Translations under genes and position numbers: made by a program | Notes under the pieces: model-generated | The model's database searches: none | What the model saw: only the letters and a program-made list of their open reading frames with translations | Told to the model about the DNA's origin: nothing | UHGV virus genome: UHGV-0371537 | DNA length: 64,000 bases | Strand: one strand, 5' to 3' | Origin: a virus | Shown here: piece after piece, positions 1 to 64,000 of the stretch | Layout: each line of letters starts with the position of its first letter | Numbering within the stretch: the stretch's first letter is position 1

Positions 1-1
1 C

Positions 2-439
2 AAGGGCTACCTCAATGACGATGAATTTAATCGAGGCGGAATGGAGGCTGGCGATTTGATCATGACTGGCCGAATGGGCACCCAAGGCCGAATGACAGTC
101 AGACAGTGCCGTTCGCTTCCTTCTCCGGCATTACAGAAGGGTGTGCAGATAGGCCGCCGTCACCTGAACCTCATCAACGATGGCAACCAGTGCATCAAAG
201 TATTCGAATACAGCGCTACACAGACCTCTGATCGCGTCCTGAAGAAGGAATGGCGTACTCGCGCTCTTGGTCTCAGAGCCTGGCTGGTTGAGAACGATCA
301 TTATTTTGAGGATCGTGTTCAGAACGGTCTGAAAGACCTGGCCACGAATCTGAGCGTGAACCTTGATGATCCTCGCATGTCGCGCGAACTTCAGCAGACT
401 CGTGTTGACTGCGACAATATGATGAAGGAGAACGAGTGA
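2..439 (+). CDS. hypothetical protein, 3' portion (gene starts upstream of window)
   Basis: Open frame runs from window edge to stop at 437-439; no family recognised. Confidence 0.4.
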   Translation, partial: KGYLNDDEFNRGGMEAGDLIMTGRMGTQGRMTVRQCRSLPSPALQKGVQIGRRHLNLINDGNQCIKVFEYSATQTSDRVLKKEWRTRALGLRAWLVENDHYFEDRVQNGLKDLATNLSVNLDDPRMSRELQQTRVDCDNMMKENE

Positions 440-753
440 TGAAAGGTAAAATCCTACTCCTGCTGTTACTGATGACCGGGTGTGTAAACGCTACACCACC
501 GTCTAAACTGAATACCTGCGCCGCCTGGATGGAGACGTATCAGCAGTTCCACCCAGATGACAAAGATACATCTATCCTCCTGTCTGACTTCGAGGGGGAG
601 CTGAAGCGCCTTGATCTGTTCAGTGTTGATCAGATAGAGAATGCGCTGGATCTTCCCATGATGCTGACTGCGGCTGATAACAGCCCACAGACGAAGAAAG
701 ATCTGATGTATTGCCGGGGGATTGCCCAAGACTTTGTTGGCGTTTCAAAATAG
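439..753 (+). CDS. putative lipoprotein
   Basis: N-terminus MKGKILLLLLLMTGC = signal peptide with lipobox L-x-G-C; ATG overlaps upstream stop (gTGATGa). Confidence 0.5.
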   Translation: MKGKILLLLLLMTGCVNATPPSKLNTCAAWMETYQQFHPDDKDTSILLSDFEGELKRLDLFSVDQIENALDLPMMLTAADNSPQTKKDLMYCRGIAQDFVGVSK

Positions 754-803
754 ATTTCAGGGTAAAATTTAACCCTCCATTGAAATTGAAGGAATACATT
801 GTG

Positions 804-1751
804 ATGCTCCTGACGAAAACAATCGCTGCGGCGATCATCGAAAAGAATAAATCATTCGCTCCAAACTCAGCGCGGGTGATGCTCGTACATGATGACGCCC
901 GTGTCATCTTCGCCGAGAAGTTCGAGCAAGGCTCTACATTCTGGTTCGCTGACACCATGCGTGAAAGCAAACTGCAGGGCATCATCCACAAACTGACTTT
1001 GGTTGCCAAGCGCAATGATCAGGGCGACTGGGTGGGTGTTTCCGACTTCAGTACGAAGATCACACCAAAGGCTCCGCTTTCTCGTCAAGAGCGCATTCTG
1101 GAAGCCCAGGAAAAGCTGCGTGCGGCTCGGAGCACACCGAAGGCGAAACCAGATGCAAGTCCGGTCATAACTCCTGCCACCAAACTGCCTCCCGTGAGCG
1201 AAAAGTCTGTTGAGCAATATGCGGAGAAGCGCAAGGGTGTGGTTGTGGAATCACAACGTCTGGTGAAAACAGAGAATGGTCACGCAGTTGTCAAGACCGA
1301 AAAGACTGTAGAACCCTTTAAGGATTCTTCAAAATCAGCTGTTGAAGTCGTGTCCGCAGTAACTGAAGTTGTCAGTAAAGTTCGCGAAGACATGATCGCC
1401 TTGGGTGCCTTGAGCGAACCCTCTGAATTCATTTCCCTGCGCGAACTTGAACCGCCTGCCCGCCGCCGGGTTGCCAATGAGATGTTTGTATCATTCAGGC
1501 CGGATGGAAAGATCATTCTGTGTAAAGCCCTGCGCGATGCACTCCCTTGGACAACTCTGAACATGATGGTGACCCGCGACTTCAAACGTTTCGGTGTCTG
1601 TGCTGGAAAGGACTACAACGTCAACCAGAGCGGGACTTATGTCAACCGCGCCATGTGCTCCAAGCTGACCTTCCCAGAAGATTCCGGAACTATCCGTGTC
1701 GTCGTAGAGTGGGATGACAAGCTGAACATGTATGTTGGCGATTTCCAATAA
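804..1751 (+). CDS. hypothetical protein
   Basis: ORF track 711-1751; ATG 804 preceded by aagga; Lys/Glu-rich central region. Confidence 0.5.
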   Translation: MLLTKTIAAAIIEKNKSFAPNSARVMLVHDDARVIFAEKFEQGSTFWFADTMRESKLQGIIHKLTLVAKRNDQGDWVGVSDFSTKITPKAPLSRQERILEAQEKLRAARSTPKAKPDASPVITPATKLPPVSEKSVEQYAEKRKGVVVESQRLVKTENGHAVVKTEKTVEPFKDSSKSAVEVVSAVTEVVSKVREDMIALGALSEPSEFISLRELEPPARRRVANEMFVSFRPDGKIILCKALRDALPWTTLNMMVTRDFKRFGVCAGKDYNVNQSGTYVNRAMCSKLTFPEDSGTIRVVVEWDDKLNMYVGDFQ

Positions 1752-1807
1752 TCAATAACCTCGGGCGGCTTATCATAAAGTCGCCCTTTCATTTGAGAGA
1801 CTATATC

Positions 1808-2470
1808 ATGGAAAAACTTTATTCTATTATCGTCGGTCCTGATCCCGACGGATTATTCTTCGCCCCGTTGTCCTATGTCGCCCACGCCCGTATCGGCAGT
1901 CATTACGCGTATTGCACACATGGTCACGACGGTTCCAATGTGCTCCATTATAGTCGCCTGAACGATTTCCTGGCACTTCAACCAGAAGACGTTGTGCTGG
2001 CGCGTCGCGTGTTCATTGATTTCAACGCGATGCACAACAACGAAATCGACGCTCGCTACCATGCCATGCGTTCTATGGAAGGGCGAGACTGCATTTATCG
2101 TATCGACCATTTTGGTGAGTTTACCCAATCGATCGATTGGTTCGTTTCGGACAAGACATTGGGCGAAAGAATTGTCACGACTCCGTGGGTGCATGCGGAA
2201 CAACTTCGTGTGTCTACCGATGCGTACAAAGAAGTCGACAATCTGTGCAACAAGTTCCGCATCTCGGTGACCTGTAATCAAGACCTGGGAGAAGAGATCC
2301 AATGGACAGCTGAGTCTCCTCATTTCAGTGACCTGGTGATGACAGCAGAAACCCGTTCCCGCGCTGTCGTTCAGTTGGTTCTATGGGCGTTCTACCAGCG
2401 CACCCCGTTCTCCTACATGGGGCAGAAAGCGATTGACGAACTCCTGAAGTCTCACGCGGTGGAGGTATAA
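1808..2470 (+). CDS. hypothetical protein
   Basis: ORF track 1793-2470; ATG 1808 in context ctatatcATG. Confidence 0.5.
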   Translation: MEKLYSIIVGPDPDGLFFAPLSYVAHARIGSHYAYCTHGHDGSNVLHYSRLNDFLALQPEDVVLARRVFIDFNAMHNNEIDARYHAMRSMEGRDCIYRIDHFGEFTQSIDWFVSDKTLGERIVTTPWVHAEQLRVSTDAYKEVDNLCNKFRISVTCNQDLGEEIQWTAESPHFSDLVMTAETRSRAVVQLVLWAFYQRTPFSYMGQKAIDELLKSHAVEV

Positions 2471-2471
2471 C

Positions 2472-2759
2472 ATGGCTGGCGTATGGTGTGATGTCTTGCT
2501 GGTTCGATACAGCGTAAATGGGTGCGCCCAAGTGCGTTCCACCTTCTATCCGGTTCCATTCTCTTCCGGCGGCCTGACAATTCAAAGAGTTCTCGACATA
2601 GAGTCAGAACTGAACAAACGATCTTGGGGTGTGCGTGGTGTACAAGTCCTGGGGTACGATCTTCTGAATGAAATGATGGTTGAAGAAGACAAAGTTGAGA
2701 CTGTCATTGGTCGCCCGGAGATGGAATTGTTAATCTCCAAATCGGAGGTCAAATCATGA
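2472..2759 (+). CDS. hypothetical protein
   Basis: ATG 2472 preceded by ggagg (2461-2465). Confidence 0.45.
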   Translation: MAGVWCDVLLVRYSVNGCAQVRSTFYPVPFSSGGLTIQRVLDIESELNKRSWGVRGVQVLGYDLLNEMMVEEDKVETVIGRPEMELLISKSEVKS

Positions 2760-3004
2760 GTCCCAACATGGCAATAATCTGGGTTGGTGAATCGTCAATA
2801 CGTTGTCTTCACAAGACGATCACCTTCTTGGATGATGAGCGCCTGGCCGAACAACGGGTTGAAGTCCGCGAAATGCAGGTTTCTTCAAAGGCGGTGAACG
2901 TTCCTGTGTCTAATGTTCAGACTTTTAAGCCTTGCGTCAGAGTGATTTGTGAACGCTGTGGATGTTATGGCACGATGACGACTGAAGACGTGGCGAAAGG
3001 CTAA
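2756..3004 (+). CDS. hypothetical protein
   Basis: ATGA overlap with upstream gene; Cys-containing C-terminus. Confidence 0.4.
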   Translation: MSPNMAIIWVGESSIRCLHKTITFLDDERLAEQRVEVREMQVSSKAVNVPVSNVQTFKPCVRVICERCGCYGTMTTEDVAKG

Positions 3005-3097
3005 TAATTTCGCTTTATTCAATATGTTTTGTTAGGTAAGCTGTAGTCCTCTTGTAGTGAACATGAAAGTAAACATTAACCCAACGGAGAAATCCAG

Positions 3098-3376
3098 ATG
3101 AATCGTACTGAATTTGTTGCCCACATTGCTTCGACCCAGAACATCACCAAAGGCGAAGCGGAGAAAGTAGTGGCATCCTTTATCGACGGCGTTAAAACTG
3201 CAGTTGCTGCAGGTGCGTCTGTACAGCTGGTCGGCTTCGGCGCGTTCGAAGTTAAAGCGCAAGAAGCGCGTGAAGGTCGCAACCCTCTGAACGGCCAGAC
3301 CATTCAGATCGCGGCGAAAAACGTTGTGAAATTCAAAGTGGGCGAAGGTCTGAAGAACGCTGCCAACGGCAAGTAA
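3098..3376 (+). CDS. HU/IHF-family DNA-binding protein
   Basis: 92 aa; MNRTEFVAHIA...VQLVGFGAFEV...EGRNPLNGQTIQIAA matches the HU signature (GFGxF, RNPxTG-like arm). Confidence 0.9.
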   Translation: MNRTEFVAHIASTQNITKGEAEKVVASFIDGVKTAVAAGASVQLVGFGAFEVKAQEAREGRNPLNGQTIQIAAKNVVKFKVGEGLKNAANGK

Positions 3377-3427
3377 TTCTATCTGACGCGCGGCCTGGCT
3401 CTGCGACGCAGGGTATGGCAAAAGAGA

Positions 3428-3454
3428 AAGCCGGGGCAAACGCTCCGGCTTTTT
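3428..3454 (+). terminator. rho-independent terminator after HU-like gene
   Basis: 10-bp GC-rich stem, loop aaac, then TTTTT. Confidence 0.7.
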
Positions 3455-3504
3455 CGTTCCTGGGAATCGGTTAAACTAAAGGCGAATCCCATAGGAGGAA
3501 GCAA

Positions 3505-5223
3505 GTGACAGCATTCAATCAATATACCAAGGCGCTTGATGGCGTCGGACCAGTTAGCATAGACCGCATCAAGTCTCTTGCCACTGAGTTCTTCCCATAC
3601 GACACCGCCAACCCCGGCCAGATGGAGTGCATCGTTGAAGCCGTTGATGCCCTTGTGAATAAGAAATTCAAACACGTGATCATCGAGGCTCCAACTGGTG
3701 TGGGCAAATCCCTCATTGGCACGACCATCCATAACGTGCTTCGCCATCTGGTTCTTGAGCGCAACCCATATGGTCAGTTCCGCACGTCTATCACGACGCC
3801 GACCAAAGGGCTACAGGATCAGTATGCGGCGGAGAAAGCCGTGGCGATAGACATCCTGAAGGGTAAGAAAAACTATCGTTGCCATATCAGTCCCGACCTG
3901 TACTACAACGCCATTCAGTGTCGTATGGCATGCCGTGACGGCCACTGTAGTAAGAATCGTTGCCCATATGTTCAGGCTCGTCGTCTTTGGACGGATATCT
4001 CCTCCCTGCGCTGCACCAACGCCGCCATGATGGTGGAGATGTGCACGACGATCTGTATGAAGCCCGAAAACCGCGCCGATATGCTGATCCTTGACGAGTG
4101 CCATAAGATGCCCTCTACGCTCCTAGAGCACACGATCATGGAATACAGTATAAATGCTGTAAGAGGGTTGCTTACAATCCCCGAGGGAGTGCCTATCGTG
4201 GAGACCATCACGGATATCATCAGGCGCACAGAAAACTATGAGCTGGGCAAGCTGTACTCACTAACAGGTGAGATGCATGCGATCTTTGACGACCTGCATG
4301 ACAAGGTTGAAGCCCTCTTAGAAACCCTTGAGGAACTGGTAGAAGACGAGCGCCTGACGGAAGCTCAGGTGATGAAGCTGTCTGACATCATTGACACCCT
4401 TCACAACCTCAGCGACTACTGTGGCATCATGGGTCAGACCAACGCCAGCACCTTCATCGTTCAGGAAAAAGACAAGGGTATGATCCAGTTCAAGCCTGTC
4501 ATCGCATCTGATGTGTCTCAGTTCGGCCTGTTCCGCAAGGGCGATTACCATGTTCACATGTCAGCGACCATCTGCGGGATTGAGTCCTATGCTCGTTCTC
4601 TGGGTATCCGTGAGGGCGAATATCACAAGATTCAAATCGGCAACCCCATCCCGATTGAGAATCGTAAGGTCAACTACATGCCCGTCATGAAGATGTCGGC
4701 CAACATGGGCGACTACGAGATGAAGAAGCTGGCCGAGTACGTGGATGAGATCATTGCATTCCATCCAGGACAGTCTGGCATCATTCACACAGTCAGTTAT
4801 GACCGCGCTCTGGCTCTACAGAAGTTCAGCAAGTACCGGAATATGATTCACGTTCCTCGTACTCGTAAGGCTCTGATGGATATCATGGAGCAGGCGTTCA
4901 GGACGAAGACGCCTTGTGTCATCGCCAGTCCGGCTATGGAAGAGGGGTATGACTTCAAAGGCGATTACAGCCGCTTCCAGATCCTGATCAAGGTTCCATA
5001 CGATTACCTTGGTGACCCGCTTGTGGCTCATGTAAACAGTGTAGACCCTTCGGCATACTTCAGGATGGCGGTACTGCGTATCGTGCAGATGTGCGGGCGC
5101 TCGGTCAGGGGTGTGAATGACTGGGCTGCGACATACATCCTTGATTCTTCATTTGAATCATTAATGATGCGCAACCCAGAGTTCTTCCCCGCATGGTTCA
5201 CCGATGCTGTGTTCGAGGTTTAG
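3505..5223 (+). CDS. SF2 helicase with DinG/XPD-like features (possible Fe-S helicase)
   Basis: GTG start after aggagg; Q-motif PGQM, Walker A EAPTGVGKS, DECH box, cluster of Cys (RCH..QC..AC..HC..RC) between Walker A and B as in XPD/DinG Fe-S domains. Confidence 0.7.
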   Translation: MTAFNQYTKALDGVGPVSIDRIKSLATEFFPYDTANPGQMECIVEAVDALVNKKFKHVIIEAPTGVGKSLIGTTIHNVLRHLVLERNPYGQFRTSITTPTKGLQDQYAAEKAVAIDILKGKKNYRCHISPDLYYNAIQCRMACRDGHCSKNRCPYVQARRLWTDISSLRCTNAAMMVEMCTTICMKPENRADMLILDECHKMPSTLLEHTIMEYSINAVRGLLTIPEGVPIVETITDIIRRTENYELGKLYSLTGEMHAIFDDLHDKVEALLETLEELVEDERLTEAQVMKLSDIIDTLHNLSDYCGIMGQTNASTFIVQEKDKGMIQFKPVIASDVSQFGLFRKGDYHVHMSATICGIESYARSLGIREGEYHKIQIGNPIPIENRKVNYMPVMKMSANMGDYEMKKLAEYVDEIIAFHPGQSGIIHTVSYDRALALQKFSKYRNMIHVPRTRKALMDIMEQAFRTKTPCVIASPAMEEGYDFKGDYSRFQILIKVPYDYLGDPLVAHVNSVDPSAYFRMAVLRIVQMCGRSVRGVNDWAATYILDSSFESLMMRNPEFFPAWFTDAVFEV

Positions 5224-5987
5224 TAACCCGCCACGAAGGACAGATGGCATTTGACATTAGGTTCCAATGATGTCACTGAAATTGTCATGCTGTCCGAATC
5301 TTGGCTGAAACTAATGTTGGCGAGAGGTTTGGTCTGTATGTGATTGTAGATGCTGTAGAACAGATCCTCGCCACGATACCCGACCTTGCCATCGGTGTCC
5401 TGCCAATGCCCCAGGGTTTCATCGTATACATGCACACGAAACTCGATCATGTGGAAGAGTGCCTTGGGGATGTCTTTGAGTATACTGGTGCCAACCACCG
5501 GAATCTCAATAGCTGAATCATTAGAATTCCCTTCATAGACCGAAGCCCATGCGAAGGTAGGATCACCGCCTGCAACAGGTGTACGCTTCCAGTATTGGAA
5601 CTCAGGGTTGCCTGAAGTGTTCTTCTGAAGTAGAATGACTTCGCCACCTGTGAAGTTCGTGGTGTCAATGTCATCTCTCTCAAGTACATCGGCCGGAGAC
5701 CCAATAAATTTCCAGCCTTCGCGATCCAGAAGAGACTTATAATAGTCGGTGAACACGTTGCTATCGCCAGCGGAGTTGATGGCGTCTTTGAGGCCTTGGC
5801 CTGTCACCATCTCATTCAGGCGAAGCCACATGTCCTTGACGGCAGACGCAGCTGCGACCTGCCCGACAGTCCCACCTGCAGTGTAATCATAGATGATATC
5901 TTCGAACTTGATAGCATCATTGATGGACAAGAGCAGTTGCTCAATCTGCGGTGCGGTGAGACTGAAACGATATGCGCGGGGTGCCAT
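5220..5987 (-). CDS. late-expressed protein, probable virion component (unassigned)
   Basis: ATG at 5987 with AGAGGA RBS; TATAAATA late-promoter box 35 nt upstream on minus strand; no family recognised. Confidence 0.55.
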   Translation of the reverse strand: MAPRAYRFSLTAPQIEQLLLSINDAIKFEDIIYDYTAGGTVGQVAAASAVKDMWLRLNEMVTGQGLKDAINSAGDSNVFTDYYKSLLDREGWKFIGSPADVLERDDIDTTNFTGGEVILLQKNTSGNPEFQYWKRTPVAGGDPTFAWASVYEGNSNDSAIEIPVVGTSILKDIPKALFHMIEFRVHVYDETLGHWQDTDGKVGYRGEDLFYSIYNHIQTKPLANISFSQDSDSMTISVTSLEPNVKCHLSFVAGY

Positions 5988-6022
5988 AGTTTCATTCCTC
6001 TTTCTATAAAACCAGTTTGGGA

Positions 6023-6030
6023 TATTTATA
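6023..6030 (-). promoter_or_regulatory. T4-type late promoter box TATAAATA
   Basis: Plus-strand tatttata 6023-6030; 35 nt upstream of minus-strand ATG 5987. Confidence 0.5.
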
Positions 6031-6032
6031 TC

Positions 6033-6560
6033 ATGATAGAAATTTATTCTGACGGGGGTTCTAACCCGAAGACCAACCAGGCCGCAGGCTGGGCATTTGC
6101 CATTAAGCCGATGTCGGGTATGCAATGGAAAGTGTTCTTTGGGCACCTTCCGCCGCCATCGACGAATAATATCGCCGAGTTGTTGGGAGTCACGAACGCA
6201 TTGAAATTACTGTGGGCATTCTCTAGAAAGGGTGAGCGCAGCATACCGGACGTCCGCATCTGGTCCGACAGCCAATACACCATCAATAGCGTACTGGAGT
6301 GGCGAGCGAAGTGGGAGTATCAGGGGTTCCCGGAAAAGAACGTTGAACTCATAAAAGATCTGTTCAGGATCTATGATCTCGTTAGTTCAATTTGTGAAGT
6401 TGAACTAAAATGGGTCAAAGGTCATGCGGGTGTTGAAGGTAACGAACTCGCAGACACGTGGGCTACTGCAGCCAAGAATGACAGCAACTTCCTGATTGAG
6501 AACGACAAGATCTCTGTGAAGAAAGTTGTTGGATCTTTTGATGAATTTATCGGTATCTGA
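6033..6560 (+). CDS. rnhA: ribonuclease HI
   Basis: MIEIYSDGGS...AELLG...KWVKGHAGVEGNELADTWA = RNase H type 1 catalytic motifs; start at internal ATG 6033 of ORF 5796-6560. Confidence 0.85.
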   Translation: MIEIYSDGGSNPKTNQAAGWAFAIKPMSGMQWKVFFGHLPPPSTNNIAELLGVTNALKLLWAFSRKGERSIPDVRIWSDSQYTINSVLEWRAKWEYQGFPEKNVELIKDLFRIYDLVSSICEVELKWVKGHAGVEGNELADTWATAAKNDSNFLIENDKISVKKVVGSFDEFIGI

Positions 6561-6571
6561 GGGTTCCCACA

Positions 6572-7300
6572 ATGGGTATGAATTATGTTGATCGTGGCGA
6601 GAATGTCGTCAAATATTTTACGGACGAAGATAACGAGCGTGTCATCAGTATCCTTCGTGACTGGATCCCCGCCCGTAAGAAAGCACTGGCCGAAGGAACA
6701 AGACTTCCAAAGATCCCCAACTATGTTGCTGTCCAAGTCCAGCGCATCATCACCAAGATGAGCACCCGCTACAATTATCGTGACTATCCCTTCCGTGAGG
6801 ACATGGTCTCTGAAGCCGTCGTGAACATCCTTCGTTACCTCCACACGTTTGACGTCGGCCATGTGGGCAAGAAAGGCAAAATCAATTTCTTTTCCTGGGT
6901 GACCATGTGTGCTGATCGTTCCTTCGCTCGCAAACTGAACATTGAAGAAGAACACACTTACATCAAGTTGCGCTCCTTTGAAGAGGCAGGCGGTTTCGCA
7001 GGGCTGGCTGATGACCCAGATTTCCAACAAGAGGTCTTCGTTGATGCTACTGGGATTGGTATGGACTTCCGCGAGCGCATCGGTAACTTCGAAAACAAGA
7101 AGGACGCCCAAAGACAGCGGGAACGCGAAAAGGTAGAGACCGCCCGAGCCGCTGAATCGAACAAAAAGATAGCGAAAGGCATACTTCAATACATGTCTCA
7201 GGGTAAGAATACCCCAACAGCGCAGGCCGAAGACGATTCAGATCAGGACTTCGGTAATACCCAATTCGATCTGGAAGAAAACGAAGGAGAAACAGAATAA
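6572..7300 (+). CDS. 55: late-transcription sigma factor gp55-like
   Basis: DW..., RYNY, LHTFD, CADRSF align with T4 gp55 (DWK, RFNF, LHNFD, CFNAF); directly upstream of gp47/gp46 as in T4; acidic C-terminal tail. Confidence 0.75.
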   Translation: MGMNYVDRGENVVKYFTDEDNERVISILRDWIPARKKALAEGTRLPKIPNYVAVQVQRIITKMSTRYNYRDYPFREDMVSEAVVNILRYLHTFDVGHVGKKGKINFFSWVTMCADRSFARKLNIEEEHTYIKLRSFEEAGGFAGLADDPDFQQEVFVDATGIGMDFRERIGNFENKKDAQRQREREKVETARAAESNKKIAKGILQYMSQGKNTPTAQAEDDSDQDFGNTQFDLEENEGETE

Positions 7301-8415
7301 TGGCGATTGCTAAAATCGGCGATCTGCATATCGGGAGCCGTAATGGTTCCCGTTACGTTCGCGACTTCATTAAGAACTATCTCATCAATTATTTCATCCC
7401 CGAGCTGGTCGCCTCCGACATCTATGAGGTGTGGCAGTTCGGTGATACGTTTGATGTCCGTAAATTCATGTACGGGCGTGACAAAGACTGGATGAAGGAT
7501 GAACTCACCCCTGCGTTGAAAGCGGCTGGTATCAAGTGGAATGGTATCGTGGGCAACCATGACATCACCCTGGAAGAGTCCAACCGCATCAACTGGCCAT
7601 CCTACCTGAACGAACTCGACCCTGACGTCTACCACTACTACAGTGAACCGACCGAAGTGATGATTGAGGGTGTTAAGACCCTGCTACTGCCGTGGATCAA
7701 CAAGGAGAACTATGATGCGTCTATTAAGGCGATACAAAATACAGACGCCAAGTACTGTTTTGCGCATTTGGAGTTGGCAGGGTTCAAAATGTACCAGTCC
7801 TCTACTTGTGATCACGGTCAGATCGACGTTACTCTCCTTTCCAAGTTTGACCGGGTCGATACGGGGCATTTCCATACCCGTTCGATGGAAGGTAACATTC
7901 AGTATATTGGGACTCCGTATCACCTGAACTGGGAAGACTACAAAGACGGCACCAACCGTGGCTTCTATGTAGACGACATGCGTGGCGGTGAAGTCTTCAT
8001 CCCTAATGCCGAGCACCAGACGCTGTTCCGCTACGTGGAATATGACTACACCAAATTGTCCTCCGATGACGAAGGCAATTGGATCGACCCGGAATGGCTG
8101 AACACAGGCTTGGGTATTGAAGGACAGATCGTTAAGGTAATCGTACAGAACCGCGACAACGCCAAGCATTATGAGAAGTTCTGTGATGCGATGAAGCGTT
8201 GCAAGTGTATTGACTACAACTTCATCGACCGGACGATTACCGTGGCGGCCGAGAAGGTTGAGGTCACCGAAGAGATGGTGGCAACCGATGCGGTGGAAGT
8301 CCTGAAGAAGGATATCCGCGCCGGGAACAACATCCAGCGCCCAGAAAATGTCTGCAAGCTGGCTGAGTACTTCTACAACGCTGCCCAACAACGCCTGAAC
8401 AAACTGGACGCATAA
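7300..8415 (+). CDS. 47: recombination endonuclease subunit gp47 (Mre11/SbcD-like)
   Basis: Calcineurin-like phosphoesterase motifs GDLHIG, GNHD, GHFH; immediately upstream of the Rad50-like gene. Confidence 0.85.
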   Translation: MAIAKIGDLHIGSRNGSRYVRDFIKNYLINYFIPELVASDIYEVWQFGDTFDVRKFMYGRDKDWMKDELTPALKAAGIKWNGIVGNHDITLEESNRINWPSYLNELDPDVYHYYSEPTEVMIEGVKTLLLPWINKENYDASIKAIQNTDAKYCFAHLELAGFKMYQSSTCDHGQIDVTLLSKFDRVDTGHFHTRSMEGNIQYIGTPYHLNWEDYKDGTNRGFYVDDMRGGEVFIPNAEHQTLFRYVEYDYTKLSSDDEGNWIDPEWLNTGLGIEGQIVKVIVQNRDNAKHYEKFCDAMKRCKCIDYNFIDRTITVAAEKVEVTEEMVATDAVEVLKKDIRAGNNIQRPENVCKLAEYFYNAAQQRLNKLDA

Positions 8416-8416
8416 C

Positions 8417-10753
8417 ATGACCCAAAGTACAGATATCCTGGCCAAATTTGGCAATCTTCTGAAGGAAGCTGACACCCCGGTAGAGGTGGAAGTCCCATTC
8501 GAAGTGCGTGATAACATTACGCACAAACTGACCTTCCGCAAAGGCCGCGCCAAGAACTTCCGCTCCATCGGCAATCAGTTCATGGAGATTGATTACCAGC
8601 GCAACCCGGCTACCCTCGTCACGTCCGATGACAACGGCGCGGGTAAATCCACGATGCTGGTGTGGCTGTTGTTCTTCGTATTGTACAACGACACGTACAG
8701 CAAGAAGGAGAAGAAGGCAGGTCTGGTGAACTCACAGAGCCGCAAGGAATGTGTGGGCGAGGTGGAGTTTGCCTGTCGCGGCAGCGAATGGAAGGTTCGC
8801 CGTGGCATTAAACCTGACTTTGTTGAAGTCTACCAGATGGCGGACGGCAAATGGATGCAGATCGATAATGAAGCAGCCAAGGCCGACATGAACAAGTACA
8901 TCGTGAACCTCATCGGCGTGGACCAGAAGATGTTTGAGAACTCTCTGGTTCTGGGTAAAGAGAAGTTCATTCCGTTTACGGAGATGTACACTGCCGACCG
9001 CCGCGCCATGGTGGAGACGATTTGGGACTTGGGCTTCTTCAGCCTGATGAACGAAGATGTCAAGGCCGCCATCAAGAAAGCAAACGAAAAGCTGGACACA
9101 ATCGCAAATGAATGTGCTTTGAAGGTTGTTGACCACACCAACAAGAAGACGCAGCTGCAGCAGATAGAGCAGTCCAATGCCCTTATCCAACAGCAGTCGG
9201 CTGATATTCTTGTGCAGCAACAGGAAGCACTGACTTCCCTGGACGCTGACATCGCCACCCAGAATGAAGAGCGCACCCGCCTCACAGCTGTGGAGTTTGA
9301 AGCCACCCAGGAAATGAAGACGGTGGAAAGCCGCCTGCATGATGAATCCATGGTTGAGATCGAGGCTGTGAAGAAAGACTTTGAAGCCAAGATCCAAACC
9401 GTGAAGAATGCTGCTCAGGACAAGGCTGACGATTATGAACGCATCGAAGTGTCTACCGCCGAGCATGATCTTCAGGTCTTGCGTGACCGCGCCTTTACAG
9501 TGGCCGAAAGCAAGAACACTCTACTCACCGAGCGCAATGCAAACCTGGATGCCCTGAACGCTGCTATCCAACGCCGCCAGCAGGGTGAGAACTTCCGCAT
9601 CAAGTTCCAGACCGAAATGGACGGACATCAGTCGGCCATCAAGCGCTTCCACGACATGGGGACTTGCCCTACCTGTACCCAACTGGTCTCCGATGACACC
9701 AAGGCGCGGATTGAGAGTGAGTACAATCCTCAGATCCAGGAACTGCAGTCGAAGTTAGATCAACTGGACAAAGTTACCGCCGATATCAATGTCCTGATCG
9801 ATGACCACAAGGCTCAGGACGATAAGTTGGTTGCCGATATTGCTGTGTTGGACGCTGAACTGGATGCAATGCGCAAGCAGGCCGACGAAATCGTTGACAA
9901 CATCAAACAGCTGCGCCGTGACATTCAGGGGTTCCATGACGCCGCCACGATCGAGTGTAACTCTCTGAACCGTGAATGTCAGCAGAAGATCCTTGACATC
10001 CGTAAGGCGTTGAACGTTCGTTTTGAAGACATCACTGCATCGCTGCAACAGACGCGGGAGAACGCCGTTAGCGGGATTAAAGCCGTCGATGATAAGATCG
10101 CCGAGCTGAAAGCCCGTCGTGCTCCTCTCGTGGCGTCGATTGCCGATCTGGAGCGTAAACTGTCTATACAGCCGACACCCACAGCCGACCTGGAGAATGC
10201 CATCTCCTCGATTGAGGGTGAACTGGAAGATCTATACCAGCGCCGCGAGGATGCTGACCAGGAACTTCAAGACTTACAGCACCTGTTGTTCTTCCTGAAG
10301 GATGACCAGACCAAGGCGCGCATCATCGCCCTGTACCTGCCATTCCTCAATAGCAAGATCAACGAGTATCTTGAAGCCCTTAACATGTTCCTGGACATCG
10401 TTGTTGACGATACCTTTGAGATCACCATGAGTGCAGCAGGTCGCAAGGGGCAGAGCATCTTTTCCTTGTCTACTGGCCAACGCAGTCGTCTGAACCTGGC
10501 TGTGACATTAGCCCTGCGTGATGTGGCTAACCTCAAGGCATCAGTGCAGTGCAACCTGTTCGTGCTGGATGAAATCCTTGAGAACATGAGCGAGCGCGGG
10601 GTGCAGGAATCGGTTGAGATGCTGAAGCATAAGTTCGGCGGGAACAACCTGTTTGTCATCAGTCAGCGTGAGCAGGAGTTCCAGGAATACTTCCAACACA
10701 ACATCCGTTATGGCCTGCGAAACGGCCTGACCGAAGTTATCAAGAAGGATTGA
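8417..10753 (+). CDS. 46: recombination ATPase gp46 (Rad50/SbcC-like)
   Basis: Walker A GAGKST, long coiled-coil, CPTC zinc-hook motif, ABC signature SGQRSR, Walker B LFVLDE. Confidence 0.85.
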   Translation: MTQSTDILAKFGNLLKEADTPVEVEVPFEVRDNITHKLTFRKGRAKNFRSIGNQFMEIDYQRNPATLVTSDDNGAGKSTMLVWLLFFVLYNDTYSKKEKKAGLVNSQSRKECVGEVEFACRGSEWKVRRGIKPDFVEVYQMADGKWMQIDNEAAKADMNKYIVNLIGVDQKMFENSLVLGKEKFIPFTEMYTADRRAMVETIWDLGFFSLMNEDVKAAIKKANEKLDTIANECALKVVDHTNKKTQLQQIEQSNALIQQQSADILVQQQEALTSLDADIATQNEERTRLTAVEFEATQEMKTVESRLHDESMVEIEAVKKDFEAKIQTVKNAAQDKADDYERIEVSTAEHDLQVLRDRAFTVAESKNTLLTERNANLDALNAAIQRRQQGENFRIKFQTEMDGHQSAIKRFHDMGTCPTCTQLVSDDTKARIESEYNPQIQELQSKLDQLDKVTADINVLIDDHKAQDDKLVADIAVLDAELDAMRKQADEIVDNIKQLRRDIQGFHDAATIECNSLNRECQQKILDIRKALNVRFEDITASLQQTRENAVSGIKAVDDKIAELKARRAPLVASIADLERKLSIQPTPTADLENAISSIEGELEDLYQRREDADQELQDLQHLLFFLKDDQTKARIIALYLPFLNSKINEYLEALNMFLDIVVDDTFEITMSAAGRKGQSIFSLSTGQRSRLNLAVTLALRDVANLKASVQCNLFVLDEILENMSERGVQESVEMLKHKFGGNNLFVISQREQEFQEYFQHNIRYGLRNGLTEVIKKD

Positions 10754-10755
10754 TT

Positions 10756-10920
10756 ATGAACTACGAACAAATTAAACTGGCTATTCTGATCTTTGCATGC
10801 ATCATTGACATCATTGCATTTTCTCGTGAAACCGAAAGGAAAAACTACCTGAAAGCACTGGGGTATCTCGGGTTCTCTGCCTGGTTCTGTTATCTACTTG
10901 CAGGTCAAATCCTGAAATGA
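10756..10920 (+). CDS. small hydrophobic protein (54 aa)
   Basis: Unlisted ORF MNYEQIKLAILIFACIIDIIAF...; two hydrophobic segments; stop overlaps next ATG. Confidence 0.3.
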   Translation: MNYEQIKLAILIFACIIDIIAFSRETERKNYLKALGYLGFSAWFCYLLAGQILK

Positions 10921-11246
10921 AAGTCGTCCACTTCAAGAAGGAGCCATATGACGTCTACATCGGGCGTCCCGGGAAATGGGGAAACCCGTTCGAGGTCAAA
11001 GACCACGGGCGGGGGAACTGCATCGAGTTGTTTGAAGACTACTTGTATGTGCGCCTGATTGAAGGGGATATCACCGAGGATGAACTCCTTGAGCTTGATG
11101 GGAAGATCTTGGGGTGTTGGTGTAAGCCGCGCCCCTGTCACGGAGATGTTTACGTCAAAGTCATTGGTCGTATTAAACTATTCCGCAAGCTGGGTAAATC
11201 CTTTACTGAACACCTGAGACAAACATATGTCAGAATCAAAAGATGA
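10917..11246 (+). CDS. DUF4326-like protein
   Basis: YDVYIGRPGKWGNPF ... GKILGCWCKPRPCHGDV pattern as I recall for DUF4326. Confidence 0.55.
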   Translation: MKVVHFKKEPYDVYIGRPGKWGNPFEVKDHGRGNCIELFEDYLYVRLIEGDITEDELLELDGKILGCWCKPRPCHGDVYVKVIGRIKLFRKLGKSFTEHLRQTYVRIKR

Positions 11247-11511
11247 AATCCAAGACTCCTGTGACATTGCGGTTGAAATCTGGAACCGTCGGAACCCGCA
11301 TTACCAGGTGACCGTCACGCCAAATCGCTACCTTGAGCAGGGTGGTTTGATTGTTGTTGATGCTGTGGTTGCGTTCAACAAGTACGCCGACATGCAAATC
11401 CTGGACGGCAACTTCACTGTCGCGACCAAGACGGCTTGGGATGACCCGATGGAGTTTGTCTACGGCTGGCTGGAGTGTATCGAAGAATCCTACCACCTCA
11501 TCTACGAATGA
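11227..11511 (+). CDS. hypothetical protein
   Basis: ORF track; followed by hairpin gggcac...gtgccc plus T-run. Confidence 0.4.
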   Translation: MSESKDEIQDSCDIAVEIWNRRNPHYQVTVTPNRYLEQGGLIVVDAVVAFNKYADMQILDGNFTVATKTAWDDPMEFVYGWLECIEESYHLIYE

Positions 11512-11610
11512 GGCTGAAGGGCACTAAATATCACGTGCCCTTTATCTTTTAACCCCTGTCAGGAGGCTCAATCGAGCTGCAAGTCGACAAACCACATAAG
11601 GAACGCCATC

Positions 11611-12225
11611 ATGACGATGACAACGTTGAAGGCCATGGCCTTGTCCGTGACCTTTACCATTGCCAGCGGGAATGTGCACGCTTCCCAAAATACAAGTCAA
11701 TGTGTTTATGATTTCTCTGAGCAACAACTTAATACGCTGGCAACTGCCTATCACATAGGCAAGACACAAGATCTTGGTTACACTCTGGCCGCCATATCTT
11801 GGCGAGAGAGCCGCGCTGGTGAAGATGTAGTGTCAATGCGCTATGGACTCAAGGCGGCCAACATGGGAGCCTTTCAGAACAAGGTGAAGACAGTTGGTGA
11901 TCGCGAAGGTTGTAAGAATCGCAAGTGCTATGCCAATGTCGCCATAAAGTTGCTGACCGACCAAGAATATGCCGCGCAAGCCGCCCTCGAAGAGATGCAG
12001 TTCTGGCTGACCTATCACAAGCAGAATGTACGCAAATCCCTCTCCTCTTACAATGCTGGCTTCGCCCGTAATCCCGCATCGAACGCTTATGCCGCTGACG
12101 TCGTGAAGAAAGCTAAATATCTTCAGAAATGTGTGTCCTTCAAAGGCCGGACCATCTCCGAGGTAGATCCTCAGGTGATCGCCATGAACAAGCGCACGAT
12201 AGAGAAACTGAAGAGGACAAGATAA
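11611..12225 (+). CDS. secreted lytic transglycosylase-like protein (SLT domain)
   Basis: N-terminal signal-peptide-like MTMTTLKAMALSVTFTIASGNVHA; AISWRESRAGE...GAFQ...YNAG resemble SLT catalytic motifs (E-S, GLMQ, AYNAG). Confidence 0.55.
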   Translation: MTMTTLKAMALSVTFTIASGNVHASQNTSQCVYDFSEQQLNTLATAYHIGKTQDLGYTLAAISWRESRAGEDVVSMRYGLKAANMGAFQNKVKTVGDREGCKNRKCYANVAIKLLTDQEYAAQAALEEMQFWLTYHKQNVRKSLSSYNAGFARNPASNAYAADVVKKAKYLQKCVSFKGRTISEVDPQVIAMNKRTIEKLKRTR

Positions 12226-12863
12226 TGAACATCACTCCATCTCAGACCGGATATGAACATATCTTGGTCTTCATCGCTCTACAGGGCGCGAAGGAAGGCA
12301 TCATCGTATCCGAGTACTCGGGGACTGTGCGCCTTGCCGATTACGTCGCACCCGAGGCGTTCATTAAGAAGTGTATTGATGCGTGGTGCCTCTATGCCCT
12401 CGGCACGTATCCTGCCCCTCCTGAGGGCGAGCTGTTGTTTACTGTACCGACTCCGGCTGCTGGCGATACGGACGCGATCTTTGCCGATATGCTGGCCAAG
12501 GGGTATCTGGTGTATGATATCACTCACGATGTCTACTCCTTCACCTCGCTGAACACCGTGTTTGGGTTCACCATCACGTCTGAAGCCAACATCCCTGACT
12601 GGGGCATCTTGGCGTGGGGCGTTGACGGCCTGGGCGCAACCTATGCATCGTCCGATGTCGGTCCTGTGTTGATTGATGAGGGTGTAACCATGGAGCAGTA
12701 CCTTGCTCAGTTCCCTCAGCACAATATCACAGGCAGCGACATCATTTTAGTTCAGCCTGGTGCTATCGCTCTCCCCCGTTTGGTGGATGGATGGAAGCCT
12801 CAGCTGAAGGATATCATCGCCGGGATCAGATTCCATATTCCTGTGGTGAACCCAACGCCGTAA
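12225..12863 (+). CDS. hypothetical protein
   Basis: ATG 12225 with gaagagga RBS; TAATG overlap with upstream gene. Confidence 0.45.
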   Translation: MNITPSQTGYEHILVFIALQGAKEGIIVSEYSGTVRLADYVAPEAFIKKCIDAWCLYALGTYPAPPEGELLFTVPTPAAGDTDAIFADMLAKGYLVYDITHDVYSFTSLNTVFGFTITSEANIPDWGILAWGVDGLGATYASSDVGPVLIDEGVTMEQYLAQFPQHNITGSDIILVQPGAIALPRLVDGWKPQLKDIIAGIRFHIPVVNPTP

Positions 12864-12879
12864 AAATAATTCAATAAAA

Positions 12880-12899
12880 GGGGCTTTCGCCCCTTTACT
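12880..12899 (+). terminator. rho-independent terminator (hairpin ggggc-tttc-gcccc plus T-run)
   Basis: Read directly; T-run overlaps the -35 of the following promoter. Confidence 0.5.
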
Positions 12900-12922
12900 T
12901 CTTCAATATCCTTCCCTATACT
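12894..12922 (+). promoter_or_regulatory. early-type promoter TTTACT-N17-TATACT
   Basis: Immediately follows terminator hairpin; identical architecture at 26635-26663. Confidence 0.5.
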
Positions 12923-12970
12923 TCATTCCATAAGCAGTACGACACCAACTTGAAACGAAGGAACTATATT

Positions 12971-13330
12971 ATGGCTATCACCACAAAAACTGAATTGAAC
13001 GCGATCCTGAAAGAAGCTGGCTTCGGTAGTATCAAACGCCAGGGCAAGGTTTTACGCGATGGCGGTAAAATCGTAAAGGGCATCATGTTGGGAAGTACTG
13101 GCCCGTTGAGCATCAGCTCCCCTCAGTATGACAATCTTCGTAAACTGGCGCGTGAACTTCTCCAAGAAGACCTCCATATCACGACGCAAGAAACCAATTA
13201 TGTGGTTTTGGAATGCAACAAATTCATCGTCAGCCTTTACATCTGCAGCACCCGCTCATATCCGGTGTCTGAAGGTTATGACCCAATGTATCTGACCCAT
13301 TATGCTCAGGTTACTGTCAAAGCAAAATAA
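12971..13330 (+). CDS. hypothetical protein
   Basis: ATG 12971 in context ggaactatattATG downstream of promoter cassette; terminator follows. Confidence 0.5.
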   Translation: MAITTKTELNAILKEAGFGSIKRQGKVLRDGGKIVKGIMLGSTGPLSISSPQYDNLRKLARELLQEDLHITTQETNYVVLECNKFIVSLYICSTRSYPVSEGYDPMYLTHYAQVTVKAK

Positions 13331-13341
13331 TCAAATTCAAC

Positions 13342-13368
13342 GGGGAGCTTCGGCTCCTCTTTTGTTTT
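13342..13368 (+). terminator. rho-independent terminator
   Basis: Stem with ttcg loop followed by ttttgtttt. Confidence 0.6.
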
Positions 13369-13414
13369 CGCTAATTAAGGAAAACCGCACCGATTTATTA
13401 TCAGGAGAATTACA

Positions 13415-15403
13415 ATGGCCACCCCATCTTTCTTAAATTTCCTTGAAGAGTCTAAACAATTAGACGAAGCGTTCAACTCCGCTCCGTATGAGCTGACCAT
13501 GGGTAAGAAGAACGCAGGCGATGTGTTCTTCACCTTCATCGACGAAGATGAAAAGGAATACCGTATTCAGTTCTATACCCCACAGGGGCTGGGCAAGAAC
13601 GTTCGTCAGGTCTTCATCGGCCAGAAGCGCGGCTCCGTCTACCCTGATGCCATCGCTCGCTTCAAAAACCCAATGCGCGTCATCGCCTCCATGATCGAAG
13701 CGACCAAGCAGTTCCTGGCGACCCCTCTGGGCAAGACCATCGATGGTTATGCTGTCAACTTCTCTAAGAAAGCGCTGGAACGCGGGATGACCCTGATTCC
13801 TAAGATCATCCGCCAGTCCGGCCTGAAGCAGAAACTGAACGTCATGGACCTGACTTACGCGCCTGTCCCTGACCGTGGTTATGTGTGGTTGGTCCGCAAG
13901 GGCAAAGATCCGGCTCAGGTATTCGACGGTCCGAAGATGCAGGGCATCACCTGGGATGATCCAGACAAGGTCGGTGACGTTCCGGTTCAGAACAATACCC
14001 CAGATGTGGGGACTTCATCTTCTGTTGATGATTCCAACGGATGGAAATTAACTTCAAACGGGGATCAGCCTATGTTGATCTGGGTTGGCAAAGAGAGAGG
14101 CCGCATGAACACGGCAAATATCGCTCCCCACTACAATGAGCCAGGCGTGTATGTTGGCGCATACATGAATGAGAAATCTGTGCGTGGGCAAAGTGCTGAT
14201 TTCATTGCTCGTCAGTTGAAATTACCGCAAGTCCCTATCAGTATCCTGAATGATTTCACCACGGCGTCCACAAAATTTTGGAAAGGTTCTCAGCAGAAGT
14301 CTGCGCCAGCTGACTCCAACACCACTATTGGTGCTCGGGGTGTGGGAACTGGGTCTGGTTCTTCTGAAATCGAAATCAACCGCGACTGGTACAACAGCTC
14401 AGACACTGGTCTGGTGTTGAAGAGCGGGCGCGACCCGATTCGCGGAAACTACACCCGCTTGATGAGCGGTTCGAGAGAAGTAGCCACATTCTATGGCTAT
14501 GATTTTGACAAATACCCAGACGGAACTGAAGTATCTTGGAATATGAAGCGCGGCTTCACCAACCAAGACTTGGTCGGTGCGTCCATGACCAAACAGAAGA
14601 AAGGCATGTACGATCAGTACACTTTCAAGAAAGGTGCTCAGTTAATTCTGGTGGTGGACGTTGATACCAGCAACAATACCAACACCCTCAGTTCTAACGA
14701 CCTAAAAATCCCGCGCAACGCCGAAGTATTCGGTGAAACTGGTAGTGGTTTCTCCGTTCGGTGGGCTGTCAATTTCCCCGAAACGGGAAAATATGCCGGT
14801 ACTTCTATGATAACCAACGTAACCTATTATCATGACAAAGGCAAAGTTGCATTCACCCCAATTGTCTCTCAGAAAGGGCGTACCCTGAACAATCCGAAGA
14901 CATATGAACTTCCTTTGAACAAAGATTTGGTCCAGAGTGTGATTGATGAGATTTCATCAAAAATGGTATATCTTTCCAGAAACCTCCAACAGTTGAAAAG
15001 TCAGACATACAACCCAAACCAGGTTTTCTTGAATGATATAACCATCACGGATAAAGGTGAAGTGATTTGGAACGATTACAACTTGTCTGACGGCAAAGTT
15101 ACACAAATTATGCTGTCCATGATAAGCGCAGAAAATAAACGCTTGGAGAAAGTGACAAACAGGCCGGATATCACATTACCAAAGAAACAAGCCGAAGTAG
15201 TAGAATTTATAAACCGGATGATTGATATTGATCTCGGACCTTATTTGAGAGAACCCAAAAAACGTGATGTGGTATTATTCGACTCTTCTGAATTGTCGAT
15301 AAACCAACTCAACAACATAGAACGCCTGGGAAGAGAAACAGGAAAATGGTCTCTTCAGTCAAACGGCGGTATGGGTCATGCACTATTTCTGAATGTTTGG
15401 TGA
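13415..15403 (+). CDS. large protein with capsid-targeting-like N-terminus (candidate encapsidated effector)
   Basis: aggag RBS; N-terminus MATPSFLNFLEE resembles T4 internal-protein/Alt targeting sequence; 3' part markedly A+T-richer. Confidence 0.65.
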   Translation: MATPSFLNFLEESKQLDEAFNSAPYELTMGKKNAGDVFFTFIDEDEKEYRIQFYTPQGLGKNVRQVFIGQKRGSVYPDAIARFKNPMRVIASMIEATKQFLATPLGKTIDGYAVNFSKKALERGMTLIPKIIRQSGLKQKLNVMDLTYAPVPDRGYVWLVRKGKDPAQVFDGPKMQGITWDDPDKVGDVPVQNNTPDVGTSSSVDDSNGWKLTSNGDQPMLIWVGKERGRMNTANIAPHYNEPGVYVGAYMNEKSVRGQSADFIARQLKLPQVPISILNDFTTASTKFWKGSQQKSAPADSNTTIGARGVGTGSGSSEIEINRDWYNSSDTGLVLKSGRDPIRGNYTRLMSGSREVATFYGYDFDKYPDGTEVSWNMKRGFTNQDLVGASMTKQKKGMYDQYTFKKGAQLILVVDVDTSNNTNTLSSNDLKIPRNAEVFGETGSGFSVRWAVNFPETGKYAGTSMITNVTYYHDKGKVAFTPIVSQKGRTLNNPKTYELPLNKDLVQSVIDEISSKMVYLSRNLQQLKSQTYNPNQVFLNDITITDKGEVIWNDYNLSDGKVTQIMLSMISAENKRLEKVTNRPDITLPKKQAEVVEFINRMIDIDLGPYLREPKKRDVVLFDSSELSINQLNNIERLGRETGKWSLQSNGGMGHALFLNVW

Positions 15404-15475
15404 AACAAGCTGAACTTGAACAGAATAAAGCCCCTCCGGGGGCTAATTACATCTAAATCCCCGAGGAGAGATCCA

Positions 15476-16048
15476 ATGAAACCTTTTATCGAATATTTTA
15501 AAGAGCAAGCTGCACAGCCTCAGACCCATGCTGGTGTCCAGGGTAAGACCGTATCCATCACCAAGCAAGCTGACGGCACCCAGTGGTGTTCCGGCGCTAC
15601 CGTGACCCAGATCACTCCTGACAATCAGGCGGATGTCTACAACCTGGAGTTAACCAACGGCAACACCATCAAGGTGAAGCTGACCCCAGACCAGACTCAC
15701 GGTATCTCCCAAGGTCAGGAAGTTGTTGCTGTCCACGATGGCTTCGAATTCTTCTTCTTCGGCAAGTCCGCCGACAAAGGCCAGGTGACTGAAGCCTATG
15801 CCCAGGAACTGGCGAACATGGACAAGATGATCGGTAAAGCACTGGGTGTTGGCAAGTCCCGCAAGAGTGGTCGCACTGAGTTCGAATACTCTGGCATCCC
15901 TGGCATCGGCAAGGCGATCACCGTGAACTTCGGCGGCGAAGATGACCCATATGTGATCGTCACCTGCAACGGCAAAGAGCAGGACATCAGCAAGGGTAAA
16001 AACCTGGCTGCTGACATTGCCAAGTTCCTCGGTGTTAAGCCTGTGTAG
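15476..16048 (+). CDS. internal-protein-like (capsid-targeting N-terminus)
   Basis: gaggag RBS; N-terminus MKPFIEYFKE resembles T4 CTS MKTYQEFIAE. Confidence 0.6.
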   Translation: MKPFIEYFKEQAAQPQTHAGVQGKTVSITKQADGTQWCSGATVTQITPDNQADVYNLELTNGNTIKVKLTPDQTHGISQGQEVVAVHDGFEFFFFGKSADKGQVTEAYAQELANMDKMIGKALGVGKSRKSGRTEFEYSGIPGIGKAITVNFGGEDDPYVIVTCNGKEQDISKGKNLAADIAKFLGVKPV

Positions 16049-16083
16049 AAGGGTGAACTTTGCAACCGGGTGAGTCGTAAAAT

Positions 16084-16108
16084 AAACCCCGCTTTTCGCG
16101 GGGTTTTG
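16084..16108. terminator. bidirectional rho-independent terminator between convergent internal-protein genes
   Basis: aaaccccgc-ttttc-gcggggttt: 9-bp stem flanked by A-run and T-run. Confidence 0.7.
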
Positions 16109-16714
16109 TTATTTCACATACATACTGACTTGTACTTTCTTACCTTTTTCGTTTTTGACGTCCATCAGCTTGGATGCACCATTCAGTTTCATGACGGTTC
16201 CGCGTTCTTTGCCGCCATTCGGTAACTCGTATTCAATATCTTCCCCAGGAGATGGCATACCCGCATGAGGTCCCATAACCATGGCGATCTTATAACGAGC
16301 CAAGCCGGGGCGACCGCCTTTATACGCATACCAACCACCTTCAGTCATTTCTTTCCATTGCTTGTTACCGTCAATGGAGATAAAGGAATTGCCCATACCT
16401 GATTTGACATCCAACAAGTCAATATATTTGCCTGATTTGTTGTACTTGACAGCGGTGTCAGTATCAACCTTGTCAATCATCTGGGCGCTGGCAAACTGTC
16501 CATCTTTCAATCCAGATGCTGAGATGATGTCTTTGGCATTGGCCAGGATTATCTTGCGACCGTCAGGGGTTTCAAAGGTGGCTTTGTCGCCACTAACACT
16601 AACTCGCAAGAAAGTGCCGATATTGTCTTCGGTGGACTTGCCGATCTTGTCTGACTTGATATGAACAGACATCGGTGGCGCGGCTTCGGTCAAAAAGTCT
16701 TGAAAAGTTTTCAT
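16109..16714 (-). CDS. internal-protein-like (capsid-targeting N-terminus)
   Basis: N-terminus MKTFQDFLTEA nearly identical in pattern to T4 CTS MKTYQEFIAEA; GGAGAA RBS. Confidence 0.65.
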   Translation of the reverse strand: MKTFQDFLTEAAPPMSVHIKSDKIGKSTEDNIGTFLRVSVSGDKATFETPDGRKIILANAKDIISASGLKDGQFASAQMIDKVDTDTAVKYNKSGKYIDLLDVKSGMGNSFISIDGNKQWKEMTEGGWYAYKGGRPGLARYKIAMVMGPHAGMPSPGEDIEYELPNGGKERGTVMKLNGASKLMDVKNEKGKKVQVSMYVK

Positions 16715-16803
16715 TTTCGTTCTCCAGTTATATTATTCTATATAGTACCTCATGGACCCATTAACACTAAATACTAGATGGTTCACAATACAGGAAACAA
16801 ATC

Positions 16804-17157
16804 ATGGTTAACGCGAGTATTTTCATCAACCGTGGACTGCTTGCTATAGCCCACTCTCATGCCCTGCACTTCGTTACAACGTCCTATGCCAAGCACAAAG
16901 CTCTCGGGGAGTTCTACGGGGAACTGGAGGACTTGCTGGACACGTTTACCGAAGCATACATCGGTGCGGGTGGCCAGTACGTTCCGTCGTTTGAGAACAT
17001 CAAGCTCTATAACCCAGACCCTATCTCCTATGTCAACAGCGTGGTGATAGACGTCGATGGCATCTACAGGCAGTGCGACTCCCACCTTCAGAACACGCTT
17101 GATGAAATCAAGACGCTGTGCTATCAGACGATCTACAAACTGAAGCAGCTGTCGTAA
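16804..17157 (+). CDS. hypothetical protein
   Basis: ORF track; divergent from 16109-16714. Confidence 0.45.
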   Translation: MVNASIFINRGLLAIAHSHALHFVTTSYAKHKALGEFYGELEDLLDTFTEAYIGAGGQYVPSFENIKLYNPDPISYVNSVVIDVDGIYRQCDSHLQNTLDEIKTLCYQTIYKLKQLS

Positions 17158-17214
17158 GTCAATACGAAATAAAGGCATATAATTTTGCTCATTATTCACC
17201 GAAAGGAAAGGACA

Positions 17215-17826
17215 ATGAGCAAAATCTTTACCCCGACACATCGTGAAGGATGTGAGATCGCGGCCAACTACCTGCGCGGTCGCATGAACTGCGGCGCAGT
17301 CTTCATCGAACCAAACTCCTTCGACAACAAAGAATCGCCAGATGCCATCGGGTTTCGTTCAGGCGGGTGCTCTGTCCTGATGGAAGTGAAGGTGTCCCGC
17401 GCCGACTTCCTCACCGACAAGAAGAAGCCCCATCGGATGGACCCCACAACAGGGATGGGCGCATACCGCTTTTATGTCTGCCCTCAGGATGTGATCAGGG
17501 TTGAAGACCTGCCACCAAAGTGGGGGTTGTTCTACTTCACACCTCGCAAGTCCCTGATGCCCGTTCATGTGCCGGACATGCAATACTCCTCGTTGTCATC
17601 ACCAGAGCATTATCAGAAGTATCTTGATGAACAGATCAAGAGAGGAAGAACCGTCACCCGGCATATGCGCAGCTACATGGAACTTCTCGACGGCTTCGCC
17701 CACTTTGAGCGCAACACGGCTGGAGAACAGAATATCCTGTATGGGGCTTGGCGGCAACTGTGTATAGCTCAAAGTCGTGGTGTAGACTATACTGTGACCG
17801 AAGTGTTCCAGAGGCCGAAGATCTAA
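17215..17826 (+). CDS. PD-(D/E)xK nuclease-like protein
   Basis: ESPDAIGF...VLMEVKVSRADF matches D...E-x-K restriction-endonuclease-fold core; start at internal ATG 17215. Confidence 0.45.
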   Translation: MSKIFTPTHREGCEIAANYLRGRMNCGAVFIEPNSFDNKESPDAIGFRSGGCSVLMEVKVSRADFLTDKKKPHRMDPTTGMGAYRFYVCPQDVIRVEDLPPKWGLFYFTPRKSLMPVHVPDMQYSSLSSPEHYQKYLDEQIKRGRTVTRHMRSYMELLDGFAHFERNTAGEQNILYGAWRQLCIAQSRGVDYTVTEVFQRPKI

Positions 17827-18884
17827 TGAAATTTCTTGACGAGCAATTTATCAACAACGTGTCGCCCCGCCTTGACAAGTTCAAGTGGGAGCGCGTTGGT
17901 ACTGTCGCAAACTTCCGTTGTCCCCTGTGTGGTGACTCCACGAAGTCTGCCAACAAGCGCCGTGGATACTTCTTCTATGATCGGGATCATGACTGCTTCC
18001 GGTTCAAGTGCCACAACTGCAACCAGATGAATGGCTGGTCATTTGAGTTCTGGCTGAAGAAGTTCGATGAGCGCCTCTCAACCGAATACAACATGGAGAA
18101 GTTCCGTCTGCTGGGCGATACATCAGGCAGACCGCTTCCTTCCCTGAAGCCGTTACCAAAGCTGACACAGACCGCCCGTATTGGATCAGTGGCGGCGAAA
18201 CGCGACGAGAGCCTCCTCGGCAATATGCTGCGCCTTGATCTGCTACCGCCTGACCATAAGGCTCGACAGTACGTACAGTGGCGAGGACTACCGGAGAGCA
18301 CGTGGTCTTTGCTGTATTACACGCAGCACTTCCGACAGGATCTAAAACAGTTCGAAACAGATCCTGAAAAGCAGCTGAAGATCCCTGATGATGAACGGCT
18401 GGTGATTCCATTCTGGACGCAAGACGGGCGCATGAAGATCGTCCAGGGGCGCGCATTCGACGAAACAGCCACATTGCGTTATGCAACAGTCAAACCCAAG
18501 GACGAAGACACGAAGGTGTACGGTGAAGACCGGGTTAACTTTCACAAGACCAAGCTGGTCGTGGAAGGTCCGATTGACAGCCTCTTCCTACCCAATTGCA
18601 TGGCATCAGCTGATGCGGATTTGCTGAGTGTGAAGGGTGACATCTATATCCCTGATAACCAGTACCGGAACCCGCAGGTGTGTGACGGCATTCAGAAGAT
18701 GATAGATAAAGGTGTCAAGGTCGTGTTGTTCCCGCCGAGTATGCCATGGAAAGATATCAACGACATGGTCATGCCATCGAAGGGTAACATGGCCATACGA
18801 GACCTCCTGAAGCTGATTGCCCAGAACGTCTACCAGGGGATGGCCGCATCACTGCAATTTGCCGAACTGAGGAAAGTGAAATGA
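17826..18884 (+). CDS. 61: DNA primase gp61
   Basis: Zinc-binding CPLCGDS...RRGYF...CHNC and VVEGPIDSLF match the T4 gp61 pattern. Confidence 0.8.
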   Translation: MKFLDEQFINNVSPRLDKFKWERVGTVANFRCPLCGDSTKSANKRRGYFFYDRDHDCFRFKCHNCNQMNGWSFEFWLKKFDERLSTEYNMEKFRLLGDTSGRPLPSLKPLPKLTQTARIGSVAAKRDESLLGNMLRLDLLPPDHKARQYVQWRGLPESTWSLLYYTQHFRQDLKQFETDPEKQLKIPDDERLVIPFWTQDGRMKIVQGRAFDETATLRYATVKPKDEDTKVYGEDRVNFHKTKLVVEGPIDSLFLPNCMASADADLLSVKGDIYIPDNQYRNPQVCDGIQKMIDKGVKVVLFPPSMPWKDINDMVMPSKGNMAIRDLLKLIAQNVYQGMAASLQFAELRKVK

Positions 18885-19087
18885 CGTTAGAAGAACTGAA
18901 CAAGCTGGACGACGGGGAGATCGTGCGGGGGTACTTGAAATCCCGTGAGGGTTATGTCCTATCTGGGGAAGAGTCTCCGAGTTTCATCCACGGCTGGAAG
19001 AATGGTCAGGTGGACTTCCATGGTGTTCCCATCAGTCCTGAGCAGGCCGAATTGGCTCGCGAGTTTGTAAGATTTCGCCCGAGCTAA
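18881..19087 (+). CDS. hypothetical protein
   Basis: ORF track; overlaps primase stop; terminator follows. Confidence 0.4.
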   Translation: MTLEELNKLDDGEIVRGYLKSREGYVLSGEESPSFIHGWKNGQVDFHGVPISPEQAELAREFVRFRPS

Positions 19088-19116
19088 AACTTTTTACTTC
19101 ACATCACCCTCCCTCC

Positions 19117-19140
19117 AGGCCTCGTCGAATGAGGCCTTTT
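19117..19140 (+). terminator. rho-independent terminator
   Basis: aggcctc-gtcgaat-gaggcct then TTT. Confidence 0.5.
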
Positions 19141-19181
19141 AAAATACTTCAAAAATATTTTAAAAATTTATTGAAAAAGAC

Positions 19182-19210
19182 TTTACTCTTCAATAATGAT
19201 GCACTATTAT
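19182..19210 (+). promoter_or_regulatory. early-type promoter TTTACT-N17-TATTAT followed by stem-loop 19222-19238
   Basis: Read directly; TTCAATAA lies in the spacer. Confidence 0.5.
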
Positions 19211-19283
19211 AGTTCACATAGGGCGGTAACACACCGCCGAATGAAAAGTGAAACGAACCAACTACATTATGAGGAATTACATC

Positions 19284-19772
19284 ATGGCTACTACCAAAAC
19301 TCTGATCACCAACGGCACCATCTCTTTCGAACTGAACACCGAAGTTGCTAAAGTTGAAATGTTCCGCATCGCTCAGGCAGCTGGCTTCACTGGTGGCAAA
19401 ACTTCCTTCATGAACCTGCTGAACGGCAAAGTGGAAGCGACTAACGGCTTCACCCTGGTAGAGCAGACTGTGGTTGACAAAGCCGTGGTTGCTAAGGCTG
19501 CTGACAAAGTTGGCATGCTGAAAGACCTGGGTCACGACATCCACGTTGTCGAAGCGAATACCGAAACTTACGGCACCATCGTAGTCGGTAAAGGTCGCAT
19601 CCAGCTGAACCCACTGAACAACGGTTCCTTCTCTGTGATGGTCTTCCCTAAGAAGGGCTATGACAACACAGACATCGTGAAAGCTGCTGGCGGCGAAGCG
19701 AAAGCTCAGTATGTCAAAATGGGTAAACTGAGCGCCAAAGACGTTCAGACCCTGGTGAGCAAACTGGCTTAA
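19284..19772 (+). CDS. hypothetical protein
   Basis: gagga RBS; sits behind promoter plus stem-loop cassette and before a terminator. Confidence 0.5.
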   Translation: MATTKTLITNGTISFELNTEVAKVEMFRIAQAAGFTGGKTSFMNLLNGKVEATNGFTLVEQTVVDKAVVAKAADKVGMLKDLGHDIHVVEANTETYGTIVVGKGRIQLNPLNNGSFSVMVFPKKGYDNTDIVKAAGGEAKAQYVKMGKLSAKDVQTLVSKLA

Positions 19773-19826
19773 TCGAAAGGGGGAGGAAACTCCCCTCCTT
19801 ATTCAGATTTTTGGTAGGAGACCATC

Positions 19827-20015
19827 ATGTCCCGCGCTGTCATTCAAGCCTCTCCAGGCGCTCTCTGGGTTGTCAACCGCATTCCGAACAAAGTCTTTCC
19901 TCAGTTTCAAGAGGAACTCGAGCAGGCGATGTTAGCAGTCCTGGAAAAATACGGGTACGACACTGAAGTTCGTACGTCCTTCAACGAAGTCATGCCAGTG
20001 GTGGTAGCAAGATGA
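19827..20015 (+). CDS. hypothetical protein
   Basis: ORF track only. Confidence 0.35.
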   Translation: MSRAVIQASPGALWVVNRIPNKVFPQFQEELEQAMLAVLEKYGYDTEVRTSFNEVMPVVVAR

Positions 20016-20311
20016 AACTGAGCAGCTCAGAAGCGACCAAGATTGCGGAAGAATCAGCACAACTGCTGGCTTCACATACTTCAAAACCCTGGGTAATAGA
20101 CACATGTTCTTTCTCCCAAGTTATCCTTTCTTGCGGGGATGTTTACGTTCAGCATCTACTAACCACGGGATCTTGGTTTGCTGGTTTTAAAGAATATGAT
20201 GATAGTATTACCAGTCGTTATGTTGGTTCTGCAATAATGGCATATGAAGGTTTAAAGTCCGCTGTCGAAGATTACATTACCCAGTTGAAAGAAATCCACG
20301 ATAATATGTGA
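20012..20311 (+). CDS. hypothetical protein
   Basis: ORF track; A+T-rich. Confidence 0.35.
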   Translation: MKLSSSEATKIAEESAQLLASHTSKPWVIDTCSFSQVILSCGDVYVQHLLTTGSWFAGFKEYDDSITSRYVGSAIMAYEGLKSAVEDYITQLKEIHDNM

Positions 20312-20380
20312 CACGGCAGTTCCTCAAGTAGTTCACTTTCACTTTAAATACCTTCGCATTCATTGCGGAGGTATTTTCTT

Positions 20381-21175
20381 ATGGCCATTCTAAAACTTGG
20401 CAACCGTGGCACTGAAGTGAAGGCACTTCAGGATAGCCTCAACAAAATCGGCTTCACCCTCGTCGCCGACGGCATCTTTGGTAAGGCAACAGAGAACGCT
20501 GTCAAGACTGTTCAGGCGGGTGCGGGGCTTGTCATCGACGGTATCGTGGGTCCAAAGACCTCCTATGCTATTCGCAACGCTGGAGACGCCCATCAAGATC
20601 ACCTGACCGAGGCTGACCTTATCGATGCGGCTAATCAGCTTGGAGTTGATCTCGCCTCTGTAAAGGCGGTCAACCAGGTGGAATCCCGTGGCACTGGCTT
20701 CACCAAGTCAGGTAAGATCAAGACATTGTTCGAACGCCACATCATGTACAAGAAGCTCATGGCGAAGTTCGGCCAGGCTCGGGCGAATGCTATAGGGCAG
20801 ATGTACCCGACGTTGGTCAGTCCTTCTGCAGGTGGGTACACGGGCGGCGATGCAGAACTGGATCGACTTCATGCGGCCATCAACATCGACGAGGATTGTG
20901 CGTACGAGAGTGCCTCATACGGTCTCTTCCAGATCATGGGCTTCAACTGCCAGGTCTGTGGGTATGCCAATGCCAAGGAGATGTTCAATGACTTCCTGAC
21001 AGGCGAACGTGCTCATCTGATGGCATTCGTGAAGTTCATCAAGGCCGATGCCAAGCTCTGGCAGGCTCTGAAGGACAAGAACTGGGCTGAGTTTGCGCGG
21101 CGCTATAATGGTCCGGCGTATGCCAAGAACCAGTACGACACGAAGCTCGCTGCTGCATACAAGAGTTTCAGTTAA
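20381..21175 (+). CDS. endolysin: peptidoglycan-binding domain plus N-acetylmuramidase-like domain
   Basis: N-terminus LKLGNRGTEVKALQDSLNKIGF...DGIFGKAT...GIVGPKT = PG_binding_1-like; C-terminus WAEFARRYNGPAYAKNQYDTKL typical of the DUF3380/muramidase family; ggagg RBS. Confidence 0.8.
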   Translation: MAILKLGNRGTEVKALQDSLNKIGFTLVADGIFGKATENAVKTVQAGAGLVIDGIVGPKTSYAIRNAGDAHQDHLTEADLIDAANQLGVDLASVKAVNQVESRGTGFTKSGKIKTLFERHIMYKKLMAKFGQARANAIGQMYPTLVSPSAGGYTGGDAELDRLHAAINIDEDCAYESASYGLFQIMGFNCQVCGYANAKEMFNDFLTGERAHLMAFVKFIKADAKLWQALKDKNWAEFARRYNGPAYAKNQYDTKLAAAYKSFS

Positions 21176-21178
21176 CTC

Positions 21179-21204
21179 AAAGGCCGGAAACGGCCTTTTT
21201 CTTT
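21179..21204 (+). terminator. rho-independent terminator after endolysin
   Basis: aggccg-gaaa-cggcct followed by tttttcttt. Confidence 0.75.
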
Positions 21205-21279
21205 ATCCGCCCCTCGGGTATGCTGGGTGTGTCGCCTTAATTAAGGTTGATGACACCCCTGAGATATAGGAAGGTTCCC

Positions 21280-22122
21280 ATGCAATCTGCCACCAAAGTT
21301 GTAAGTATGAAGCCAGCGGGCAAGACCAAGTCAGCACGTAAGAAGGAGACTGTTCAGAAAGAAGATGACTGGATGAAGTTCTCCAAAGGCGACTTTAGAA
21401 TCGCTCCGTTCAATGGCCTCTCAGAGAATCAGAACCTCGCATATCAATCTGCTCTTGAAGAAAACCTCACCATCGCGATTGGTCCGGCAGGCACGGGTAA
21501 ATCGTACTGCGGTGCCTCAGCCGCCGCCAAGCTCCTGATCGATAAAGTTGTCAGTAAGATCGTCATCACACGCTCTCCGCTGCCAACAGGCCAGACAGCA
21601 GGCTTCCGTCCTGGCGACACTTACGAAAAGCTCATGCCATACCTGATGCCCCTGATTCAGACGCTGAAAAAGGTGCTGAAGACCGATACTGGCAGCGACG
21701 GGTTCTTCAACTATCTGTGGGAGAAACGGATCATCGAGATCCAGGATCTGGAGACCATCAAGGGGATGACCTTTGACGACACCTTCCTGATTATCGAAGA
21801 AGCGCAGGAATGCGATATGGAGCAGCTGAAGAACCTGCTGACCCGCGCATCCGACTCGACTTACATCTTTGTCAACGGTGACATCAAGCAATCCAACAAG
21901 CGCCTGCGCGACAGCGCTCTGGAAAAGTACGTCGGTTCCTTCCGCGACTTCAACGCCAAGCTGGAGGCCGGAACTCTGAAGATCGATGGTGTTGGAGTCG
22001 GTGATGAATACCCTGAATGGGTACAACCGTTCAGTATCATCGAATTCAACAAGACCGACCGCAACGGGCGCGGCGACTTCACTCGCCTGATGCTGGAAGT
22101 CAACGATCTGTACGACATTTAA
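21280..22122 (+). CDS. phoH: PhoH-like ATPase
   Basis: Walker A GPAGTGKSY and PhoH-like Walker B region FLIIEEAQ. Confidence 0.8.
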   Translation: MQSATKVVSMKPAGKTKSARKKETVQKEDDWMKFSKGDFRIAPFNGLSENQNLAYQSALEENLTIAIGPAGTGKSYCGASAAAKLLIDKVVSKIVITRSPLPTGQTAGFRPGDTYEKLMPYLMPLIQTLKKVLKTDTGSDGFFNYLWEKRIIEIQDLETIKGMTFDDTFLIIEEAQECDMEQLKNLLTRASDSTYIFVNGDIKQSNKRLRDSALEKYVGSFRDFNAKLEAGTLKIDGVGVGDEYPEWVQPFSIIEFNKTDRNGRGDFTRLMLEVNDLYDI

Positions 22123-22191
22123 GTAACTCACCAACACTCCCCGCCGCCTTCAATCTACGAGGGCGGCGTATAATATGTTCCGAGACTAATC

Positions 22192-22851
22192 ATGAATTAT
22201 CAAAATATCTATGACTCTCTGATACAAAGAGCCAAGACCCGTTCATTGGTTGGTTATTCTGAAACCCACCATATTATCCCTAGATGTATGGGAGGGAAAG
22301 ATGACAAACATAATCTGGTGGAGTTGACACCAGAAGAACATTATTTAGCACATCAATTGTTAGTCAAAATATATCCCAAAAATTTCAAATTAGCATTTGC
22401 AGCTAATGCTATGTGCGTAAACAATGAATTCTCCGGTAGATCTTGTAACAAATTATTCGGTTGGTTGCGGAGAAAACTTTCTCATTCCAATAAACAGATG
22501 TACAAAGACAACCCTAATTTGAGGAAAATTCGTTCCGATCAAATGAAACAGACACATGTAAAGTATTCTCATTTGCGGGAAATACAGTCTAAACGTTTGA
22601 AGGAAAACAATATATGCGTGATAAAACAACCTTGGGAAAGTAACCATGCCACCAAAGAGTCTTTGGATATATGGAAACGCGCCGACGAATATTATGATTG
22701 GTGGTTGTGCAACCAAAAAGGTTGCACGTTCATGGCGAAAGCGTTTGGGTTCAAAAACAAGACGACTCCGCATTTCACAATGATTAATAAATTTAAATCT
22801 GGGTGGAATCCCAAAGCCGACCCAGAGTGGTTAGAGTTTGTAAGTCAATAA
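22192..22851 (+). CDS. HNH homing endonuclease (free-standing)
   Basis: ETHHIIPRCMGGKDDKHNLVELTPEEHYLAH = HNH motif; A+T-rich island between phoH and nrdA. Confidence 0.75.
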   Translation: MNYQNIYDSLIQRAKTRSLVGYSETHHIIPRCMGGKDDKHNLVELTPEEHYLAHQLLVKIYPKNFKLAFAANAMCVNNEFSGRSCNKLFGWLRRKLSHSNKQMYKDNPNLRKIRSDQMKQTHVKYSHLREIQSKRLKENNICVIKQPWESNHATKESLDIWKRADEYYDWWLCNQKGCTFMAKAFGFKNKTTPHFTMINKFKSGWNPKADPEWLEFVSQ

Positions 22852-22910
22852 GCCCCGAAGAGTTTATTATTGGGGTGGAGTTCATTCACCAATAAATCCA
22901 GGAAATATAA

Positions 22911-25199
22911 ATGAGCGAAATTAACGTCATTAAGCGGGACGGATCTTCTGTCCCCTTTGATATTGAGAAACTACACGCAGTCGTAGACCGCGCATGTGAC
23001 GGCCTGCCTGGTGTATCAATGTCAGAGGTGATCGCTGCATCGAAGATTCAGTTCACCGACAACATGAGAACAGATCGCATTCAGGATATCCTCATCCAGG
23101 CTGCGGCTTCGCTGATCTCTGTAGACAAACCCAATTACCAGTATGTGGCTGCTCGCCTGAAGTCATATGATCTGCGCAAGGCTGTCTATGGCCAGTACAA
23201 GCCGCCTCACCTGCTGGATATCTTCGTCAAGAACATCAAACAGCGTGTGTATGATCGTGAGTTCCTTGATCTCTACACGACCGAAGAGTTCAACGAGCTG
23301 AACGATGTTATCAACCACAAACGTGACAAGAACTTCACCTGGGCGGCCATGGGTCAGCTGACAGAGAAGTATCTGCTGCGTGACCGTTCCAAGAAGGACA
23401 GCAAGATCTTCTATGAAACCCCACAGGTCATGTACATGGGCATCGCCATGGCGTTGTTCTCCAACTGGGACAAAGACAGCCGCCTGGATATGGTGAAGAA
23501 GTTCTATGAATATGCCAGCACAGGCAAGTTCAGTCTTCCAACCCCGATTATGGCAGGCGTTCGTACTCCTACCCGTCAGTTCAGTTCCTGCGTGTTGATC
23601 AAAACTGGTGACACCCTGGACTCTATCAACGCAACAGCCAAGACCATCGTTGACTATGTGTCCAAACGTGCGGGTATCGGCTTCGACATCGGGGCGATAC
23701 GTGGGATTGGTAGTCCTATTCGCGGCGGAGAGATGGTTCACACAGGCCTGATCCCATTCATCAAGTATCTCACTGGGGCGCTCAAGTCTTGCTCCCAGGG
23801 CGGCATTCGTGGTGGTGCAGCAACAGCTTATATCCCTCTGTGGCATTACCAGTTCGATGACGTCGTTGTACTGAAGAATAACCGTGGCACTGAAGAAAAC
23901 CGCGAACGCCGTATCGACTACGGTATTCAGATCAACCGCGTGATGTTTGAGCGCCTGGTTGCCAAGCAGCCTCTGTATCTGTTCGACCCGAAAGACAACC
24001 GCGAAATGTACGAAGCATACTTCTCCGACGTCGACAAGTTCCGTACTCTGTATGAGAACATGATCAAGGCCGCCGATGCTGGTCTGGTACGTTCTAAGAA
24101 GCTGCAGGCTGAAGAAGTGTTCCAGATGCTGTTAGACCAGCGTTCAGACACAGGCCGCATCTACATCGCATTTGTCGATCACATGAATGAATACAGCCCA
24201 TTCAACCTCGACACGATCTACAGCTCCAACCTGTGTCTTGAAATCGCCCTGCCGACCCGTGAGTTTGAGCAGTACAACGATGAAAACGGGCGCGTGGCTC
24301 TGTGCACCCTGGCTTCCTTTAACCTGACGGCGTTCGAAGACCCGACTGAGATGGAAGACGTGGCGTTTGTGTTGGTGTCTGCGCTGGACATGCTGTTGGA
24401 ATATCAGGACTATCCGGCAATCCAGGCTCGTAAGGCTGTTGAGGATTATCGCCCTCTGGGTGTTGGTATCGTGAACGTGGCTCACTTCTTGGCCAAGAAC
24501 TTCACAGGCTATGGTTCTCCGGCTGGTCTTGAGATGTTGGATGCGTGGATGGCACACCTGCACTACTATCTGGTCAAGGCATCCAACCGTCTGGCGATGA
24601 AGTTCGGTGCATGCAAACGTGGAACCATCCACAATAATGGGCAGGTCACTGCCGATCTTCAGCCGCTTCCACTTGATATCCTGCCGAATGGTAAGAAACC
24701 GGAAGGCATGGCATACGGCCTGGATTGGGAAGAACTGAAGGATGATCTGAAGACCTATGGTATCCGCAATGCCACCCTGCTGGCAGTAGCCCCTACCGAA
24801 AGCTCCTCACAAGTCCTCAACGCAACGAACGGCATTGAGCCACCGAAGGGCTTGGTAAGCATTAAGGGCAGCAAGGACGGCACGTACAAGCAGGTCGTTC
24901 CGGATGTAGAGACCCTTGGACCGCTGTATGACCTGAAGTGGGACCTGGAATGCATCGAGTACCTGAAGACCGCTGCTGTCATCCAGCGCTGGGTTGACCA
25001 GTCCATCAGTACCAACACATGGTATGACCCAGAGAAGTACCCTGACGGCAAGATCCCTCGTGCTAAGATGATGCAGGATATCCTGTCGTTCTATATGTGG
25101 GGTGGTAAGACTCTGTATTACAACACGAACAAGGACGCCAAGGAAGACGAAGAGCTGAAACAGGCTGATGCCGTGGAATGTGAAAGTTGTATCGTGTAG
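22911..25199 (+). CDS. nrdA: ribonucleotide reductase class Ia alpha subunit
   Basis: 762 aa; N-terminal ATP-cone VIKRDGSSVPFDIEKL; active-site region NLCLEIALP; C-terminal CESC redox pair. Confidence 0.95.
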   Translation: MSEINVIKRDGSSVPFDIEKLHAVVDRACDGLPGVSMSEVIAASKIQFTDNMRTDRIQDILIQAAASLISVDKPNYQYVAARLKSYDLRKAVYGQYKPPHLLDIFVKNIKQRVYDREFLDLYTTEEFNELNDVINHKRDKNFTWAAMGQLTEKYLLRDRSKKDSKIFYETPQVMYMGIAMALFSNWDKDSRLDMVKKFYEYASTGKFSLPTPIMAGVRTPTRQFSSCVLIKTGDTLDSINATAKTIVDYVSKRAGIGFDIGAIRGIGSPIRGGEMVHTGLIPFIKYLTGALKSCSQGGIRGGAATAYIPLWHYQFDDVVVLKNNRGTEENRERRIDYGIQINRVMFERLVAKQPLYLFDPKDNREMYEAYFSDVDKFRTLYENMIKAADAGLVRSKKLQAEEVFQMLLDQRSDTGRIYIAFVDHMNEYSPFNLDTIYSSNLCLEIALPTREFEQYNDENGRVALCTLASFNLTAFEDPTEMEDVAFVLVSALDMLLEYQDYPAIQARKAVEDYRPLGVGIVNVAHFLAKNFTGYGSPAGLEMLDAWMAHLHYYLVKASNRLAMKFGACKRGTIHNNGQVTADLQPLPLDILPNGKKPEGMAYGLDWEELKDDLKTYGIRNATLLAVAPTESSSQVLNATNGIEPPKGLVSIKGSKDGTYKQVVPDVETLGPLYDLKWDLECIEYLKTAAVIQRWVDQSISTNTWYDPEKYPDGKIPRAKMMQDILSFYMWGGKTLYYNTNKDAKEDEELKQADAVECESCIV

Positions 25200-25270
25200 G
25201 TTAGGTCTAAACCTGCTACCGTTATATCATCAGGGGTGAGAGATCACCCCTTATTCATCAGGAAAGAAAC

Positions 25271-26374
25271 ATGAGCGAACAGAAACAATTTTCCGTATTC
25301 GACCCAAGCTCGGACAACACTGGCCTGCCGTTCTTCGGCGACCCAGTGAGCATCCAGCGCTATGACATCGTGGCTTGGCCATTCGTACAGAAGTGGTATG
25401 AGAAAGGCCTCAGCCAGTTCTGGCGTCCGGAAGAAGTAGACATCACCAAGGACAAGGCCGACTATGCCACCCTCACACCTGCTGAAAAGCGCATCTATGA
25501 GAGCAACCTGAAGCGCCAGACCATGCTGGATTCTATCCAGGGCGCGGCTCCGTTCGAGGCGTTTGGTCCATGGGCGTCTACCCCTGAAATGCAGTTCGCC
25601 GTCCTTGAGTGGACGCGCCAGGAAGCCATTCACTCCCTGTCGTACACCCACATCCTGCGAAACACTGTGAACGATCCTGGTATCGTGTTTGACCACGTGT
25701 TGGACGTTGCAGAGATCGTGGATTGTGCTCATCAGATTAGTACTCACTATGACGATATGGTTCGTTACAGTGGCATGCGTATGGCTGGTCGCGCCTTTAC
25801 CCGTGAAGACATGATGAATGCCAAACGTGCATTCTGGCGTGCTCTGTTTGCTGCCAACACACTGGAAGGCATCCGCTTCTACGTGTCCTTTGCATGCTCT
25901 TGGGCGTTCACGCAGTTCCAGAAGAAGATGGAAGGTAATGCTAAAATCATTCGCCAGATCGCCCGTGATGAGCAAGATCACCTGATCCTGACTCAGACGC
26001 TGCTGAACCGTCTGCCTGGCATGGACCCTGACTTCGAAATCATCCGTGAGGAACTGCGTGGTGAGATGACCCAGATGTTCTTGGACGTGGGTAATCAGGA
26101 GAAGCAATGGGCTGACTATCTGTTCCAGGACGGCTCCATGCTTGGCCTGAACGCGAAGATCCTACACCATATGGTAGACTGGTTGCTCACCCACCGCATG
26201 GGCGCTATCGGACACCCATATCCTGGGGAACCACGTAAGGAATGCCCAGTGCCATGGATCAACGAGTGGCTAAATAATAAGACAATGCAGTACGCGTTGC
26301 AGGAAGCTGAAGCTCCTGATTATCTTATGGGTGTACTGACTGGTTCAGTATCCGACGGCCTCAAATTCGCTTAA
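25271..26374 (+). CDS. nrdB: ribonucleotide reductase class Ia beta subunit
   Basis: 367 aa; ferritin-like di-iron motifs (EAIHSLSY, EGIRFYVSF); adjacent to nrdA. Confidence 0.9.
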   Translation: MSEQKQFSVFDPSSDNTGLPFFGDPVSIQRYDIVAWPFVQKWYEKGLSQFWRPEEVDITKDKADYATLTPAEKRIYESNLKRQTMLDSIQGAAPFEAFGPWASTPEMQFAVLEWTRQEAIHSLSYTHILRNTVNDPGIVFDHVLDVAEIVDCAHQISTHYDDMVRYSGMRMAGRAFTREDMMNAKRAFWRALFAANTLEGIRFYVSFACSWAFTQFQKKMEGNAKIIRQIARDEQDHLILTQTLLNRLPGMDPDFEIIREELRGEMTQMFLDVGNQEKQWADYLFQDGSMLGLNAKILHHMVDWLLTHRMGAIGHPYPGEPRKECPVPWINEWLNNKTMQYALQEAEAPDYLMGVLTGSVSDGLKFA

Positions 26375-26383
26375 AGGTGAGAA

Positions 26384-26608
26384 ATGATTACGATCTATTC
26401 CAAACAAGGTTGCGCTCAGTGTGTTACAGCTGAAAATCTGTGTAAGATGAAAGGGCTGGAACACAAGATCCTCAAGCTGGACAAAGACTACCAGCTGGAA
26501 GAACTTCAGAAGTTGACGGGTAAGCAGCGCATGTCTATGCCTGTAATCGTCCTCGCTGACCAGACCGTGACCGACGTTACTGGACTCGCCGCCAGCCTCA
26601 AGCGCTGA
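26384..26608 (+). CDS. glutaredoxin-like redoxin (NrdC/NrdH-like)
   Basis: 74 aa; CAQC active-site motif near N-terminus; immediately downstream of nrdB. Confidence 0.7.
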   Translation: MITIYSKQGCAQCVTAENLCKMKGLEHKILKLDKDYQLEELQKLTGKQRMSMPVIVLADQTVTDVTGLAASLKR

Positions 26609-26616
26609 TCTGTCAA

Positions 26617-26640
26617 AGCCCCTCAATGAGGGGCTTTACT
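26617..26640 (+). terminator. rho-independent terminator after nrdC-like gene
   Basis: agcccctc-aatg-gaggggct then tttactttt. Confidence 0.55.
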
Positions 26641-26663
26641 TTTGAAACACCCTCCCCTATACT
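26635..26663 (+). promoter_or_regulatory. early-type promoter TTTACT-N17-TATACT
   Basis: Overlaps 3' arm of the nrdC terminator hairpin; paralogous to 12894-12922. Confidence 0.5.
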
Positions 26664-26713
26664 TCCCAATAATTCATTGGCATTCGCCACAAATTGAAAG
26701 CGGGAACTATATC

Positions 26714-27175
26714 ATGACAAACAAAGTGCTCACCAACCCACTGCACAACTTCGGTTACATTCAGCTTCCTCTGGTGATTGATACCCTATACGCTGATGAC
26801 AAAGAGGAGATCTGTTGGTCTCCAACCGCTCTGATTGAACGCGAAATCTTCAAGTCTGTTGTTGATGTTATGTTCCGTATCGGTCGCAATGCACCTCTGG
26901 TCTACCTCGGCAAAGCAACTGAACTGAAGACAAGCCACAACGAACGCTTCCTGCGCATTGATACTACCGGGTGCTCCCAGCAAGACTTCAACACACTGCG
27001 CAATTATGTTCTGGTCAACCGCCCGGTATCCCAGCATCGTCCTTACCTGACGTCAATGCACATAGACAGTTTCATCACTGACGTACACCTGCAGGCTGAA
27101 ACCCTCCATGAAGAGGAAACAGGCCGAGCTATCGACACTGTCTTAAATATGGTTGTGATCACCCTCGCGGAGTAG
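26714..27175 (+). CDS. hypothetical protein
   Basis: ATG 26714 in context ggaactatatcATG behind promoter cassette. Confidence 0.5.
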   Translation: MTNKVLTNPLHNFGYIQLPLVIDTLYADDKEEICWSPTALIEREIFKSVVDVMFRIGRNAPLVYLGKATELKTSHNERFLRIDTTGCSQQDFNTLRNYVLVNRPVSQHRPYLTSMHIDSFITDVHLQAETLHEEETGRAIDTVLNMVVITLAE

Positions 27176-27180
27176 CCATC

Positions 27181-27570
27181 ATGAACTATCCTCTTGACGC
27201 GAAATTTATTCTTCCAAGGAAGGAACTAGACACCTTCCGGGTTCTGCATCAACTTTTGGCCGCCGGGGAAACAATCCCGCTATACGAAGGTGGAAAGAAG
27301 GTAGGAAAAGGAATTTCGTGTGCGATCGATGACAGTGAATACTGGGCATTTGATTTCAATCGCACCGAGAATTTCAAGCCAAGGGATTCATCAATGATGA
27401 TGAGGTTCATGATTGACAAACCAATTGACCTACAGAAGTATGATCTGTTCTTGGACGCGATCCCATACGAATTCAGGGAGGAGGGTCTGAAGTACAGATT
27501 TGCGTTGTTGGTGTGCTTCAAAATGACTATCGTCCTGAAGCCTATGTTCACACCGCCCAACGCAAGTTAA
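27181..27570 (+). CDS. hypothetical protein
   Basis: ORF track. Confidence 0.45.
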   Translation: MNYPLDAKFILPRKELDTFRVLHQLLAAGETIPLYEGGKKVGKGISCAIDDSEYWAFDFNRTENFKPRDSSMMMRFMIDKPIDLQKYDLFLDAIPYEFREEGLKYRFALLVCFKMTIVLKPMFTPPNAS

Positions 27571-27951
27571 TCAGTTCGTCCTTTTCAACCACACGGTGTC
27601 TGTTATTGGATCTGGGTTGTTGACCACATAGAAAGTGATGGTCACGCCCAGAGAGTGGTAATCTTCCGACAGACTGACCGTGACTTCCTCCACCTCGGCT
27701 CGTGGTTCATACAGAGCAATAGCATCTTCAACTTTGTTCTTCACATCTACCTGAATCGTCGGGTTCGTGTTCTCCCCGAGTAGATTGTAAAGCCCCGCTC
27801 CGATCCCAGGGTATGTCGGCCAATCTCCAACCGACGACATGACGATATTCCTCACAGATTGTAGGACAGCGTAAATCCCAGATTTCATGGTGACATCTTT
27901 GGTCACAGGGTGCATGCCGAACTTCAGATCGACATCTTTGTATTCTTTCAT
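27571..27951 (-). CDS. 25: baseplate wedge protein gp25-like
   Basis: 126 aa; size and YEPR-containing central segment as in T4 gp25; adjacent to gp5-like gene; gagaggag RBS. Confidence 0.65.
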   Translation of the reverse strand: MKEYKDVDLKFGMHPVTKDVTMKSGIYAVLQSVRNIVMSSVGDWPTYPGIGAGLYNLLGENTNPTIQVDVKNKVEDAIALYEPRAEVEEVTVSLSEDYHSLGVTITFYVVNNPDPITDTVWLKRTN

Positions 27952-28025
27952 TACAACACTCCTCTCAGGGTGCCTAGAAGGAGCAGAGAGGAGCGTTGCC
28001 CCTCTGCCACTAAACTTATACCAAC

Positions 28026-29636
28026 TTACTCTTCGGTGCCGAAATTACCACCATTGTCTTTTAATTCTGCCTTGATATCAATCTCACCTGGACCCGTAGG
28101 GGATGCAGGGGTTGCACCTGACAGAGAAGAGGCGCGACCAGCACCTTCCGCATATTTGATGTTGCCATTAATCGTCTGGGCCACAGTCAGTTTGTCGGCG
28201 ATGATCTCTGTTGCCAGAATCTTAGGAACCTTCAACGTCCCGCCGACCTCCAGAGTCTCACAGATAATACGCAAAATATTCTGCGCCTGCAACTCAGCCA
28301 GGTTGCTGAATTTCATCAACGCTGTGCCAGCAACAACATTAGAATAGTTGTTGGAATGCAAATGATAGACTTCACCAGTCTTGCGCTGCACTTCCGTTCC
28401 TTTGATCGTCAGGTTGTGATCGCCGCCAACATAATAACGTTTGTTGAACATCGTCAGATCATAATGATCTTTCACAGACTTGTTCACAACGTCACCGTCT
28501 GGCAGCATTTGTTTGTACGACCCGGACATGTGCATCCAGTGAAGACGTTCGCCCCCCGGTGTGTCATCCACTTCCATGATGTGGCCAGCCCGAGAAGCCA
28601 TGACGTTGTTGTACGGATACTTGGACCCACCCGCAGCCGGAACCATAGTTTCGCCAGTGTTGTCAATGTCCTGAACACGGCCTGTTGGTGCTGGCGTTGC
28701 CTGCTCTTTCGGAGTCCGATCTGGAATTGGTTCTGACCATTTACCGTTCTGTTGGGCGGGGGCAGCCGCAGCTGTGTTTGCAGGTCCAGGCCAGCGATAG
28801 CCCAAGACCGAAGAACGGCTGAAACGACTGACCTTCACTGAATCGGATTGGTTGCCCCCGATACACCAGACATAGTTGGCATCGAACTTCTGCACGAACG
28901 CCACATGGCCGAATGTCGGGTTGTTACCGCGCCGGAAGACCACGATAGCGCCATACTGAGGTGCCGACAATGGACTACCCCACGTCAGGTAAGATCGGGC
29001 AAGAGCGGAGCGTGTGGAAGTGTATCCGGCCTTTAACATAACCCAACCAACAAACGCAGCGCACCAGGATACTTCATCTTCAGATGCACCAAGCGAGGTT
29101 GTCTTGTGATACTCAACGATGCGGGGGTTGTTGTTGAACTTGCCAGCATATTCTTTGACGCCAAGTTCACCACGGGCGATAGTCATCCATTTTTCAGGAT
29201 CATACCCACCCACAGGAGGCTGAGGGTCTGGCTGAGGTTCGTCTTCTTGCTTTACAGGTACATCAGTGACAGCATTGTACGCCTGACGTTCAACAGACAT
29301 GACGACCTGCCCCAGAGCCAGGGGGTTTGTGTCCGCCCCATCAGTCGGGGTCGCACCCGGCCAGGTCCATGCGATTCTGAGATTCTGGTATGCGTCATCC
29401 AGCGCGAACCCCATGACTTCCGTGCCGACAATGATACCCGTAGGGGACCAACCTAAACCTGCCGAGGAGGCATTCGACGCAGGCATCATCACTTTTGCCC
29501 ATGGGAGTTTATCCGTAGGCAAGAGGACGGGATCATCTGTATGTATGCCGTGTATGCGAACGGCCACGCGCCCGTTTTCATCAGGATCATTGACGTCTTC
29601 AACGGTGCCATAAAACCATCTCATTTTGTCTAACAT
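28026..29636 (-). CDS. 5: baseplate central spike/hub protein gp5-like carrying a CHAP peptidase domain
   Basis: N-terminal OB-like RWFYGTVEDVNDPDENGRVAVRIHG; central Cys/His pair SWCAAFVGW...GHVAFV (CHAP-like); C-terminal repetitive region. Confidence 0.65.
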   Translation of the reverse strand: MLDKMRWFYGTVEDVNDPDENGRVAVRIHGIHTDDPVLLPTDKLPWAKVMMPASNASSAGLGWSPTGIIVGTEVMGFALDDAYQNLRIAWTWPGATPTDGADTNPLALGQVVMSVERQAYNAVTDVPVKQEDEPQPDPQPPVGGYDPEKWMTIARGELGVKEYAGKFNNNPRIVEYHKTTSLGASEDEVSWCAAFVGWVMLKAGYTSTRSALARSYLTWGSPLSAPQYGAIVVFRRGNNPTFGHVAFVQKFDANYVWCIGGNQSDSVKVSRFSRSSVLGYRWPGPANTAAAAPAQQNGKWSEPIPDRTPKEQATPAPTGRVQDIDNTGETMVPAAGGSKYPYNNVMASRAGHIMEVDDTPGGERLHWMHMSGSYKQMLPDGDVVNKSVKDHYDLTMFNKRYYVGGDHNLTIKGTEVQRKTGEVYHLHSNNYSNVVAGTALMKFSNLAELQAQNILRIICETLEVGGTLKVPKILATEIIADKLTVAQTINGNIKYAEGAGRASSLSGATPASPTGPGEIDIKAELKDNGGNFGTEE

Positions 29637-29670
29637 ATTGAGTTCCGGTTGTCAAACAAGGATTTGAAGG

Positions 29671-29678
29671 TATTTATG
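29671..29678 (-). promoter_or_regulatory. late-promoter-like box CATAAATA upstream of gp5-like gene
   Basis: One mismatch to TATAAATA; 35 nt upstream of ATG 29636. Confidence 0.3.
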
Positions 29679-29972
29679 CGCAGCGGATTTTGCCTTATAT
29701 ACTATAGGAAGCTCTGCTTCCGTTCAGTTATTGTCTTATTCGATCTTATTCGCTTCGCTCATCACACCGCCTTATGCAGGCAGCACCATTCCAATGCCAT
29801 GGAGGCATAAGGGCGAGGCAATAACTGTACACCTCAGAACATCCCTTGAAAAATGGTTTTTAATTGACAATCTGATTCAAAATAGACGATCCCCAACAAT
29901 GACTCAGGAACAAGCCCATTATAACAATTTCAGGTAAAGAGAGCGCGTGTTAACCTGTTTTGCAGTTAAGCC

Positions 29973-29997
29973 AATAAAAATCCCGCCGAAGCGGGAT
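29973..29997 (-). terminator. rho-independent terminator on minus strand
   Basis: atcccgc-cgaa-gcgggat; on minus strand the hairpin is followed by TTTTTATT. Confidence 0.6.
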
Positions 29998-30145
29998 TAT
30001 GGTTTCTTAGACAACCTGACCTTGAGGGCTTCAGTTAACAAGTCAAGGTGCCATGGCATCGATTCATTGATTTCAAATATGTTATAGCCGTGTAACTTCA
30101 ATTCATCACACATCACGAAATAGGATAATAAATCAGTTTCAAACA

Positions 30146-30952
30146 TTAAATGAAAATTTCATTAATGCTATTGAACTCAATAGGATGCTCTTTACCACAT
30201 TTAGGGCATTTGATTTTGTTCTTGTAGTGGATGCGAGGAATTTTATGGAAGAAGTTCTTCGTAATATCCTCGATAACATCCGATTCAAGATTGTCTTTTA
30301 CCCATTCAATGAAAGCGTCTTTGACACGACGACGCTCAATAGATTCTTCGGGCGTGATGCCCGGTTCATCCGGGTTCTCTACACGCCATACTTGTCCATC
30401 GTCATCATACAGACAATCAATGAAAGTCGCCAGCATTTCTTCAATGCTAGATGATTCAGACAGAGCCGTGGCATCGGCAAAGGAGGGCTGGCGCATCTTC
30501 AGATGATAACCACCCGGCAGGTCAAAGATTTCTTTAAACCCTTCCTTCGCTACACACTTGACATTCAGTAGAGGGATAGGCAGCACCAGTTCCTGCTTAC
30601 AAGGAACCATGGTTTTCTTCTCGATTCCTTCCCCGACGTCTGTCGTTTCTTCGATTTGGTTGTTGCATTCATAGCGGATTTTCATCAATTCGCCAATAGC
30701 GATGCTACGCATGCGGATGAACACTTCTTCAACAACACCGATCGGCAGTTTGTTAAACGGTGCCCCGGCTTCAACACAATCTGCAAACAGGCTTTCCATA
30801 ATCGCAGCACGCTCTTCAACCGGAGTCTGAGGATCCGCGACCTGTAGCATGAGAGTTTGTTGCCCGGCAGTGAAAGCGCGATATCTGATGACACTCGGCC
30901 AAAAATCGCTTTTGAATGTCTTTTCTGTTCTGGGCAATGAAGGTAATTTCAT
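30146..30952 (-). CDS. late protein with C-terminal zinc ribbon (baseplate-associated?)
   Basis: ATG 30952 with GGAG RBS; TATAAATA late-promoter box at 30981-30988 (minus); C-terminal CPKCGKEH. Confidence 0.5.
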   Translation of the reverse strand: MKLPSLPRTEKTFKSDFWPSVIRYRAFTAGQQTLMLQVADPQTPVEERAAIMESLFADCVEAGAPFNKLPIGVVEEVFIRMRSIAIGELMKIRYECNNQIEETTDVGEGIEKKTMVPCKQELVLPIPLLNVKCVAKEGFKEIFDLPGGYHLKMRQPSFADATALSESSSIEEMLATFIDCLYDDDGQVWRVENPDEPGITPEESIERRRVKDAFIEWVKDNLESDVIEDITKNFFHKIPRIHYKNKIKCPKCGKEHPIEFNSINEIFI

Positions 30953-30980
30953 AATGTATCTCCATGGTATATTGTAAGGA

Positions 30981-30988
30981 TATTTATA
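30981..30988 (-). promoter_or_regulatory. T4-type late promoter box TATAAATA
   Basis: Plus-strand tatttata 30981-30988; 29 nt upstream of minus-strand ATG 30952. Confidence 0.5.
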
Positions 30989-31001
30989 ACGAGGAATGAA
31001 A

Positions 31002-31526
31002 ATGCGCGGATTCTGTTTTAGCGAAATTGGCAAAGAACTGTCGATACAATATCCAGACCCCAATACAGACTTCTTTATTTTCTTGTCTGACTATGCCCAG
31101 AAAGAGAATATTAGTCACATTGCGATGAAGTACGAAGATTATAAATTTTGTCGATTGGGTGTTAAGGATCTCTTGCGCTTCGGACTGTGTGTCATTATCG
31201 TAGATCAAACCTATAGCCCCATTGATGATGAAGAAGTCCTTCCTGTTTTCGTACATCGCAATATCAACACTCTGGATACACATTTTCCTGGGTGTGTGGT
31301 CGTTGGTGAGCTGGTTCCTTATTTCCACCGTTTGCGGAAGTTGGAACAAATTAAAAGTTATTTTCAAGATGGCGTGGGTCAATATAAGATGAACGTCCTC
31401 GGTAGTGGATGGAAAGTGTTGTCAACAGCTGGTGGCACCGACTATATCAAAATGCGGGTCTATGGTTATGACGTGGACCGCGATTATGAACTGGAGAAAA
31501 GTAATGCAAAAAGAAAACGCCGTTGA
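31002..31526 (+). CDS. hypothetical protein
   Basis: Second ATG chosen for RBS spacing (gagga); divergent from 30146-30952. Confidence 0.45.
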   Translation: MRGFCFSEIGKELSIQYPDPNTDFFIFLSDYAQKENISHIAMKYEDYKFCRLGVKDLLRFGLCVIIVDQTYSPIDDEEVLPVFVHRNINTLDTHFPGCVVVGELVPYFHRLRKLEQIKSYFQDGVGQYKMNVLGSGWKVLSTAGGTDYIKMRVYGYDVDRDYELEKSNAKRKRR

Positions 31527-31995
31527 ACGTACTCCTATTGAGGAAGTACAACAATATGTGTTGGATCTGTTGAAACACACCGTATCCGACGCCGACGGTA
31601 AAGTACCGGATGAGTTTGTCGGTGCATTCGAAGAAGTCGCTCACGATACCGAAGGTGTTCCTCTGATCCAGACGATTGGTGGCCTGTTAATGTTTGATGA
31701 AAAAGCACTGGCTGATGGCGCTGTGCTGTACTCTGCAAACATTGGGGTTGATGGTGAGTCATTGTCTATCGAAGTGTGTAACCTCGCCAAGTACCTGCTG
31801 CAATGCGGCTATGATCTGCGTGTCGTTACAGCTCATTACATCGATCCTCAGGGGCAGATCTCATATGGCGATGAAGGTCGCAAAGTAAAACGTCATATCG
31901 AAACGTCGTTCATTTTGCAGAACATTCAGCAAATGCAGAAGAATTTGGACCACCCGGCGTTGATCCTGCCTGAAGGCAAAATCATCACCCGTTAA
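31504..31995 (+). CDS. hypothetical protein
   Basis: Internal ATG 31504 preceded by ggag. Confidence 0.45.
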   Translation: MQKENAVERTPIEEVQQYVLDLLKHTVSDADGKVPDEFVGAFEEVAHDTEGVPLIQTIGGLLMFDEKALADGAVLYSANIGVDGESLSIEVCNLAKYLLQCGYDLRVVTAHYIDPQGQISYGDEGRKVKRHIETSFILQNIQQMQKNLDHPALILPEGKIITR

Positions 31996-32046
31996 TCCGG
32001 CGTAAATAGCCCATACACCAATGAAACTTCGTTATGGGCTATTTAC

Positions 32047-32637
32047 ATGAAATATTGCGGAATCGACTACTCATATGGTTGTCCATCCCTGTGCTTCTGG
32101 GATGACAAAGACCCTCTTGATTTTGACCACCTGCGCTTCTACGCATATTACACTGTGGAGAAGTACTGCTCTCAAATCCGTCAGAACATCCTTATCATGA
32201 AACAGCCGAAGTGGGAGACTCCAGAAGAGCGCTTCTACAACATCTGTAAATGGGCTGAGGCTGTCCTGTTGACCGAGAAACCGGATGTGATCACTCTTGA
32301 GGGGTATGCTATGGGCAACTCCAAGAACTCCAACAACATCTGCCAGACAGCAGAGAACACTTCTCTATTGAAGCAAGTTCTGCGTCGCCATAACCTGGAG
32401 TTTCAGATTGTGACACCTTCTCATGTTAAGAAGATGTTTACAGACAAAGGCAACGCCGATAAGATCGCCATGATCGCCCACTTCGAAACCCTGTTCAATG
32501 TTAATATGCGCGGTATAATGGATATGTTGGAAGTTAAGGATCCCAAGCCTATCGATGACCTCGTGGATTCGTTTGCAATCATGTCTTGCGGTTCTTACTT
32601 CATTGAGAATAATCCAGACTTCAACAGAGGTGTATGA
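32047..32637 (+). CDS. RuvC-like (RNase H-fold) nuclease, candidate Holliday junction resolvase
   Basis: N-terminal MKYCGIDYSYG (GID catalytic Asp), ITLEGY, DDLVDSFAIM resemble RuvC/YqgF catalytic arrangement. Confidence 0.45.
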   Translation: MKYCGIDYSYGCPSLCFWDDKDPLDFDHLRFYAYYTVEKYCSQIRQNILIMKQPKWETPEERFYNICKWAEAVLLTEKPDVITLEGYAMGNSKNSNNICQTAENTSLLKQVLRRHNLEFQIVTPSHVKKMFTDKGNADKIAMIAHFETLFNVNMRGIMDMLEVKDPKPIDDLVDSFAIMSCGSYFIENNPDFNRGV

Positions 32638-32948
32638 TGGTCGATTACTGGTTGTTGGCGAATTTCTTCACATTCGCTTTGTTGTTGGTGTTTGTACTGA
32701 TATGGGTGAAGTCATTGTTGACTCTCGTCCATGCGTACATGTATCAGATCAACTTCTATACGTTGTCTCCCCACCGGGACACAAACGTCCGTGCGGATCA
32801 ACAGGCCGAAGCCATCATTTCATACCAGTTCATTCACATTCGCGATAAAATGATCAAGCGAGTTGTGTTTTCTACAGCAGTGTTACTGGCTATCATTATG
32901 GTTCGTTTTGTGCTGACAACTGTGGGGGTGTTCCATGCCGCTGTATGA
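32634..32948 (+). CDS. small membrane protein
   Basis: Hydrophobic segments LLANFFTFALLLVFVLIW and VVFSTAVLLAIIMV. Confidence 0.4.
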   Translation: MMVDYWLLANFFTFALLLVFVLIWVKSLLTLVHAYMYQINFYTLSPHRDTNVRADQQAEAIISYQFIHIRDKMIKRVVFSTAVLLAIIMVRFVLTTVGVFHAAV

Positions 32949-33180
32949 TTATCAGTGCGGGGAATGCGGGAATGCGATGACGCTGCGGAAATCAATTGCA
33001 GACCGCCATGAACCAGAATCTAACCCTTGCGCTGAGTGCGGAGGGGAGATTAAAATGGTGGTGGGCGCTCCTAAGATCGTGTCTGGGGTTAAGGGACCAC
33101 AATCTGCACCGGATGGTTTCAAGGACGTTCTGCGCACGATTAAGAAAGGCTCTGGTAAGGGGAACACAATCGATGTCTGA
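32935..33180 (+). CDS. FmdB-family zinc-ribbon protein
   Basis: MPLYDYQCGECG...CAECGG: two CxxC pairs with the MP(L/I)YEY start typical of the family. Confidence 0.5.
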   Translation: MPLYDYQCGECGNAMTLRKSIADRHEPESNPCAECGGEIKMVVGAPKIVSGVKGPQSAPDGFKDVLRTIKKGSGKGNTIDV

Positions 33181-33418
33181 TGATAAATCACCCACACAGG
33201 TGCTGACTGCAGACTCCTTCTCAGAAGCCGTTCTGCTCCGCGCCGCCCGTACCAGAGAAACTATCCTTGAGACACTCGTGGCTGTCTGTGAAGAAAACGA
33301 CATAGATGAAACGAAGGTCAGAAAAATGATCACAGCACCTCTACTGTCCCGACTAACAGCAGAGTGCTCCGATGCGCGTCTTATCAAAGACGTTCTGAAG
33401 TCGAAGAAATTAGTGTAG
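33173..33418 (+). CDS. hypothetical protein
   Basis: Internal ATG 33173 of ORF 32996-33418. Confidence 0.4.
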   Translation: MSDDKSPTQVLTADSFSEAVLLRAARTRETILETLVAVCEENDIDETKVRKMITAPLLSRLTAECSDARLIKDVLKSKKLV

Positions 33419-33425
33419 GTCTATT

Positions 33426-33665
33426 ATGAGCAAAGAATCAATTTACAGTGCAATGAAAGCCCAAGAGTTTCTGCCAGGCTCAATGCGCTGGCGTGTGGGT
33501 AGTCTGAACGAACATGCCGATCAGACGGATCGTATTCGTTATGTCACCCCTGATGGTCGCTCATATGTTGTTGAGTACCACACCCACGTAGAGAGCAAGA
33601 AGACGTTCTCCGACGTGTACGATATTATTGAAATTGACCCAGCATTACAAATGCTTAAAGGTTAA
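33426..33665 (+). CDS. hypothetical protein
   Basis: ORF track. Confidence 0.4.
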   Translation: MSKESIYSAMKAQEFLPGSMRWRVGSLNEHADQTDRIRYVTPDGRSYVVEYHTHVESKKTFSDVYDIIEIDPALQMLKG

Positions 33666-33762
33666 TTCAGTGCAGTAACGGGGTATAATTACCCCGCTTT
33701 AAAGTAAATCGATAATACATGCAACAGAATAGCCCTGAGGGGCGGAAACAGAGGAATTAGAA

Positions 33763-34800
33763 ATGGGTAATTTATTTGATCGTCTGAAGCAGTCCCGTGG
33801 TCAACAGGCCGACGCAATGCAGGCGCGTCTGGCACAGCAAGGCCAGAAGTCCGGCTTCCAGAAGGATCCTCGCATCTGGAAATGGACTTGGAATAAGGAA
33901 GGTATTTCTCAGAACACCATCCGCTTCCTGCCAGTTCCGCTGGTAGACGTCAAGGCACAAGAAGAAGGAACGATCGATAAAGATCAGATCCTGACTCCTT
34001 GCGCCATGATCATGAAGCATCAGTTCCAGGGACCTGGTGGTTGGTACATCGAAAACTCACCTCAGACGTTCGGCAACGACGACCCGGTGCGTGACCATGA
34101 CCGTCCGCTGTGGGCGCAACAGAAAGAAACGAACGACGAAAAGCTGAAGGACGTGCTGAAGAAACGTCTGCCAGACACCAAATACTACGCCAACATCCTG
34201 GTGATCGAAGATGTCAACGTACCGGAAAACAACGGCAAGGTCTTCCTGCTGGAGTTTGGTAACGCCATCAAGAAAATCTTGGACCAGGCGCAGAATCCTA
34301 AGTTCCCGACCGACCCTAAATTCGACCCGTTCGATCTGTGGGAAGGTGCCAACCTGAACCTCAAGCTCTTCGGTGAGCAGAAGAAGTTCGGCAACTGGGA
34401 AGGTCTGGTGGCTAACTTCTCCAACGTCAGCTGGGCGGCTCCGGCTCCGCTGAGCGAAGACGAAGCCTACATGGAAGACGTGTGGTCTCGTGAACATAGC
34501 CTGTTTGAATTCTTCAACCCGGCGAATTTCAAGAGCTACGATGACCTGGAGAAACGCCTGCGCAAAGTGCTGGCGATTCCTGATGGTCAGCCTCTGGTTG
34601 AAGGTGGTGCGGCTACTATGGCGCATGCCCCTACGAACCAGGCTCCAGCACAACAGCCTGTTAAACAACAGCCAACTGCTCAAGACAGCCTGAACCAACA
34701 GCAATCACAACCTTCGCAGTCTGCTGTTAATCATCAGACGCCGGATCCTAAAGCAACAGGGTCTATCGAAGACTTTGAGCAGTTCCTCAAAGATAACTGA
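33763..34800 (+). CDS. 32: single-stranded DNA-binding protein gp32
   Basis: IRFLP, YYANILVIEDVNVPENNGKVF, LWEGANLNLK match T4 gp32 (VIRFLP, YWANILVV...PENEGKVF, PWEGANF); acidic/Gln-rich C-terminus. Confidence 0.9.
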   Translation: MGNLFDRLKQSRGQQADAMQARLAQQGQKSGFQKDPRIWKWTWNKEGISQNTIRFLPVPLVDVKAQEEGTIDKDQILTPCAMIMKHQFQGPGGWYIENSPQTFGNDDPVRDHDRPLWAQQKETNDEKLKDVLKKRLPDTKYYANILVIEDVNVPENNGKVFLLEFGNAIKKILDQAQNPKFPTDPKFDPFDLWEGANLNLKLFGEQKKFGNWEGLVANFSNVSWAAPAPLSEDEAYMEDVWSREHSLFEFFNPANFKSYDDLEKRLRKVLAIPDGQPLVEGGAATMAHAPTNQAPAQQPVKQQPTAQDSLNQQQSQPSQSAVNHQTPDPKATGSIEDFEQFLKDN

Positions 34801-34804
34801 TTCA

Positions 34805-34828
34805 AAAGCCCTCTTCGGAGGGCTTTTT
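34805..34828. terminator. bidirectional terminator between gene 32 and convergent minus-strand gene
   Basis: aaagccctc-ttcg-gagggcttt: 9-bp stem with A-run and T-run. Confidence 0.7.
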
Positions 34829-35771
34829 ATTTCCCCATCACGTCGCGCAAAATGCCGAGCAGATTTGTCTTTTCGGCTGCTGTCAAATTGTCATTTCCCA
34901 TGATGTCTCGTGAGATACCAACTGAGATGCGCTCGAAGTCCTGGAGACTGATTCCAGCAAGGTTGTTCACCAATTGGTCCAGTTGTTTGTAAGCCAGGAG
35001 AGCCTCTCCTGTGAAGTTCCCTTCCTTCACCTTGCGATAAAGCTGTCCGGCTTTGGAGGCCGCAGTTTCCCAGTCACCACTGGCAAGAGCATCAGCAATC
35101 CCAAGAGGAAGAAAATCGCTGGCAAGGCTGCGTGTTTCATATTCTGTCTCCGATAAGACTTTGTTGTAAGAGAATGTGATGTTGTATTGGTTGAACTGGT
35201 CTGTGGCTCCCTTGTCCAGTTCGATTGTACTGAAGTTGATCGGATGCGCTTCAACGATGTAGACGCGATGGACAACCTGATCTTCCGTATCCATCTGCTC
35301 GATACAGATATCGGTTACGAAATCTTCGTAATAACCCATCTTGGTCGTGTACGGATCAAAGATCAGATTCTTCCACTTGTCCATCACAGACTTTTCATAA
35401 TAATCGTTTGCCAAGAGGAATGTCAGATCCAAGTCCACGTTGGACTTGTTGTTCGGCATCTTGATGTGGTTGCCGTTGTTGGTCATTGGAGTCGTGTCGA
35501 TACCAACCCCTGGCATTCCAGCAACCATACACATCATTTGCAAGGAACGGGACGTTTGGTTTGTCCCTCCAAAGAAAGCGTTTACAATACGGGCTGTCTG
35601 TTTGAACAAATCACCAAACGAAGATCCGGTTGCATATGCCTTCCCGTCGTTGGCGAGAGTGGCATTGCTGTCGAATATGCCTGGTGGCAGGGGGATGGTG
35701 ACCCGGAATCGGTTCTTCCGTGATATCCCGCGCTGTAATAATTCGGTGATGAAATTGCGATAGTCTTCCAC
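34827..35771 (-). CDS. putative virion structural protein (tail/baseplate-associated, unassigned)
   Basis: GTG start with GGAG RBS; shares bidirectional terminator with gene 32; weak resemblance to tail-tube-family N-termini. Confidence 0.4.
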   Translation of the reverse strand: MEDYRNFITELLQRGISRKNRFRVTIPLPPGIFDSNATLANDGKAYATGSSFGDLFKQTARIVNAFFGGTNQTSRSLQMMCMVAGMPGVGIDTTPMTNNGNHIKMPNNKSNVDLDLTFLLANDYYEKSVMDKWKNLIFDPYTTKMGYYEDFVTDICIEQMDTEDQVVHRVYIVEAHPINFSTIELDKGATDQFNQYNITFSYNKVLSETEYETRSLASDFLPLGIADALASGDWETAASKAGQLYRKVKEGNFTGEALLAYKQLDQLVNNLAGISLQDFERISVGISRDIMGNDNLTAAEKTNLLGILRDVMGK

Positions 35772-35825
35772 GATGAGGACTCCACTTAAATATGATATCT
35801 GTTGTTACTTATAAGGAGTTGACAA

Positions 35826-36527
35826 ATGGCAAAGAACACAGCTGGTGAAGAAGATCCGTTGCTGTTCCCGGCCGAGATGGACGCCCCCGAGCTGGTCAAG
35901 CGTTACATCCGCAAGTACCGTCAACACTTCGGTCCAGAGGCGAAGCGTAACATTCGTCGTTCCCATACGTGGTTCATGGAGCGTGTGTCCAAAGACGCCA
36001 ACTTGTCTCCGAACCATATGAAGCAGGCGTTTGCCGACCATAAACGCCCGGTACAGGGTGTGAGATATGTGGTGGGGCGTATGTTCTATTTCAAATATGA
36101 CGCCCTGACCAAGAATGAACTTCCGTACTGGGATATGTACCCTCTTGTGTTCTTCTTCAACTTTGCCAAGGGTGATGGTATTACATTCGGGGAGAAGGGT
36201 GTAACTTATCTGTGGGGATTGAACATGCATTACTTGCCACCGAAGCTCAGGCTGCTGGTGTTCGAAGATCTGATTAAGTTACGTAACGAAAGAGCGTATC
36301 GTTCAAAGACGCGCCTGAAACTCACTTGGGCTGCTCTGAAGCGTTTCGCCAACCACCCATTGTACAATCACTGCGTGAAGTTGTACCGTGCTGACCAGTT
36401 CCGTTCACAGTTGTATGAGATCGAACCACAGTACTGGGAAATCGTTCTCTTCATGCGCACTGCCCGCTTCCAGAAACAGAGTCAGATGTCTGTCTGGAAA
36501 GATGCCCGCCGAGTACACAAGAAATAG
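35826..36527 (+). CDS. hypothetical protein
   Basis: aaggag RBS; basic protein. Confidence 0.5.
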   Translation: MAKNTAGEEDPLLFPAEMDAPELVKRYIRKYRQHFGPEAKRNIRRSHTWFMERVSKDANLSPNHMKQAFADHKRPVQGVRYVVGRMFYFKYDALTKNELPYWDMYPLVFFFNFAKGDGITFGEKGVTYLWGLNMHYLPPKLRLLVFEDLIKLRNERAYRSKTRLKLTWAALKRFANHPLYNHCVKLYRADQFRSQLYEIEPQYWEIVLFMRTARFQKQSQMSVWKDARRVHKK

Positions 36528-36591
36528 TTCTATAACCCGTTCCGGGTGATAATTCGCGAACGGGTAATTCCTTCAACAATGAGGCTATATC

Positions 36592-37335
36592 ATGTCACAA
36601 ATCTATCGTCTGTTTGGGCTGGATTTCACACCAGCTCGTCTTGATGTGAAACTGACCACCTTCGAACCAACCGGATTTGAAGTGGGGTGCGCTCTGGGGT
36701 TTAATCGCCAGGGTAAATCTGTCCGTGAACAAAACATCTTGGATGTCTTGGGCGTTGAGTGGGATAGCCCTACCGCCTTGGATTTAGAAGATCAGGTCAA
36801 GTATGGGAATCAAGAAATCGCAGACTTCTTGCGTGATGTCTTGGCTGGCTACGAACACGCAAAATCCCATGTGAAAATGGCACAAGAAGCGTGTCTCAGA
36901 CTATCACATTGCCTGTATTACCTTGGCCGCCACCGCAGTGATATGCAAATCGATTTCCCTGTCAATGTTCTGGAGCAATTCTCCAAGACTGAGTTTTACC
37001 TGGCGCAGGCTGATGGTGTGGTCATGAAAGCGAGTGATGTGTTCAAGCACACCGCGAACGTGTCCAACGGGCATTTGCTGGTTGGGTGTGATCAGGTTGA
37101 ACTGAAGATTGACCCAGACATGGAATATGACCAGAACACCTGTCGGGCGATTCACAATTACATCAGCGTGATTGTTGAAACTCTGTACAGTGCGATTGAA
37201 GAAGTCATGGCCACTGAACAAAGGGAAGAAGTGATTCGCAGAGTTCGGGAAAACGTCGAAGCCAGAGTGAAACTGCAGTTCACACCATCTGAATATTCAG
37301 AAGACATCCCCAACTTCTACTTGCTGGATAAGTGA
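36592..37335 (+). CDS. hypothetical protein
   Basis: ATG in context ctatatcATG. Confidence 0.5.
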   Translation: MSQIYRLFGLDFTPARLDVKLTTFEPTGFEVGCALGFNRQGKSVREQNILDVLGVEWDSPTALDLEDQVKYGNQEIADFLRDVLAGYEHAKSHVKMAQEACLRLSHCLYYLGRHRSDMQIDFPVNVLEQFSKTEFYLAQADGVVMKASDVFKHTANVSNGHLLVGCDQVELKIDPDMEYDQNTCRAIHNYISVIVETLYSAIEEVMATEQREEVIRRVRENVEARVKLQFTPSEYSEDIPNFYLLDK

Positions 37336-37448
37336 ATAAAACTTGTTTTCAATACTGACGTTGAAAGTTAATATTCACGCAAGTTCGCGCTCCGCTTGGC
37401 GGGGCGCTGTTTAACATGAAGGTGTTAACTTCTTTTCAATAAAAAGTG

Positions 37449-37477
37449 GTTTACATCTATGAAAAATGCAGTATATT
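37449..37477 (+). promoter_or_regulatory. T4-early/sigma70-type promoter GTTTAC-N17-TATATT
   Basis: Read directly: GTTTAC 37449-37454, 17-nt spacer, TATATT 37472-37477; about 70 nt upstream of ATG 37548. Confidence 0.55.
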
Positions 37478-37547
37478 ATGTTCTCACTACACAGTCAGAA
37501 CAGCAATATGCCGCGAAGACGGTCTTAATAACGAAAGGGTTTTTATT

Positions 37548-38444
37548 ATGTCATATATTCTTCATGTAGAATCTGGTTCTAAATTTGATATTGAAGGCAA
37601 AGACGTTGCGGCTATCCAGGCCGAGATCAAGGCCGCAGGCCTGCTGATTGGCAACGTTACCCTGCGCCGTATGGTTGAAGGTGCTCTTGAATCTGCTAAC
37701 GGCTTCGAACTCATCGAAGGTCTGAGCGAAGAAGAGCGACAGGAAACTCAGGAAGCTCTGGCGCAAGCACAAGAGCAGGCTGAAGCCGTGGAAGCACTGA
37801 ACGTAGCCGACACCGTAGCCGATGAAGCGCCGATTTCTGCTGACGCCACTTCTGGTATCGTTGTCGATTCTCAGGACGTGAAACCTGCCGAAGGTGATCA
37901 GGCGGCTGACACTGGCGCAACCACCGCATCCTCCGATGCTATCAAAGATGCCGTTGCCGAAGCCCTGAAAGAAGGCGATCAACCGTCCGACGCGAAAGTG
38001 AGTTCCCTGGCGTCTTCTATGCTGAAAGAAGCGGCGAAGGGTAAAACCCTGACACCTATGGCATCACAGGAAGAGCGTAAGCGCCGTCACACCAAACGCG
38101 AAGAAATGGTAGAAGCCGCTCGTGCGTCCAACCACGGTCCAATCCTGGCTGCCATTGAAGCAGGCGTCGTGCCGGGTGTGTTCCTCAGCTATGTTAACCC
38201 TGATATGCGCTGGTTCCAATTCCCAGTCACAGAACTGGCAGACCCAGAGAACCTGCATGCCCGCACTAACACATACGTTGACGTCGCGCCTATCGTTTCC
38301 GGCGGCTGGGGCTTCAGTCTGTACGTGAACGGCAAATCCTTCACTAAGCGTCAGAAAATCAAAGAGGCCGATGCCGAGTCTCTGGTGAACGCAATCAATG
38401 CCTGGTTGCCTCAGGCGCTGGCCGAAGCGAAAGCTGCTGCTTAA
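37548..38444 (+). CDS. acidic early protein (unknown function)
   Basis: Behind strong promoter GTTTAC-N17-TATATT; long Asp/Glu/Ala-rich low-complexity linker; terminator follows. Confidence 0.55.
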   Translation: MSYILHVESGSKFDIEGKDVAAIQAEIKAAGLLIGNVTLRRMVEGALESANGFELIEGLSEEERQETQEALAQAQEQAEAVEALNVADTVADEAPISADATSGIVVDSQDVKPAEGDQAADTGATTASSDAIKDAVAEALKEGDQPSDAKVSSLASSMLKEAAKGKTLTPMASQEERKRRHTKREEMVEAARASNHGPILAAIEAGVVPGVFLSYVNPDMRWFQFPVTELADPENLHARTNTYVDVAPIVSGGWGFSLYVNGKSFTKRQKIKEADAESLVNAINAWLPQALAEAKAAA

Positions 38445-38474
38445 TTTAAGTTCAGAATCTGTTCAATAGATGAA

Positions 38475-38505
38475 GGGGCTGCTATAATAGCAGCTCCTTT
38501 TGTTT
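38475..38505 (+). terminator. rho-independent terminator whose loop contains TATAAT
   Basis: 8-bp stem (one G-U), loop tataata, then ttttgtttatt. Confidence 0.6.
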
Positions 38506-38518
38506 ATTGGAGCAGTCT

Positions 38519-39184
38519 ATGTCCTACTCCCTCAAGGGGTTGCTCAAGCGCCCCGTCCACACATTCATTAAACCGCCTGTCGTAAAGGGGATATACCCGG
38601 CACGAGGGCAAATCTATTACGTCAAAGGCTCGAATGGTAGCGGTAAATCTACCGTGCCTTCCCAGCTGGCGGAGAGGGATCCTCAGGCGTATGTCGTGAC
38701 GCATGATAGCAAGATCATGCTGACGGTCTGTCCGTCATTCAACGTGGTCTGCATTGGCAAATATGATAAGTCAAAGTCCAAGGGGGTTGATTCTCTGAAG
38801 GATACTGAACAAATGCTATTCGCCCTGAGCATCGCCGATCTACCTGAATATCAGGTATACGATGTGATCTTTGAAGGCATCATCCCGTCAACACTGCTGA
38901 GTTCCTGGATTCCCCGCCTGACGCGCCCACCGCGCGAACTGGTTGTCCTCTTCATGGACACCCCTCTTGAAACCTGCATCGCCCGTGTTAAATCACGTAA
39001 CGGCGGTGCGGACTTCAATGAGAGCCTCGTGGTAGAGAAGTGGGGGCGCGTTCAAGACCACCGCCAGCGCCATAAGGGCTTGTTCCCTACGGTGGCCGCA
39101 GGTATGATGAAGTCTCACGGTCTAACAGTAGACCAGGCTGTAATGGCATTCCTCTGTCGTGATTTTGGGGATATTGATGACTAA
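38519..39184 (+). CDS. P-loop NTPase, kinase-like
   Basis: Walker A YVKGSNGSGKST (close to polynucleotide-kinase-type GxxGSGKST); ggag RBS. Confidence 0.55.
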   Translation: MSYSLKGLLKRPVHTFIKPPVVKGIYPARGQIYYVKGSNGSGKSTVPSQLAERDPQAYVVTHDSKIMLTVCPSFNVVCIGKYDKSKSKGVDSLKDTEQMLFALSIADLPEYQVYDVIFEGIIPSTLLSSWIPRLTRPPRELVVLFMDTPLETCIARVKSRNGGADFNESLVVEKWGRVQDHRQRHKGLFPTVAAGMMKSHGLTVDQAVMAFLCRDFGDIDD

Positions 39185-39749
39185 GAAATTGGTCTATGGG
39201 GTTGGTCACAACGACATGCCCTATGGCACAGCTACGGTAAATGGAAAGGCAACCGACGAATATTCTGCTTGGTCGGGGTTGTTACAAAGGGCGTATGATC
39301 CAAAATACCATGCCAGAAATCCGACTTATGTTGGTTGCTCTGTCGTGGAAGAGTGGCATTTTCGATCGAAATTCGTTAAGTGGTTTGGTGTGAACTACGT
39401 TAAAGGATGGTGTCTAGACAAGGATATTTTGAATCCTGGAAACAAAGTTTATGGCCCAGACACATGCATCTATGTGCCCGTTTGGATCAATACATTTGCC
39501 AATGATAGCGGCGCAATAAGGGGTGGTCTCCCAATAGGAGTTTCATTAAACAAGACAACCGGAAAATATCTTTCTCAGTGTAAATCCGGTGGTAAAGTGA
39601 TAAATCTGGGTTATTACGACGACCCCAAAGAAGCGCACGAGGTTTGGTTGAGATTTAAGCTAAACCTGGTTTTGGAAAGGAAGAAAGACATGGATAGTAT
39701 AGACCATCGTATTTATCCAAATCTGGTTCATATTTTGCAAAGTAAATGA
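39177..39749 (+). CDS. homing-endonuclease-like protein with AP2-like DNA-binding motif
   Basis: A+T-rich gene; KVINLGYYDDPKEAHEVWL resembles AP2/HNH_3-associated DNA-binding motif. Confidence 0.4.
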   Translation: MTKKLVYGVGHNDMPYGTATVNGKATDEYSAWSGLLQRAYDPKYHARNPTYVGCSVVEEWHFRSKFVKWFGVNYVKGWCLDKDILNPGNKVYGPDTCIYVPVWINTFANDSGAIRGGLPIGVSLNKTTGKYLSQCKSGGKVINLGYYDDPKEAHEVWLRFKLNLVLERKKDMDSIDHRIYPNLVHILQSK

Positions 39750-39765
39750 TTATTGGAGACCAATT

Positions 39766-40812
39766 ATGGAAATCAAAGCAATTAACAACAATGACATGCT
39801 GAAAAAGGCTGTCTTGGCTATCCGCGAATACGGGATTGAGTCAGACCCTGGCAACGCGGAGATTAACACGGACGGCACCCGCTTCCTTGATGGTGTGACG
39901 ATTACCGTGGATGATATCCGTGACCGCTGGCTGTCTGTTGAAGGTCGTAACTCATCGGCTATCGCTGCCATCGGCGAGACCTTCTGGGTTCTGTCCGGGC
40001 GCGATGACGTTCGCTTCCTGTCCCGTGTGTTGCCCCGCGCCGCCAACTTTTCCGACAACGGCCACACATGGCGAGCCGCTTATGGTCCGCGTCTGTACGC
40101 CCATGGCCAGCTGGATAGCGTCATCAACCGCCTGCGTAAGAACCCAAACACTCGCCAGGCGTACCTCACCATCTATGACCCGGCTCTGGATTCAGATGCT
40201 GGCCTGGCGAAGTTCAGCGAGAGTGGCGAAGCGAAGACTAAAGACATGGTGTGTAACCTGGCTCTGTTGTTCGCCATCGTTGAAGGTCGTCTGAACCTGA
40301 CGGTCATCAACCGCTCGCAAGATGTTCTGTGGGGTATGAGTTCAATCAATTTCATTGAGTTCTCTATCCTTCAGGAAGTGATTGCTCAGGTGCTGGATGT
40401 TGATGTCGGTCAGTACAAGCTCTTCTCCAACAATCTTCATTACTACAACAATGAAGTCAGCCAGAAGCAGCTGGGCAAGATCACGAAGGACACCAAAGTA
40501 GAAGCTGGGTTCATCAACTCCATGATTCACTTCAAGAACGTGACCAACCAGAACCATATCCGGAATCTGTTCACTGGTGTGCTTCATCATTGTGATATCG
40601 GTAGCCCTTGGGAAACTGTGGTCGCCCACCTGAAGGAATATGATGCTGATCGCGGCCTGATTGTACAGATGGCATACTGCCTGTATTGTAAGCTGAACGA
40701 CAAGCTCATCAACATGAACCTGATTCAGGATCATGGTCTGAACATCGCGCTCACCCATTCCCCGGTTGACCGCAAGATCGTTGATCCTAAGTTCCTGGAA
40801 GGTGCAGCATGA
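39766..40812 (+). CDS. thymidylate-synthase-superfamily enzyme, probable pyrimidine-nucleotide hydroxymethylase (gene-42 position)
   Basis: TDGTRF, catalytic-Cys region DMVCNLALLF, INRSQDVLWGMSSINF align to TS motifs (PCH..., YQRSxDVFLGxPFNIASY) but lack the PCH His; about 80-aa C-terminal extension. Confidence 0.65.
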   Translation: MEIKAINNNDMLKKAVLAIREYGIESDPGNAEINTDGTRFLDGVTITVDDIRDRWLSVEGRNSSAIAAIGETFWVLSGRDDVRFLSRVLPRAANFSDNGHTWRAAYGPRLYAHGQLDSVINRLRKNPNTRQAYLTIYDPALDSDAGLAKFSESGEAKTKDMVCNLALLFAIVEGRLNLTVINRSQDVLWGMSSINFIEFSILQEVIAQVLDVDVGQYKLFSNNLHYYNNEVSQKQLGKITKDTKVEAGFINSMIHFKNVTNQNHIRNLFTGVLHHCDIGSPWETVVAHLKEYDADRGLIVQMAYCLYCKLNDKLINMNLIQDHGLNIALTHSPVDRKIVDPKFLEGAA

Positions 40813-41378
40813 TGTACCCAAACCTTGAATTCTTTACGGGGCGCAAGCGCTCTGGTAAGGACTTCTGTTTGGAGTCCCTCATCAGCTATCACCATCTACA
40901 GGGCGATATGGATATCCAACGCCTTTCGTTCTCGGACGAACTGCGCCGGGTTGCCAACTACATCTACCCATGGCTGCCAGCGGAGGTAGAGGATGCCGTG
41001 AAGGACGTTCCTTACGTCCACCCTGATAACCCCAAGGGCTTAACCCCAAGGCAGATCTGGCTCCATCTCGGCAGCGATACGGGCTTGCGTTACGTACAGC
41101 CTGATCTGTTCCTGGCGTTCTTCAAGCGCTTCCAGCTTCCTCTGGTAGAGCAGAACCCTCACGTCCATTATATCGTGAGTGATCTGCGCACCCCTCAGGA
41201 ATATGAATGGGCGCTGAGTACGAAATGTCCTATCACCCGCATTTCAAAGGCCGACCGCGCTGGTATCATAGAGGACGATATAGAGGCTTTCATTGACAAG
41301 ATGGAAGTCGACTACGAATTCCTCAATCCATTTGATGGTTGGGCACCGTTCGTTAAATTCTACGGAGAACGTAAATGA
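40809..41378 (+). CDS. 1: deoxynucleoside monophosphate kinase (gp1-like)
   Basis: N-terminal FFTGRKRSGKD matches T4 gp1 FLSGVKRSGKD. Confidence 0.7.
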   Translation: MMYPNLEFFTGRKRSGKDFCLESLISYHHLQGDMDIQRLSFSDELRRVANYIYPWLPAEVEDAVKDVPYVHPDNPKGLTPRQIWLHLGSDTGLRYVQPDLFLAFFKRFQLPLVEQNPHVHYIVSDLRTPQEYEWALSTKCPITRISKADRAGIIEDDIEAFIDKMEVDYEFLNPFDGWAPFVKFYGERK

Positions 41379-41914
41379 TCACAGCAGGGCATATCAAAAG
41401 CCTGCTCGAACTCCAAAAGGCCACTAATGTGGCCTACTTTGGCGACGAGTGGCGAAACCACTGGACTGAAGTCGCGGTGGTGAACTCTGTATACCGCGAG
41501 TGGGCTGAGTTCCTTGACGAAGTATCCAGCAGCTGGAAGATATATGGCAGCGACCAGAAATGGCACCAGGTGAACGCGATTTACGAATTGGTGGACGTTG
41601 TTCACTTCATGCTGTCGCGTTTGCTACTGTCCAATCAGGCCATAGAAATTGAAATGCGTGACGAATACTTTGGTGTGGAAATTACTAAAGTCAATAACTT
41701 CAATGTCGTCACCACTATGTTCACAACGTTCATGACAGCACCGACCTGTCAGAATCTGGCGTACTTTATTGCGTATGCTTGTCCCTATTTGGGTATCGAC
41801 TTTGAAACCTACATGCTGGCACACAAGCGCAAGAACGATCGCAATCGTCTGCGTGCTGCTGGCGGTGCGGATTACGATAAGTCCGCCGAAACCCCTCTGA
41901 CCCTGGAGTTCTAA
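41375..41914 (+). CDS. 56: dCTP/dUTP pyrophosphatase gp56-like (all-alpha NTP-PPase)
   Basis: AIYELVDVVHFMLSRL resembles T4 gp56 FELVDIFHFVLNMF. Confidence 0.6.
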   Translation: MITAGHIKSLLELQKATNVAYFGDEWRNHWTEVAVVNSVYREWAEFLDEVSSSWKIYGSDQKWHQVNAIYELVDVVHFMLSRLLLSNQAIEIEMRDEYFGVEITKVNNFNVVTTMFTTFMTAPTCQNLAYFIAYACPYLGIDFETYMLAHKRKNDRNRLRAAGGADYDKSAETPLTLEF

Positions 41915-42456
41915 TGTTTACAGTCGTCGTTTCATATCATGCAGACAACGCGGCGAACGCATCCGCTAATTTCACCGAGCACATCATCGGCGGCGGCCAT
42001 AATGTATTCCTCACCGAATACACCAGGCCTGTTAAACCGGGCGACGGTCTTTCGGCGACTGTTACACACAAGATCGCCAGCGAAGAACCTGAATCTCTGT
42101 TCCGGATGATCGAAGAGTATGCAGGCGGCGGGGTAGAAATACCCGAAGCGCTGCTGGACGTGTACTTCGAAGGAGCGATCTATTACATCCACGCCATACC
42201 GAAGGATGTATCTACGGAGCAGTTGATGTATATCCTGAACATTGCGCTGAATTGTGCCTGCATCAACCGCACGAACTACAACAATCTGCGCAATATGTAC
42301 CTAACCGACCGACATAATGAAGCGGCTTCGCCTGTTGAGATGATGTCTCTGAAGAGCATCCAAGAGGCGGTCAACATTTTGTCCCAGAAGGTTATGGGTG
42401 TAGAATTATTAACGACGATCAACAATAAAGAGGAAGTGAAATGGCCAGTTCATTAA
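41914..42456 (+). CDS. hypothetical protein (occupies the position of beta-glucosyltransferase in T4)
   Basis: 180 aa; no recognisable motif; too short for a GT-B glycosyltransferase. Confidence 0.5.
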   Translation: MFTVVVSYHADNAANASANFTEHIIGGGHNVFLTEYTRPVKPGDGLSATVTHKIASEEPESLFRMIEEYAGGGVEIPEALLDVYFEGAIYYIHAIPKDVSTEQLMYILNIALNCACINRTNYNNLRNMYLTDRHNEAASPVEMMSLKSIQEAVNILSQKVMGVELLTTINNKEEVKWPVH

Positions 42457-43526
42457 TGGACCGCATGCTGAAGGTTGCCAAGAAACATGACGACCAGGCT
42501 TCAGTGCTGTCTCAATCCGAAGCCCTGGAACCAAAGATCATTTGTTCAACTGGTATTCCCCTGATTGACATCGCCTGGTCTGGACGCGTCGATGGTGGGC
42601 TGATCTCCGGCATCAAGATGATGGTGGGCGACTCCCGTACATTTAAAACGATGTTTGGTCTGGTAGACGTCAAGGCGTATATGGACAAGTTCTCTGATGC
42701 CCTGTGTATCTTCGCGGACTCCGAGAAGGGTGCCAACGCCGACTACTGGACGTCCATGGGGATCGATATGGACCGCGTACTGTACGTGCCGATTGACAAC
42801 GTTGAGCAGACCAAGATCCGCCTGCTGCAAATCCTTCAAGAAGTTAAGAAGGGTGACCATGTCATCATCTTTATTGACTCTATCAGTCAGCTTCCCTCCA
42901 CCAAGGAAGTTGAAGATGCGATCAAAGGCAATGACACCCAAGACATGACCCGCGCCCGTGCCCTCAACAGCTTCTGGCGCGTTATGACTCCTGAAATCAA
43001 CAGCAAAGAACTCGTGTGTGTTTGGATCAACTCATATTACGACGAGATCGGAAACCAGTATGCCGAGCCTAACATCAAAGGCGGCAAGCAGGGCTTCTTA
43101 TCCTCCAACCTGATCTGGTTCATCACCCGTTCGCAGGTGAAGGAAGACAAAGATCTGCTAGGTTGGAACTTCAACATCGGCATCATGAAAGGCCGCCATG
43201 TGAAAGAGAAAGCCAAGCTCCCTGTGACAGTGCTGTACGACGGTGGTATCGACCGTTGGAGTGGCTTGCTTGAGATCGCTCGTGCTCTGGGTTACGTTGA
43301 TATGCCGTCTTCCGGCTGGTATGTGCGTACAGCCAAGGGTGGCTTCGATCCTGAGAAGGAAAAGAAATACCAGAAGCGTCAGATGGATGATGATTTCTGG
43401 TATCCACTTCTGGAGAATGCCGACTTCGCCGATGACGTGAAGAAGATGTTTGGTGTTTCTAACGGTACTGTTATGCCTGCAAACATGCTGGAGCAGATGG
43501 ACCATGTTATCAACACATCCGAGTGA
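42441..43526 (+). CDS. uvsX: recombinase UvsX (RecA-like)
   Basis: IPLIDIAWSGRVDGGL, FIDSISQLPSTKEVEDA, DMTRARALNSFWRV, LYDGGIDRWSGLLEIA match T4 UvsX segments. Confidence 0.9.
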   Translation: MASSLMDRMLKVAKKHDDQASVLSQSEALEPKIICSTGIPLIDIAWSGRVDGGLISGIKMMVGDSRTFKTMFGLVDVKAYMDKFSDALCIFADSEKGANADYWTSMGIDMDRVLYVPIDNVEQTKIRLLQILQEVKKGDHVIIFIDSISQLPSTKEVEDAIKGNDTQDMTRARALNSFWRVMTPEINSKELVCVWINSYYDEIGNQYAEPNIKGGKQGFLSSNLIWFITRSQVKEDKDLLGWNFNIGIMKGRHVKEKAKLPVTVLYDGGIDRWSGLLEIARALGYVDMPSSGWYVRTAKGGFDPEKEKKYQKRQMDDDFWYPLLENADFADDVKKMFGVSNGTVMPANMLEQMDHVINTSE

Positions 43527-43528
43527 CA

Positions 43529-43833
43529 ATGGAGGGGGAGGCAACTCCCCCAATAACTACACACTCATCGACCTTGGTCCTGATCAGCTGGCGATCGTCA
43601 AGATCACTTCTGGCAAATTCCGTGGTGTTCAATTCCGGTTCGGCAAGGTTGCCATCAACGAAGTGGACGGTGAACCCCGTTTGTCTTTCGTGACTGATAT
43701 ATTGAAGAAACCATTGCGTCTGATGTTTGTGAATTTGAAAGAAAATGACTTGTTCACTGAGGTGTCAGGGGATATCCTTGTAGACCTTATGCAGCGTAAT
43801 GCTCAGGAATACAATAAATTTTTGGTGGGGTAG
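43529..43833 (+). CDS. hypothetical protein in gene-40 position; start/frame unresolved
   Basis: ATG 43529 two nt after UvsX stop is in a different frame from the long coding frame that ends at 43833; G5 and C5 runs in between. Confidence 0.3.
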
Positions 43834-43838
43834 TGCCA

Positions 43839-45263
43839 ATGTTACTCGAATCTGTCGTGCTTTCACAGTTGATTTACAATGAAGATTACCAAAGAAAGAT
43901 CCTGCCGTATCTGAAAGCCGATTATTTTGACAACGAAGGCGAAAAGGTCATATTTGGCCTGATTGACAGTTATGCCGCAGAGTACAATGCCCGCCCGTCT
44001 ATCGAAGCGCTGTCTATCATTCTTGAACGGACAAAGCTGAACGAATATGTGTTTGACCAGGCAGTATCTGCCCTGGAGAACATCAACGACAACACCTTCA
44101 ATGAAGAGTGGCTGGCGAAGGAAACGGAGACCTGGGCGCGGCAAAAGGCCGTACACAATGCTATCAAGACCGCCGTCAACATCTATGGGGACGAAAAGCG
44201 CAAGGATGAGATGAACAACATCCCGACCTTGTTGCAGGAAGCCCTGGCTATCCGGTTCGATTCATACCTCGGACACATCTATTGGGAGATGGCGGCTGAG
44301 CAGTATGACCATATGAACTCCAACGAGGCCAAGATCCCGTTTGCTGTTGAGATATTCAACAAGGCGACCCGTGGTGGTGTTGGCAAGAAGACCCTGAACA
44401 TCGTGACAGGTGCGATCAACGCAGGTAAGACAACAACTCTGATCGACCTGACTGCAGGATATGCTGAGCAGGGTTTAAACGTCTTTGTATTCACGCTCGA
44501 AGTGGCCGAGAACGTCTGGCGTCATCGCCTTGATGCCCGTATCATGCGCAGAGACTTTGAGTCCTTGGAGAAGCTCCCAAGGCACGAGTACATCGCCACG
44601 ATAGAGAAGCTCCGACACAAACAGGACGGCTCTCCCAAGGGTGATATCGTCATCAAGGAATATCCGTCTGGCGCAGGCCATACAGGTTTGTTCCGCCGCG
44701 ACATCCTTGAGTACATTCAGGCAACCGGGCGCTCCCCAGATGTTATCGTTATCGACTATCTTGGTGAAGCTGCTTCCTCGCGCTTGCCTGCTCACCTGAT
44801 GCAGAACACGAACGTCTATTACACGTCTGTGGCTCGTGAGTTTCGCGCTCTGGGTTTCGAATTTGACGTTCCTGTTTGGACTGGTATGCAGTTCAATCGC
44901 GAGAACCAGAACACAACAGATGGTAGTATCAGTGACCTGGCAGATGCTATCGGTATCCCAAAGGTCGCAGATTTCATCATGGCATTTTATGCTCCTGATG
45001 AATTGGCGGCGGTCAAGAAAGCCCGAGCCTCAATCCTCAAGAACCGTTATGCCAACAAGCAGAAGCTCAAGTCATTCCTGTTTGGTATGGACCAAGACAA
45101 GCAGATCCTGTTTGATCTTGACTGGAACGAAGTGAAGAAGGACCTGACTGAAACCGAGGCGAAGTATGTTGAGAATGTCCATATCAAACATGACCTCAAC
45201 AAGTCCGGGTCCACTGTCAGTGATGAGCAGAAAGCCCAAACAGTTAATAACTGGAAATTCTAA
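43839..45263 (+). CDS. 41: replicative DNA helicase gp41 (DnaB-like)
   Basis: 475 aa; Walker A GAINAGKTT; T4-like order uvsX-40-41. Confidence 0.85.
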   Translation: MLLESVVLSQLIYNEDYQRKILPYLKADYFDNEGEKVIFGLIDSYAAEYNARPSIEALSIILERTKLNEYVFDQAVSALENINDNTFNEEWLAKETETWARQKAVHNAIKTAVNIYGDEKRKDEMNNIPTLLQEALAIRFDSYLGHIYWEMAAEQYDHMNSNEAKIPFAVEIFNKATRGGVGKKTLNIVTGAINAGKTTTLIDLTAGYAEQGLNVFVFTLEVAENVWRHRLDARIMRRDFESLEKLPRHEYIATIEKLRHKQDGSPKGDIVIKEYPSGAGHTGLFRRDILEYIQATGRSPDVIVIDYLGEAASSRLPAHLMQNTNVYYTSVAREFRALGFEFDVPVWTGMQFNRENQNTTDGSISDLADAIGIPKVADFIMAFYAPDELAAVKKARASILKNRYANKQKLKSFLFGMDQDKQILFDLDWNEVKKDLTETEAKYVENVHIKHDLNKSGSTVSDEQKAQTVNNWKF

Positions 45264-45277
45264 GTAATTCAATAAAG

Positions 45278-45306
45278 CAGATCATAGGGTATAATTCTAT
45301 GATCTG
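45278..45306 (+). promoter_or_regulatory. perfect 10-bp stem-loop with TATAAT in the loop
   Basis: cagatcatag / ctatgatctg; loop ggtataatt; not followed by a T-run. Confidence 0.4.
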
Positions 45307-45328
45307 AATGTTAAACCAGGAGCACATC

Positions 45329-45664
45329 ATGTTACACAATGATTTTATGGCTGGCCTGGTGCAGGCCGCCAAACAGGTGTGCCACACCAAACAAGCGATT
45401 GAGCTGAGTCCGGAGCAGACTCTGGAGTTCTTTGACAATCGTAAAATCTGGGAGGAATATGGCATCGGCATGATCTGCCAAGAGGGTGAACTCGTACAGC
45501 TGGATCTGCCGTCATTCCCCCTTCCAGTGCGCACCAACACAGTGGAATGGTATACGACGGAAGACGGTGTTGAGATCATCCCGAAGTTCCAGTATCACTC
45601 CATCGTAAACTTCTTTTTACGCCGTCGTGGGGCTAATCTGATCCCACAAGGCATGAGATCTTAA
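45329..45664 (+). CDS. hypothetical protein
   Basis: ATG 45329 with aggag RBS (ATG 45308 lies just after a hairpin and lacks an RBS). Confidence 0.45.
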   Translation: MLHNDFMAGLVQAAKQVCHTKQAIELSPEQTLEFFDNRKIWEEYGIGMICQEGELVQLDLPSFPLPVRTNTVEWYTTEDGVEIIPKFQYHSIVNFFLRRRGANLIPQGMRS

Positions 45665-45679
45665 CAAGAGGAACAACAA

Positions 45680-46000
45680 ATGTCTGTAGAACAAATCGGC
45701 TTTTATGCACTACCGTCTGATCCTGAGTCTCGCCGCAAGCTGATGGGCGCGATTGAAAACTGCCGCGCCGCCCAGGTCCGCATCAAATCGGAACAGACCT
45801 TCATTACAGAAACCCTGGCCGAACTGGCGAAAGATACTGGCATCAAAGCCTCCGACCTGCGCAAGGTTGTGTCTGACCGTGCCAATGGCACCTACCAGAA
45901 AACGATCGAAACGAGCGAGAAGTATCAGGATCTTTACGAATCCCTGTTCCCGAACGCCAAGCCTGATCGTGATCCAAACGTTACAACGTCTGACGAATAA
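45680..46000 (+). CDS. hypothetical protein
   Basis: agagga RBS; terminator follows. Confidence 0.45.
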   Translation: MSVEQIGFYALPSDPESRRKLMGAIENCRAAQVRIKSEQTFITETLAELAKDTGIKASDLRKVVSDRANGTYQKTIETSEKYQDLYESLFPNAKPDRDPNVTTSDE

Positions 46001-46017
46001 GTTGACCAAACACCAAG

Positions 46018-46045
46018 AAGCCCAGTCAAGTACTGGGCTTTTTAA
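46018..46045 (+). terminator. rho-independent terminator
   Basis: aagcccagt-caagt-actgggctt then tttaattt. Confidence 0.6.
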
Positions 46046-46055
46046 TTTCAATAAC

Positions 46056-46084
46056 TTTACTTTCAAGAATAAAGCGCCTATTAT
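46056..46084 (+). promoter_or_regulatory. early-type promoter TTTACT-N17-TATTAT
   Basis: Flanked by TTCAATAA (46047-46054) and TATTGAAG (46093-46100). Confidence 0.5.
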
Positions 46085-46115
46085 TTAATCTCTATTGAAG
46101 AGTTGTTACTAAATC

Positions 46116-47321
46116 ATGAGGCTGGAAATGAACGCCAAAACATTCAACATTCCGATCGACAATGAAGGGCTAGTGGTTGAGCGACTGAAAAAGCTCGAGC
46201 GCACTGCTGTCCGTCTGGGTGTACCATTCCCGACTGTGACTTATGGTGAACCCTTCAAGACCCACACCCGTGACTTCACTGGTGAGATCCTCACTCACTG
46301 GTGGAAGCCCGTCACCCTCGAAGGTGAAGGCATTGACCGCCCGGTGTCATACGGTGGTTGGAAAATCATTGGTCAGTTCAATCACGAATACCCAAAGGTC
46401 ATTCTGAACCGACTGTCCGACAATATCAATGCTGACTTCATCCGTCGCTTCGAGACAGAGAATGTCTCTTGGTGCCAGCATTGCAACCTGCTCATCAATC
46501 GCAAGAACACATATGTGATTGAAAACGAGGAAACGCACACTCAGATGCTGATCGGCAGCACCTGCATGCATCATTATGTGCCTCATCAGAAGTCCCTTGA
46601 CGCGATCATGTCTTACTATCTGGGAATCCAGGAGTTCTTCATGCCGGATGAAGATGATCCAGAGGGCATCTATCGCGTTCGTAACGAACAATTCACAGAT
46701 ACCCACAATTACCTGCGTGCGTGCTTCCAGGTGATGCTGTCTGGCGTAGACATCAAGTCTGAACTATTTGACAAAGTCCTGGGCTATGTCCGGTCTTATC
46801 AGAAACCAAAAGCAGGTTCCGATGAAGAGCATTTCGTATACAAGGCACACGAGTACCGTGAAGACGCCGAGTCAGAAATGTACCACATGAAGCTCTTCAT
46901 CAGTGCGCTGTCTGAATCCAATGAATTCAACGTTCGCCTGAAACGCATGTGTGAACCGGGCTACCACCTGATCAAGGACGATAACACAGTCCGCTGGGGT
47001 GCCAAGAAGTATTACGATTACATCCATCGCCCTCGCGCCGACCGCAAGACAGAGAACAAATGGGTGGGCGAAGTCGGGGAGATGCTGGAAGTACAAGTCA
47101 GGTTCGACAAGCGCGTCTTCCTCTTCTCCAATGAATACGGTGACAGCTACCTGTTTACTTTCAAAACAGTAGAAGGCAATACAATTACCTGGAAGACCTC
47201 TTGTATGGATACAGAGTTCTTGCAGGGCGATATGATCATCCGTGGTCGTGTCAAAGAACTGACTGAGTACAACGGTGTTAAACAAACTCAGGTCACCCGA
47301 GCCAAATTGAGGAAATTATGA
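46116..47321 (+). CDS. hypothetical protein with Cys/His cluster and C-terminal OB-fold-like domain
   Basis: WCQHC...STCMHH cluster; C-terminal VGEVGEMLEVQV...ITWKT...GDMIIRGRVKE resembles OB-fold; alternative start 46128. Confidence 0.5.
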   Translation: MRLEMNAKTFNIPIDNEGLVVERLKKLERTAVRLGVPFPTVTYGEPFKTHTRDFTGEILTHWWKPVTLEGEGIDRPVSYGGWKIIGQFNHEYPKVILNRLSDNINADFIRRFETENVSWCQHCNLLINRKNTYVIENEETHTQMLIGSTCMHHYVPHQKSLDAIMSYYLGIQEFFMPDEDDPEGIYRVRNEQFTDTHNYLRACFQVMLSGVDIKSELFDKVLGYVRSYQKPKAGSDEEHFVYKAHEYREDAESEMYHMKLFISALSESNEFNVRLKRMCEPGYHLIKDDNTVRWGAKKYYDYIHRPRADRKTENKWVGEVGEMLEVQVRFDKRVFLFSNEYGDSYLFTFKTVEGNTITWKTSCMDTEFLQGDMIIRGRVKELTEYNGVKQTQVTRAKLRKL

Positions 47322-47431
47322 ATTTGATTGAGTTTGTTCTGAAGTCGTTCGCCTTTGGTCTGATAGCATGCGGAGTGATTACAGCTATGCTTGTCATCAT
47401 AGCTCTGATCATCCCCTTTAAGAGGAAATAG
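47318..47431 (+). CDS. small hydrophobic peptide (37 aa)
   Basis: Unlisted ORF MNLIEFVLKSFAFGLIACGVITAMLVIIALIIPFKRK; ATGA overlap with upstream stop. Confidence 0.3.
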   Translation: MNLIEFVLKSFAFGLIACGVITAMLVIIALIIPFKRK

Positions 47432-47433
47432 AG

Positions 47434-47595
47434 ATGAAACGTGAAATCATGGATGTGTATGATCCAGGGTCTTGTTGTCCCGGTCATGACAAGTATCCAT
47501 CCGATACTTACAAGAATCGACGTTCCAAAGCGCAACGCTCCAAGAGTATTAAGAAGGAGCATCGCCACGCTCGTCGTGTAAGCGTCTGGGGCTGA
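47434..47595 (+). CDS. small basic protein (53 aa)
   Basis: Unlisted ORF MKREIMDVYDPGSCCPGHDKY...; aagagga RBS; Arg/Lys-rich C-terminus. Confidence 0.35.
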   Translation: MKREIMDVYDPGSCCPGHDKYPSDTYKNRRSKAQRSKSIKKEHRHARRVSVWG

Positions 47596-47632
47596 AAGCT
47601 GGCCTGAATACCATTACGTGGGAGGACTTTTG

Positions 47633-47845
47633 ATGGAATGTTCATGCGGAGGGCAGGGCACAAGTGCTTACCTGCCATTTACCACCGTGAAGGAAGCCGA
47701 AGCCGCCGGGTTTGCCGTGGACAAGGCTCCCTGTGTAATCGCCACGAAGGATTGCCCGTGCTGTAAGAGGCACTCTCAGGACGTCTTCTACGCCCCTGAC
47801 GCGCGCCCAGCTACGGTCAACCTGCTTTCACTGATGAGGAAGTGA
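47633..47845 (+). CDS. small Cys-rich protein (70 aa)
   Basis: MECSCGGQG...CVIATKDCPCCKRH; gggagga RBS. Confidence 0.4.
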   Translation: MECSCGGQGTSAYLPFTTVKEAEAAGFAVDKAPCVIATKDCPCCKRHSQDVFYAPDARPATVNLLSLMRK

Positions 47846-47907
47846 AATGCGCAAGTATTTCAACTGGTTGTTGGCAAGATCCCGCAGCCAATAATCTATT
47901 GAAGTCC

Positions 47908-47940
47908 CCAGGGTTATAATAGCAACACATATAACCCTGG
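47908..47940 (+). promoter_or_regulatory. stem-loop with embedded TATAAT that pairs the ligase Shine-Dalgarno
   Basis: 11-bp stem ccagggttata/tataaccctgg; TATAAT 47915-47920; GGAG 47939-47942 half inside the 3' arm; ATG 47950. Confidence 0.45.
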
Positions 47941-47949
47941 AGACATTAC

Positions 47950-49374
47950 ATGATCCCTATCCTTGCAACAGTTCACCGACTTCGAGAAGCCAAAGGCAGC
48001 AATGCGAAGAAATCTGTGTTGACCGAAGCGTTCAAGAATTGTCCAGACATGGCAGACTTCCTGCAATACGTCTATGACCCAATGACGTCGTTCTATCGGA
48101 CCGAGTTGAAGCTCAGCGCGTATCCTCGCATGCTCGTCCGTGAGAAGACTGATGACATCAGCGAAGTCTATGACGTCCTCGATCAGATGGCGCAGCGTCT
48201 TGTCGGTGGTCAAAAGGCTGATGCCCTGCTGGCCTCTGTTGCTCTGAAGATGGACCCACAGTACCACGAACTCATTCAGATGATCCTGGACCGTGATATC
48301 AAGGCGGGTATTGCTGAGAAGGGCATCAACGCTGCATTCAACGCTGCTGGGGGTACAGGTCGCCTGATCAACATTCTTCCGTATCATCGTTATGACAACA
48401 TGACGATTGACCTGCTGAAGAAGATGGACTTCAAGCGCGGTGTCTACAGCCAGCTGAAGTCAGACGGTATGTTCGCCAACATCATCTGTCGGTACAACAA
48501 AGAGCCTGAGATTCGCTCACGCTCCGGTTCCCTTATCGCAGGCGGTTCGGTCGACAATCTGTCACTGGTGTTCAAGGACATCATCTATGATACGGGGATT
48601 GGTGAGAGTGTATTCCATGGTGAACTGCTCGTTGTTGACCTCAAGTCGAATTCTATCCTACCTCGCGCTGTCGGCAACGGTAAACTCAATAGCGTGATTC
48701 AGACTGGCGAACCCCTGGAAGATCGTTATCAGGTGATCTACCGGGTGTGGGATGTCGTACCTTATGAGAAGTGGTTCAACGCCGAGCGCGTGGGCACCCC
48801 GTATGAGCGCCGCTTCGATATCATCCAGCAACTGTTTTACGAAGACGATGGTCTGGTGCAGGTGCAGGAAACTCGTGTTGTTCACTCATTTGCCGAAGCC
48901 GTCGACCACTTCAAAGACGCGCTGGCTCGTAAAGAAGAAGGCACGATCTGTAAGGCTGCTGACATGCCGTGGGAAGACGGGACTTCCTCGGAAGGTCTGA
49001 AGCTGAAGATGGAAGTGGAGTGCGACCTTGAAATTGTTGGTTTCAACGAGGCCGACAAGAAAGGCAAACACGCCAAGACCTTTGGCTCACTGCTTTGTAA
49101 GACTTCCGATGGCTTGCTTGTTGTTGGCGTCTCAGGGATCTCAGATGAGCTGAGACTCCGTATGTGGGAGAACCAAGGCGACTACATTGGCAAGATCGCC
49201 GCAGTGCTCTCCAATGGCGTGCAGGATAAGACAGACGATGCACTGAAGTCGCTGTTCCTGCCTCGCCTTGCTGAAATTCGTATTGACAAGAAAGTGGCCA
49301 ACACGCTGGATGAAGTCTATGCGATTCAGAAAGCATACATCGAAAACATCGTATTCCTGTTGGAGTCTGCATAA
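47950..49374 (+). CDS. 30: ATP-dependent DNA ligase (gp30-like)
   Basis: 474 aa; adenylation motif I YSQLKSDGMF (KxDG); size as T4 ligase. Confidence 0.85.
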   Translation: MIPILATVHRLREAKGSNAKKSVLTEAFKNCPDMADFLQYVYDPMTSFYRTELKLSAYPRMLVREKTDDISEVYDVLDQMAQRLVGGQKADALLASVALKMDPQYHELIQMILDRDIKAGIAEKGINAAFNAAGGTGRLINILPYHRYDNMTIDLLKKMDFKRGVYSQLKSDGMFANIICRYNKEPEIRSRSGSLIAGGSVDNLSLVFKDIIYDTGIGESVFHGELLVVDLKSNSILPRAVGNGKLNSVIQTGEPLEDRYQVIYRVWDVVPYEKWFNAERVGTPYERRFDIIQQLFYEDDGLVQVQETRVVHSFAEAVDHFKDALARKEEGTICKAADMPWEDGTSSEGLKLKMEVECDLEIVGFNEADKKGKHAKTFGSLLCKTSDGLLVVGVSGISDELRLRMWENQGDYIGKIAAVLSNGVQDKTDDALKSLFLPRLAEIRIDKKVANTLDEVYAIQKAYIENIVFLLESA

Positions 49375-49589
49375 TGAAAGTGTATTTGCTGCAGTATCAT
49401 GATGGGTGTGACGGTCTACAGGTTCAATCCGTGTCCGGGACGCCAGAGGCCGCCCAAAACTCCTTTCTTGAGAAAGCAGAGGCCTGGGGATTTACCCCAA
49501 AAGTGGCGACCCAGCATTTCAGTATTGAGATCTGGGACACAGAGACGGGTTGTTATGTTGATGACCTGAAAATCGAACTGAAGGGGTGA
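49374..49589 (+). CDS. hypothetical protein
   Basis: ORF track; ATGA overlap with ligase stop. Confidence 0.4.
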   Translation: MKVYLLQYHDGCDGLQVQSVSGTPEAAQNSFLEKAEAWGFTPKVATQHFSIEIWDTETGCYVDDLKIELKG

Positions 49590-49593
49590 TCTG

Positions 49594-49851
49594 ATGGACG
49601 AGCTATTCGCATTGGTGTGGTCATTAACGTTCTTGCTGTCCCTGGTTGTCAGCTCGCTTGTGATGGTGCTGGTGTGGATAGCTATTCCCGACATTAAGAA
49701 CCACAGGGTGCTCATTGCCGTGATGATCCTCGGCCTGAGCACTTCCCTTACTCTTCACTATTCCAAACAGGAGTATAATCCTGACAAACATTACAAGACA
49801 TTAGCGGAACGATATCATGATTTCAAAACTTCGAGAAGTCAAGGAAAATAA
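49594..49851 (+). CDS. small membrane protein
   Basis: Two hydrophobic segments (LVWSLTFLLSLVVSSLVMVLVWIAI; VLIAVMILGLSTSL); aagggg RBS. Confidence 0.4.
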   Translation: MDELFALVWSLTFLLSLVVSSLVMVLVWIAIPDIKNHRVLIAVMILGLSTSLTLHYSKQEYNPDKHYKTLAERYHDFKTSRSQGK

Positions 49852-50158
49852 TGACTCTCTGTTCCTATTGAAATTCTTGAAGATGATGGGGATGAACCAG
49901 AGCGCATTGACCAGGGCGTTGTCGTGCTCTAACGTGGTGAACCATTGGGCGATGGGTTATCGCCAGATTCCTGTTTCCTTCAAGCGGTTCATGCTGGTGT
50001 TGCGGTTTATTCACGAACTGGACCTCATGCCAGAGTTGATGAAATACATCAAACACCATGAATCCGAGGGCTGGGGGTCTTCTGATATCAAGGAGACCAA
50101 CTGGCTGAAACTAAACGATGTAGACACTGGGCGAAATAAGAGGAAGCGCGAATGCTGA
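49817..50158 (+). CDS. helix-turn-helix (XRE-like) DNA-binding protein
   Basis: GMNQSALTRALSCSNVVNHWAMGYRQIP resembles Cro/CI-type HTH; overlaps upstream gene. Confidence 0.45.
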   Translation: MISKLREVKENNDSLFLLKFLKMMGMNQSALTRALSCSNVVNHWAMGYRQIPVSFKRFMLVLRFIHELDLMPELMKYIKHHESEGWGSSDIKETNWLKLNDVDTGRNKRKREC

Positions 50159-50811
50159 CAGAGTGGCAGAAGATGGAATATGAACGGGCATTCAACGTTT
50201 ACTGCGTCTTCATGGCGATCAAGCTACACTTCACCACCAAGGACTTCGACTACAGCTTGTATGGACCGATGAACTACAAGTTCGAGACGTTCTTGGCGAA
50301 GGAAGCCGTGTGCAAACAGTTTGCTCGCCTTGCCCGTCGGTTCGAGTCATCACAGGGTGAGGTGGTGGAGAACTACATCATTGCCAACTTCATCAAATCA
50401 CCCAAGACCTGGGTCACGACATTGCTTACCCGCCAGGCGCAATCGAATTATGATGAATACCGCAAGTTGTATGAAAACTTCACGTATAACTTCCTTGAGG
50501 AGTTCGAGCGGGAGATGATCCCGGCTATCAAAGAGCGCAACCTGACGTTCATTGATTATGTAAAGGGTACAGGCCAGGGGCACCCGGCGCTGCTAACAGA
50601 CATCATCACCAAGCGATTCCCGATGTGGTTCCTGGTAGGGCTGAATAAGATCGTGGGGTTCATCCATCTGTATGACACAAATCTGCGGGAGGATATCTAC
50701 TGGAACTCTAAGGCATTCCTGCTCAGGAAGACTAATGCTGTGGTTCCTGATGATGACACAACATACTCGAAAGTGAAACTCCGTGAGCTAATCCAAGCCC
50801 ACGGAATCTAA
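50152..50811 (+). CDS. 59: helicase loader gp59-like
   Basis: N-terminal VYCVFMAIKLHFTTKDFD and IIANFIKSPKTW resemble T4 gp59 (VYKLYLMIKQHMNGKYD; ISNLVANQDAW). Confidence 0.5.
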   Translation: MLTEWQKMEYERAFNVYCVFMAIKLHFTTKDFDYSLYGPMNYKFETFLAKEAVCKQFARLARRFESSQGEVVENYIIANFIKSPKTWVTTLLTRQAQSNYDEYRKLYENFTYNFLEEFEREMIPAIKERNLTFIDYVKGTGQGHPALLTDIITKRFPMWFLVGLNKIVGFIHLYDTNLREDIYWNSKAFLLRKTNAVVPDDDTTYSKVKLRELIQAHGI

Positions 50812-52764
50812 TCACCATTCCCAGAGGATTCGACCAGTGTCTGTCTTATTGGTCGGCTCCAGGCTGTTGCTGTTGAAGTTGTTTGTCGTGCTGACCTTCT
50901 TGGATGCATCGACGTTCTGTTGCACAGGCATGACAACGCTTGCCGGAGGCGGAGCGTATCCACCCTGAACCTGCTCAATGTTGGATAGCGCTCTGCCTTG
51001 TGTTGGCATGGCCGCCCCCAGGGAACCCCCGCCGATGGACCCATACGCTTCTTTCAACTGCGAGGTGCGATCATCAGTCACATTCTTGTAATCTGAGGAC
51101 ACAACAGATGGCATCGGGGTCAGCGTTTGTGGATCGATGTTTGGCTGAGGCGGAATTTGCGGCTGGCTCTCAGCAGGTGTGTTCGGTGAAGGATTTTCAT
51201 CCACACCAATCTGCATCGACTTGCGCGCTTCATCCATCTTCTGCTTCGCCGCCTGGCCGCCGAGAGCGTCTGGAATAATACCGACAAACTTGTCCACTAT
51301 GTCAAACATGGCGTTTGTGATAGCATTCAGCATATTGAAGAACGGTTTCTTCACGTTCTCGGCGAATCCTTTTTTGATATCATCAATCACTTTGTTGGCG
51401 ACACCGATACCTTCGTCAACAAAAGAACTGATACCTCCAGATATCCAATCCACGAGTTTCATCAGTTCTGATTGAAGATTGTCCGCCAGTTTACCAGGAA
51501 TATCCGTGAGCGACGTATTCCTGGTAATACCCGCAAAGAGATCGTTACTAATCCAGTCTACAATACCATTCAGCCAGCGAGCGGGAGCCTCAGTAAGCAT
51601 GAGAGTGTATTTCCGCAGGGTTTCTCCAGCCTCTGTGTCGAAGCCAAAGATCTTGGACACCCAATCAAATAGGTCACCAAATCCGCCCACCAGTTCTGAT
51701 ATCCCAGCCCGGACGCGGTCAACTATGGTCACAGCACCCTTACCCAAGATCTCTTTAGCATTGATGAACCCTTTGCCGAAGTCCCAGATCATAGAGAGTA
51801 GAGCTAATGGACCAACTTTCAGGAATTTGAACACCTTCCCAAATGGACCCAGCAGTTTGGTGATACCTTCTCCCAGCTTGCCAAACATGCCGAAGAACAC
51901 TCCGAGAACTTTGCCGATAGCCGAGAATGGCTTTAGCAGAAATCCTTTCAGAGCGTTCAGGCCGAGCATTGCGGCCACTGCCGCGCCAATCCCGGAAGAA
52001 TCATCTTTCTGGTCATCATCTTTCGGGATGACGGATCCAGCCTGTGGATGCCCGCCAATCTCTTTATCTGTTTCACCCCGGCGCATTTCTTCTTTTTCTC
52101 GTGACTTCTCATCACCTTCAAAAATGCGAGTCAGAGCGCTAACGATGTGACCGCCGACGCGACCGATTTTACTCTCAATGCTGGATAAGCGGACGAGACT
52201 CTCTTCAGAATTCTTCTTGACATCGGCAGTGTCATCTCGTATCTCTATGAGTACGCCGTCCATCATATTCAAGAATGAACCCACACGTACCAAAGACAAC
52301 CCCTGTTCATCCATACGCTTCAAAGAATCGTCATTCGCCGACTTGAGCTGGTCTGAAATCAGGTTCAGGTATTCCAGAGACGTGTCATCCGTAGGCATGC
52401 GTGTGATATCACCCAGGCGATCAATCTTGCCTGCAATGTTCTCCAGTTCGCGATTACCTTCGGCACTGAGGTCTGTGGTGTCTTTCATCCACACACCGAA
52501 GTCCCTGGTGAAGATAGGAGACATGCGCGAGAAACCCGACACAATCTCAGCGACAGTCGGGATACGGATCTCAAACGGTTTTTCAGCCGCTTTCTTATCC
52601 TGTTTGGAGGCCGACTCCAGCTTGGAGAGATTCTTGTTCATCCTCTCCAGTTGTTTGTTGGTCTCGTTCTGAGCACGGAGTTGCTTGCGCTGCATCATCT
52701 CCGTTTTGATTTTGTCCAGAACTTTGACCACATCGGCCTGTGAGTTCTCTGCCGGATCTGCCAT
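50812..52764 (-). CDS. tail tape-measure / hub protein gp29-like
   Basis: 650 aa; coiled-coil N-terminus; Gly-rich repeats GKVLGVFFGMFGKLGEGITKLLGPFGKVFKFL typical of tape-measure proteins. Confidence 0.5.
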   Translation of the reverse strand: MADPAENSQADVVKVLDKIKTEMMQRKQLRAQNETNKQLERMNKNLSKLESASKQDKKAAEKPFEIRIPTVAEIVSGFSRMSPIFTRDFGVWMKDTTDLSAEGNRELENIAGKIDRLGDITRMPTDDTSLEYLNLISDQLKSANDDSLKRMDEQGLSLVRVGSFLNMMDGVLIEIRDDTADVKKNSEESLVRLSSIESKIGRVGGHIVSALTRIFEGDEKSREKEEMRRGETDKEIGGHPQAGSVIPKDDDQKDDSSGIGAAVAAMLGLNALKGFLLKPFSAIGKVLGVFFGMFGKLGEGITKLLGPFGKVFKFLKVGPLALLSMIWDFGKGFINAKEILGKGAVTIVDRVRAGISELVGGFGDLFDWVSKIFGFDTEAGETLRKYTLMLTEAPARWLNGIVDWISNDLFAGITRNTSLTDIPGKLADNLQSELMKLVDWISGGISSFVDEGIGVANKVIDDIKKGFAENVKKPFFNMLNAITNAMFDIVDKFVGIIPDALGGQAAKQKMDEARKSMQIGVDENPSPNTPAESQPQIPPQPNIDPQTLTPMPSVVSSDYKNVTDDRTSQLKEAYGSIGGGSLGAAMPTQGRALSNIEQVQGGYAPPPASVVMPVQQNVDASKKVSTTNNFNSNSLEPTNKTDTGRILWEW

Positions 52765-52777
52765 GATTCACCTCATA

Positions 52778-54166
52778 TTAAACTTTCTGAGACTGCCCTT
52801 TTTCAATCGGCTTGGGAGTCGTTGTTGAAGCGGTGGTCTGATTTGTTTGTGGTGGTAGCACCTGCTCCAACATACTGTCTTTGGCGATTTCAGCGATGCA
52901 CTGATAATCTTTGGTCAGTCTAGATATCTTGTGACGAACCTTGGTCACGATATAATGACCTGTCGATAGCTTACTTAACTCTGCCAGGTTTTCATTCTTC
53001 TTGGGGCGATTAGACTGGTCTTCGATATAGAATACACGACCAACATTCAGGCGGTTGTCTCCCACTAACAACAGACGCATCGCAGTACTGCCAAGGCTGA
53101 AGTTTATCACCCGGCGCGCATAATCAATCTGCTCTGCGCCGTCCGGTTGGGCTTCAATATAACGAACGTTTTGGCGATCAAATTCGTCAGAGAACATTGG
53201 ATATGGGTCCAGGTGGGCTGTCTCTGCAAACCACTCAGTGTAGATGCGCTGTGTCGGCGTTACTGTCTTGGTCTCAAAATCATAGACGCGTTCGTTTACC
53301 GCCAAGATGTCGCGGTAGTTGGCCATGTACTGGTCACGCGCCAGCTTCTTCTCTGCCTTGATGATCGTGCGCATGAAGCGCTCAGAGTTGAAGTTGTTAT
53401 CCTGCATGAGTGGGGCGTCTTGAGGATCACGGAATAATTTGTTCTGTTGAGCCAGCTCTTGCTTCTCTTCGGCCGTCAATGACTGGCTGCCCTGATTGAA
53501 CAGAGTGGTCAGGCTCTTGAAGTGGTAGCCGTTGAAGTCTTCATAGAACACAAATGGCATGAACAACTCATCATAGGAACGGCTGGCCATGTAGTCGATA
53601 GAACGTAGCACAGGCCAGAGAGGGGTTGCGAATCTCTCTTGAATACCATATGTTGGGTCTATGTCTTCGAACTTCGTGCGCGACTCCAGCTGATTGAAGA
53701 TGGTGAGCGCCATCTCGGAGTAGGAACCACTCAGCCCAATAGAACAACGGATCATGCTGTCCTTGTAGGCATCAGTTGTCACGAGGTGAAGCCAGAATGC
53801 CTTCTTGGACGAACTGTTGGATTCATCGGCCACGCGCCCTACCCGGCTGACTCGCAGGGAGAGAGTAGTGTACTCGGAAGCTGCTGGGCTCTTGAACGAC
53901 ACCACAACTTCTTCCCCACCCAGGATAGGCATTGTGTCCAGGATATCCCAACCTTCTTTGATCAGAATGTTGGCTGTCAGAGAAGGAGAGGCCTGACCCT
54001 CAAGACCCAGATCCTGGAAGACGTTGAATTCTTCAAACAGCGCCGTCAGGTCATACGGCGTGGGTGTGCCGCCCTGTGGGGTGTGAGGAAGGATCGCCAT
54101 GTACTTCAGGTCAAATGTTGTCGACGGTGTTACGATACCGTCTTGGGTCTCTCTGTTTTCGATCAT
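52778..54166 (-). CDS. baseplate hub subunit, gp27-like (tentative)
   Basis: 462 aa; weak segment similarity to T4 gp27 as I recall it (FVFYEDFNGYHFKSL vs FVFVWQDIMGVNMMDY); context in hub block. Confidence 0.4.
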   Translation of the reverse strand: MIENRETQDGIVTPSTTFDLKYMAILPHTPQGGTPTPYDLTALFEEFNVFQDLGLEGQASPSLTANILIKEGWDILDTMPILGGEEVVVSFKSPAASEYTTLSLRVSRVGRVADESNSSSKKAFWLHLVTTDAYKDSMIRCSIGLSGSYSEMALTIFNQLESRTKFEDIDPTYGIQERFATPLWPVLRSIDYMASRSYDELFMPFVFYEDFNGYHFKSLTTLFNQGSQSLTAEEKQELAQQNKLFRDPQDAPLMQDNNFNSERFMRTIIKAEKKLARDQYMANYRDILAVNERVYDFETKTVTPTQRIYTEWFAETAHLDPYPMFSDEFDRQNVRYIEAQPDGAEQIDYARRVINFSLGSTAMRLLLVGDNRLNVGRVFYIEDQSNRPKKNENLAELSKLSTGHYIVTKVRHKISRLTKDYQCIAEIAKDSMLEQVLPPQTNQTTASTTTPKPIEKGQSQKV

Positions 54167-54717
54167 TTCGCCAACTCCTGCTCAAGCTGATTCACGAAGC
54201 TGGATACATAATCCGGATCCAGAACTTTGATGGATCTCTTGGCTTCGTTCTTGCTGATTGCGTCATCATGATATGAAACTGCCGTCAGACCATAGTTAGC
54301 AATGATGGACGGCTCATCCAGATCAAGTCCATATGCGAATTTGATCGCTCGAGCGTCAGTTACGTTGTTGAACTGGTCTACATAATAGGCAGTATCCCAC
54401 ATTCCATCAATGCCATAATCTGCCATCAATTCTTCAACGATGCGCTGTTCTGGTTTTGGCCAATCCTTGTTGATATCCATAATGCCATTGATCAGGCATG
54501 GTATCCAAAACAGCTCGAAGGAACCGTAGACACGCTCTGCAAATGACCTTGGGGTTTCCCCCTCTTGGACAGTATAAGGCAGGAGAAGTCCTTCGATGTC
54601 CTTAATTTTCTGTATGATCATGACCCGCCGAGTTAAGTTCTGCAGCAGTATAGTGTCTTGTTTCTGTGCATCCACCAACTGATGCCATACGAGCGGGAAT
54701 TTCTCAAAATATTTCAT
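54163..54717 (-). CDS. baseplate-associated protein (unassigned)
   Basis: ORF track; within late hub block. Confidence 0.35.
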   Translation of the reverse strand: MKYFEKFPLVWHQLVDAQKQDTILLQNLTRRVMIIQKIKDIEGLLLPYTVQEGETPRSFAERVYGSFELFWIPCLINGIMDINKDWPKPEQRIVEELMADYGIDGMWDTAYYVDQFNNVTDARAIKFAYGLDLDEPSIIANYGLTAVSYHDDAISKNEAKRSIKVLDPDYVSSFVNQLEQELAK

Positions 54718-54728
54718 GGCATCCTCTC

Positions 54729-55697
54729 TTAGAAGCTATCACCTTCGGTGTCAAAGCGCCCTTTGTGCAGAGGCTCCAGTTCGATGAACGTCATGTCAAC
54801 CTGTGTGGACACGATTCCATCGTCCTTGTGAACGGCGTATGAACTGTCTGGTGTTTCGTTCACAAACATGTTCGACAGAACGCAGGTAGAAATGCGATGC
54901 AGCCATTGGTTACGTTCGCCATTGACCATGAAGGTGATGTCAAATGTCGATGGGTGCAGATAGAACGCGCTGGAGTTCTTGTTGTACTTGTACTCTGGGT
55001 ACATGTGCATCTTGAACAACCGGATGATCTCACGGACCATCTTGGCTTCCTTTTGAGAGCGCGGTGTGAATTTAAACGTGAATGGGATCTCACGGTTGCG
55101 AACCCCCTGGAAGATCATCTCAACATAGGGGTTGGTCATCGTGCCCGTGAACAACTCAAGGGTGTCATGGGCGTTAATGGTCGGTAGGAACGGGATAGAC
55201 TCCGAAGCGGACTGGATTGCCTTGGTTGCCGCGAATCGACCCATCTCCTTTCCGACGTTCAGAGCATCACCCAGCTTGAACTGAGTCATGTCCTGGGCGG
55301 CACGTGAAAGGAATTGTGCTCCCATACCAGCCAGTCCCAGCTCGCTGCCGTTCCAGCCAACACCATAGTTGGTTGTAATAGACTCTGGCATACACAGGAC
55401 TATGGATTCGTTTGAACGAACGTGACGCGCCCAGGCATACTTGGTGATAGAACCGGACTTGGCTCCATAGACCACAGGAGTGTTCCCAATCGGGTTCTTG
55501 ATCGGGTTCTCAACAGTCTGGGTAGCCGTGTCACCGTAAGATGAACCGGAGATGCGGTTGATGTTGAATAGGACATAGTGTCCGAGCGTTTTACCGCCCG
55601 TGACGTCCAGGGGATAAGCCAATTGCTTCTGAGCCTGGGACAATCCCTTCGTGTTCAGAACTTTGATCTTATCGATTGTCTTCTTGAAGTCGGCCAT
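54729..55697 (-). CDS. virion structural protein, tail-tube-family-like (tentative)
   Basis: 322 aa; first gene of the minus-strand hub block. Confidence 0.4.
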   Translation of the reverse strand: MADFKKTIDKIKVLNTKGLSQAQKQLAYPLDVTGGKTLGHYVLFNINRISGSSYGDTATQTVENPIKNPIGNTPVVYGAKSGSITKYAWARHVRSNESIVLCMPESITTNYGVGWNGSELGLAGMGAQFLSRAAQDMTQFKLGDALNVGKEMGRFAATKAIQSASESIPFLPTINAHDTLELFTGTMTNPYVEMIFQGVRNREIPFTFKFTPRSQKEAKMVREIIRLFKMHMYPEYKYNKNSSAFYLHPSTFDITFMVNGERNQWLHRISTCVLSNMFVNETPDSSYAVHKDDGIVSTQVDMTFIELEPLHKGRFDTEGDSF

Positions 55698-55747
55698 GGT
55701 CTCAGCCCTTAAATAGATAGAGTGTTATGGCTATTTAGGACTAAATT

Positions 55748-56362
55748 ATGAGCAACTATCTTCAGGGGAAATACACCCCGGTTAATCCCAAGAAGTACCA
55801 GGGGAATGTGAACAACATCATCTTCCGCTCTTCGCTGGAGTTGGTGGCTTTCAAGTTCTGTGATATGAACTCCGCGATAGTGAAGTGGTCGTCTGAAGAG
55901 ACTGTAATCCCTTACGTGTCTCCGGTTGACGGTCGGACCCATCGTTACTTCATGGACCTCAAGGTGTGGACACACCGTGAAGGACAGGAAGAACTCCAGG
56001 TCACCCTCATTGAGATCAAGCCCAAAGACCAGATTAAGCAGCCGAAGAAGACTCCGTCTATGAAGGAATCAACCTTCAACAATGCGATGCGAACCTGGCT
56101 GGTCAACTCCGCCAAATGGGAAGCCACCCGCGAACTGTGTGCCAAGAAGAACTGGAAGTTCATTATCTGGACTGAAGAGCATCTTGTCCCAGGCGAAGAT
56201 CCCGATGTTCGCAAACAGTTCGAACTGAAGTCGAAGAAGAAACGGGATATGGAGATGGAAGACCGCCGTCGTGCCGAACGCGTCAGATTCTTGAAAGAAC
56301 AGATGCGGAAGGAGATTCATCCCGCCCCAACGGAACGGGATGATGGGCTGTTGCTTCCCTAA
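55748..56362 (+). CDS. 4: head completion protein gp4-like
   Basis: FRSSLELVAFKFCD...VKWSSEETVIPYVSPVDGRTHRYFMD...IEIKP matches the gp4 family pattern (YRSSWEL...WSSEE.VIPY...RYF.DF...EIKP) as recalled. Confidence 0.55.
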   Translation: MSNYLQGKYTPVNPKKYQGNVNNIIFRSSLELVAFKFCDMNSAIVKWSSEETVIPYVSPVDGRTHRYFMDLKVWTHREGQEELQVTLIEIKPKDQIKQPKKTPSMKESTFNNAMRTWLVNSAKWEATRELCAKKNWKFIIWTEEHLVPGEDPDVRKQFELKSKKKRDMEMEDRRRAERVRFLKEQMRKEIHPAPTERDDGLLLP

Positions 56363-56571
56363 CTTCTTTTGTGCCCAGGGGCGTAACAGGTATGTCTGTC
56401 GCGCCCAATTTGCCAACCATCAGCCCGAGCCAATCTGACACACTCACCCCAAGTCTCACCAGTGTACTGTTTGAATCCACATTTGGGGTGATGCTCTTCC
56501 CAAGCCCAACTGCATGATTTACAGTCAGAGCATTCACAATACAGGTCGATGGTGTAGCCTGAAGTAATCAT
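56359..56571 (-). CDS. small Cys-rich protein
   Basis: CECSDCKSC...HPKCG...CYAPGH. Confidence 0.4.
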   Translation of the reverse strand: MITSGYTIDLYCECSDCKSCSWAWEEHHPKCGFKQYTGETWGECVRLARADGWQIGRDRHTCYAPGHKRS

Positions 56572-56573
56572 GA

Positions 56574-56933
56574 TCAGTCACCAACCAAATGAAGGTCCGG
56601 GGGTAATTTCTTCAACATGGACTCCACATCTTCCACTTTAAAGAAATCCGTTTTCTCTCCATCTTGAATTCTTATCATTTCCCCTCTGATGTTGGGCACA
56701 TTGATATAAACATCAGATCCTTCTATTTTGAAAGCCACGGTGTAGAATATAGCATCTGCATCGAATCTGGCTCCGGTGATGATGCCCTTCAACCACACGT
56801 CTTCTTCAGAATCGGAGGTTGGGTCACCCAATTTCAGTTTGATGGCGTCACCAGGGTTAAATTGGGTGCTTGGGACTTCGTTCCGGCGTCTGGCTTCCAT
56901 TTCCGTGAGGAATGTTCTATTTTGCCAGCTCAT
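56574..56933 (-). CDS. hypothetical protein
   Basis: ORF track. Confidence 0.45.
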   Translation of the reverse strand: MSWQNRTFLTEMEARRRNEVPSTQFNPGDAIKLKLGDPTSDSEEDVWLKGIITGARFDADAIFYTVAFKIEGSDVYINVPNIRGEMIRIQDGEKTDFFKVEDVESMLKKLPPDLHLVGD

Positions 56934-56935
56934 GA

Positions 56936-57343
56936 TCAGTCGTCCAGGTGGTCGTAGATCTTCTGACGGAATGCATTACCGCCAGCACAGCCCGTGGCCA
57001 GCAGGCGAGTGCCGCCTGTACCGATGACACTGATGGTAGAGAAGCCCAGGATGCGGCCTGTGATGGACTGGTCGACCTTCACTGTTTCCACCTTGCCGAT
57101 GCGCAACTCATCAGCATCACGACGGATGAATCCGCGCTTGACGATGACACGTTTGTTGGTCACAGCGAATTCAGTGGTCAACACGTTCAGCACAGTCGGG
57201 ATCAGGAACAACAGACTGACACCGAAGGTCGGAACAAACAGCAGTACAACCAGCACATACATCCAGAAACCACTCCACCAGGTCGGGCGGGTGAAGGCAA
57301 TAACGTGCTCGTCTTTGCCGAGCATACGATCTACATAACGCAT
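56936..57343 (-). CDS. membrane protein with bacterial PH-like (bPH_2) domain
   Basis: Two N-terminal TM helices then NKRVIVKRGFIRRDADELRIGKVETVKV pattern. Confidence 0.5.
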   Translation of the reverse strand: MRYVDRMLGKDEHVIAFTRPTWWSGFWMYVLVVLLFVPTFGVSLLFLIPTVLNVLTTEFAVTNKRVIVKRGFIRRDADELRIGKVETVKVDQSITGRILGFSTISVIGTGGTRLLATGCAGGNAFRQKIYDHLDD

Positions 57344-57353
57344 GATAAATTCC

Positions 57354-57863
57354 TTACTTGTCAGGGTTCACTAAAACAGGGTTAGATACCAGTTCGCCGT
57401 TCTTCACAGAATGCTGAACCACAGCAAACTGATCGACCATGCGATACACTTCAATCCCAGCAGCCAACATTTCAATAATACCGTCTGTGATCCGGTACGG
57501 TACATTGTATATGACCTTACCAATCTTGCCACTGTCGATAATACGACGGGTGCATTCCGGACACGGACTGTGGGTGACAAACATCACCAGACCACACCAG
57601 TCTTCAGCCCACTGGGGGAGTTTGTTTAAGGCATTCTCCTCAGCGTGGATAACGCCCACCGATACCAGTTGACCGTCCACTTCTTTCTCGCAAACATTTG
57701 GAGCGCCGGGGGCTGTCCCGTTCCAGCCGATAGATAGGGGCTGGTCAACACGTGGGTCAACGATAACACAGCCGACCTTCAGGCGCTGGGCATAGCTGGA
57801 CAGAGCGTATGCATGAGCAGAGCGCATATGCGCAAACATCATACGGGGTTTGATAGCCATCAC
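57354..57863 (-). CDS. cd: dCMP deaminase
   Basis: Zinc-binding HAEENAL and PCPEC motifs of cytidine/deoxycytidylate deaminases. Confidence 0.85.
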   Translation of the reverse strand: MMAIKPRMMFAHMRSAHAYALSSYAQRLKVGCVIVDPRVDQPLSIGWNGTAPGAPNVCEKEVDGQLVSVGVIHAEENALNKLPQWAEDWCGLVMFVTHSPCPECTRRIIDSGKIGKVIYNVPYRITDGIIEMLAAGIEVYRMVDQFAVVQHSVKNGELVSNPVLVNPDK

Positions 57864-58174
57864 ATCACCAGTTTCTTTTCAAGGAGGAAGATCATGTCGT
57901 CCTGGTCTGCGCGACCGAAGATCTGACCCATGGCGACCATCTGGTGAACTTCTCTGGTAATGATTTCTTTGCCAGGAGTAACTTCATCCAGGTCCATGAT
58001 AGTGCTGACGCGGTCTACCATGCGCGGCGGGTGATTAATGTAGCGCTGCAGGTACTTCTCACGAGTGGCAATCAGGTTGTTCAGCTCGGCGATTTCAGAC
58101 TCTTCTTCTGAGAAGCGCTTTTCCTTCGCCTGTAGTTCAGCCAGACGCTCATACATTTCTTTTAATGGGGTCAT
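57860..58174 (-). CDS. hypothetical protein
   Basis: ORF track; AAGAGGAA RBS. Confidence 0.45.
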   Translation of the reverse strand: MTPLKEMYERLAELQAKEKRFSEEESEIAELNNLIATREKYLQRYINHPPRMVDRVSTIMDLDEVTPGKEIITREVHQMVAMGQIFGRADQDDMIFLLEKKLVM

Positions 58175-58244
58175 TTCCGGTTCCTCTTAATAAACTAAGG
58201 GGAAGTATATACTCCCCCTTCTTCAATAACCGCTGAATCTTTAT

Positions 58245-58583
58245 TCAGAGATAAGATTTACCGAGTTCGGTCAGGCGATAGAACGTCACCTCAGTGTTCG
58301 GCCAGTTCACGTAAGAACCGTCATGAACCATTGAGCCAGCTGGTTCGATCAACCCCTTGGCGAGCAGGGAAGCCCCTGTGCGGGTGTCCCATGGGTCGCC
58401 TTTGACGGAGGTGAAACCACCAGCGTTCGGGCATACCTGGAACGTCCAGACGGTGTTGCCCTTGTCATTTGTCCAGGATTTGGGTTGCAAGTACCGTTCA
58501 CCATAACGGCAATGACCTTTCTCAAAGTTCTCTATCCCGTAGAGAACTAAGAGTTGGTGTCCTGTAATACGCGGCTTTTTCAT
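58245..58583 (-). CDS. hypothetical protein
   Basis: Internal ATG 58583 with AAGGAG RBS; ATGA overlap with upstream gene. Confidence 0.4.
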   Translation of the reverse strand: MKKPRITGHQLLVLYGIENFEKGHCRYGERYLQPKSWTNDKGNTVWTFQVCPNAGGFTSVKGDPWDTRTGASLLAKGLIEPAGSMVHDGSYVNWPNTEVTFYRLTELGKSYL

Positions 58584-58897
58584 GACAATACTCCTTTCAG
58601 AGCTAAAACGGAAAGCACACCAATAATCAACCATGTCGGGATAATCGGCTTGCAGTTCATGTGGGTTTCTCCACCTTCGATGTTTGGACTTCCTTGTATA
58701 AGAACGTGTTCACAGGAAGCTCTGAACGTCATTACACAGCCCATCAACACAATCGGCCTGATATAATAACCCGTTTTAGTTTGCTTCACGATACATGGAG
58801 AGGAGAAGCGCAGATATGGATCCCCTTTCCGGTAGCCTGTGATTGTGACCTTCTGCACTTCAGAAGGCACCTTTTGGCCAGGAAAATAAATTTTCAT
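58580..58897 (-). CDS. hypothetical protein with C-terminal hydrophobic segment
   Basis: ORF track; C-terminal TM-like [20 protein letters not shown]. Confidence 0.4.
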
Positions 58898-59454
58898 ATT
58901 TCAATCCCCAGATTGGTGTATAACAACTCAGACAGGGTTACAGGACGCTTGAATTGTTCCCAACTACAGTTCAGGTATTCACGTTCTTCACGCATTTCAC
59001 TGTGAAGATGACCATGGATATTATACGCCCAGCGGTCCAATTGATAAGGAACGTGAGTGGTCAGCACACGACCAACCGGAGTATCACGCTCATACATCGC
59101 ACCAAAGGAGCTAATCCATCCCTCTTGATACAGCTGCATCAACATCTTGAATCTGTCATGGTTGCCTTGCGCCACCCTGATGATAAAGTTCGGTCGCCAG
59201 TCATCGGGAACCGGGCGGCGCTTGAACTCATCAATATTCCTCTTGGCACCCTCGCGCATCAGGCGAATGAACCCCTCAGCCCCGATGAAGCAGATGTCCC
59301 CAGCCAGTTCAAGGACGTCTCGGGACTTCAGCCCCTGAAAGATACTGTCGATAACTGCAGCATCATGCGCCTCTTGGGTATCGAACCCACGGGGCTTGAA
59401 GACCTTCTTGTGTCCGAGGTGGGTGTCGCCCAGATATTTTACAATTCCTGCCAT
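58894..59454 (-). CDS. calcineurin-like metallophosphoesterase
   Basis: GDTHLGH, GNHD, GHLH metal-ligand motifs; ATG 59454 with GAGGAG RBS. Confidence 0.6.
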
Positions 59455-59882
59455 TATGGTCTCCTCAACCATTCTAAAATCGATACGTTCACAAACCCCT
59501 TATGCCAGCGATGGGGTTTATGGCCTCTGTTGTGTTCGAGCAAACACGTGTCCGGTGGGACACTGAAGTGGATGCCGTCGATGTCGTAGTAATGCCCATC
59601 AATCAGAGTATACACATGACCTTCGGTCTGACTGTAATGGATCTCTGCTTGAGGGTACACGTGCTTCAACAACAGAGCGACCTGGTAACACTTCCCGTTC
59701 TTCCCCACGTACTCGACATCCACCTGTTGTGGAAACACATCTTTGACAAGGTTTATCAATCTCGTGATGTCATTTACAACAACCGAACGTTTCATATCGC
59801 CTCTCCCGAGGATTCGTTGGTGAACCAATGATACTCTATCCCGGATATAGAAAAGCCCCTCACGGGGCTTGATCATCTTCAT
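59454..59882 (-). CDS. hypothetical protein
   Basis: ORF track. Confidence 0.45.
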
Positions 59883-60162
59883 CAGGGAATATACGCCATC
59901 GACCTATTCCATACCACTCACCGATAGAGTTCCATGTCCTTTCCCCAGGCCAGCCACCGACCGAGTAGTAATGCGCCACCAGCCGCCAGTAAGGAAGAGA
60001 GGCCGTGTTCACGCCGCCGTCGGCCTTTAGGCAGGCCAAGTACCAATTCGTGAGACTGAACGCCTGAAATAACGGATGAAGGAACATGAAGTACAGGTAG
60101 CCCAATATGGCTGTGAACACCCCAGCTGTTACGATCACACCGATGACAGTGAATACAATCAT
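59860..60162 (-). CDS. small membrane protein
   Basis: N-terminal TM MIVFTVIGVIVTAGVFTAILGYLYFMF. Confidence 0.4.
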   Translation of the reverse strand: MIVFTVIGVIVTAGVFTAILGYLYFMFLHPLFQAFSLTNWYLACLKADGGVNTASLPYWRLVAHYYSVGGWPGERTWNSIGEWYGIGRWRIFPDEDDQAP

Positions 60163-60791
60163 CCCACAACCTCCAGCCCCATCAGATCTTCCATGGTCTT
60201 CTGAATACGCAGCCAGTCAAGCGCAGCGTCATAACGAGGGTCATGATAGACCATACCTTCCAGTTCCCACGCCTTGATACCAGCATACCGATCCTGCTGT
60301 CCAACACCCTTCAGCCAACTCACGATGTCGAAGGTGTGGTGGTAATCCCAAGGCTCGTTGGAATCCTGCTTACACGTCACCTCAATGATGTGCTGAGCCT
60401 TGCGCAGATCGAACAGGTTGCGATCACACCAGTCAACCGAGCGCGGGTCTACCCCAAGACGATGACAACCCTTGCGGATTTCATCGGCCAGCTGGAAGAT
60501 AGAGATGTCATCTTCCTTGGGGTACAGACTGACTGCGCGAGCCGCATCACACGGGTTACGTTTACCCGCCCCCAACCACCATTCTACCGTCCCAGCGTCC
60601 TTCACGCGACCAAGTTCGAGCTGCTCTTTGACATTCAGCTTAATGAACGTCGTGTGCTCCTCAACCAGCTGCTGAAGAGTATAACGCTTGGTCAGGTCGG
60701 CGATGGTGTGCGCCCAAGACAGCATGACTGCATCATCCCAGCGCCCCAAGGTTTCACTGTCGGCCACAGCCAAAAAATTTGATTTATACAT
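60159..60791 (-). CDS. 3'-5' exonuclease-like protein (DexA-like, tentative)
   Basis: N-terminal FLAVADSETLG (D-x-E) suggests DEDD-type exonuclease. Confidence 0.45.
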   Translation of the reverse strand: MYKSNFLAVADSETLGRWDDAVMLSWAHTIADLTKRYTLQQLVEEHTTFIKLNVKEQLELGRVKDAGTVEWWLGAGKRNPCDAARAVSLYPKEDDISIFQLADEIRKGCHRLGVDPRSVDWCDRNLFDLRKAQHIIEVTCKQDSNEPWDYHHTFDIVSWLKGVGQQDRYAGIKAWELEGMVYHDPRYDAALDWLRIQKTMEDLMGLEVVG

Positions 60792-61035
60792 GCTTATTCT
60801 CCCAACACTTTATTTTGGCTTTTACTGTATAATAATTTTCATCAATGAACTTTTTGTTGACGCGCTTAATTTCTATCTCTGGGCAAAGTAACCCTATAGT
60901 TTCCCTCAAAATCTGGCTCACCCTGGCCTGTGAAATACAATAAATTTCTGATACTTCTTTCGAACTAGTTCCAGACATGACAAGTTTTAGAATATTGACC
61001 TTTTTATAAAATTCTTGATCAAACGCGCATATCAT
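60784..61035 (-). CDS. small HTH protein (sigma-70 region-4-like)
   Basis: SKEVSEIYCISQARVSQILRE resembles region-4/LuxR-type HTH; strongly A+T-rich gene. Confidence 0.45.
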   Translation of the reverse strand: MICAFDQEFYKKVNILKLVMSGTSSKEVSEIYCISQARVSQILRETIGLLCPEIEIKRVNKKFIDENYYTVKAKIKCWENKHV

Positions 61036-61038
61036 TAT

Positions 61039-61638
61039 TCACCCCTCCTCGTCGATGATTTCTTGCTCATCTTCGACAATCATGATACCTTCTGTGTCCA
61101 GATGAGAAAGTTCCATCAGATCATCATCGAATCCGTCTCCTTCCCTGATATAGAAGACTGGGACGACACGACGGCGGGTCTCTTCATACACGCTTTCAGA
61201 GATTCGATTGATATGGCGCACTACACTGTAGAGGTTCAGGCCACCAATACCACAGCCGATAGCAGGCAGGCCGACATAGACAGTTTCGTCTTTAGTTGCT
61301 TCCACAATTTCATGCACCTGCTCAAACAGGGTCTGAACAGAACTGATGACTGACGGCATGCGAGCGTTCGGACCTGGATAAAACTGAGTGTAGAGATTCG
61401 CACCCCAAACGCCCTTGCTGTGGTCAAATGCATAGGACATACCACCCAGGCGTTGCTCTGGACCACGAGGGTCGTTCGCATCGACTTCGCGCAGCGCTGG
61501 GAAGTTGTTGCCGATGTGCAGGGCAATACCCGCGCCCATGGTGGACCAGCAGTTGGCACCGTGGGCAAAGATGTTTATCAGATTGAAGCTGCAGGCGGCT
61601 TTCAGTAAATCACCGCCATTGATTACATAAGTGGTCAT
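61039..61638 (-). CDS. macro-domain-like protein (ADP-ribose binding/processing)
   Basis: VINGGDLL...INIFAHGANCWSTMGAGIALHI...GLPAIGCGIGGL parallels macro domain motifs (GDIT...NAAN...GGGV..AI...FPAISTG); internal ATG with GGAG RBS. Confidence 0.55.
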   Translation of the reverse strand: MTTYVINGGDLLKAACSFNLINIFAHGANCWSTMGAGIALHIGNNFPALREVDANDPRGPEQRLGGMSYAFDHSKGVWGANLYTQFYPGPNARMPSVISSVQTLFEQVHEIVEATKDETVYVGLPAIGCGIGGLNLYSVVRHINRISESVYEETRRRVVPVFYIREGDGFDDDLMELSHLDTEGIMIVEDEQEIIDEEG

Positions 61639-61877
61639 GCGTACTGTCTCCATTCAATAATGCTGTTGTCAACACACAACACCTGAAAGATGCCCGTGCG
61701 GTGGCGATAATCGGTTATCTGCAGGATAAAGTTGTTCCCATTGCGGATAATGGTGTTGACAACGATACCCTTGGCAGCAAGGCGTGTTACTATCTCAGTG
61801 CAAAGGCGGTCCATATAACCGGACACAGAACCTGGTTCAAAGCAGCGCTCGAACAGATTTTCAAATTCTGGATTCAT
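61635..61877 (-). CDS. hypothetical protein
   Basis: ORF track; candidate promoter hairpin upstream. Confidence 0.4.
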   Translation of the reverse strand: MNPEFENLFERCFEPGSVSGYMDRLCTEIVTRLAAKGIVVNTIIRNGNNFILQITDYRHRTGIFQVLCVDNSIIEWRQYA

Positions 61878-61927
61878 TTGTTGTTACCAAACAAGGGGTC
61901 GAGGCGGTAATAATACCGCCTTTTTCT

Positions 61928-62311
61928 TCAATAGAGGTCTTCGGAAAAGAGTTCACGGAAAGGATTGGTTTTGAGGCGGACCTGGTTGATCTGTCCGGCT
62001 TCACGGGCTACGACGCAAGCCTCTTCACGAGTGAGGAAGTTCCCCTGATTGTCGATGAAGCCCTGCTCACGAGTATGAGTAGATTTAATGACGCCAGCCT
62101 CCTTCAGAATCTTGAGCTGGCTGTTCATGAATCGGCTATGGTGTCGGTCAGCAACAACGATTACATCACCATATTTGTTTGCAGCAGCGACCACACGGCG
62201 CTCCCAAGCCCCTTCCGCAGGGAGGTCACGGGTGTACAGGGGAATCACAGTATCACCGATGGAGTCGCCATTCACCTGGGAGAATAATTTACCATCAGTG
62301 CCTGTTGGCAT
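61928..62311 (-). CDS. hypothetical protein
   Basis: ORF track. Confidence 0.45.
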   Translation of the reverse strand: MPTGTDGKLFSQVNGDSIGDTVIPLYTRDLPAEGAWERRVVAAANKYGDVIVVADRHHSRFMNSQLKILKEAGVIKSTHTREQGFIDNQGNFLTREEACVVAREAGQINQVRLKTNPFRELFSEDLY

Positions 62312-62340
62312 TCACGAAAATAACCAAGTAATTTCATAAT

Positions 62341-62661
62341 CTAGTCAATCCATATTTCAGGTTCAGGAATGTCGACCATATCCACTGTCTGGTTCTTCAG
62401 ATCATGGAAACAGTCGCCGAGGAATTGTATTTTGCCGTCGGTCAGGAACAGATGGCAACGTGACGCTGGGTCAGATGCATTCACAAGCAGGCTCGGCGTG
62501 AACGTAGGCTCAACAACATTGTTGTTCCACGTCCACACTGGACCTTGTTCTGGAGATCCCTTCACGCGGTATGGGTGAAGCATATCACACCCAGGACAAT
62601 GAAAATACAGGGAATCACCCATGGACAGAAGTTTAGGACTCAGAAGATGCGACATGATCAA
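62341..62661 (-). CDS. hypothetical Cys-containing protein
   Basis: FHCPGC...WTWN...PTFTPS...CHLFLTDGKIQFLGDC conserved-looking pattern, family not named. Confidence 0.45.
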   Translation of the reverse strand: MIMSHLLSPKLLSMGDSLYFHCPGCDMLHPYRVKGSPEQGPVWTWNNNVVEPTFTPSLLVNASDPASRCHLFLTDGKIQFLGDCFHDLKNQTVDMVDIPEPEIWID

Positions 62662-62945
62662 CCCTCCACGCTTGCTTCAGGATCGTATGGGCGCAGTTCA
62701 CCAATCAGTTTCGGGAAAAGAGCGAACCCAAACAAGTTGAAAGAACGCATGGTGCCGACCATTGCAACATCTTCCCCTTCCTCGATATCTTTCAGGGCGC
62801 ACATTGGGTAATATTCATCGACCTCCGGGTCTTCGGTTTCACCATAGAGGCCAAACGCCACCTCTTCTTTGATAAAGCGAGGAACCAGGAAATCAAATAG
62901 GAAAATGATGAATACCACAGGCGCTGCAGAACGGAGATAGAACAT
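62658..62945 (-). CDS. small membrane protein
   Basis: N-terminal hydrophobic APVVFIIFLFDFLV. Confidence 0.4.
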   Translation of the reverse strand: MFYLRSAAPVVFIIFLFDFLVPRFIKEEVAFGLYGETEDPEVDEYYPMCALKDIEEGEDVAMVGTMRSFNLFGFALFPKLIGELRPYDPEASVEG

Positions 62946-62987
62946 AGCACAATCCTCGCAGGTGAGGAGGGGCGAACCCCTCCGATG

Positions 62988-64000
62988 TTATAGGCCAAGA
63001 GCCTTTTCAAGGTCATCAAGATCTTCAGCGTACAGATCAATGTCCTCTTTCTTACTTAATTCCTTGTGTTGTGCTTCAAGGTTCTCAATCTGCTTGAGTA
63101 GGCGCTCACGGGCATCCAAGGTGATGGATGATAGAGGCATCTTGAACAATTCGTCAAGGTCACCATCAAAGTCTGGGTAGTCTGTCTGGAACAATGCCTT
63201 CAGCTCATCAAGACTGCGTCGTAGGTCAGTCACCACAGCCCATGCAATAAACAGGGCACGATTGTTCAGCTTACGAATTCTGTCGGCCATATCCTTCAAC
63301 AGATACTGGCGACGGTCTTCATACCGTGACAGGCGATAGTTGAAGAACGGCAACAACATATCCTGCCAACCAGCATAACGATGGATTACCCCGTCTTCAT
63401 CCCATGCTGTCCAAACAGGCTTGTTGGCAGAGTACAACTTGAACATCTGCTCAACCTGTTCATCACTCAGCTTAGAGAGTTCACCCCGCTTGAATACAAC
63501 CGTGATATCCCAGCCGTCTTCGGTCGTGTCGTTGGCGTACTCGGTCAGGATACCAGCCTTGTACAGAGGCAGCAACACCTTGGTCTCATAGGTCTTGGCA
63601 AACCAACCCACTGGGACTTCGGTGATATGCAGGGTGGTGGCATTGACGCGACGGAAGATGCCGCGACTGTATGCCCTTCCTTCCTCAGTATAGCCTGTCT
63701 CCCCTTTGTAGCCGTTCCAGTACGGTTTTAAGTCTTTCGGGTCTTCGCCACGGAGAAGCGCTCTCAGGGCACTGAGCACGGACTTAACGCAATGACAAGG
63801 GGTGTCGGTGGAATATCCGGTGCCGATACCATTGATCCCATTCACCAGGAACATGGGTAGGATGGGCAGGAAGAACTTCGGCTCCAGTCTTTCTTCACCA
63901 AGGTAATTGTATTCTAAAATACCCTCATCCTCCTTACGGAAGATCTTGCGGATAACATCAGACACAGCCACCGAAATGTAACGTGCCGACGACGCGTCGC
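62988..64000 (-). CDS. 52: DNA topoisomerase II GyrA-like subunit (gp52-like), partial; N-terminus beyond window
   Basis: FLVNGINGIGTGYSTDTP matches GyrA/ParC motif [21 protein letters not shown]; frame open to window end. Confidence 0.6.
   Translation of the reverse strand, partial: DASSARYISVAVSDVIRKIFRKEDEGILEYNYLGEERLEPKFFLPILPMFLVNGINGIGTGYSTDTPCHCVKSVLSALRALLRGEDPKDLKPYWNGYKGETGYTEEGRAYSRGIFRRVNATTLHITEVPVGWFAKTYETKVLLPLYKAGILTEYANDTTEDGWDITVVFKRGELSKLSDEQVEQMFKLYSANKPVWTAWDEDGVIHRYAGWQDMLLPFFNYRLSRYEDRRQYLLKDMADRIRKLNNRALFIAWAVVTDLRRSLDELKALFQTDYPDFDGDLDELFKMPLSSITLDARERLLKQIENLEAQHKELSKKEDIDLYAEDLDDLEKALGL

What the first reader, a model, noticed from the sequence alone, without database searches (positions are those of the whole stretch)
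3098..5223. HU-like protein followed by a DinG/XPD-like helicase
A clear HU homologue (3098-3376) is followed by a helicase with EAPTGVGKS, a DECH box and a Cys cluster between the Walker motifs, reminiscent of the Fe-S domain of XPD/DinG helicases. T4 encodes Dda, UvsW and gp41 but no DinG-type helicase or HU, so this pair looks like a lineage-specific replication/repair addition.
Basis: partly seen in the sequence, partly recalled or inferred. Interest (0 to 1): 0.45.

Follow-up and report, generated by a model that had tools for sequence, protein, structure and literature searches.

The report
Phage HU protein and XPD/DinG-type helicase
This stretch of an Ackermannviridae (ViI-like) phage genome encodes an ordinary HU-type DNA-bending protein and, as a separate gene after a terminator, an accessory DNA helicase of the XPD/DinG iron-sulfur family; both are already annotated in hundreds of related phages, so the finding is correct but not new.

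Summary
The window is about 93% identical in DNA to Agtrevirus/Limestonevirus phages of the Ackermannviridae.

- **HU gene (3098-3376, +):** it encodes a 92-aa HU/IHF-family protein (Pfam PF00216, E 2e-29).
- **Helicase gene (3505-5223, +):** it encodes a 572-aa SF2 helicase. It carries the XPD/DinG C-terminal domain (PF13307). A profile of 23 relatives matches solved DinG, XPD, Rad3, FANCJ and CHL1 chains and nothing of UvsW type.
- **Cysteines:** four (C126, C139, C148, C153) lie between motif Ia and the DECH box and are kept in 119 of 119 relatives. Three align with the E. coli DinG positions C120, C199 and C205, which I recall from the literature as Fe-S ligands.

Two refinements apply. 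A conserved intrinsic terminator separates the two genes, and distant Ackermannviridae keep the helicase without an adjacent HU gene, so the "pair" is a neighbourhood and not shown to be a unit. The helicase is also not special to this lineage: it occurs in many large phages and haloarchaeal viruses.

Novelty is low. Cluster binding, helicase polarity and the in vivo role remain untested.

The parts
2992..3020 (+). Weak hairpin (GCGAAAG...CTTTCGC type, 7 bp) followed by TTTATT, at the end of the upstream ORF. It is a possible terminator that isolates the HU gene on its 5' side.
   Evidence: Read directly from the sequence. The fold of 2985-3097 is not better than shuffles (z 0.45), so this is tentative.
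3098..3376 (+). HU/IHF-family DNA-binding protein, 92 aa. It has the beta-arm motif R-E-G-R-N-P with the intercalating proline at residue 63.
   Evidence: PF00216 E 1.8e-29 and phrog_379 E 1.5e-35. It matches solved HU/IHF/TF1 chains at E 6e-21 to 1e-11. G60, N62 and P63 are invariant in alignment A4.
3424..3460 (+). Intrinsic terminator between HU and the helicase. It has a 14-bp G+C-rich stem (GAGAAAGCCGGGGC / GCTCCGGCTTTTTC) whose 3' arm runs into TTTTTCGTT.
   Evidence: The spacer fold is -54.2 kcal/mol with z -3.9. The stem is kept and the loop differs in LIMEstone1 and SKML-39. Vi01 keeps the hairpin with a G-C to A-U swap. The LIMEstone1 record annotates a terminator in this spacer.
3493..3498 (+). 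Shine-Dalgarno AGGAGG, 6 nt before the GTG start of the helicase.
   Evidence: Read directly from the sequence. It is conserved in LIMEstone1, SKML-39 and Vi01.
3505..5223 (+). XPD/DinG-family SF2 helicase, 572 aa.
3685..3711 (+). Motif I / Walker A, EAPTGVGKS (residues 61-69).
   Evidence: P63, G65, G67 and K68 are kept in 119 of 119 homologues.
3880..3963 (+). Compact four-cysteine module (C126-x12-C139-x8-C148-x4-C153), the predicted 4Fe-4S site, inserted between motif Ia and motif II.
   Evidence: All four cysteines are kept in 119 of 119 homologues, while the neighbouring C143 is kept in only 42 of 119. C126, C148 and C153 align with DinG C120, C199 and C205. Phage relatives at 26-29% identity also carry a four-cysteine set here.
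4093..4104 (+). Motif II / Walker B, DECH (residues 197-200).
   Evidence: D197, E198 and H200 are kept in 119 of 119 homologues, and C199 in 111 of 119.
4117..4437 (+). Mostly helical insertion (about residues 205-311) between motifs II and III, at the position of the Arch domain of XPD/DinG. The boundaries are approximate.
   Evidence: The model's secondary structure shows helices H217-241, H255-279 and H286-311. The stretch aligns to the DinG region 256-400 in hhalign. 477-484 residues align to DinG structures.
4558..4578 (+). Motif III, MSATICG (residues 352-358).
   Evidence: T355 is kept in 119 of 119 homologues and S353 in 116 of 119.
5086..5112 (+). Motif VI, QMCGRSVRG (residues 528-536).
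   Evidence: Q528, G531, R532 and R535 are kept in 119 of 119 homologues.
5220..5987 (-). Convergent late gene (a virion structural protein in LIMEstone1) that overlaps the helicase stop codon by 4 nt. It is context only and not part of the helicase function.
   Evidence: phrog_3833 matches from residue 54 of the long ORF, which corresponds to nt 5987. LIMEstone1 ORF093 is a 'confirmed structural protein'. TATAAATA lies at 6030-6023 on the minus strand.

Best explanation
These are two independent, conserved genes of the replication/recombination region of an Ackermannviridae phage.

(1) The 92-aa protein is an HU-type nucleoid-associated protein. Like HU, it most likely acts as a dimer that inserts its proline-tipped beta-arms into the minor groove and bends or compacts DNA. 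In doing so it would serve as an architectural cofactor on the phage genome. Its gene is followed by its own intrinsic terminator.

(2) The 572-aa protein is an accessory SF2 helicase of the XPD/DinG/Rad3 group. It has two RecA-like motor domains. A very compact four-cysteine module (C126, C139, C148, C153) is inserted in the first domain and most likely holds a 4Fe-4S cluster. A helical Arch-like insertion is also present.

By analogy with its family, the helicase should load on single-stranded DNA, translocate 5'->3' and open forks, D-loops or R-loops. It would do this alongside the phage's own replicative gp41-like helicase, UvsX, RNase HI and the gp46/47 nuclease encoded nearby.

What is shown here: family membership by sequence and fold, invariance of the four cysteines, the terminator, and the distribution. 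What is inferred: cluster binding, polarity, substrates, and the role of HU.
For: - **Phage identity:** 93% nt identity to SKML-39, LIMEstone1 and Ag3.
- **HU:** PF00216 at 102 bits. It matches solved HU/IHF/TF1 chains. The GRNP arm motif is invariant.
- **Helicase, sequence:** PF13307 at 47 bits against a cut-off of 25. A profile of 23 homologues hits DinG at 2e-19, XPD at 2e-14, and Rad3, FANCJ and CHL1. hhalign against E. coli DinG gives 99.2% over 504 columns.
- **Cysteines and motifs:** four cysteines are kept in 119 of 119 homologues, and all SF2 motifs are invariant. Relatives at 26-29% identity from Rhizobium phage, halovirus and Bacillus phage G also carry a four-cysteine set there.
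- **Terminator:**
- **Replication context:** a gp41-like helicase, UvsX and a ligase are in the same window. RNase HI, gp55 and gp47/46 lie downstream. Metagenomic relatives sit beside UvsX, DnaB_C and RNR genes.
Against: - No experiment on any member was found in the searched literature.
- The window protein itself does not reach Pfam DEAD_2 (PF06733), the Fe-S-containing N-terminal domain model. Only 3 of 23 relatives do.
- The second invariant cysteine (C139) is 4 residues away from the column of DinG C194. The Fe-S module is only 28 residues from first to last cysteine, against 86 in E. coli DinG, so ligand geometry could differ or the site could bind zinc.
- Model coordinates could not be inspected, so Cys-Cys distances are not verified.
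- Scores against the curated DinG, YoaA and Rad3 equivalogs are far below cut-off.
Confidence: 0.8

Rival explanations
1. The helicase is a UvsW-like (or otherwise generic SF2) branch-migration enzyme, and the cysteines are incidental.
Against: No UvsW chain appears in the sequence or profile searches. UvsW aligns over only 173-209 residues, against 385-484 for the eight DinG/XPD-family hits that rank above the first generic SF2 hit. The four cysteines are invariant in 119 of 119 homologues while other cysteines vary.
Confidence: 0.03
2. The four invariant cysteines form a structural zinc site rather than a 4Fe-4S cluster. The protein would be an XPD/DinG-fold helicase without redox chemistry.
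For: The module is unusually short, C-x12-C-x8-C-x4-C over 28 residues. One ligand column is shifted relative to DinG. Some family members are known to have lost the cluster: CasDinG has a vestigial FeS domain and S. aureus DinG lacks it (from my own knowledge, not tested here).
Against: Three of the four cysteines align with the DinG positions C120, C199 and C205, which I recall from the literature as Fe-S ligands. The CPY/CPF context of the last ligand is shared with DinG.
Confidence: 0.15
3. HU and the helicase are a co-adapted functional pair, for example with HU loading or stimulating the helicase.
For: Adjacency is kept in essentially all enterobacterial Ackermannviridae. About 283 records carry the helicase and about 270 carry HU at >=60% identity. 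The same order is seen in LIMEstone1, SKML-39 and Vi01.
Against: A conserved intrinsic terminator separates the genes. These genomes are colinear throughout, so adjacency carries little information. Vibrio K444, Aeromonas phiA8-29 and Acinetobacter SH-Ab 15599 keep the helicase with no HU gene annotated within 5 kb. Metagenomic relatives show no HU-family (PF00216) gene among the called neighbours.
Confidence: 0.1
4. The HU protein is a functional analogue of SPO1 TF1. It would be tuned to bind the phage's own hypermodified (5-hmdU-derived) DNA and so help to discriminate phage from host DNA for transcription or packaging.
For: - ViI-type phages carry 5-NeOmdU derived from 5-hmdU (PMC5889632, PMC6449724).
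- The window encodes a divergent thymidylate-synthase homologue, a dNMP kinase and an NTP pyrophosphohydrolase.
- SPO1 TF1 is an HU homologue whose site-specific binding needs hmU-DNA (Greene et al. 1986, cited in PMC6449724).
- TF1 is a detectable relative (E 6e-12), and some phage records already label this gene 'transcription factor 1'.
Against: - The protein is closer to ordinary HU/IHF (73-77 bits) than to TF1 (48 bits), and is only 39% identical to a TF1-like protein.
- It lacks TF1's C-terminal extension (92 aa against 101).
- HU homologues also occur in SPbeta-like, 0305phi8-36, Ralstonia and Burkholderia phages, which as far as I know are not reported to carry hmU DNA.
- No binding data exist.
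Confidence: 0.2
5. The helicase is a CRISPR type IV (CasDinG/Csf4-like) or other defence or anti-defence component carried by the phage.
Against: No cas genes or repeats are annotated in the neighbourhood of relatives, which consists of replication, recombination and late genes. The gene is present in every Ackermannviridae genome examined and in other large phages, next to UvsX, gp41 and RNR genes. The phage-family model scores five times higher (869 bits).
Confidence: 0.04

Closest known systems
E. coli DinG (PDB 6FWR/6FWS) and bacterial DinG/YoaA helicases
   Different: The phage protein is 572 aa against 716. The segment between the first and second cysteine is 12 residues against 73. The second invariant cysteine is shifted by 4 residues. 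Identity is about 18-21%, and the score is 65 bits against the NCBIfam equivalog cut-off of 598, so it is not an orthologue.
Archaeal XPD / eukaryotic XPD-Rad3 (PDB 3CRV, 2VL7, 2VSF, 4A15, 5FMF)
   Different: There is no TFIIH or NER partner context. The Fe-S module is shorter. Pfam DEAD_2 is not reached by the window protein.
Finegoldia magna DinG (PDB 9KQH)
   Different: Identity is 16%, and 9KQH is about 170 residues longer. I did not examine its domain content further.
CasDinG / Csf4 of type IV CRISPR systems (PDB 8E2W, 8S35)
   Different: There is no CRISPR context. The phage protein keeps four invariant cysteines, whereas CasDinG is described as having a vestigial, cluster-free FeS domain (from my own knowledge, not tested here).
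Bacterial HU / IHF and SPO1 TF1 (PDB 1HUU, 3RHI, 1IHF, 1WTU)
   Same: It matches PF00216 over its full length. The length is about the same (92 aa against about 90), and the R-x-G-R-N-P arm with the intercalating proline is present.
   Different: It scores below every curated HU-alpha, HU-beta, IHF-alpha and IHF-beta equivalog cut-off. The nearest cellular relatives found are Bacteroidota HU at about 53% identity, and E. coli HU scores lower (56-58 bits) than Bacillus HU (70-73 bits), so it is not a recent host capture. It lacks the TF1 C-terminal tail.

Membership tests
XPD/DinG/Rad3 Fe-S helicases (SF2) | SF2 motor motifs I, Ia, II (DExH), III, V and VI | tested here: met
   APTGxGK, TKGLQDQY, DECH, SATICG, EGYDxKGD and QxxGRxxRG are invariant or nearly so in 119 homologues.
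XPD/DinG/Rad3 Fe-S helicases (SF2) | Helicase_C_2 (PF13307) C-terminal domain above the gathering score | tested here: met
   47.3 bits against a cut-off of 25.3. All 23 aligned relatives also match.
XPD/DinG/Rad3 Fe-S helicases (SF2) | Four conserved cysteines inserted in HD1 between motif Ia and motif II | tested here: met
   C126, C139, C148 and C153 are kept in 119 of 119 homologues. Three align with DinG C120, C199 and C205. The fourth is shifted 4 residues from the C194 column.
XPD/DinG/Rad3 Fe-S helicases (SF2) | The cysteines actually bind a 4Fe-4S cluster | not testable with these tools
   This needs spectroscopy and metal analysis.
XPD/DinG/Rad3 Fe-S helicases (SF2) | Arch domain inserted in HD1 between motifs II and III, and an overall four-domain fold | tested here: met
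XPD/DinG/Rad3 Fe-S helicases (SF2) | Pfam DEAD_2 (PF06733) N-terminal model | tested here: not met
   There is no hit for the window protein at E <= 0.01. Only 3 of 23 relatives hit, with best E 2e-5. The shortened Fe-S module probably explains this.
XPD/DinG/Rad3 Fe-S helicases (SF2) | 5'->3' translocation on ssDNA | not testable with these tools
   This is inferred from family membership only.
Bacterial DinG / YoaA orthologues (NCBIfam equivalogs) | Score above the curated equivalog cut-off | tested here: not met
   DinG scores 65.5 against a cut-off of 598, YoaA 57.7 against 680, and rad3 25 against 247. The protein is a distinct phage subfamily (phrog_2488).
T4 UvsW-type helicase | Best sequence or fold match to UvsW | tested here: not met
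HU/IHF (type II DNA-binding proteins, PF00216) | Full-length match above the gathering score, and the beta-arm R-x-G-R-N-P with the intercalating proline | tested here: met
   102 bits against 22.4, covering residues 1-90 of a 90-position model. G60, N62 and P63 are invariant in A4.
HU/IHF (type II DNA-binding proteins, PF00216) | Dimer that bends DNA | not testable with these tools
   This is inferred from family membership.
SPO1 TF1-like hmU-DNA-specific HU | Closest relationship to TF1, a C-terminal tail, and a preference for hmU-DNA | tested here: not met
   TF1 scores 48 bits against 70-77 bits for HU/IHF. The protein has no C-terminal extension and is 39% identical to a TF1-like protein. 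DNA preference is not testable here.

The most novel reading that the evidence does not exclude
The phage subfamily (phrog_2488) may be a minimal XPD/DinG helicase. Its 28-residue Fe-S module would act as a redox or iron sensor, or as a strand-separation wedge. The enzyme would work with the neighbouring RNase HI to clear R-loops or blocked forks on hypermodified phage DNA. In parallel, the HU protein would be tuned, like SPO1 TF1, to recognise the modified DNA. Together they would mark and maintain phage DNA as distinct from host DNA.
Probability: 0.1. Interest if true: 0.45.

Novelty: already known. Interest (0 to 1): 0.15.

Why it matters
The practical value is better annotation. The generic labels 'DNA helicase', 'type III restriction enzyme res subunit' and 'hypothetical protein' used in more than 200 Ackermannviridae genomes can be replaced by 'XPD/DinG-family Fe-S helicase'.

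The family also offers a compact (about 570 aa, 28-residue Cys module) model for studying what the Fe-S domain does in this helicase class.

The HU gene is a candidate for asking how architectural proteins deal with hypermodified thymidine. None of this overturns current understanding.

Tried and rejected
- **UvsW-type assignment:** rejected.
- **Orthology to bacterial DinG, YoaA or Rad3:** rejected, because scores are far below the curated cut-offs.
- **Operon or functional-pair idea:** weakened by the conserved terminator and by the lack of adjacency in distant family members.
- **Link between the helicase and thymidine hypermodification:** this was prompted by the PhiW-14 homologue. It was rejected because the helicase also occurs in haloarchaeal viruses, Rhizobium phages, Bacillus phage G and Lak phages. 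No SPO1-like phage or Pseudomonas phage M6 appeared among the records shown.
- **Defence or CRISPR role:** considered because of the PADLOC hit and rejected on context.
- **Promoter and terminator consensus scan of 2400-6700:** it gave no more sites than shuffles and missed the spacer hairpin. No T4-type late promoter (TATAAATA) precedes either gene; the only one nearby drives the convergent late gene.
- **Rfam scan of the whole window:** no hits.
- **Literature searches for experimental work on these two genes:** they returned only genome-announcement-type mentions.
- **Small insertions relative to SKML-39:** they have no Pfam match.
Full report
**What the window is.** The region 3000-5300 is 92.6-93.8% identical in DNA to Salmonella phage SKML-39, Dickeya phage LIMEstone1, Shigella phage Ag3 and other Aglimvirinae. 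It is 60-80% identical to about 170 Kuttervirus-type phages. The window is colinear with SKML-39 apart from a few small indels. The source is therefore an Ackermannviridae (ViI-like) myovirus. It is not a T4-proper phage, but it has a T4-like replication and late-transcription core. Downstream genes are RNase HI, a gp55-like late sigma factor and gp47/gp46. A gp41-like DnaB-type helicase, UvsX, a ligase and a divergent thymidylate-synthase homologue lie further along.

- The ORF at 3098-3376 (+) encodes 92 aa and matches Pfam Bac_DNA_binding over its whole length (E 1.8e-29, 102 bits, cut-off 22.4). It also matches phrog_379 and solved HU, IHF and SPO1 TF1 chains (E 6e-21 to 1e-11). The arm motif REGRNP, with the intercalating proline at residue 63, is conserved.
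- The ORF at 3505-5223 (+) starts at a GTG, 6 nt after AGGAGG, and encodes 572 aa.
- It contains EAPTGVGKS (residues 61-69), DECH (197-200) and cysteines at 126, 139, 143, 148 and 153 between them.

**What the helicase is.**

- *Single-sequence searches.* They give Pfam Helicase_C_2, the C-terminal domain of the DinG/XPD group (E 3e-12). The best NCBIfam models are DinG, YoaA, dinG_rel and rad3, all far below their equivalog cut-offs. E. coli DinG is the best solved relative.
- *Profile searches.* A profile of 23 homologues spanning 37-83% identity (A1) sharpens this. It hits DinG at 2e-19, F. magna DinG at 1e-16, T. acidophilum XPD at 2e-14, and Rad3, human XPD, FANCJ, CHL1 and S. acidocaldarius XPD. 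No UvsW-type chain is found. hhalign of A1 against E. coli DinG, taken from MG1655, gives 99.2% probability over 504 columns.
- *Arch-like insertion.* The model shows a mostly helical insertion between motifs II and III (about residues 205-311), where the Arch domain lies in this family.

**The cysteines.** I aligned all 119 database homologues of at least 500 aa. C126, C139, C148 and C153 are each present in 119 of 119. The neighbouring C143 is present in 42 of 119, and the other cysteines vary. The four are also invariant in A1.

Relatives at 26-29% identity from a Rhizobium phage, a haloarchaeal virus and Bacillus phage G also carry a four-cysteine set in this segment. There C126, C148 and C153 are invariant, and a second cysteine lies nearby but is offset in the alignment.

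In the pairwise and profile alignments, C126 falls on DinG C120 (GKKNYRC against GRGRYVC). C148 falls on C199 and C153 on C205 (the CPY/CPF context). I recall from the DinG literature that C120, C194, C199 and C205 are the cluster ligands; I did not check that here. The column of DinG C194 is occupied by the non-conserved C143, and the invariant C139 lies four residues upstream.

The module is very compact, 28 residues from first to last cysteine, because the 73-residue segment between DinG C120 and C194 is reduced to 12. This probably explains why Pfam DEAD_2 is not reached by the window protein.

Whether the site holds 4Fe-4S or zinc cannot be settled computationally.

**Distribution.** tblastn finds the helicase in 498 phage records. 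These include all enterobacterial Ackermannviridae (80-99% identity) and Serratia phages (62%). They also include Vibrio (46%), Aeromonas phiA8-29 (41%) and Acinetobacter SH-Ab 15599 (39%). More distant hits come from Rhizobium, Agrobacterium and Ochrobactrum phages, haloarchaeal tailed viruses (annotated 'Rad3-related DNA helicase'), Bacillus phage G and Lak phages. Delftia phage PhiW-14 has a 40% identical copy.

Metagenomic relatives at about 40% identity sit next to UvsX, a DnaB_C (gp41-like) helicase, ribonucleotide reductase and thymidylate synthase genes. This is therefore a widespread accessory helicase of large phages. It is not a private invention of this lineage.

PHROGs already holds the family (phrog_2488, 'DNA helicase', 869 bits). 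GenBank records label it 'DNA helicase', 'putative ATP-dependent helicase' or 'type III restriction enzyme res subunit'.

**HU and the 'pair'.** HU at 60% identity or more occurs in about 270 phage records, nearly one-to-one with the roughly 283 helicase records at that identity. The order HU then helicase is the same in LIMEstone1, SKML-39 and Vi01. These genomes are colinear overall, so this says little.

The 128-nt spacer folds far better than shuffles (-54.2 kcal/mol, z -3.9). It contains a 14-bp G+C-rich hairpin at 3424-3455 that runs into TTTTTCGTT. The stem is kept while the loop changes in LIMEstone1 and SKML-39. Vi01 keeps the hairpin with a G-C to A-U exchange (z -5.4). The LIMEstone1 authors annotated a terminator in this spacer.

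In Vibrio K444, Aeromonas phiA8-29 and Acinetobacter SH-Ab 15599, the helicase has no HU gene annotated within 5 kb. I conclude that the two genes are neighbours, not a demonstrated unit.

The HU protein is not a recent host capture. E. coli HU chains score 56-58 bits, against 70-77 bits for Bacillus HU and IHF-alpha. The closest cellular proteins found are Bacteroidota HU at about 53% identity.

**Likely mechanism.**

- *Shown.* Family and fold membership of both proteins, the invariant Cys set, separate transcription signals, and the replication/recombination neighbourhood.
- *Inferred from the XPD/DinG family.* A monomeric 5'->3' ssDNA translocase, whose Fe-S and Arch domains form the pore and wedge, which unwinds forks, D-loops and R-loops. 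The conserved order helicase, RNase HI, gp55, gp47, gp46 in both Aglimvirinae and Vibrio phage K444 fits a role in recombination-dependent replication or R-loop removal. That is a guess.
- *Inferred for HU.* A dimeric DNA bender that helps organise phage DNA.
- *An attractive but untested idea.* HU may parallel SPO1 TF1, an HU homologue that needs hmU-DNA for site-specific binding (Greene et al. 1986, cited in PMC6449724). ViI-type phages carry 5-hmdU-derived 5-NeOmdU (PMC5889632, PMC6449724). Against this, the protein is closer to ordinary HU than to TF1 and lacks TF1's tail. HU genes also occur in SPbeta-like, 0305phi8-36, Ralstonia and Burkholderia phages, which as far as I know are not reported to carry hmU DNA.

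**An oddity.** The PADLOC model 'typeIV_DinG, CAS-IV-A associated' (PDLC01439) matches end to end at E 1.4e-50. That is better than any bacterial DinG model. With no cas context and a fivefold higher score to the phage family, I read this as shared ancestry within the DinG group and not as a CRISPR function.

**Verdict.** The feature is a known, already annotated pair of neighbouring genes in a well-sampled phage family. The only additions here are the precise family assignment, the invariant and compact four-Cys module, and the evidence that HU and the helicase are separate units. No experimental work on either gene was found in the searched literature. Interest is low (0.15).

Noticed in passing
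window 5220-5987 (-), promoter at 6030-6023 (-): A convergent late gene overlaps the helicase stop codon by 4 nt. It is a confirmed virion structural protein in LIMEstone1 (phrog_3833) and is preceded by a T4-type late promoter, TATAAATA. The mechanical ORF list extends it falsely to 6146.
   Followed up: partly
window 6033-6560 (+): An RNase HI gene (PF00075, E 1.5e-23) lies immediately downstream. The order helicase, RNase H, gp55, gp47, gp46 is also kept in the distant Vibrio phage K444 (L002).
   Followed up: partly
window 3505-5223 (+): The PADLOC model PDLC01439 ('typeIV_DinG, CAS-IV-A associated') matches the phage helicase full length (E 1.4e-50). This hints that some CRISPR type IV-associated DinG-like proteins are close to this phage subfamily.
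   Followed up: no
window 3398-3414 (+): A second, smaller hairpin lies upstream of the terminator in the HU-helicase spacer. Vi01 has a hairpin at the same place with a different sequence (L010:1376-1500). Its function is unknown.
   Followed up: no
window 39766-42456 (+): A cluster encodes a divergent thymidylate-synthase homologue (348 aa, PF00303 over only part of its length), a dNMP kinase and an NTP pyrophosphohydrolase. It is plausibly part of the 5-hmdU hypermodification pathway described for ViI.
   Followed up: partly
window 16038-16797, 22175-22920 and about 26642, compared with L005 (SKML-39): There are small insertions and deletions relative to SKML-39. The window has extra ORFs (16109-16714 on the minus strand and 22192-22851 on the plus strand) with no Pfam match. 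It lacks the homing endonuclease that SKML-39 carries after nrdB.
   Followed up: partly
window 2472-2759 (+) and 2756-3004 (+): Two small conserved genes lie just upstream of HU. One is a DUF7425 protein (E 2.5e-48). The other is an 82-aa protein of phrog_31251 with a C-terminal CxxCxC motif. Both are of unknown function.
   Followed up: no
L012 and L014 (metagenomic contigs): Relatives of the helicase at about 40% identity occur in uncultured T4-like phage contigs, beside UvsX, a gp41-like helicase, RNR, thymidylate synthase, Acb1 and SegE-type genes.
   Followed up: no

What the first reader, a model, noticed from the sequence alone, without database searches (positions are those of the whole stretch)
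8417..10753. Expanded Rad50-like gp46
At 778 aa the protein is much longer than T4 gp46 (about 560 aa as I recall). The extra length lies in the coiled-coil around the CPTC zinc hook.
Basis: partly seen in the sequence, partly recalled or inferred. Interest (0 to 1): 0.2.

Follow-up and report, generated by a model that had tools for sequence, protein, structure and literature searches.

The report
Long-armed phage Rad50 (gp46) homologue
This is the ordinary Rad50-like DNA-repair ATPase of a known phage family (Ackermannviridae); it is 218 residues longer than its T4 counterpart, mainly because its two coiled-coil arms are about 1.7 times as long, a length kept throughout the family and already present in many sequenced phages.

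Summary
Window 8417-10753 (+) is one ORF of 778 aa. T4 gp46 is 560 aa, and both carry a central CPTC zinc hook (residues 417-420 here, 288-291 in T4).

Of the 218 extra residues:
- About 173 lie in the two coiled-coil arms, roughly 88 before the hook and 85 after it.
- About 11 are scattered in the ATPase lobes.

AlphaFold2 models the middle as a confident antiparallel helical hairpin. No inserted domain or internal repeat was found.

The length is not an artefact. The window is an Agtrevirus (Ackermannviridae) about 91% identical in DNA to SKML-39 and AG3, and the listed homologues closest to the query are nearly all 772-779 aa. The arms are only 24-29% identical to the most distant aligned homologues, yet almost free of indels, so arm length is constrained.

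Across 152 gp46-family sequences, arm length ranges from the T4-like mode (about 570 aa) up to 918 aa. Both arms grow together (r = 0.996). A T4-relative, Vibrio phage ValKK3, has a 745-aa gp46.

Verdict: real, ordinary and already in public genomes. A side observation is that the clade has Gln-Arg in place of the ABC H-loop histidine.

The parts
7300..8415 (+). gp47 / Mre11 / SbcD-like nuclease subunit (371 aa), the partner of gp46. Its stop codon lies 2 nt before the gp46 start.
   Evidence: PHROG 100 'SbcD-like subunit', E 7.1e-107. BLASTP to T4 gp47 (339 aa): 33% identity over 256 aa, E 1e-32.
8417..10753 (+). gp46 / Rad50 / SbcC-like ATPase subunit, 778 aa plus stop codon.
   Evidence: It is 97% identical to the SKML-39 CDS AFU64413.1 of the same length.
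8417..8518 (+). N-terminal extension, residues 1-34 (MTQSTDILAKFGNLLKEADTPVEVEVPFEVRDNI). It is absent from T4 gp46 and its function is unknown.
   Evidence: The T4 alignment begins at window residue 44 = T4 residue 10. M1, F11, P27 and F28 are invariant in 15 homologues. In the long-arm clade, Walker A sits at residue 61-74 rather than 36-42. AF2 confidence is low here.
8519..9034 (+). ATPase lobe I, residues 35-206. It includes Walker A DDNGAGKST (8627-8653).
   Evidence: 30% identity to T4 residues 10-182. 76-82% identity to the most distant aligned Ackermannviridae homologues.
9035..9655 (+). Coiled-coil arm 1 (ascending helix), residues 207-413. About 207 residues, or about 31 nm at 0.1485 nm per residue.
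   Evidence: AF2 gives one continuous helix, with block pLDDT 87-97 in the hairpin model. The heptad heuristic scores z = 2.5 against shuffles.
9656..9691 (+). Zinc-hook apex, residues 414-425 (MGTCPTCTQLVS). The CPTC motif is at 9665-9676.
   Evidence: C417, P418, T419 and C420 are invariant. AF2 places the loop between the two long helices. A central CxxC motif was found in the family members that could be scored.
9692..10300 (+). Coiled-coil arm 2 (descending helix), residues 426-628. It has a conserved 7-residue break, SIQPTPT, at residues 583-589 (10163-10183).
   Evidence: AF2 helices 426-582 and 590-628. The heptad heuristic scores z = 6.0. P586 and T589 are invariant.
10301..10753 (+). 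ATPase lobe II, residues 629-778. It contains the signature LSTGQ (10466-10480), Walker B LFVLDE (10556-10573), and ISQR at the H-loop position (10658-10669), where Gln750-Arg751 replace the usual His.
   Evidence: 26% identity to T4 residues 346-547. Motifs were located. Q750 is invariant in the family alignment and aligns with T4 His536.
6572..7300 (+). gp55-like late sigma factor. This is context only: the gene order 55-47-46 matches T4.
   Evidence: PHROG 234, E 6.3e-51. The T4 record M10160.1 lists genes 55, alpha-gt, 47, 46.

Best explanation
The ORF encodes the Rad50/SbcC-type ATPase subunit (gp46 orthologue) of an Agtrevirus (Ackermannviridae) phage. It is translated next to, and most likely works with, the Mre11/SbcD-type nuclease gp47.

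Shown here: the chain folds back on itself. The N-terminal lobe (Walker A) and the C-terminal lobe (signature, Walker B, D-loop) are separated by an antiparallel coiled-coil hairpin of about 205 residues per arm, with a CPTC zinc hook at its apex. The arms are about 88 and 85 residues longer than in T4 gp46, roughly 31 nm against 18 nm. A 34-residue N-terminal extension accounts for most of the remaining extra length. Arm length is fixed within the family while arm sequence drifts.

Inferred from what is established for T4 gp46/gp47, E. coli SbcCD and archaeal Mre11-Rad50: two gp46 chains pair their heads on ATP binding and join their apices through one Zn2+ held by four cysteines. DNA ends are clamped between the heads and the zipped arms. 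ATP hydrolysis then drives gp47 end resection, which feeds recombination-dependent replication and break repair. A longer arm gives a longer rod or larger ring and a longer reach between heads and hook. The extra length would therefore tune geometry rather than add a new activity.
For: Identity of the protein:
- PHROG 77, E 8.8e-163 over residues 1-777.
- Pfam SMC_N above its gathering threshold.
- BLASTP to T4 gp46 matches both lobes.
- Archaeal Rad50 is the only hit in the PDB sequence search.
- The best Foldseek hit for both AF2 models is Rad50 7zr1.
- The gp47 partner is adjacent, with T4-like 55-47-46 gene order.

Coiled coil:
- AF2 hairpin model: mean pLDDT 90.1, with helices 207-413, 426-582 and 590-628 and a loop at 414-425.
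- The full-length model gives the same helices.
- Heptad signal exceeds shuffles in the arms only.
- The arms have a coil-like composition, with 1.5% Gly and 1.0% Pro.

Not an artefact or a recent event:
- The listed homologues closest to the query are nearly all 772-779 aa.
- The arms are 24-29% identical to the most distant aligned homologues, against 76-82% for the heads, with only 0-2 gapped columns across the roughly 410 arm positions.

Family-wide pattern:
- Walker A-to-hook and hook-to-signature distances co-vary in 152 sequences, r = 0.996, slope 0.95.
- The classes run from 254/187 (the mode, which includes T4) through 343/268 (this protein) to about 410/342.
Against: - Nothing here tests activity.
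- The ATP site departs from the canonical pattern. The H-loop His is Gln750-Arg751, the first Gly of Walker A is Asp71, and the column of T4 Gln134 is Asn175. ATPase kinetics could therefore differ from T4.
- AF2 confidence for the globular head is poor, with pLDDT mostly below 60 from a 15-sequence alignment.
- Arm lengths in nm are residue counts multiplied by 0.1485 nm. They are not measurements, and a review quotes only about 10 nm for phage coils (PMC7752040).
- No coordinates of the models were available, so helix-helix packing was judged from pLDDT and from Foldseek hits to antiparallel hairpins.
Confidence: 0.92

Rival explanations
1. The extra length is an annotation or ORF-calling artefact: a wrong upstream start codon, a fusion of two genes, or a sequencing frameshift.
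For: The first 34 residues have no counterpart in T4. They are only moderately conserved, with a mean majority fraction of 0.55. AF2 models them poorly.
Against: - Only 34 of the 218 extra residues are N-terminal, so a wrong start could not explain the rest.
- The ORF is collinear with a single 772-779-aa protein in many independent genomes and metagenomes.
- M1, F11, P27 and F28 are invariant, and relatives at 33-49% identity align from residues 4-25 onward.
- The start lies 2 nt after the gp47 stop codon.
- Both ATPase halves, which must belong to one chain, flank the coil.
Confidence: 0.02
2. The extra residues are a foreign or non-coil domain inserted into the arm (for example a hinge-like or DNA-binding module, an intein or mobile-element remnant), or a recent internal duplication.
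For: There is a conserved island inside the arms: residues about 243-265, and 575-596 including the SIQPTPT break. Both lie about 166 residues from the hook, so they should face each other. This could be a joint or a binding site.
Against: - AF2 gives uninterrupted helices apart from the 7-residue break.
- No Pfam domain lies within residues 207-628 other than weak coiled-coil-type DUF hits below threshold.
- There are no tandem repeats in the DNA and no internal protein self-similarity.
- The extra length is split almost equally between the two arms, 88 and 85 residues. The same holds family-wide. This is what an antiparallel coil requires and what a one-sided insert would not give.
Confidence: 0.02
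3. The direction of change is the reverse of 'expanded': long arms are ancestral, as in cellular SbcC/Rad50, and T4-type gp46 is a reduced form.
For: Cellular homologues are longer than T4 gp46 (review PMC7752040: bacterial about 250 A, archaeal about 300 A, phage about 100 A). The neighbour-joining tree used here is midpoint-rooted on head domains only and carries no support values.
Against: In that tree the 254/187 class is the large majority, about 100 of 152 sequences. It occurs on both sides of the deepest split, the H-loop His type and the Gln type. Long forms are nested in several separate places and have different lengths. Several independent lengthenings are therefore more parsimonious.
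Confidence: 0.2

Closest known systems
gp46 homologues of Ackermannviridae (e.g. Salmonella phage SKML-39 AFU64413.1; Shigella phage AG3 orf00119 'Gp46 recombination endonuclease subunit'; Kuttervirus, Taipeivirus and Limestonevirus homologues)
   Same: Same protein. It is 97% identical to SKML-39 and has the same 778-aa length. Other genera are 64-72% identical at 775-777 aa. The neighbours (RNase H, gp55, gp47) and the CPTC hook are the same.
   Different: Nothing of substance. DNA identity to the nearest records is about 91%, so this is another member of the genus. In the SKML-39 records the gene is labelled only 'hypothetical protein'.
Bacteriophage T4 gp46 (T4 Rad50), 560 aa
   Same: - Split ABC ATPase: 30% identity in lobe I and 26% in lobe II.
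- CPTC zinc hook in the middle.
- Adjacent gp47 nuclease and 55-47-46 gene order.
- The two arginines of T4's Arg154/Arg155/Lys156 basic patch align with Arg195/Arg196 here.
   Different: - Arms about 88 and 85 residues longer.
- A 34-aa N-terminal extension.
- H-loop His536 replaced by Gln750-Arg751; Walker A first Gly replaced by Asp71; T4 Gln134 column is Asn175.
- The coil is strongly acidic, net charge -27 against -2 in T4.
gp46 of Schizotequatrovirus (Vibrio phage ValKK3, KVP40-like), 745 aa
   Same: Also a long-armed phage gp46. Its Walker A-to-hook distance of 343 is identical to this protein's, and its hook-to-signature distance is 275 against 268.
   Different: It belongs to the T4-like His-type subfamily (IISH) and lacks the N-terminal extension. 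Its hook is CSTC. Its long arms therefore look independently acquired.
E. coli SbcC and archaeal/eukaryotic Rad50
   Same: Same architecture: ABC head, antiparallel coil and CxxC zinc hook, partnered with an Mre11/SbcD nuclease. An arm of about 30 nm is in the range a review quotes for prokaryotic cellular homologues, 25-30 nm (PMC7752040).
   Different: Sequence similarity is only marginal: M. jannaschii Rad50 at E 1e-4, head only. The canonical H-loop His is absent here.

Membership tests
Rad50 / SbcC / gp46 family (SMC-like ABC ATPases with zinc hook) | N-terminal Walker A (P-loop) GxxxxGK[ST] | tested here: met
   DDNGAGKST at residues 71-79, with G76-K77-S78 intact. The first Gly of the consensus is Asp71. 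That position varies in the Gln-type subfamily, where it is Gly in only 28 of 95 sequences.
Rad50 / SbcC / gp46 family (SMC-like ABC ATPases with zinc hook) | C-terminal ABC signature motif, Walker B (hhhhDE) and D-loop on the same chain | tested here: met
   LSTGQ at 684-688 and LFVLDE at 714-719, followed by ILENMSE. All are invariant in the family alignment and aligned with T4 FSEGE / LILDE.
Rad50 / SbcC / gp46 family (SMC-like ABC ATPases with zinc hook) | H-loop ('switch') histidine after Walker B | tested here: not met
   The position aligned with T4 His536 (IISHKD) is Gln750, followed by Arg751 (VISQRE). It is invariant in 15 homologues. The same [ST]Q[RN] variant occurs in 95 of 152 gp46-family sequences, so it marks a subfamily. 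It does not argue against homology, which rests on whole-protein sequence matches. Its effect on catalysis is untested.
Rad50 / SbcC / gp46 family (SMC-like ABC ATPases with zinc hook) | Central CxxC zinc-hook motif at the apex of an antiparallel coiled coil | tested here: met
   CPTC at 417-420 is invariant. It lies in the loop between two helices of about 205 residues each in the AF2 models. Zinc binding itself cannot be tested here.
Rad50 / SbcC / gp46 family (SMC-like ABC ATPases with zinc hook) | Encoded with, and acting with, an Mre11/SbcD-type nuclease | tested here: met
   The gp47 homologue lies immediately upstream at 7300-8415: PHROG 100, E 7.1e-107, and 33% identity to T4 gp47. The physical interaction was not tested.
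Rad50 / SbcC / gp46 family (SMC-like ABC ATPases with zinc hook) | Significant sequence match to curated family models | tested here: met
   Pfam SMC_N, 42.5 bits (cutoff 40), spanning residues 45-758. PHROG 77, E 8.8e-163.
Rad50 / SbcC / gp46 family (SMC-like ABC ATPases with zinc hook) | Q-loop glutamine | tested here: inconclusive
   The column of T4 Gln134 (FKQIVV) is Asn175 here (FENSLV). In the HMMER alignment to M. jannaschii Rad50, the canonical Q-loop Gln aligns with Lys181 here and, by transitivity, with Thr141 of T4. Which residue acts as the Q-loop in phage gp46 cannot be settled from sequence.
Rad50 / SbcC / gp46 family (SMC-like ABC ATPases with zinc hook) | ATP-dependent head dimerisation, DNA-stimulated ATPase and stimulation of the nuclease | not testable with these tools

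The most novel reading that the evidence does not exclude
Phage gp46 arm length may be a tuned mechanical parameter rather than a loose spacer. Lineages hold discrete lengths: Walker A-to-hook / hook-to-signature distances of 254/187, 343/268, 353/274, 381/301 and 410/342. They keep these lengths almost without indels while the arm sequence diverges to about 25% identity. This would resemble the periodic length constraints reported for SMC arms (PMC5344682).

The long-arm clade containing this protein also has a remodelled ATP site: Gln-Arg for the H-loop His, Asp for the first Walker A Gly, and Asn at the column of T4 Gln134. It has a clade-specific N-terminal extension as well. Together these would define a mechanistically distinct 'Gln-type' Mre11-Rad50 machine.
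Probability: 0.2. Interest if true: 0.35.

Novelty: already known. Interest (0 to 1): 0.1.

Why it matters
It matters little as a discovery. The gene, its length and its neighbours are already present in many deposited Ackermannviridae genomes, and several of them annotate it as the gp46 recombination endonuclease subunit.

It has some comparative value. T4 gp46, the biochemical model for phage Rad50, sits at the short end of a family whose arms span about 18 to more than 40 nm by residue count. T4 also represents only the His-type ATP site. A majority of the 152 family sequences sampled here carry Gln-Arg at the H-loop position.

Anyone extrapolating T4 Mre11-Rad50 kinetics or coiled-coil truncation results to other phages should bear both points in mind.

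Tried and rejected
- Internal duplication as the source of the extra coil. Tandem Repeats Finder found nothing in 8417-10753 at a minimum score of 30. BLASTP of the coil against itself gave only the self-match.
- Inserted domain. Pfam found only sub-threshold coiled-coil-type DUF hits within the arms.
- Locating where the extra coil sits relative to T4. The arms cannot be aligned between T4 and this protein, so only the totals per arm can be given. Within the long-arm clade, MAFFT scatters the indels along the arms and the placement is unreliable.
- Periodicity of the arm-length increments. The increments seen (about 25, 34, 47, 55, 68, 85-93, 116-131, 155 residues per arm) show no obvious period. 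There are too few independent lineages to test this, so it was not pursued.
- Reading Barfoot et al. 2015 on the T4 gp46 coiled coil (PMC4583041). The paper is not held in the library.
- A first paper search failed because one search term was too short.
- Literature on Ackermannviridae gp46. The search returned only unrelated uses of 'gp46' and 'gp47'.
- tRNA scan of the window: none found.
Full report
**1. What is in the sequence**

Window 8417-10753 (+) is a single ORF of 778 codons plus a stop codon. Its ATG lies 2 nt after the stop codon of the upstream ORF 7300-8415 and is the first start codon in that frame.

The genes upstream are an RNase H, a gp55-like late sigma factor (6572-7300; PHROG 234, E 6.3e-51) and a gp47/SbcD-like nuclease (7300-8415; PHROG 100, E 7.1e-107). 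T4 gp47 matches the nuclease at 33% identity over 256 residues, E 1e-32. The order 55-47-46 matches the T4 record M10160.1.

**2. What genome this is**

The window is not from a T4-type phage. It is about 91% identical in DNA to Agtrevirus phages of the family Ackermannviridae, such as Salmonella phage SKML-39, Shigella phage AG3 and Escherichia phage AV101. The protein is 97% identical to the 778-aa SKML-39 CDS AFU64413.1.

The first 48 kb of the window are collinear with SKML-39, apart from a few small insertions and deletions.

**3. Checking the observation**

Both proteins have a CPTC motif, at residues 417-420 here and 288-291 in T4.

BLASTP aligns only the two ATPase lobes:
- Window 44-223 with T4 10-182: 30% identity, E 6e-19.
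- Window 563-761 with T4 346-547: 26% identity, E 9e-21.

Taking window 44 = T4 10, 223 = 182 and 620 = 406 as anchors, the 218 extra residues divide as follows:

| Region | Extra residues |
|---|---|
| N-terminus | +34 |
| Lobe I | +7 |
| Lobe I to hook (arm 1) | +88 |
| Hook to lobe II (arm 2) | +85 |
| Lobe II | +4 |

About 80% of the excess is therefore in the arms, split evenly on either side of the hook.

**4. Is the middle really coiled coil?**

- A simple heptad-register score is well above composition-matched shuffles in arm 2 (z = 6.0) and moderately above in arm 1 (z = 2.5). It is not above shuffles in either head lobe.
- AlphaFold2 on the full protein with a 15-sequence alignment gives helices 192-412, 426-582 and 590-627, with arm pLDDT mostly in the 80s. 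The head is poorly modelled.
- AlphaFold2 on residues 190-640 alone with a 10-sequence alignment gives mean pLDDT 90.1. In full-length numbering the helices are 207-413, 426-582 and 590-628. The loop 414-425 carries CPTC, and a 7-residue break, SIQPTPT, lies at 583-589.
- The best Foldseek hit for both models in the PDB is Rad50 of the Chaetomium Mre11-Rad50-Nbs1 complex (7zr1). SMC, MukB and chemoreceptor antiparallel hairpins follow.
- There is no tandem repeat in the DNA, no internal self-similarity in the protein and no Pfam domain inside the arms.

By residue count at 0.1485 nm per residue, an arm is about 31 nm. The equivalent T4 segment (residues 166-284) is about 18 nm. These are my estimates; a review quotes about 10 nm for phage homologues, 25 nm for bacterial ones and 30 nm for archaeal ones (PMC7752040).

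**5. Artefact or conserved feature?**

The listed homologues closest to the query are nearly all 772-779 aa, and many come from contigs of 150-160 kb. I aligned 15 homologues spanning 50-96% identity and compared regions:

| Region | Identity to the most distant homologues (P0116, P0118, P0120) | Columns with gaps |
|---|---|---|
| Head lobes | 76-82% | 0 |
| Arms | 24-29% | 2 (arm 1), 0 (arm 2), out of about 410 positions |

Walker A-to-hook and hook-to-signature distances are 342-344 and 268-269 in all close relatives. This is the pattern of a coil conserved in length but free to vary in sequence (general concept: PMC5082667).

The N-terminal extension is less conserved but has invariant M1, F11, P27 and F28. 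It aligns from residues 4-25 onward in relatives of only 33-49% identity.

**6. How unusual is the length in the wider family?**

An exhaustive phmmer search of 1.84 billion cluster representatives found 5030 relatives at E <= 0.001. For the best 150, plus T4, ValKK3 and K485, I measured the distances Walker A to hook (d1) and hook to signature motif (d2).

- The mode is d1/d2 of about 254/187, for total lengths of 560-590 aa. About 100 of the 152 sequences fall here. T4 itself is 249/183.
- Other classes are 279/208, 289/220, 303/232, 310/242, 320/255, 332/271, 343/268 (this protein), 353/274-279, 372-381/301-308, 387/309 and 407-417/333-344 (totals up to 918 aa).
- d1 and d2 co-vary with r = 0.996 and slope 0.95, as an antiparallel coil requires.
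- Vibrio phage ValKK3, a KVP40-like member of T4's family Straboviridae, has a 745-aa gp46 with d1 = 343.
- Vibrio phage K485 has an 845-aa homologue in the same RNase H-sigma-SbcD-SbcC gene order.

In a midpoint-rooted neighbour-joining tree of the head domains, the short class lies on both sides of the deepest split. Long forms are nested in several places. This protein falls in one clade of 774-918-aa proteins that all carry the N-terminal extension, with Walker A at residue 61-74 rather than 36-42. Several independent lengthenings from a short ancestor are the more parsimonious reading, but the tree has no outgroup and no support values.

A multimodal arm-length distribution has been described for SMC proteins and suggested for Rad50 (PMC5344682).

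**7. Mechanism**

*Shown:* the protein has the split ABC head with Walker A, signature and Walker B motifs, the hook, the hairpin and an adjacent nuclease gene.

*Inferred* from established knowledge of T4 gp46/gp47, SbcCD and Mre11-Rad50 (summarised in PMC7752040 and PMC13402864):
- ATP-driven head engagement.
- Zn2+-mediated joining of two hooks.
- Clamping of DNA ends.
- Hydrolysis-coupled resection by gp47, feeding recombination-dependent replication.

The longer arms would change geometry (rod length, ring size, reach) rather than chemistry. I found no basis for a more specific functional claim.

**8. A side observation on the ATP site**

The residue aligned with T4's H-loop His536 (IISHKD) is Gln750, followed by Arg751 (VISQRE). 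It is invariant in the close family. Across the 152 sequences:
- 95 have [ST]Q[RN] at this position, 55 have [ST]H and 2 have Pro. The tree separates the Gln and His types cleanly.
- The first Gly of Walker A is Gly in 55 of 55 His-type proteins but in only 28 of 95 Gln-type proteins. It is Asp71 here.
- The column of T4 Gln134 is Gln in 54 of 55 His-type proteins but Asn in 57 of 95 Gln-type proteins. It is Asn175 here.

The catalytic Walker B Glu, the Walker A Lys and the signature Ser are retained. Among cultured phages, the closest relatives of a short Gln-type representative are Ralstonia phage RSP15 and Delftia phage PhiW-14, followed by Ackermannviridae.

The literature searches I ran found no discussion of this variant, but those searches were limited. 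It does not affect the verdict on the finding.

**9. Verdict**

The feature is a conserved property of a well-sampled phage family and is already present in public genomes, several of which annotate it. It is ordinary, and interest is low.

Noticed in passing
window 10658-10669 (gp46 residues 748-751, ISQR); also 8627-8629 (Asp71) and 8939-8941 (Asn175): The ABC H-loop 'switch' histidine (T4 gp46 His536) is replaced by Gln750-Arg751. Of 152 gp46-family sequences, 95 share [ST]Q[RN] and 55 have His. The split coincides with loss of the first Walker A Gly (Asp71 here) and with Asn in place of T4 Gln134. T4, the biochemical model, represents the minority His type in this sample.
   Followed up: partly
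window 9143-9211 (gp46 residues 243-265) and 10139-10204 (residues 575-596, including SIQPTPT): Two islands of high conservation lie inside the otherwise fast-evolving arms, each about 166 residues from the hook, so they should face each other in the hairpin. The second contains the only helix break in the AF2 models. They could be a joint or the gp47-binding site. They are conserved only among closer relatives, not in the 840-918-aa clade members.
   Followed up: partly
window 9035-10300 (gp46 arms): The coiled coil is strongly acidic, with net charge about -27 over about 410 residues and a composition rich in Asp, Glu, Gln and Ala. The T4 gp46 coil is near neutral (-2) and Lys-rich.
   Followed up: no
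window 22192-22851 (+): A 219-aa HNH-type homing endonuclease (PHROG 655, E 4.3e-66) lies immediately upstream of nrdA (22911-25199). This stretch has no counterpart at that site in SKML-39.
   Followed up: partly
window 39159-39749 (+): A 196-aa HNH endonuclease (PHROG 953, E 2.9e-79) is inserted between the 5-hmdU DNA kinase gene (38507-39184; Pfam PF18748, E 1.7e-106) and the thymidylate-synthase homologue (39766-40812). It sits inside the thymidine-hypermodification gene cluster, overlaps the kinase gene's 3' end by 26 nt, and is absent at this site in SKML-39.
   Followed up: partly
window about 26635-26642, compared with L005 (SKML-39) 26315-27133: The homing endonuclease that SKML-39 carries after nrdB (G178_gp094) is absent from the window, leaving an 818-bp gap in the alignment. 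Together with the two items above, this shows that the homing endonucleases in this region differ between these close relatives.
   Followed up: no
window 16109-16714 (-): A 201-aa ORF on the minus strand lies in a 759-bp stretch that does not align with the SKML-39 region compared (L005). It has no Pfam or PHROG match.
   Followed up: partly
window 7300-8415 (+): The gp47/Mre11-like partner is also longer than in T4, 371 aa against 339 aa. Only the first 250 or so residues align. The C-terminal third, which in Mre11 proteins holds the Rad50-binding region, shows no detectable similarity to T4 gp47. Pfam gave no hit at E <= 0.01.
   Followed up: no

What the first reader, a model, noticed from the sequence alone, without database searches (positions are those of the whole stretch)
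11611..12225. Signal-peptide-bearing SLT-domain transglycosylase separate from the endolysin
The ORF starts with a signal-peptide-like segment and contains WRES...GAFQ...YNAG, resembling soluble lytic transglycosylase motifs. The phage already has a modular endolysin (20381-21175) and a spike peptidase, so a third, secreted wall-active enzyme is unusual. It could serve lysis, superinfection exclusion or remodelling.
Basis: partly seen in the sequence, partly recalled or inferred. Interest (0 to 1): 0.45.

Follow-up and report, generated by a model that had tools for sequence, protein, structure and literature searches.

The report
Exported T4 Vs.1-type lytic transglycosylase
The gene is real and encodes a small cell-wall-cutting enzyme that the phage sends into the host's periplasm; it is the Ackermannviridae copy of a long-known, widespread but never experimentally studied phage family (T4 Vs.1), so it is ordinary rather than unusual.

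The parts
11517..11550 (+). Hairpin AAGGGCAC-N10-GTGCCCTT followed by TATCTTTT. It looks like a terminator for the upstream gp47/gp46/DUF4326 operon.
   Evidence: Read directly from the sequence. The scanner missed it because the loop is 10 nt. The hairpin is conserved in Kuttervirus, Agtrevirus and Taipeivirus relatives but replaced by a different hairpin in L010. Function is inferred.
11524..11532 (+). CTAAATATC, an Ackermannviridae late-promoter-like motif, 87 nt before the ATG.
   Evidence: The extended motif CTAAATA[CT]C occurs 11 times in 150 kb of phage SPTD1, against 2.0 +/- 1.3 expected. Those sites lie upstream of the sheath, gp6, VriC, tailspike, neck and scaffold genes. The motif CTAAATAcCcc is cited in PMC7283392. 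Its position is kept in the divergent locus L010, but it is mutated in Taipeivirus FKP14. This is a prediction only.
11544..11610 (+). 5' leader that is almost invariant across Ackermannviridae, including the RBS AAGGA at 11598-11602.
   Evidence: Alignment A3. Sliding identity to L010 is 0.8-0.95 here against about 0.6 in the coding sequence. The leader is unique in the window. It has no Rfam match and no unusual folding energy. Its function is unexplained.
11611..12225 (+). CDS of the Vs.1-type exported lytic transglycosylase (204 aa plus stop).
11611..11682 (+). Signal peptide, residues 1-24, with predicted cleavage at VHA|SQ.
   Evidence: Heuristics; family-wide conservation; residues 1-28 are disordered in the model. 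Cleavage itself is inferred.
11779..12096 (+). GH23/SLT catalytic domain (Pfam match, residues 57-162).
11806..11811 (+). Codons for catalytic Glu66 and Ser67 (motif I, E-S).
   Evidence: E is present in 180 of 180 and S/T in 180 of 180 aligned relatives. The Glu aligns with the Glu of EtgA's AWNES motif.
11866..11877 (+). G86-A-F-Q89, the counterpart of motif II (GLMQ).
   Evidence: G in 173 of 181; the last position is Q in 89 and H in 79.
12046..12060 (+). S146-Y-N-A-G150, the counterpart of motif III (AYNAG).
   Evidence: Y147 and G150 in 180 of 180; N148 in 162 of 181.
12088..12090 (+). Invariant Tyr160, a candidate for motif IV.
   Evidence: 180 of 180.
12113..12121 (+). Second CTAAATATC, inside the gene and 112 nt before the downstream gene's start.
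   Evidence: conserved in five of the seven related loci compared.
12225..12863 (+). Downstream gene (DUF7270, 212 aa). Its ATG overlaps the stop codon (TAATG). One related record labels it a structural protein.
   Evidence: It is adjacent in most Ackermannviridae loci examined.
20381..21175 (+). Context: the canonical endolysin (PG_binding_1 plus Muramidase PF11860).
28026..29636 (-). Context: gp5-like central spike with a CHAP peptidase domain.

Best explanation
The gene encodes a Sec-exported, soluble periplasmic family-1 (GH23) lytic transglycosylase, the Ackermannviridae ortholog of T4 Vs.1. After cleavage at VHA|SQ, the mature protein is about 20 kDa and basic (pI 9.6), and is probably stabilised by two disulfides (C31-C174 and C101-C106). 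It uses Glu66 as the single acid/base catalyst to cut MurNAc-beta-1,4-GlcNAc bonds, leaving 1,6-anhydroMurNAc ends. Because it reaches the wall through Sec, it acts without the holin. It is therefore not the main endolysin. It is an accessory enzyme that nicks or locally opens the sacculus during infection, which would prepare the wall for the final step by endolysin and spanin. Shown here: gene, family membership, fold, motif conservation, export-signal features. Inferred: cleavage, disulfides, enzymatic activity, timing and biological role.
Against: No member of the family has been assayed, so activity and localisation are predictions. The single-sequence Pfam score is only 0.1 bit above threshold. 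Foldseek against PDB gave only weak E-values (0.02 or worse). The hydrophobic core here is weaker than in T4 Vs.1 (Kyte-Doolittle 1.9 against 2.4 for the best 10-mer), and I had no dedicated signal-peptide predictor. The Q of motif II is replaced by H in 79 of 181 members. Timing is ambiguous: a late-type motif here, early transcription in T4. The accessory-lysis role has no direct support. By established knowledge, T4 e mutants fail to lyse, so Vs.1-type enzymes are not sufficient for lysis.
Confidence: 0.7

Rival explanations
1. A specialised 'space-making' transglycosylase, working like EtgA, IpgF or VirB1. It has low intrinsic activity and opens local gaps in the sacculus so that a phage trans-envelope assembly (for example the i-spanin/o-spanin bridge) can form or move. 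It may be activated by a phage partner.
Against: No partner has been identified. Gene neighbours differ between lineages. EtgA's second acidic residue, D60, aligns with N84 here and with a variable column (S, N, D or A) in the family.
Confidence: 0.2
2. A superinfection-exclusion or competition factor. By altering the peptidoglycan, or by occupying or clearing it, the infected cell blocks penetration by later-arriving phages.
For: Periplasmic location and pre-late expression in T4 fit known exclusion factors such as T4 Sp and Imm (established knowledge). In Felixounavirus the gene sits next to rIIA and rIIB.
Against: Cutting peptidoglycan should help rather than hinder penetration. No homology to any known exclusion protein was found. 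The active site is strictly conserved, whereas exclusion factors evolve quickly.
Confidence: 0.07
3. A catalytically silent SLT-fold protein that only binds peptidoglycan, or that sequesters or inhibits something in the periplasm.
For: Sequence similarity to characterised enzymes is weak. Motif II is variable.
Against: The catalytic Glu, the neighbouring Ser/Thr, Y147, G150 and Y160 are invariant over 180 sequences down to about 25% identity. That is the pattern of a conserved active site.
Confidence: 0.04
4. A virion-borne transglycosylase used during entry.
For: The downstream, translationally coupled DUF7270 gene is labelled 'structural protein' in one record. A late-promoter-like motif lies upstream. 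SLT domains are common in phage tail and core proteins.
Against: A cleavable Sec signal sends the protein out of the cytoplasm, where virions assemble. The spike already carries a CHAP enzyme. The gene was not among the EspM4VN virion gene products named in the passages read (PMC7283392); the full 18-protein list in its Figure 7 was not seen. T4 Vs.1 is not a known virion protein (established knowledge).
Confidence: 0.03

Closest known systems
T4 Vs.1 (NP_049725, gene between regB and vs) and its orthologs in Straboviridae; PHROG 600
   Same: Homologous over nearly the full length (31% identity, E 9e-19). Both have a signal peptide followed by an SLT domain, with E-S, G-x-F-Q and Y-N-x-G motifs. 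Both are of similar size and lie among non-lysis genes.
   Different: The Ackermannviridae clade adds two Cys pairs and a basic 30-residue C-terminal extension (residues 175-204) with two short helices. The neighbours differ (gp46, DUF4326 and DUF7270 instead of regB and vs). A late-type promoter motif lies upstream here, whereas T4 vs.1 is transcribed early.
EtgA, IpgF and IagB, the specialised lytic transglycosylases of type III secretion systems (PDB 8urn, 4xp8)
   Same: EtgA is the best solved sequence relative (E 1e-6). These are small Sec-exported proteins made of an SLT domain only, and the catalytic Glu and YNAG motifs align.
   Different: The gene is not in a secretion-system locus. 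EtgA's Asp60 corresponds to Asn84 here. No activating rod-protein partner is known.
Family-1 housekeeping lytic transglycosylases (Slt70/Slt, MltC, MltD, MltE, MltF; GH23, Pfam PF01464)
   Different: Those enzymes carry extra domains or lipid anchors; this protein is the bare domain. Sequence identity is only 12-19%.
Kayvirus Tgl (Staphylococcus phages; PMC7150955)
   Same: The same logic: a phage enzyme with transglycosylase motifs, exported by the host Sec system, encoded apart from the main endolysin, and transcribable early.
   Different: Gram-positive host, and a different fold family (IsaA/SceD-like). No homology to Tgl was tested or shown here.

Membership tests
Family-1 lytic transglycosylases (GH23, Pfam SLT PF01464) | Lysozyme-like, mainly alpha-helical GH23 fold | tested here: met
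Family-1 lytic transglycosylases (GH23, Pfam SLT PF01464) | Catalytic Glu in an E-S motif at the end of a helix | tested here: met
   E66-S67 close helix 56-67. E is present in 180 of 180 relatives. It aligns with the Glu of EtgA's AWNES motif.
Family-1 lytic transglycosylases (GH23, Pfam SLT PF01464) | Motifs II (GLMQ), III (AYNxG) and IV (a conserved Tyr); the motif definitions are from my own knowledge of Blackburn and Clarke | tested here: met
   GAFQ at 86-89, SYNAG at 146-150, Y160. Y147, G150 and Y160 are invariant. The Q of motif II alternates with H in the family.
Family-1 lytic transglycosylases (GH23, Pfam SLT PF01464) | Score above the Pfam gathering threshold | tested here: met
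   21.4 bits against 21.3, which is borderline. T4 Vs.1 scores 25.1.
Family-1 lytic transglycosylases (GH23, Pfam SLT PF01464) | Non-hydrolytic cleavage that yields 1,6-anhydroMurNAc | not testable with these tools
   Needs an enzyme assay with LC-MS. Goose-type lysozymes, which are hydrolases, share the fold.
T4 Vs.1 family (PHROG 600) | Full-length homology to the family profile and to T4 Vs.1 | tested here: met
   PHROG 600 at E 1.4e-58 over 173 of 178 profile positions. BLASTP to T4 Vs.1 at E 9e-19.
T4 Vs.1 family (PHROG 600) | N-terminal export signal | tested here: met
   Heuristic features. Found in 160 of 181 members, and most exceptions look like truncated start calls. No SignalP run was possible.
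SAR (signal-anchor-release) endolysins | An uncleaved, weakly hydrophobic N-terminal transmembrane segment of about 20 residues that tethers the enzyme until the membrane depolarises | tested here: not met
   The hydrophobic core is only about 13 residues, the best 19-mer hydropathy is 1.12, and a V-H-A|S cleavage site follows. This is a heuristic result, not an experiment.
Canonical holin-dependent endolysin | A cytoplasmic enzyme without an export signal, usually in or near a lysis cassette | tested here: not met
   An export signal is present. The gene is flanked by recombination and DUF genes. A separate endolysin lies at 20381-21175.
RegB endoribonuclease (the label carried by several public records) | Homology to T4 RegB | tested here: not met
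   tblastn places the T4-like matches on the vs.1 gene next to regB, not on regB itself. The label is an annotation slip.
Secretion-system specialised transglycosylases (EtgA/IpgF/VirB1 type) | Encoded within, and acting with, a secretion-system gene cluster | tested here: not met
   The genomic context is phage replication and DUF genes. The resemblance is in sequence and architecture only.

The most novel reading that the evidence does not exclude
Vs.1-type enzymes would be a distinct, regulated step of infection by large virulent myoviruses of Gram-negative bacteria. In this reading, a periplasmic transglycosylase is produced under tight control, exerted through the nearly invariant 5' leader and start region. 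It remodels the sacculus before lysis, for example to let spanins or other envelope-spanning phage components work, or to control how the infected cell responds to secondary infection. Deleting it would then have a measurable effect on lysis timing, lysis inhibition or exclusion across T4-like, Ackermannviridae and Felix O1-like phages.
Probability: 0.15. Interest if true: 0.55.

Novelty: already known. Interest (0 to 1): 0.2.

Why it matters
For this window it matters little. The gene is a routine, already catalogued core gene, and some public records already call it a lytic transglycosylase. The wider point is modest but real. A strictly conserved, exported peptidoglycan-cutting enzyme is present in 2108 phage records, including model phage T4, and still has no experimentally assigned role. 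Phage T4 would therefore make an easy genetic test case. The analysis also gives two practical corrections. The "RegB" label on this gene in several public records (EspM4VN, ZQ1, Coodle, Maynard among those seen) is wrong. A very conserved leader upstream of the gene deserves a look as a regulatory element.

Tried and rejected
- **Single-sequence search of PDB:** no hit. The family profile was needed.
- **NCBIfam:** nothing meaningful.
- **Lipoprotein reading:** rejected, no lipobox.
- **SAR or signal-anchor reading:** rejected on length and hydropathy.
- **Sigma-70 promoter scan:** gave only a site that would start transcription inside the start codon, so I discarded it.
- **T4-type TATAAATA late promoters:** absent near the gene.
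- **SPTD1 "late promoter" annotation:** it turned out to mark every CTAAATA occurrence, with minus-strand coordinates shifted by 6 nt, so it is not independent evidence. Only the extended 9-mer is enriched.
- **RNA structure in the conserved leader:** z-score 0.25, no covariation, no Rfam family. A structured RNA is neither supported nor excluded.
- **Literature searches for an experimental role of Vs.1 or the Ackermannviridae protein:** nothing found. The Miller 2003 T4 review was not available.
- **Disulfide geometry in the model:** could not be checked, because coordinates are not exposed.

Full report
**Observation**

It starts with ATG, preceded by AAGGA 8 nt upstream. The three quoted motifs are present at W64-R-E-S67, G86-A-F-Q89 and Y147-N-A-G150.

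The window is part of an Ackermannviridae genome. It is 94% identical in DNA to Yersinia phage CAU_YEP3, and the protein is 99.5% identical to that of Enterobacter phage EspM4VN. The gene is real: 343 phage records cover at least 80% of it, and close relatives score E 1e-126.

**Fold and active site**

- On its own the protein only just reaches Pfam's SLT threshold (21.4 against 21.3 bits, E 2e-4). It has no sequence hit in PDB.
- It matches PHROG 600 ('unknown function') at E 1.4e-58.
- An AlphaFold2 model built on 14 relatives has mean pLDDT 87 and pTM 0.81. Residues 1-28 are disordered and the rest is an all-helical domain with a small beta-hairpin.
- A profile of 80 diverse relatives hits the type III secretion transglycosylase EtgA at E 1e-6. 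The family's E-S aligns with EtgA's AWNES Glu, and YNAG aligns with YNAG.
- In a 181-sequence alignment, E66, S/T67, Y147, G150 and Y160 are present in all 180 sequences that cover those columns. This set combines representatives at 50% identity from a 1.8-billion-protein library, near relatives and T4 Vs.1. G70, G86 and W132 are nearly invariant.
- This is the pattern of a preserved active site. It matches the four motifs of family-1 lytic transglycosylases (motif definitions are from my own knowledge).
- The residue aligned with EtgA's second acid, D60, is N84 here and is variable in the family. A single-acid transglycosylase mechanism is therefore more likely than a lysozyme one. Only an assay can settle this.

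**Export**

- The N-terminus reads MTMTTLK / AMALSVTFTIASG / NVHA|SQ. It has one Lys, a 13-residue hydrophobic core, small residues at -3 and -1, no lipobox, and a best 19-mer hydropathy of 1.12, too low for a membrane anchor.
- I had no SignalP, so this is a heuristic call. It is backed by comparison with relatives.
- 160 of 181 family members have an equivalent N-terminal hydrophobic segment, against roughly one in six of the window's other ORFs under the same crude rule.
- Most exceptions are truncated start calls. For example, P0025's ORF extends upstream to MTLSKLKAMGAL....
- T4 Vs.1 (MRKALLAGLLAISMMAHS|SE), Acj61, Felixounavirus and Vibrio phage homologs carry textbook signal peptides.
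- Cys31/Cys174 and Cys101/Cys106 occur as pairs across the family: 96 with both, 56 with neither and 29 with one for the first pair; 38, 141 and 2 for the second. These counts are not corrected for phylogeny. Paired cysteines fit disulfides formed in the periplasm.

**Identity**

The protein is homologous to T4 Vs.1 (31% identity over 165 residues, E 9e-19). In T4 the vs.1 gene lies between regB and vs. That neighbourhood explains why several Ackermannviridae records call this gene 'RegB'. The label is an annotation slip.

tblastn finds homologs in 2108 phage records, mostly Straboviridae, Ackermannviridae and Felixounavirus. A full HMMER scan finds 827 cluster representatives. The weak SLT similarity of vs.1 was reported in 2006, citing earlier PSI-BLAST results (PMC1524935). 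Some records already label the Ackermannviridae gene a lytic transglycosylase. I found no experimental work on any member.

**Context**

The endolysin at 20381-21175 is PG_binding_1 plus a PF11860 muramidase. The central spike at 28026-29636 (-) is a gp5 OB domain plus CHAP.
- An Rz-like spanin lipoprotein lies at 436-753.
- T4 has the same trio: gp5 lysozyme, gp e and Vs.1. A third, exported enzyme is therefore the norm for these phages, not an oddity.
- The gene is never in a lysis cassette. Here and in divergent Ackermannviridae loci the order is gp46, a small ORF, DUF4326, (an ORF), SLT, DUF7270.
- In Felixounavirus it follows rIIA and rIIB. In T4-likes it lies between regB and vs. In Vapseptimavirus it lies near nrdAB and thymidylate synthase.

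**Timing**

T4 Vs.1 is classed as an early RNA and a middle protein (PMC9697503 supplements).

In this window a hairpin plus T-run (11517-11550) follows the upstream operon. The motif CTAAATATC sits at 11524, 87 nt before the ATG. A second copy at 12113 precedes the downstream DUF7270 gene.

CTAAATAcCcc is a motif noted for these phages (PMC7283392). In 150 kb of phage SPTD1 the extended form CTAAATA[CT]C occurs 11 times against 2.0 +/- 1.3 expected. Ten of the 11 are on the strand that carries the structural genes. Among the listed sites are those just upstream of the sheath, gp6, VriC, tailspike, neck and scaffold genes.

The site upstream of this gene keeps its position in locus L010, whose protein is only 59% identical. 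It is mutated in Taipeivirus. The early-promoter-like motif TTCAAT-N14-TATAAT is enriched in the window (6 sites against 0.26 expected), but none lies near this gene.

Late transcription is therefore a reasonable prediction, possibly on top of read-through from upstream. It is unproven and differs from T4.

**Mechanism**

I commit to the following. The protein is exported through Sec, cleaved, and acts as a soluble periplasmic lytic transglycosylase with Glu66 as the catalytic acid/base. It acts independently of the holin. It works as an accessory wall-remodelling or wall-weakening enzyme, not as the main lysin.

The molecular part is well supported. The biological role is inference from four points:
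- the enzyme's periplasmic location;
- its separation from the lysis genes;
- the established fact that T4 e mutants do not lyse, so Vs.1 is not sufficient for lysis;
- precedents such as Kayvirus Tgl.

E. coli tolerates raised periplasmic transglycosylase activity after a transient lysis phase (PMC10139938). This makes pre-lysis export compatible with a productive infection.

The rivals are listed with their tests: an EtgA-like space-maker, an exclusion factor, a silent binder, and a virion enzyme.

**By-product**

The 5' leader and the first 24 nt or so of the coding sequence (about 11544-11634) are almost invariant, even against L010. Identity is 0.8-0.95 there against about 0.6 in the rest of the gene. 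The element is unique in the window. It has no Rfam match and no unusual folding energy or covariation. Only a small GGCUC/GAGCU hairpin with a variable loop is visible. It may be a translational or transcriptional control element. I could not explain it.

**Verdict**

This is an already known family member. Interest is low, apart from the standing question of what Vs.1-type enzymes do.

Noticed in passing
window 11544-11634: The 5' leader and the first 24 nt or so of the SLT gene are almost invariant across Ackermannviridae. This holds even against a metagenomic relative whose protein is only 59% identical. There is no Rfam hit and no significant folding signal, and the cause is unknown.
   Followed up: partly
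window 11524-11532 and 12113-12121; SPTD1 loci L005-L007: CTAAATA[CT]C is enriched about five-fold in phage SPTD1 and lies upstream of structural genes. Its only two copies in this window precede the SLT gene and the DUF7270 gene. The 'late promoter' features in record OP991882.2 mark every CTAAATA occurrence, and those on the minus strand are shifted by 6 nt.
   Followed up: partly
public records hit by window 11611-12225 (e.g. LC373201.2, MW650886.1, Dickeya phage Coodle, Salmonella phage Maynard): The gene is widely labelled 'RegB' or 'endoribonuclease'. It is homologous to T4 vs.1, the gene next to regB, not to regB itself, so the label is a propagated annotation error.
   Followed up: yes
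window 436-753 (+), with overlapping upstream ORF 41-439: A lipoprotein with lipobox LMTGC matches the PHROG 'Rz-like spanin' family (E 1e-53). The overlapping upstream ORF matches only the C-terminal 132 of 229 positions of PHROG 4260. It may be the partner spanin or a shortened gene.
   Followed up: partly
window 6386, 17158, 22149, 32494, 49754 (+) and 59045 (-): The early-promoter-like motif TTCAAT-N14-TATAAT occurs 6 times (allowing one mismatch) against 0.26 expected by chance.
   Followed up: no
window 11100-11180 (inside the DUF4326 gene 10917-11246): A second peak of nucleotide conservation (0.9 identity to the divergent locus L010) falls in the Cys-rich part of the DUF4326 protein.
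   Followed up: no
window 12136-12222 (residues 176-204 of the protein): The Ackermannviridae clade carries a confidently modelled, strongly basic C-terminal extension (…NKRTIEKLKRTR) that is absent from T4-type and Felixounavirus homologs. Its role is unknown.
   Followed up: no
window 12225-12863: The DUF7270 gene's start overlaps the SLT gene's stop codon (TAATG). It directly follows the SLT gene in the Kuttervirus/Agtrevirus/Taipeivirus relatives and in L011, is one gene further downstream in L010, and has no DUF7270 hit recorded in L012. One record calls it a structural protein, and no function is known.
   Followed up: partly
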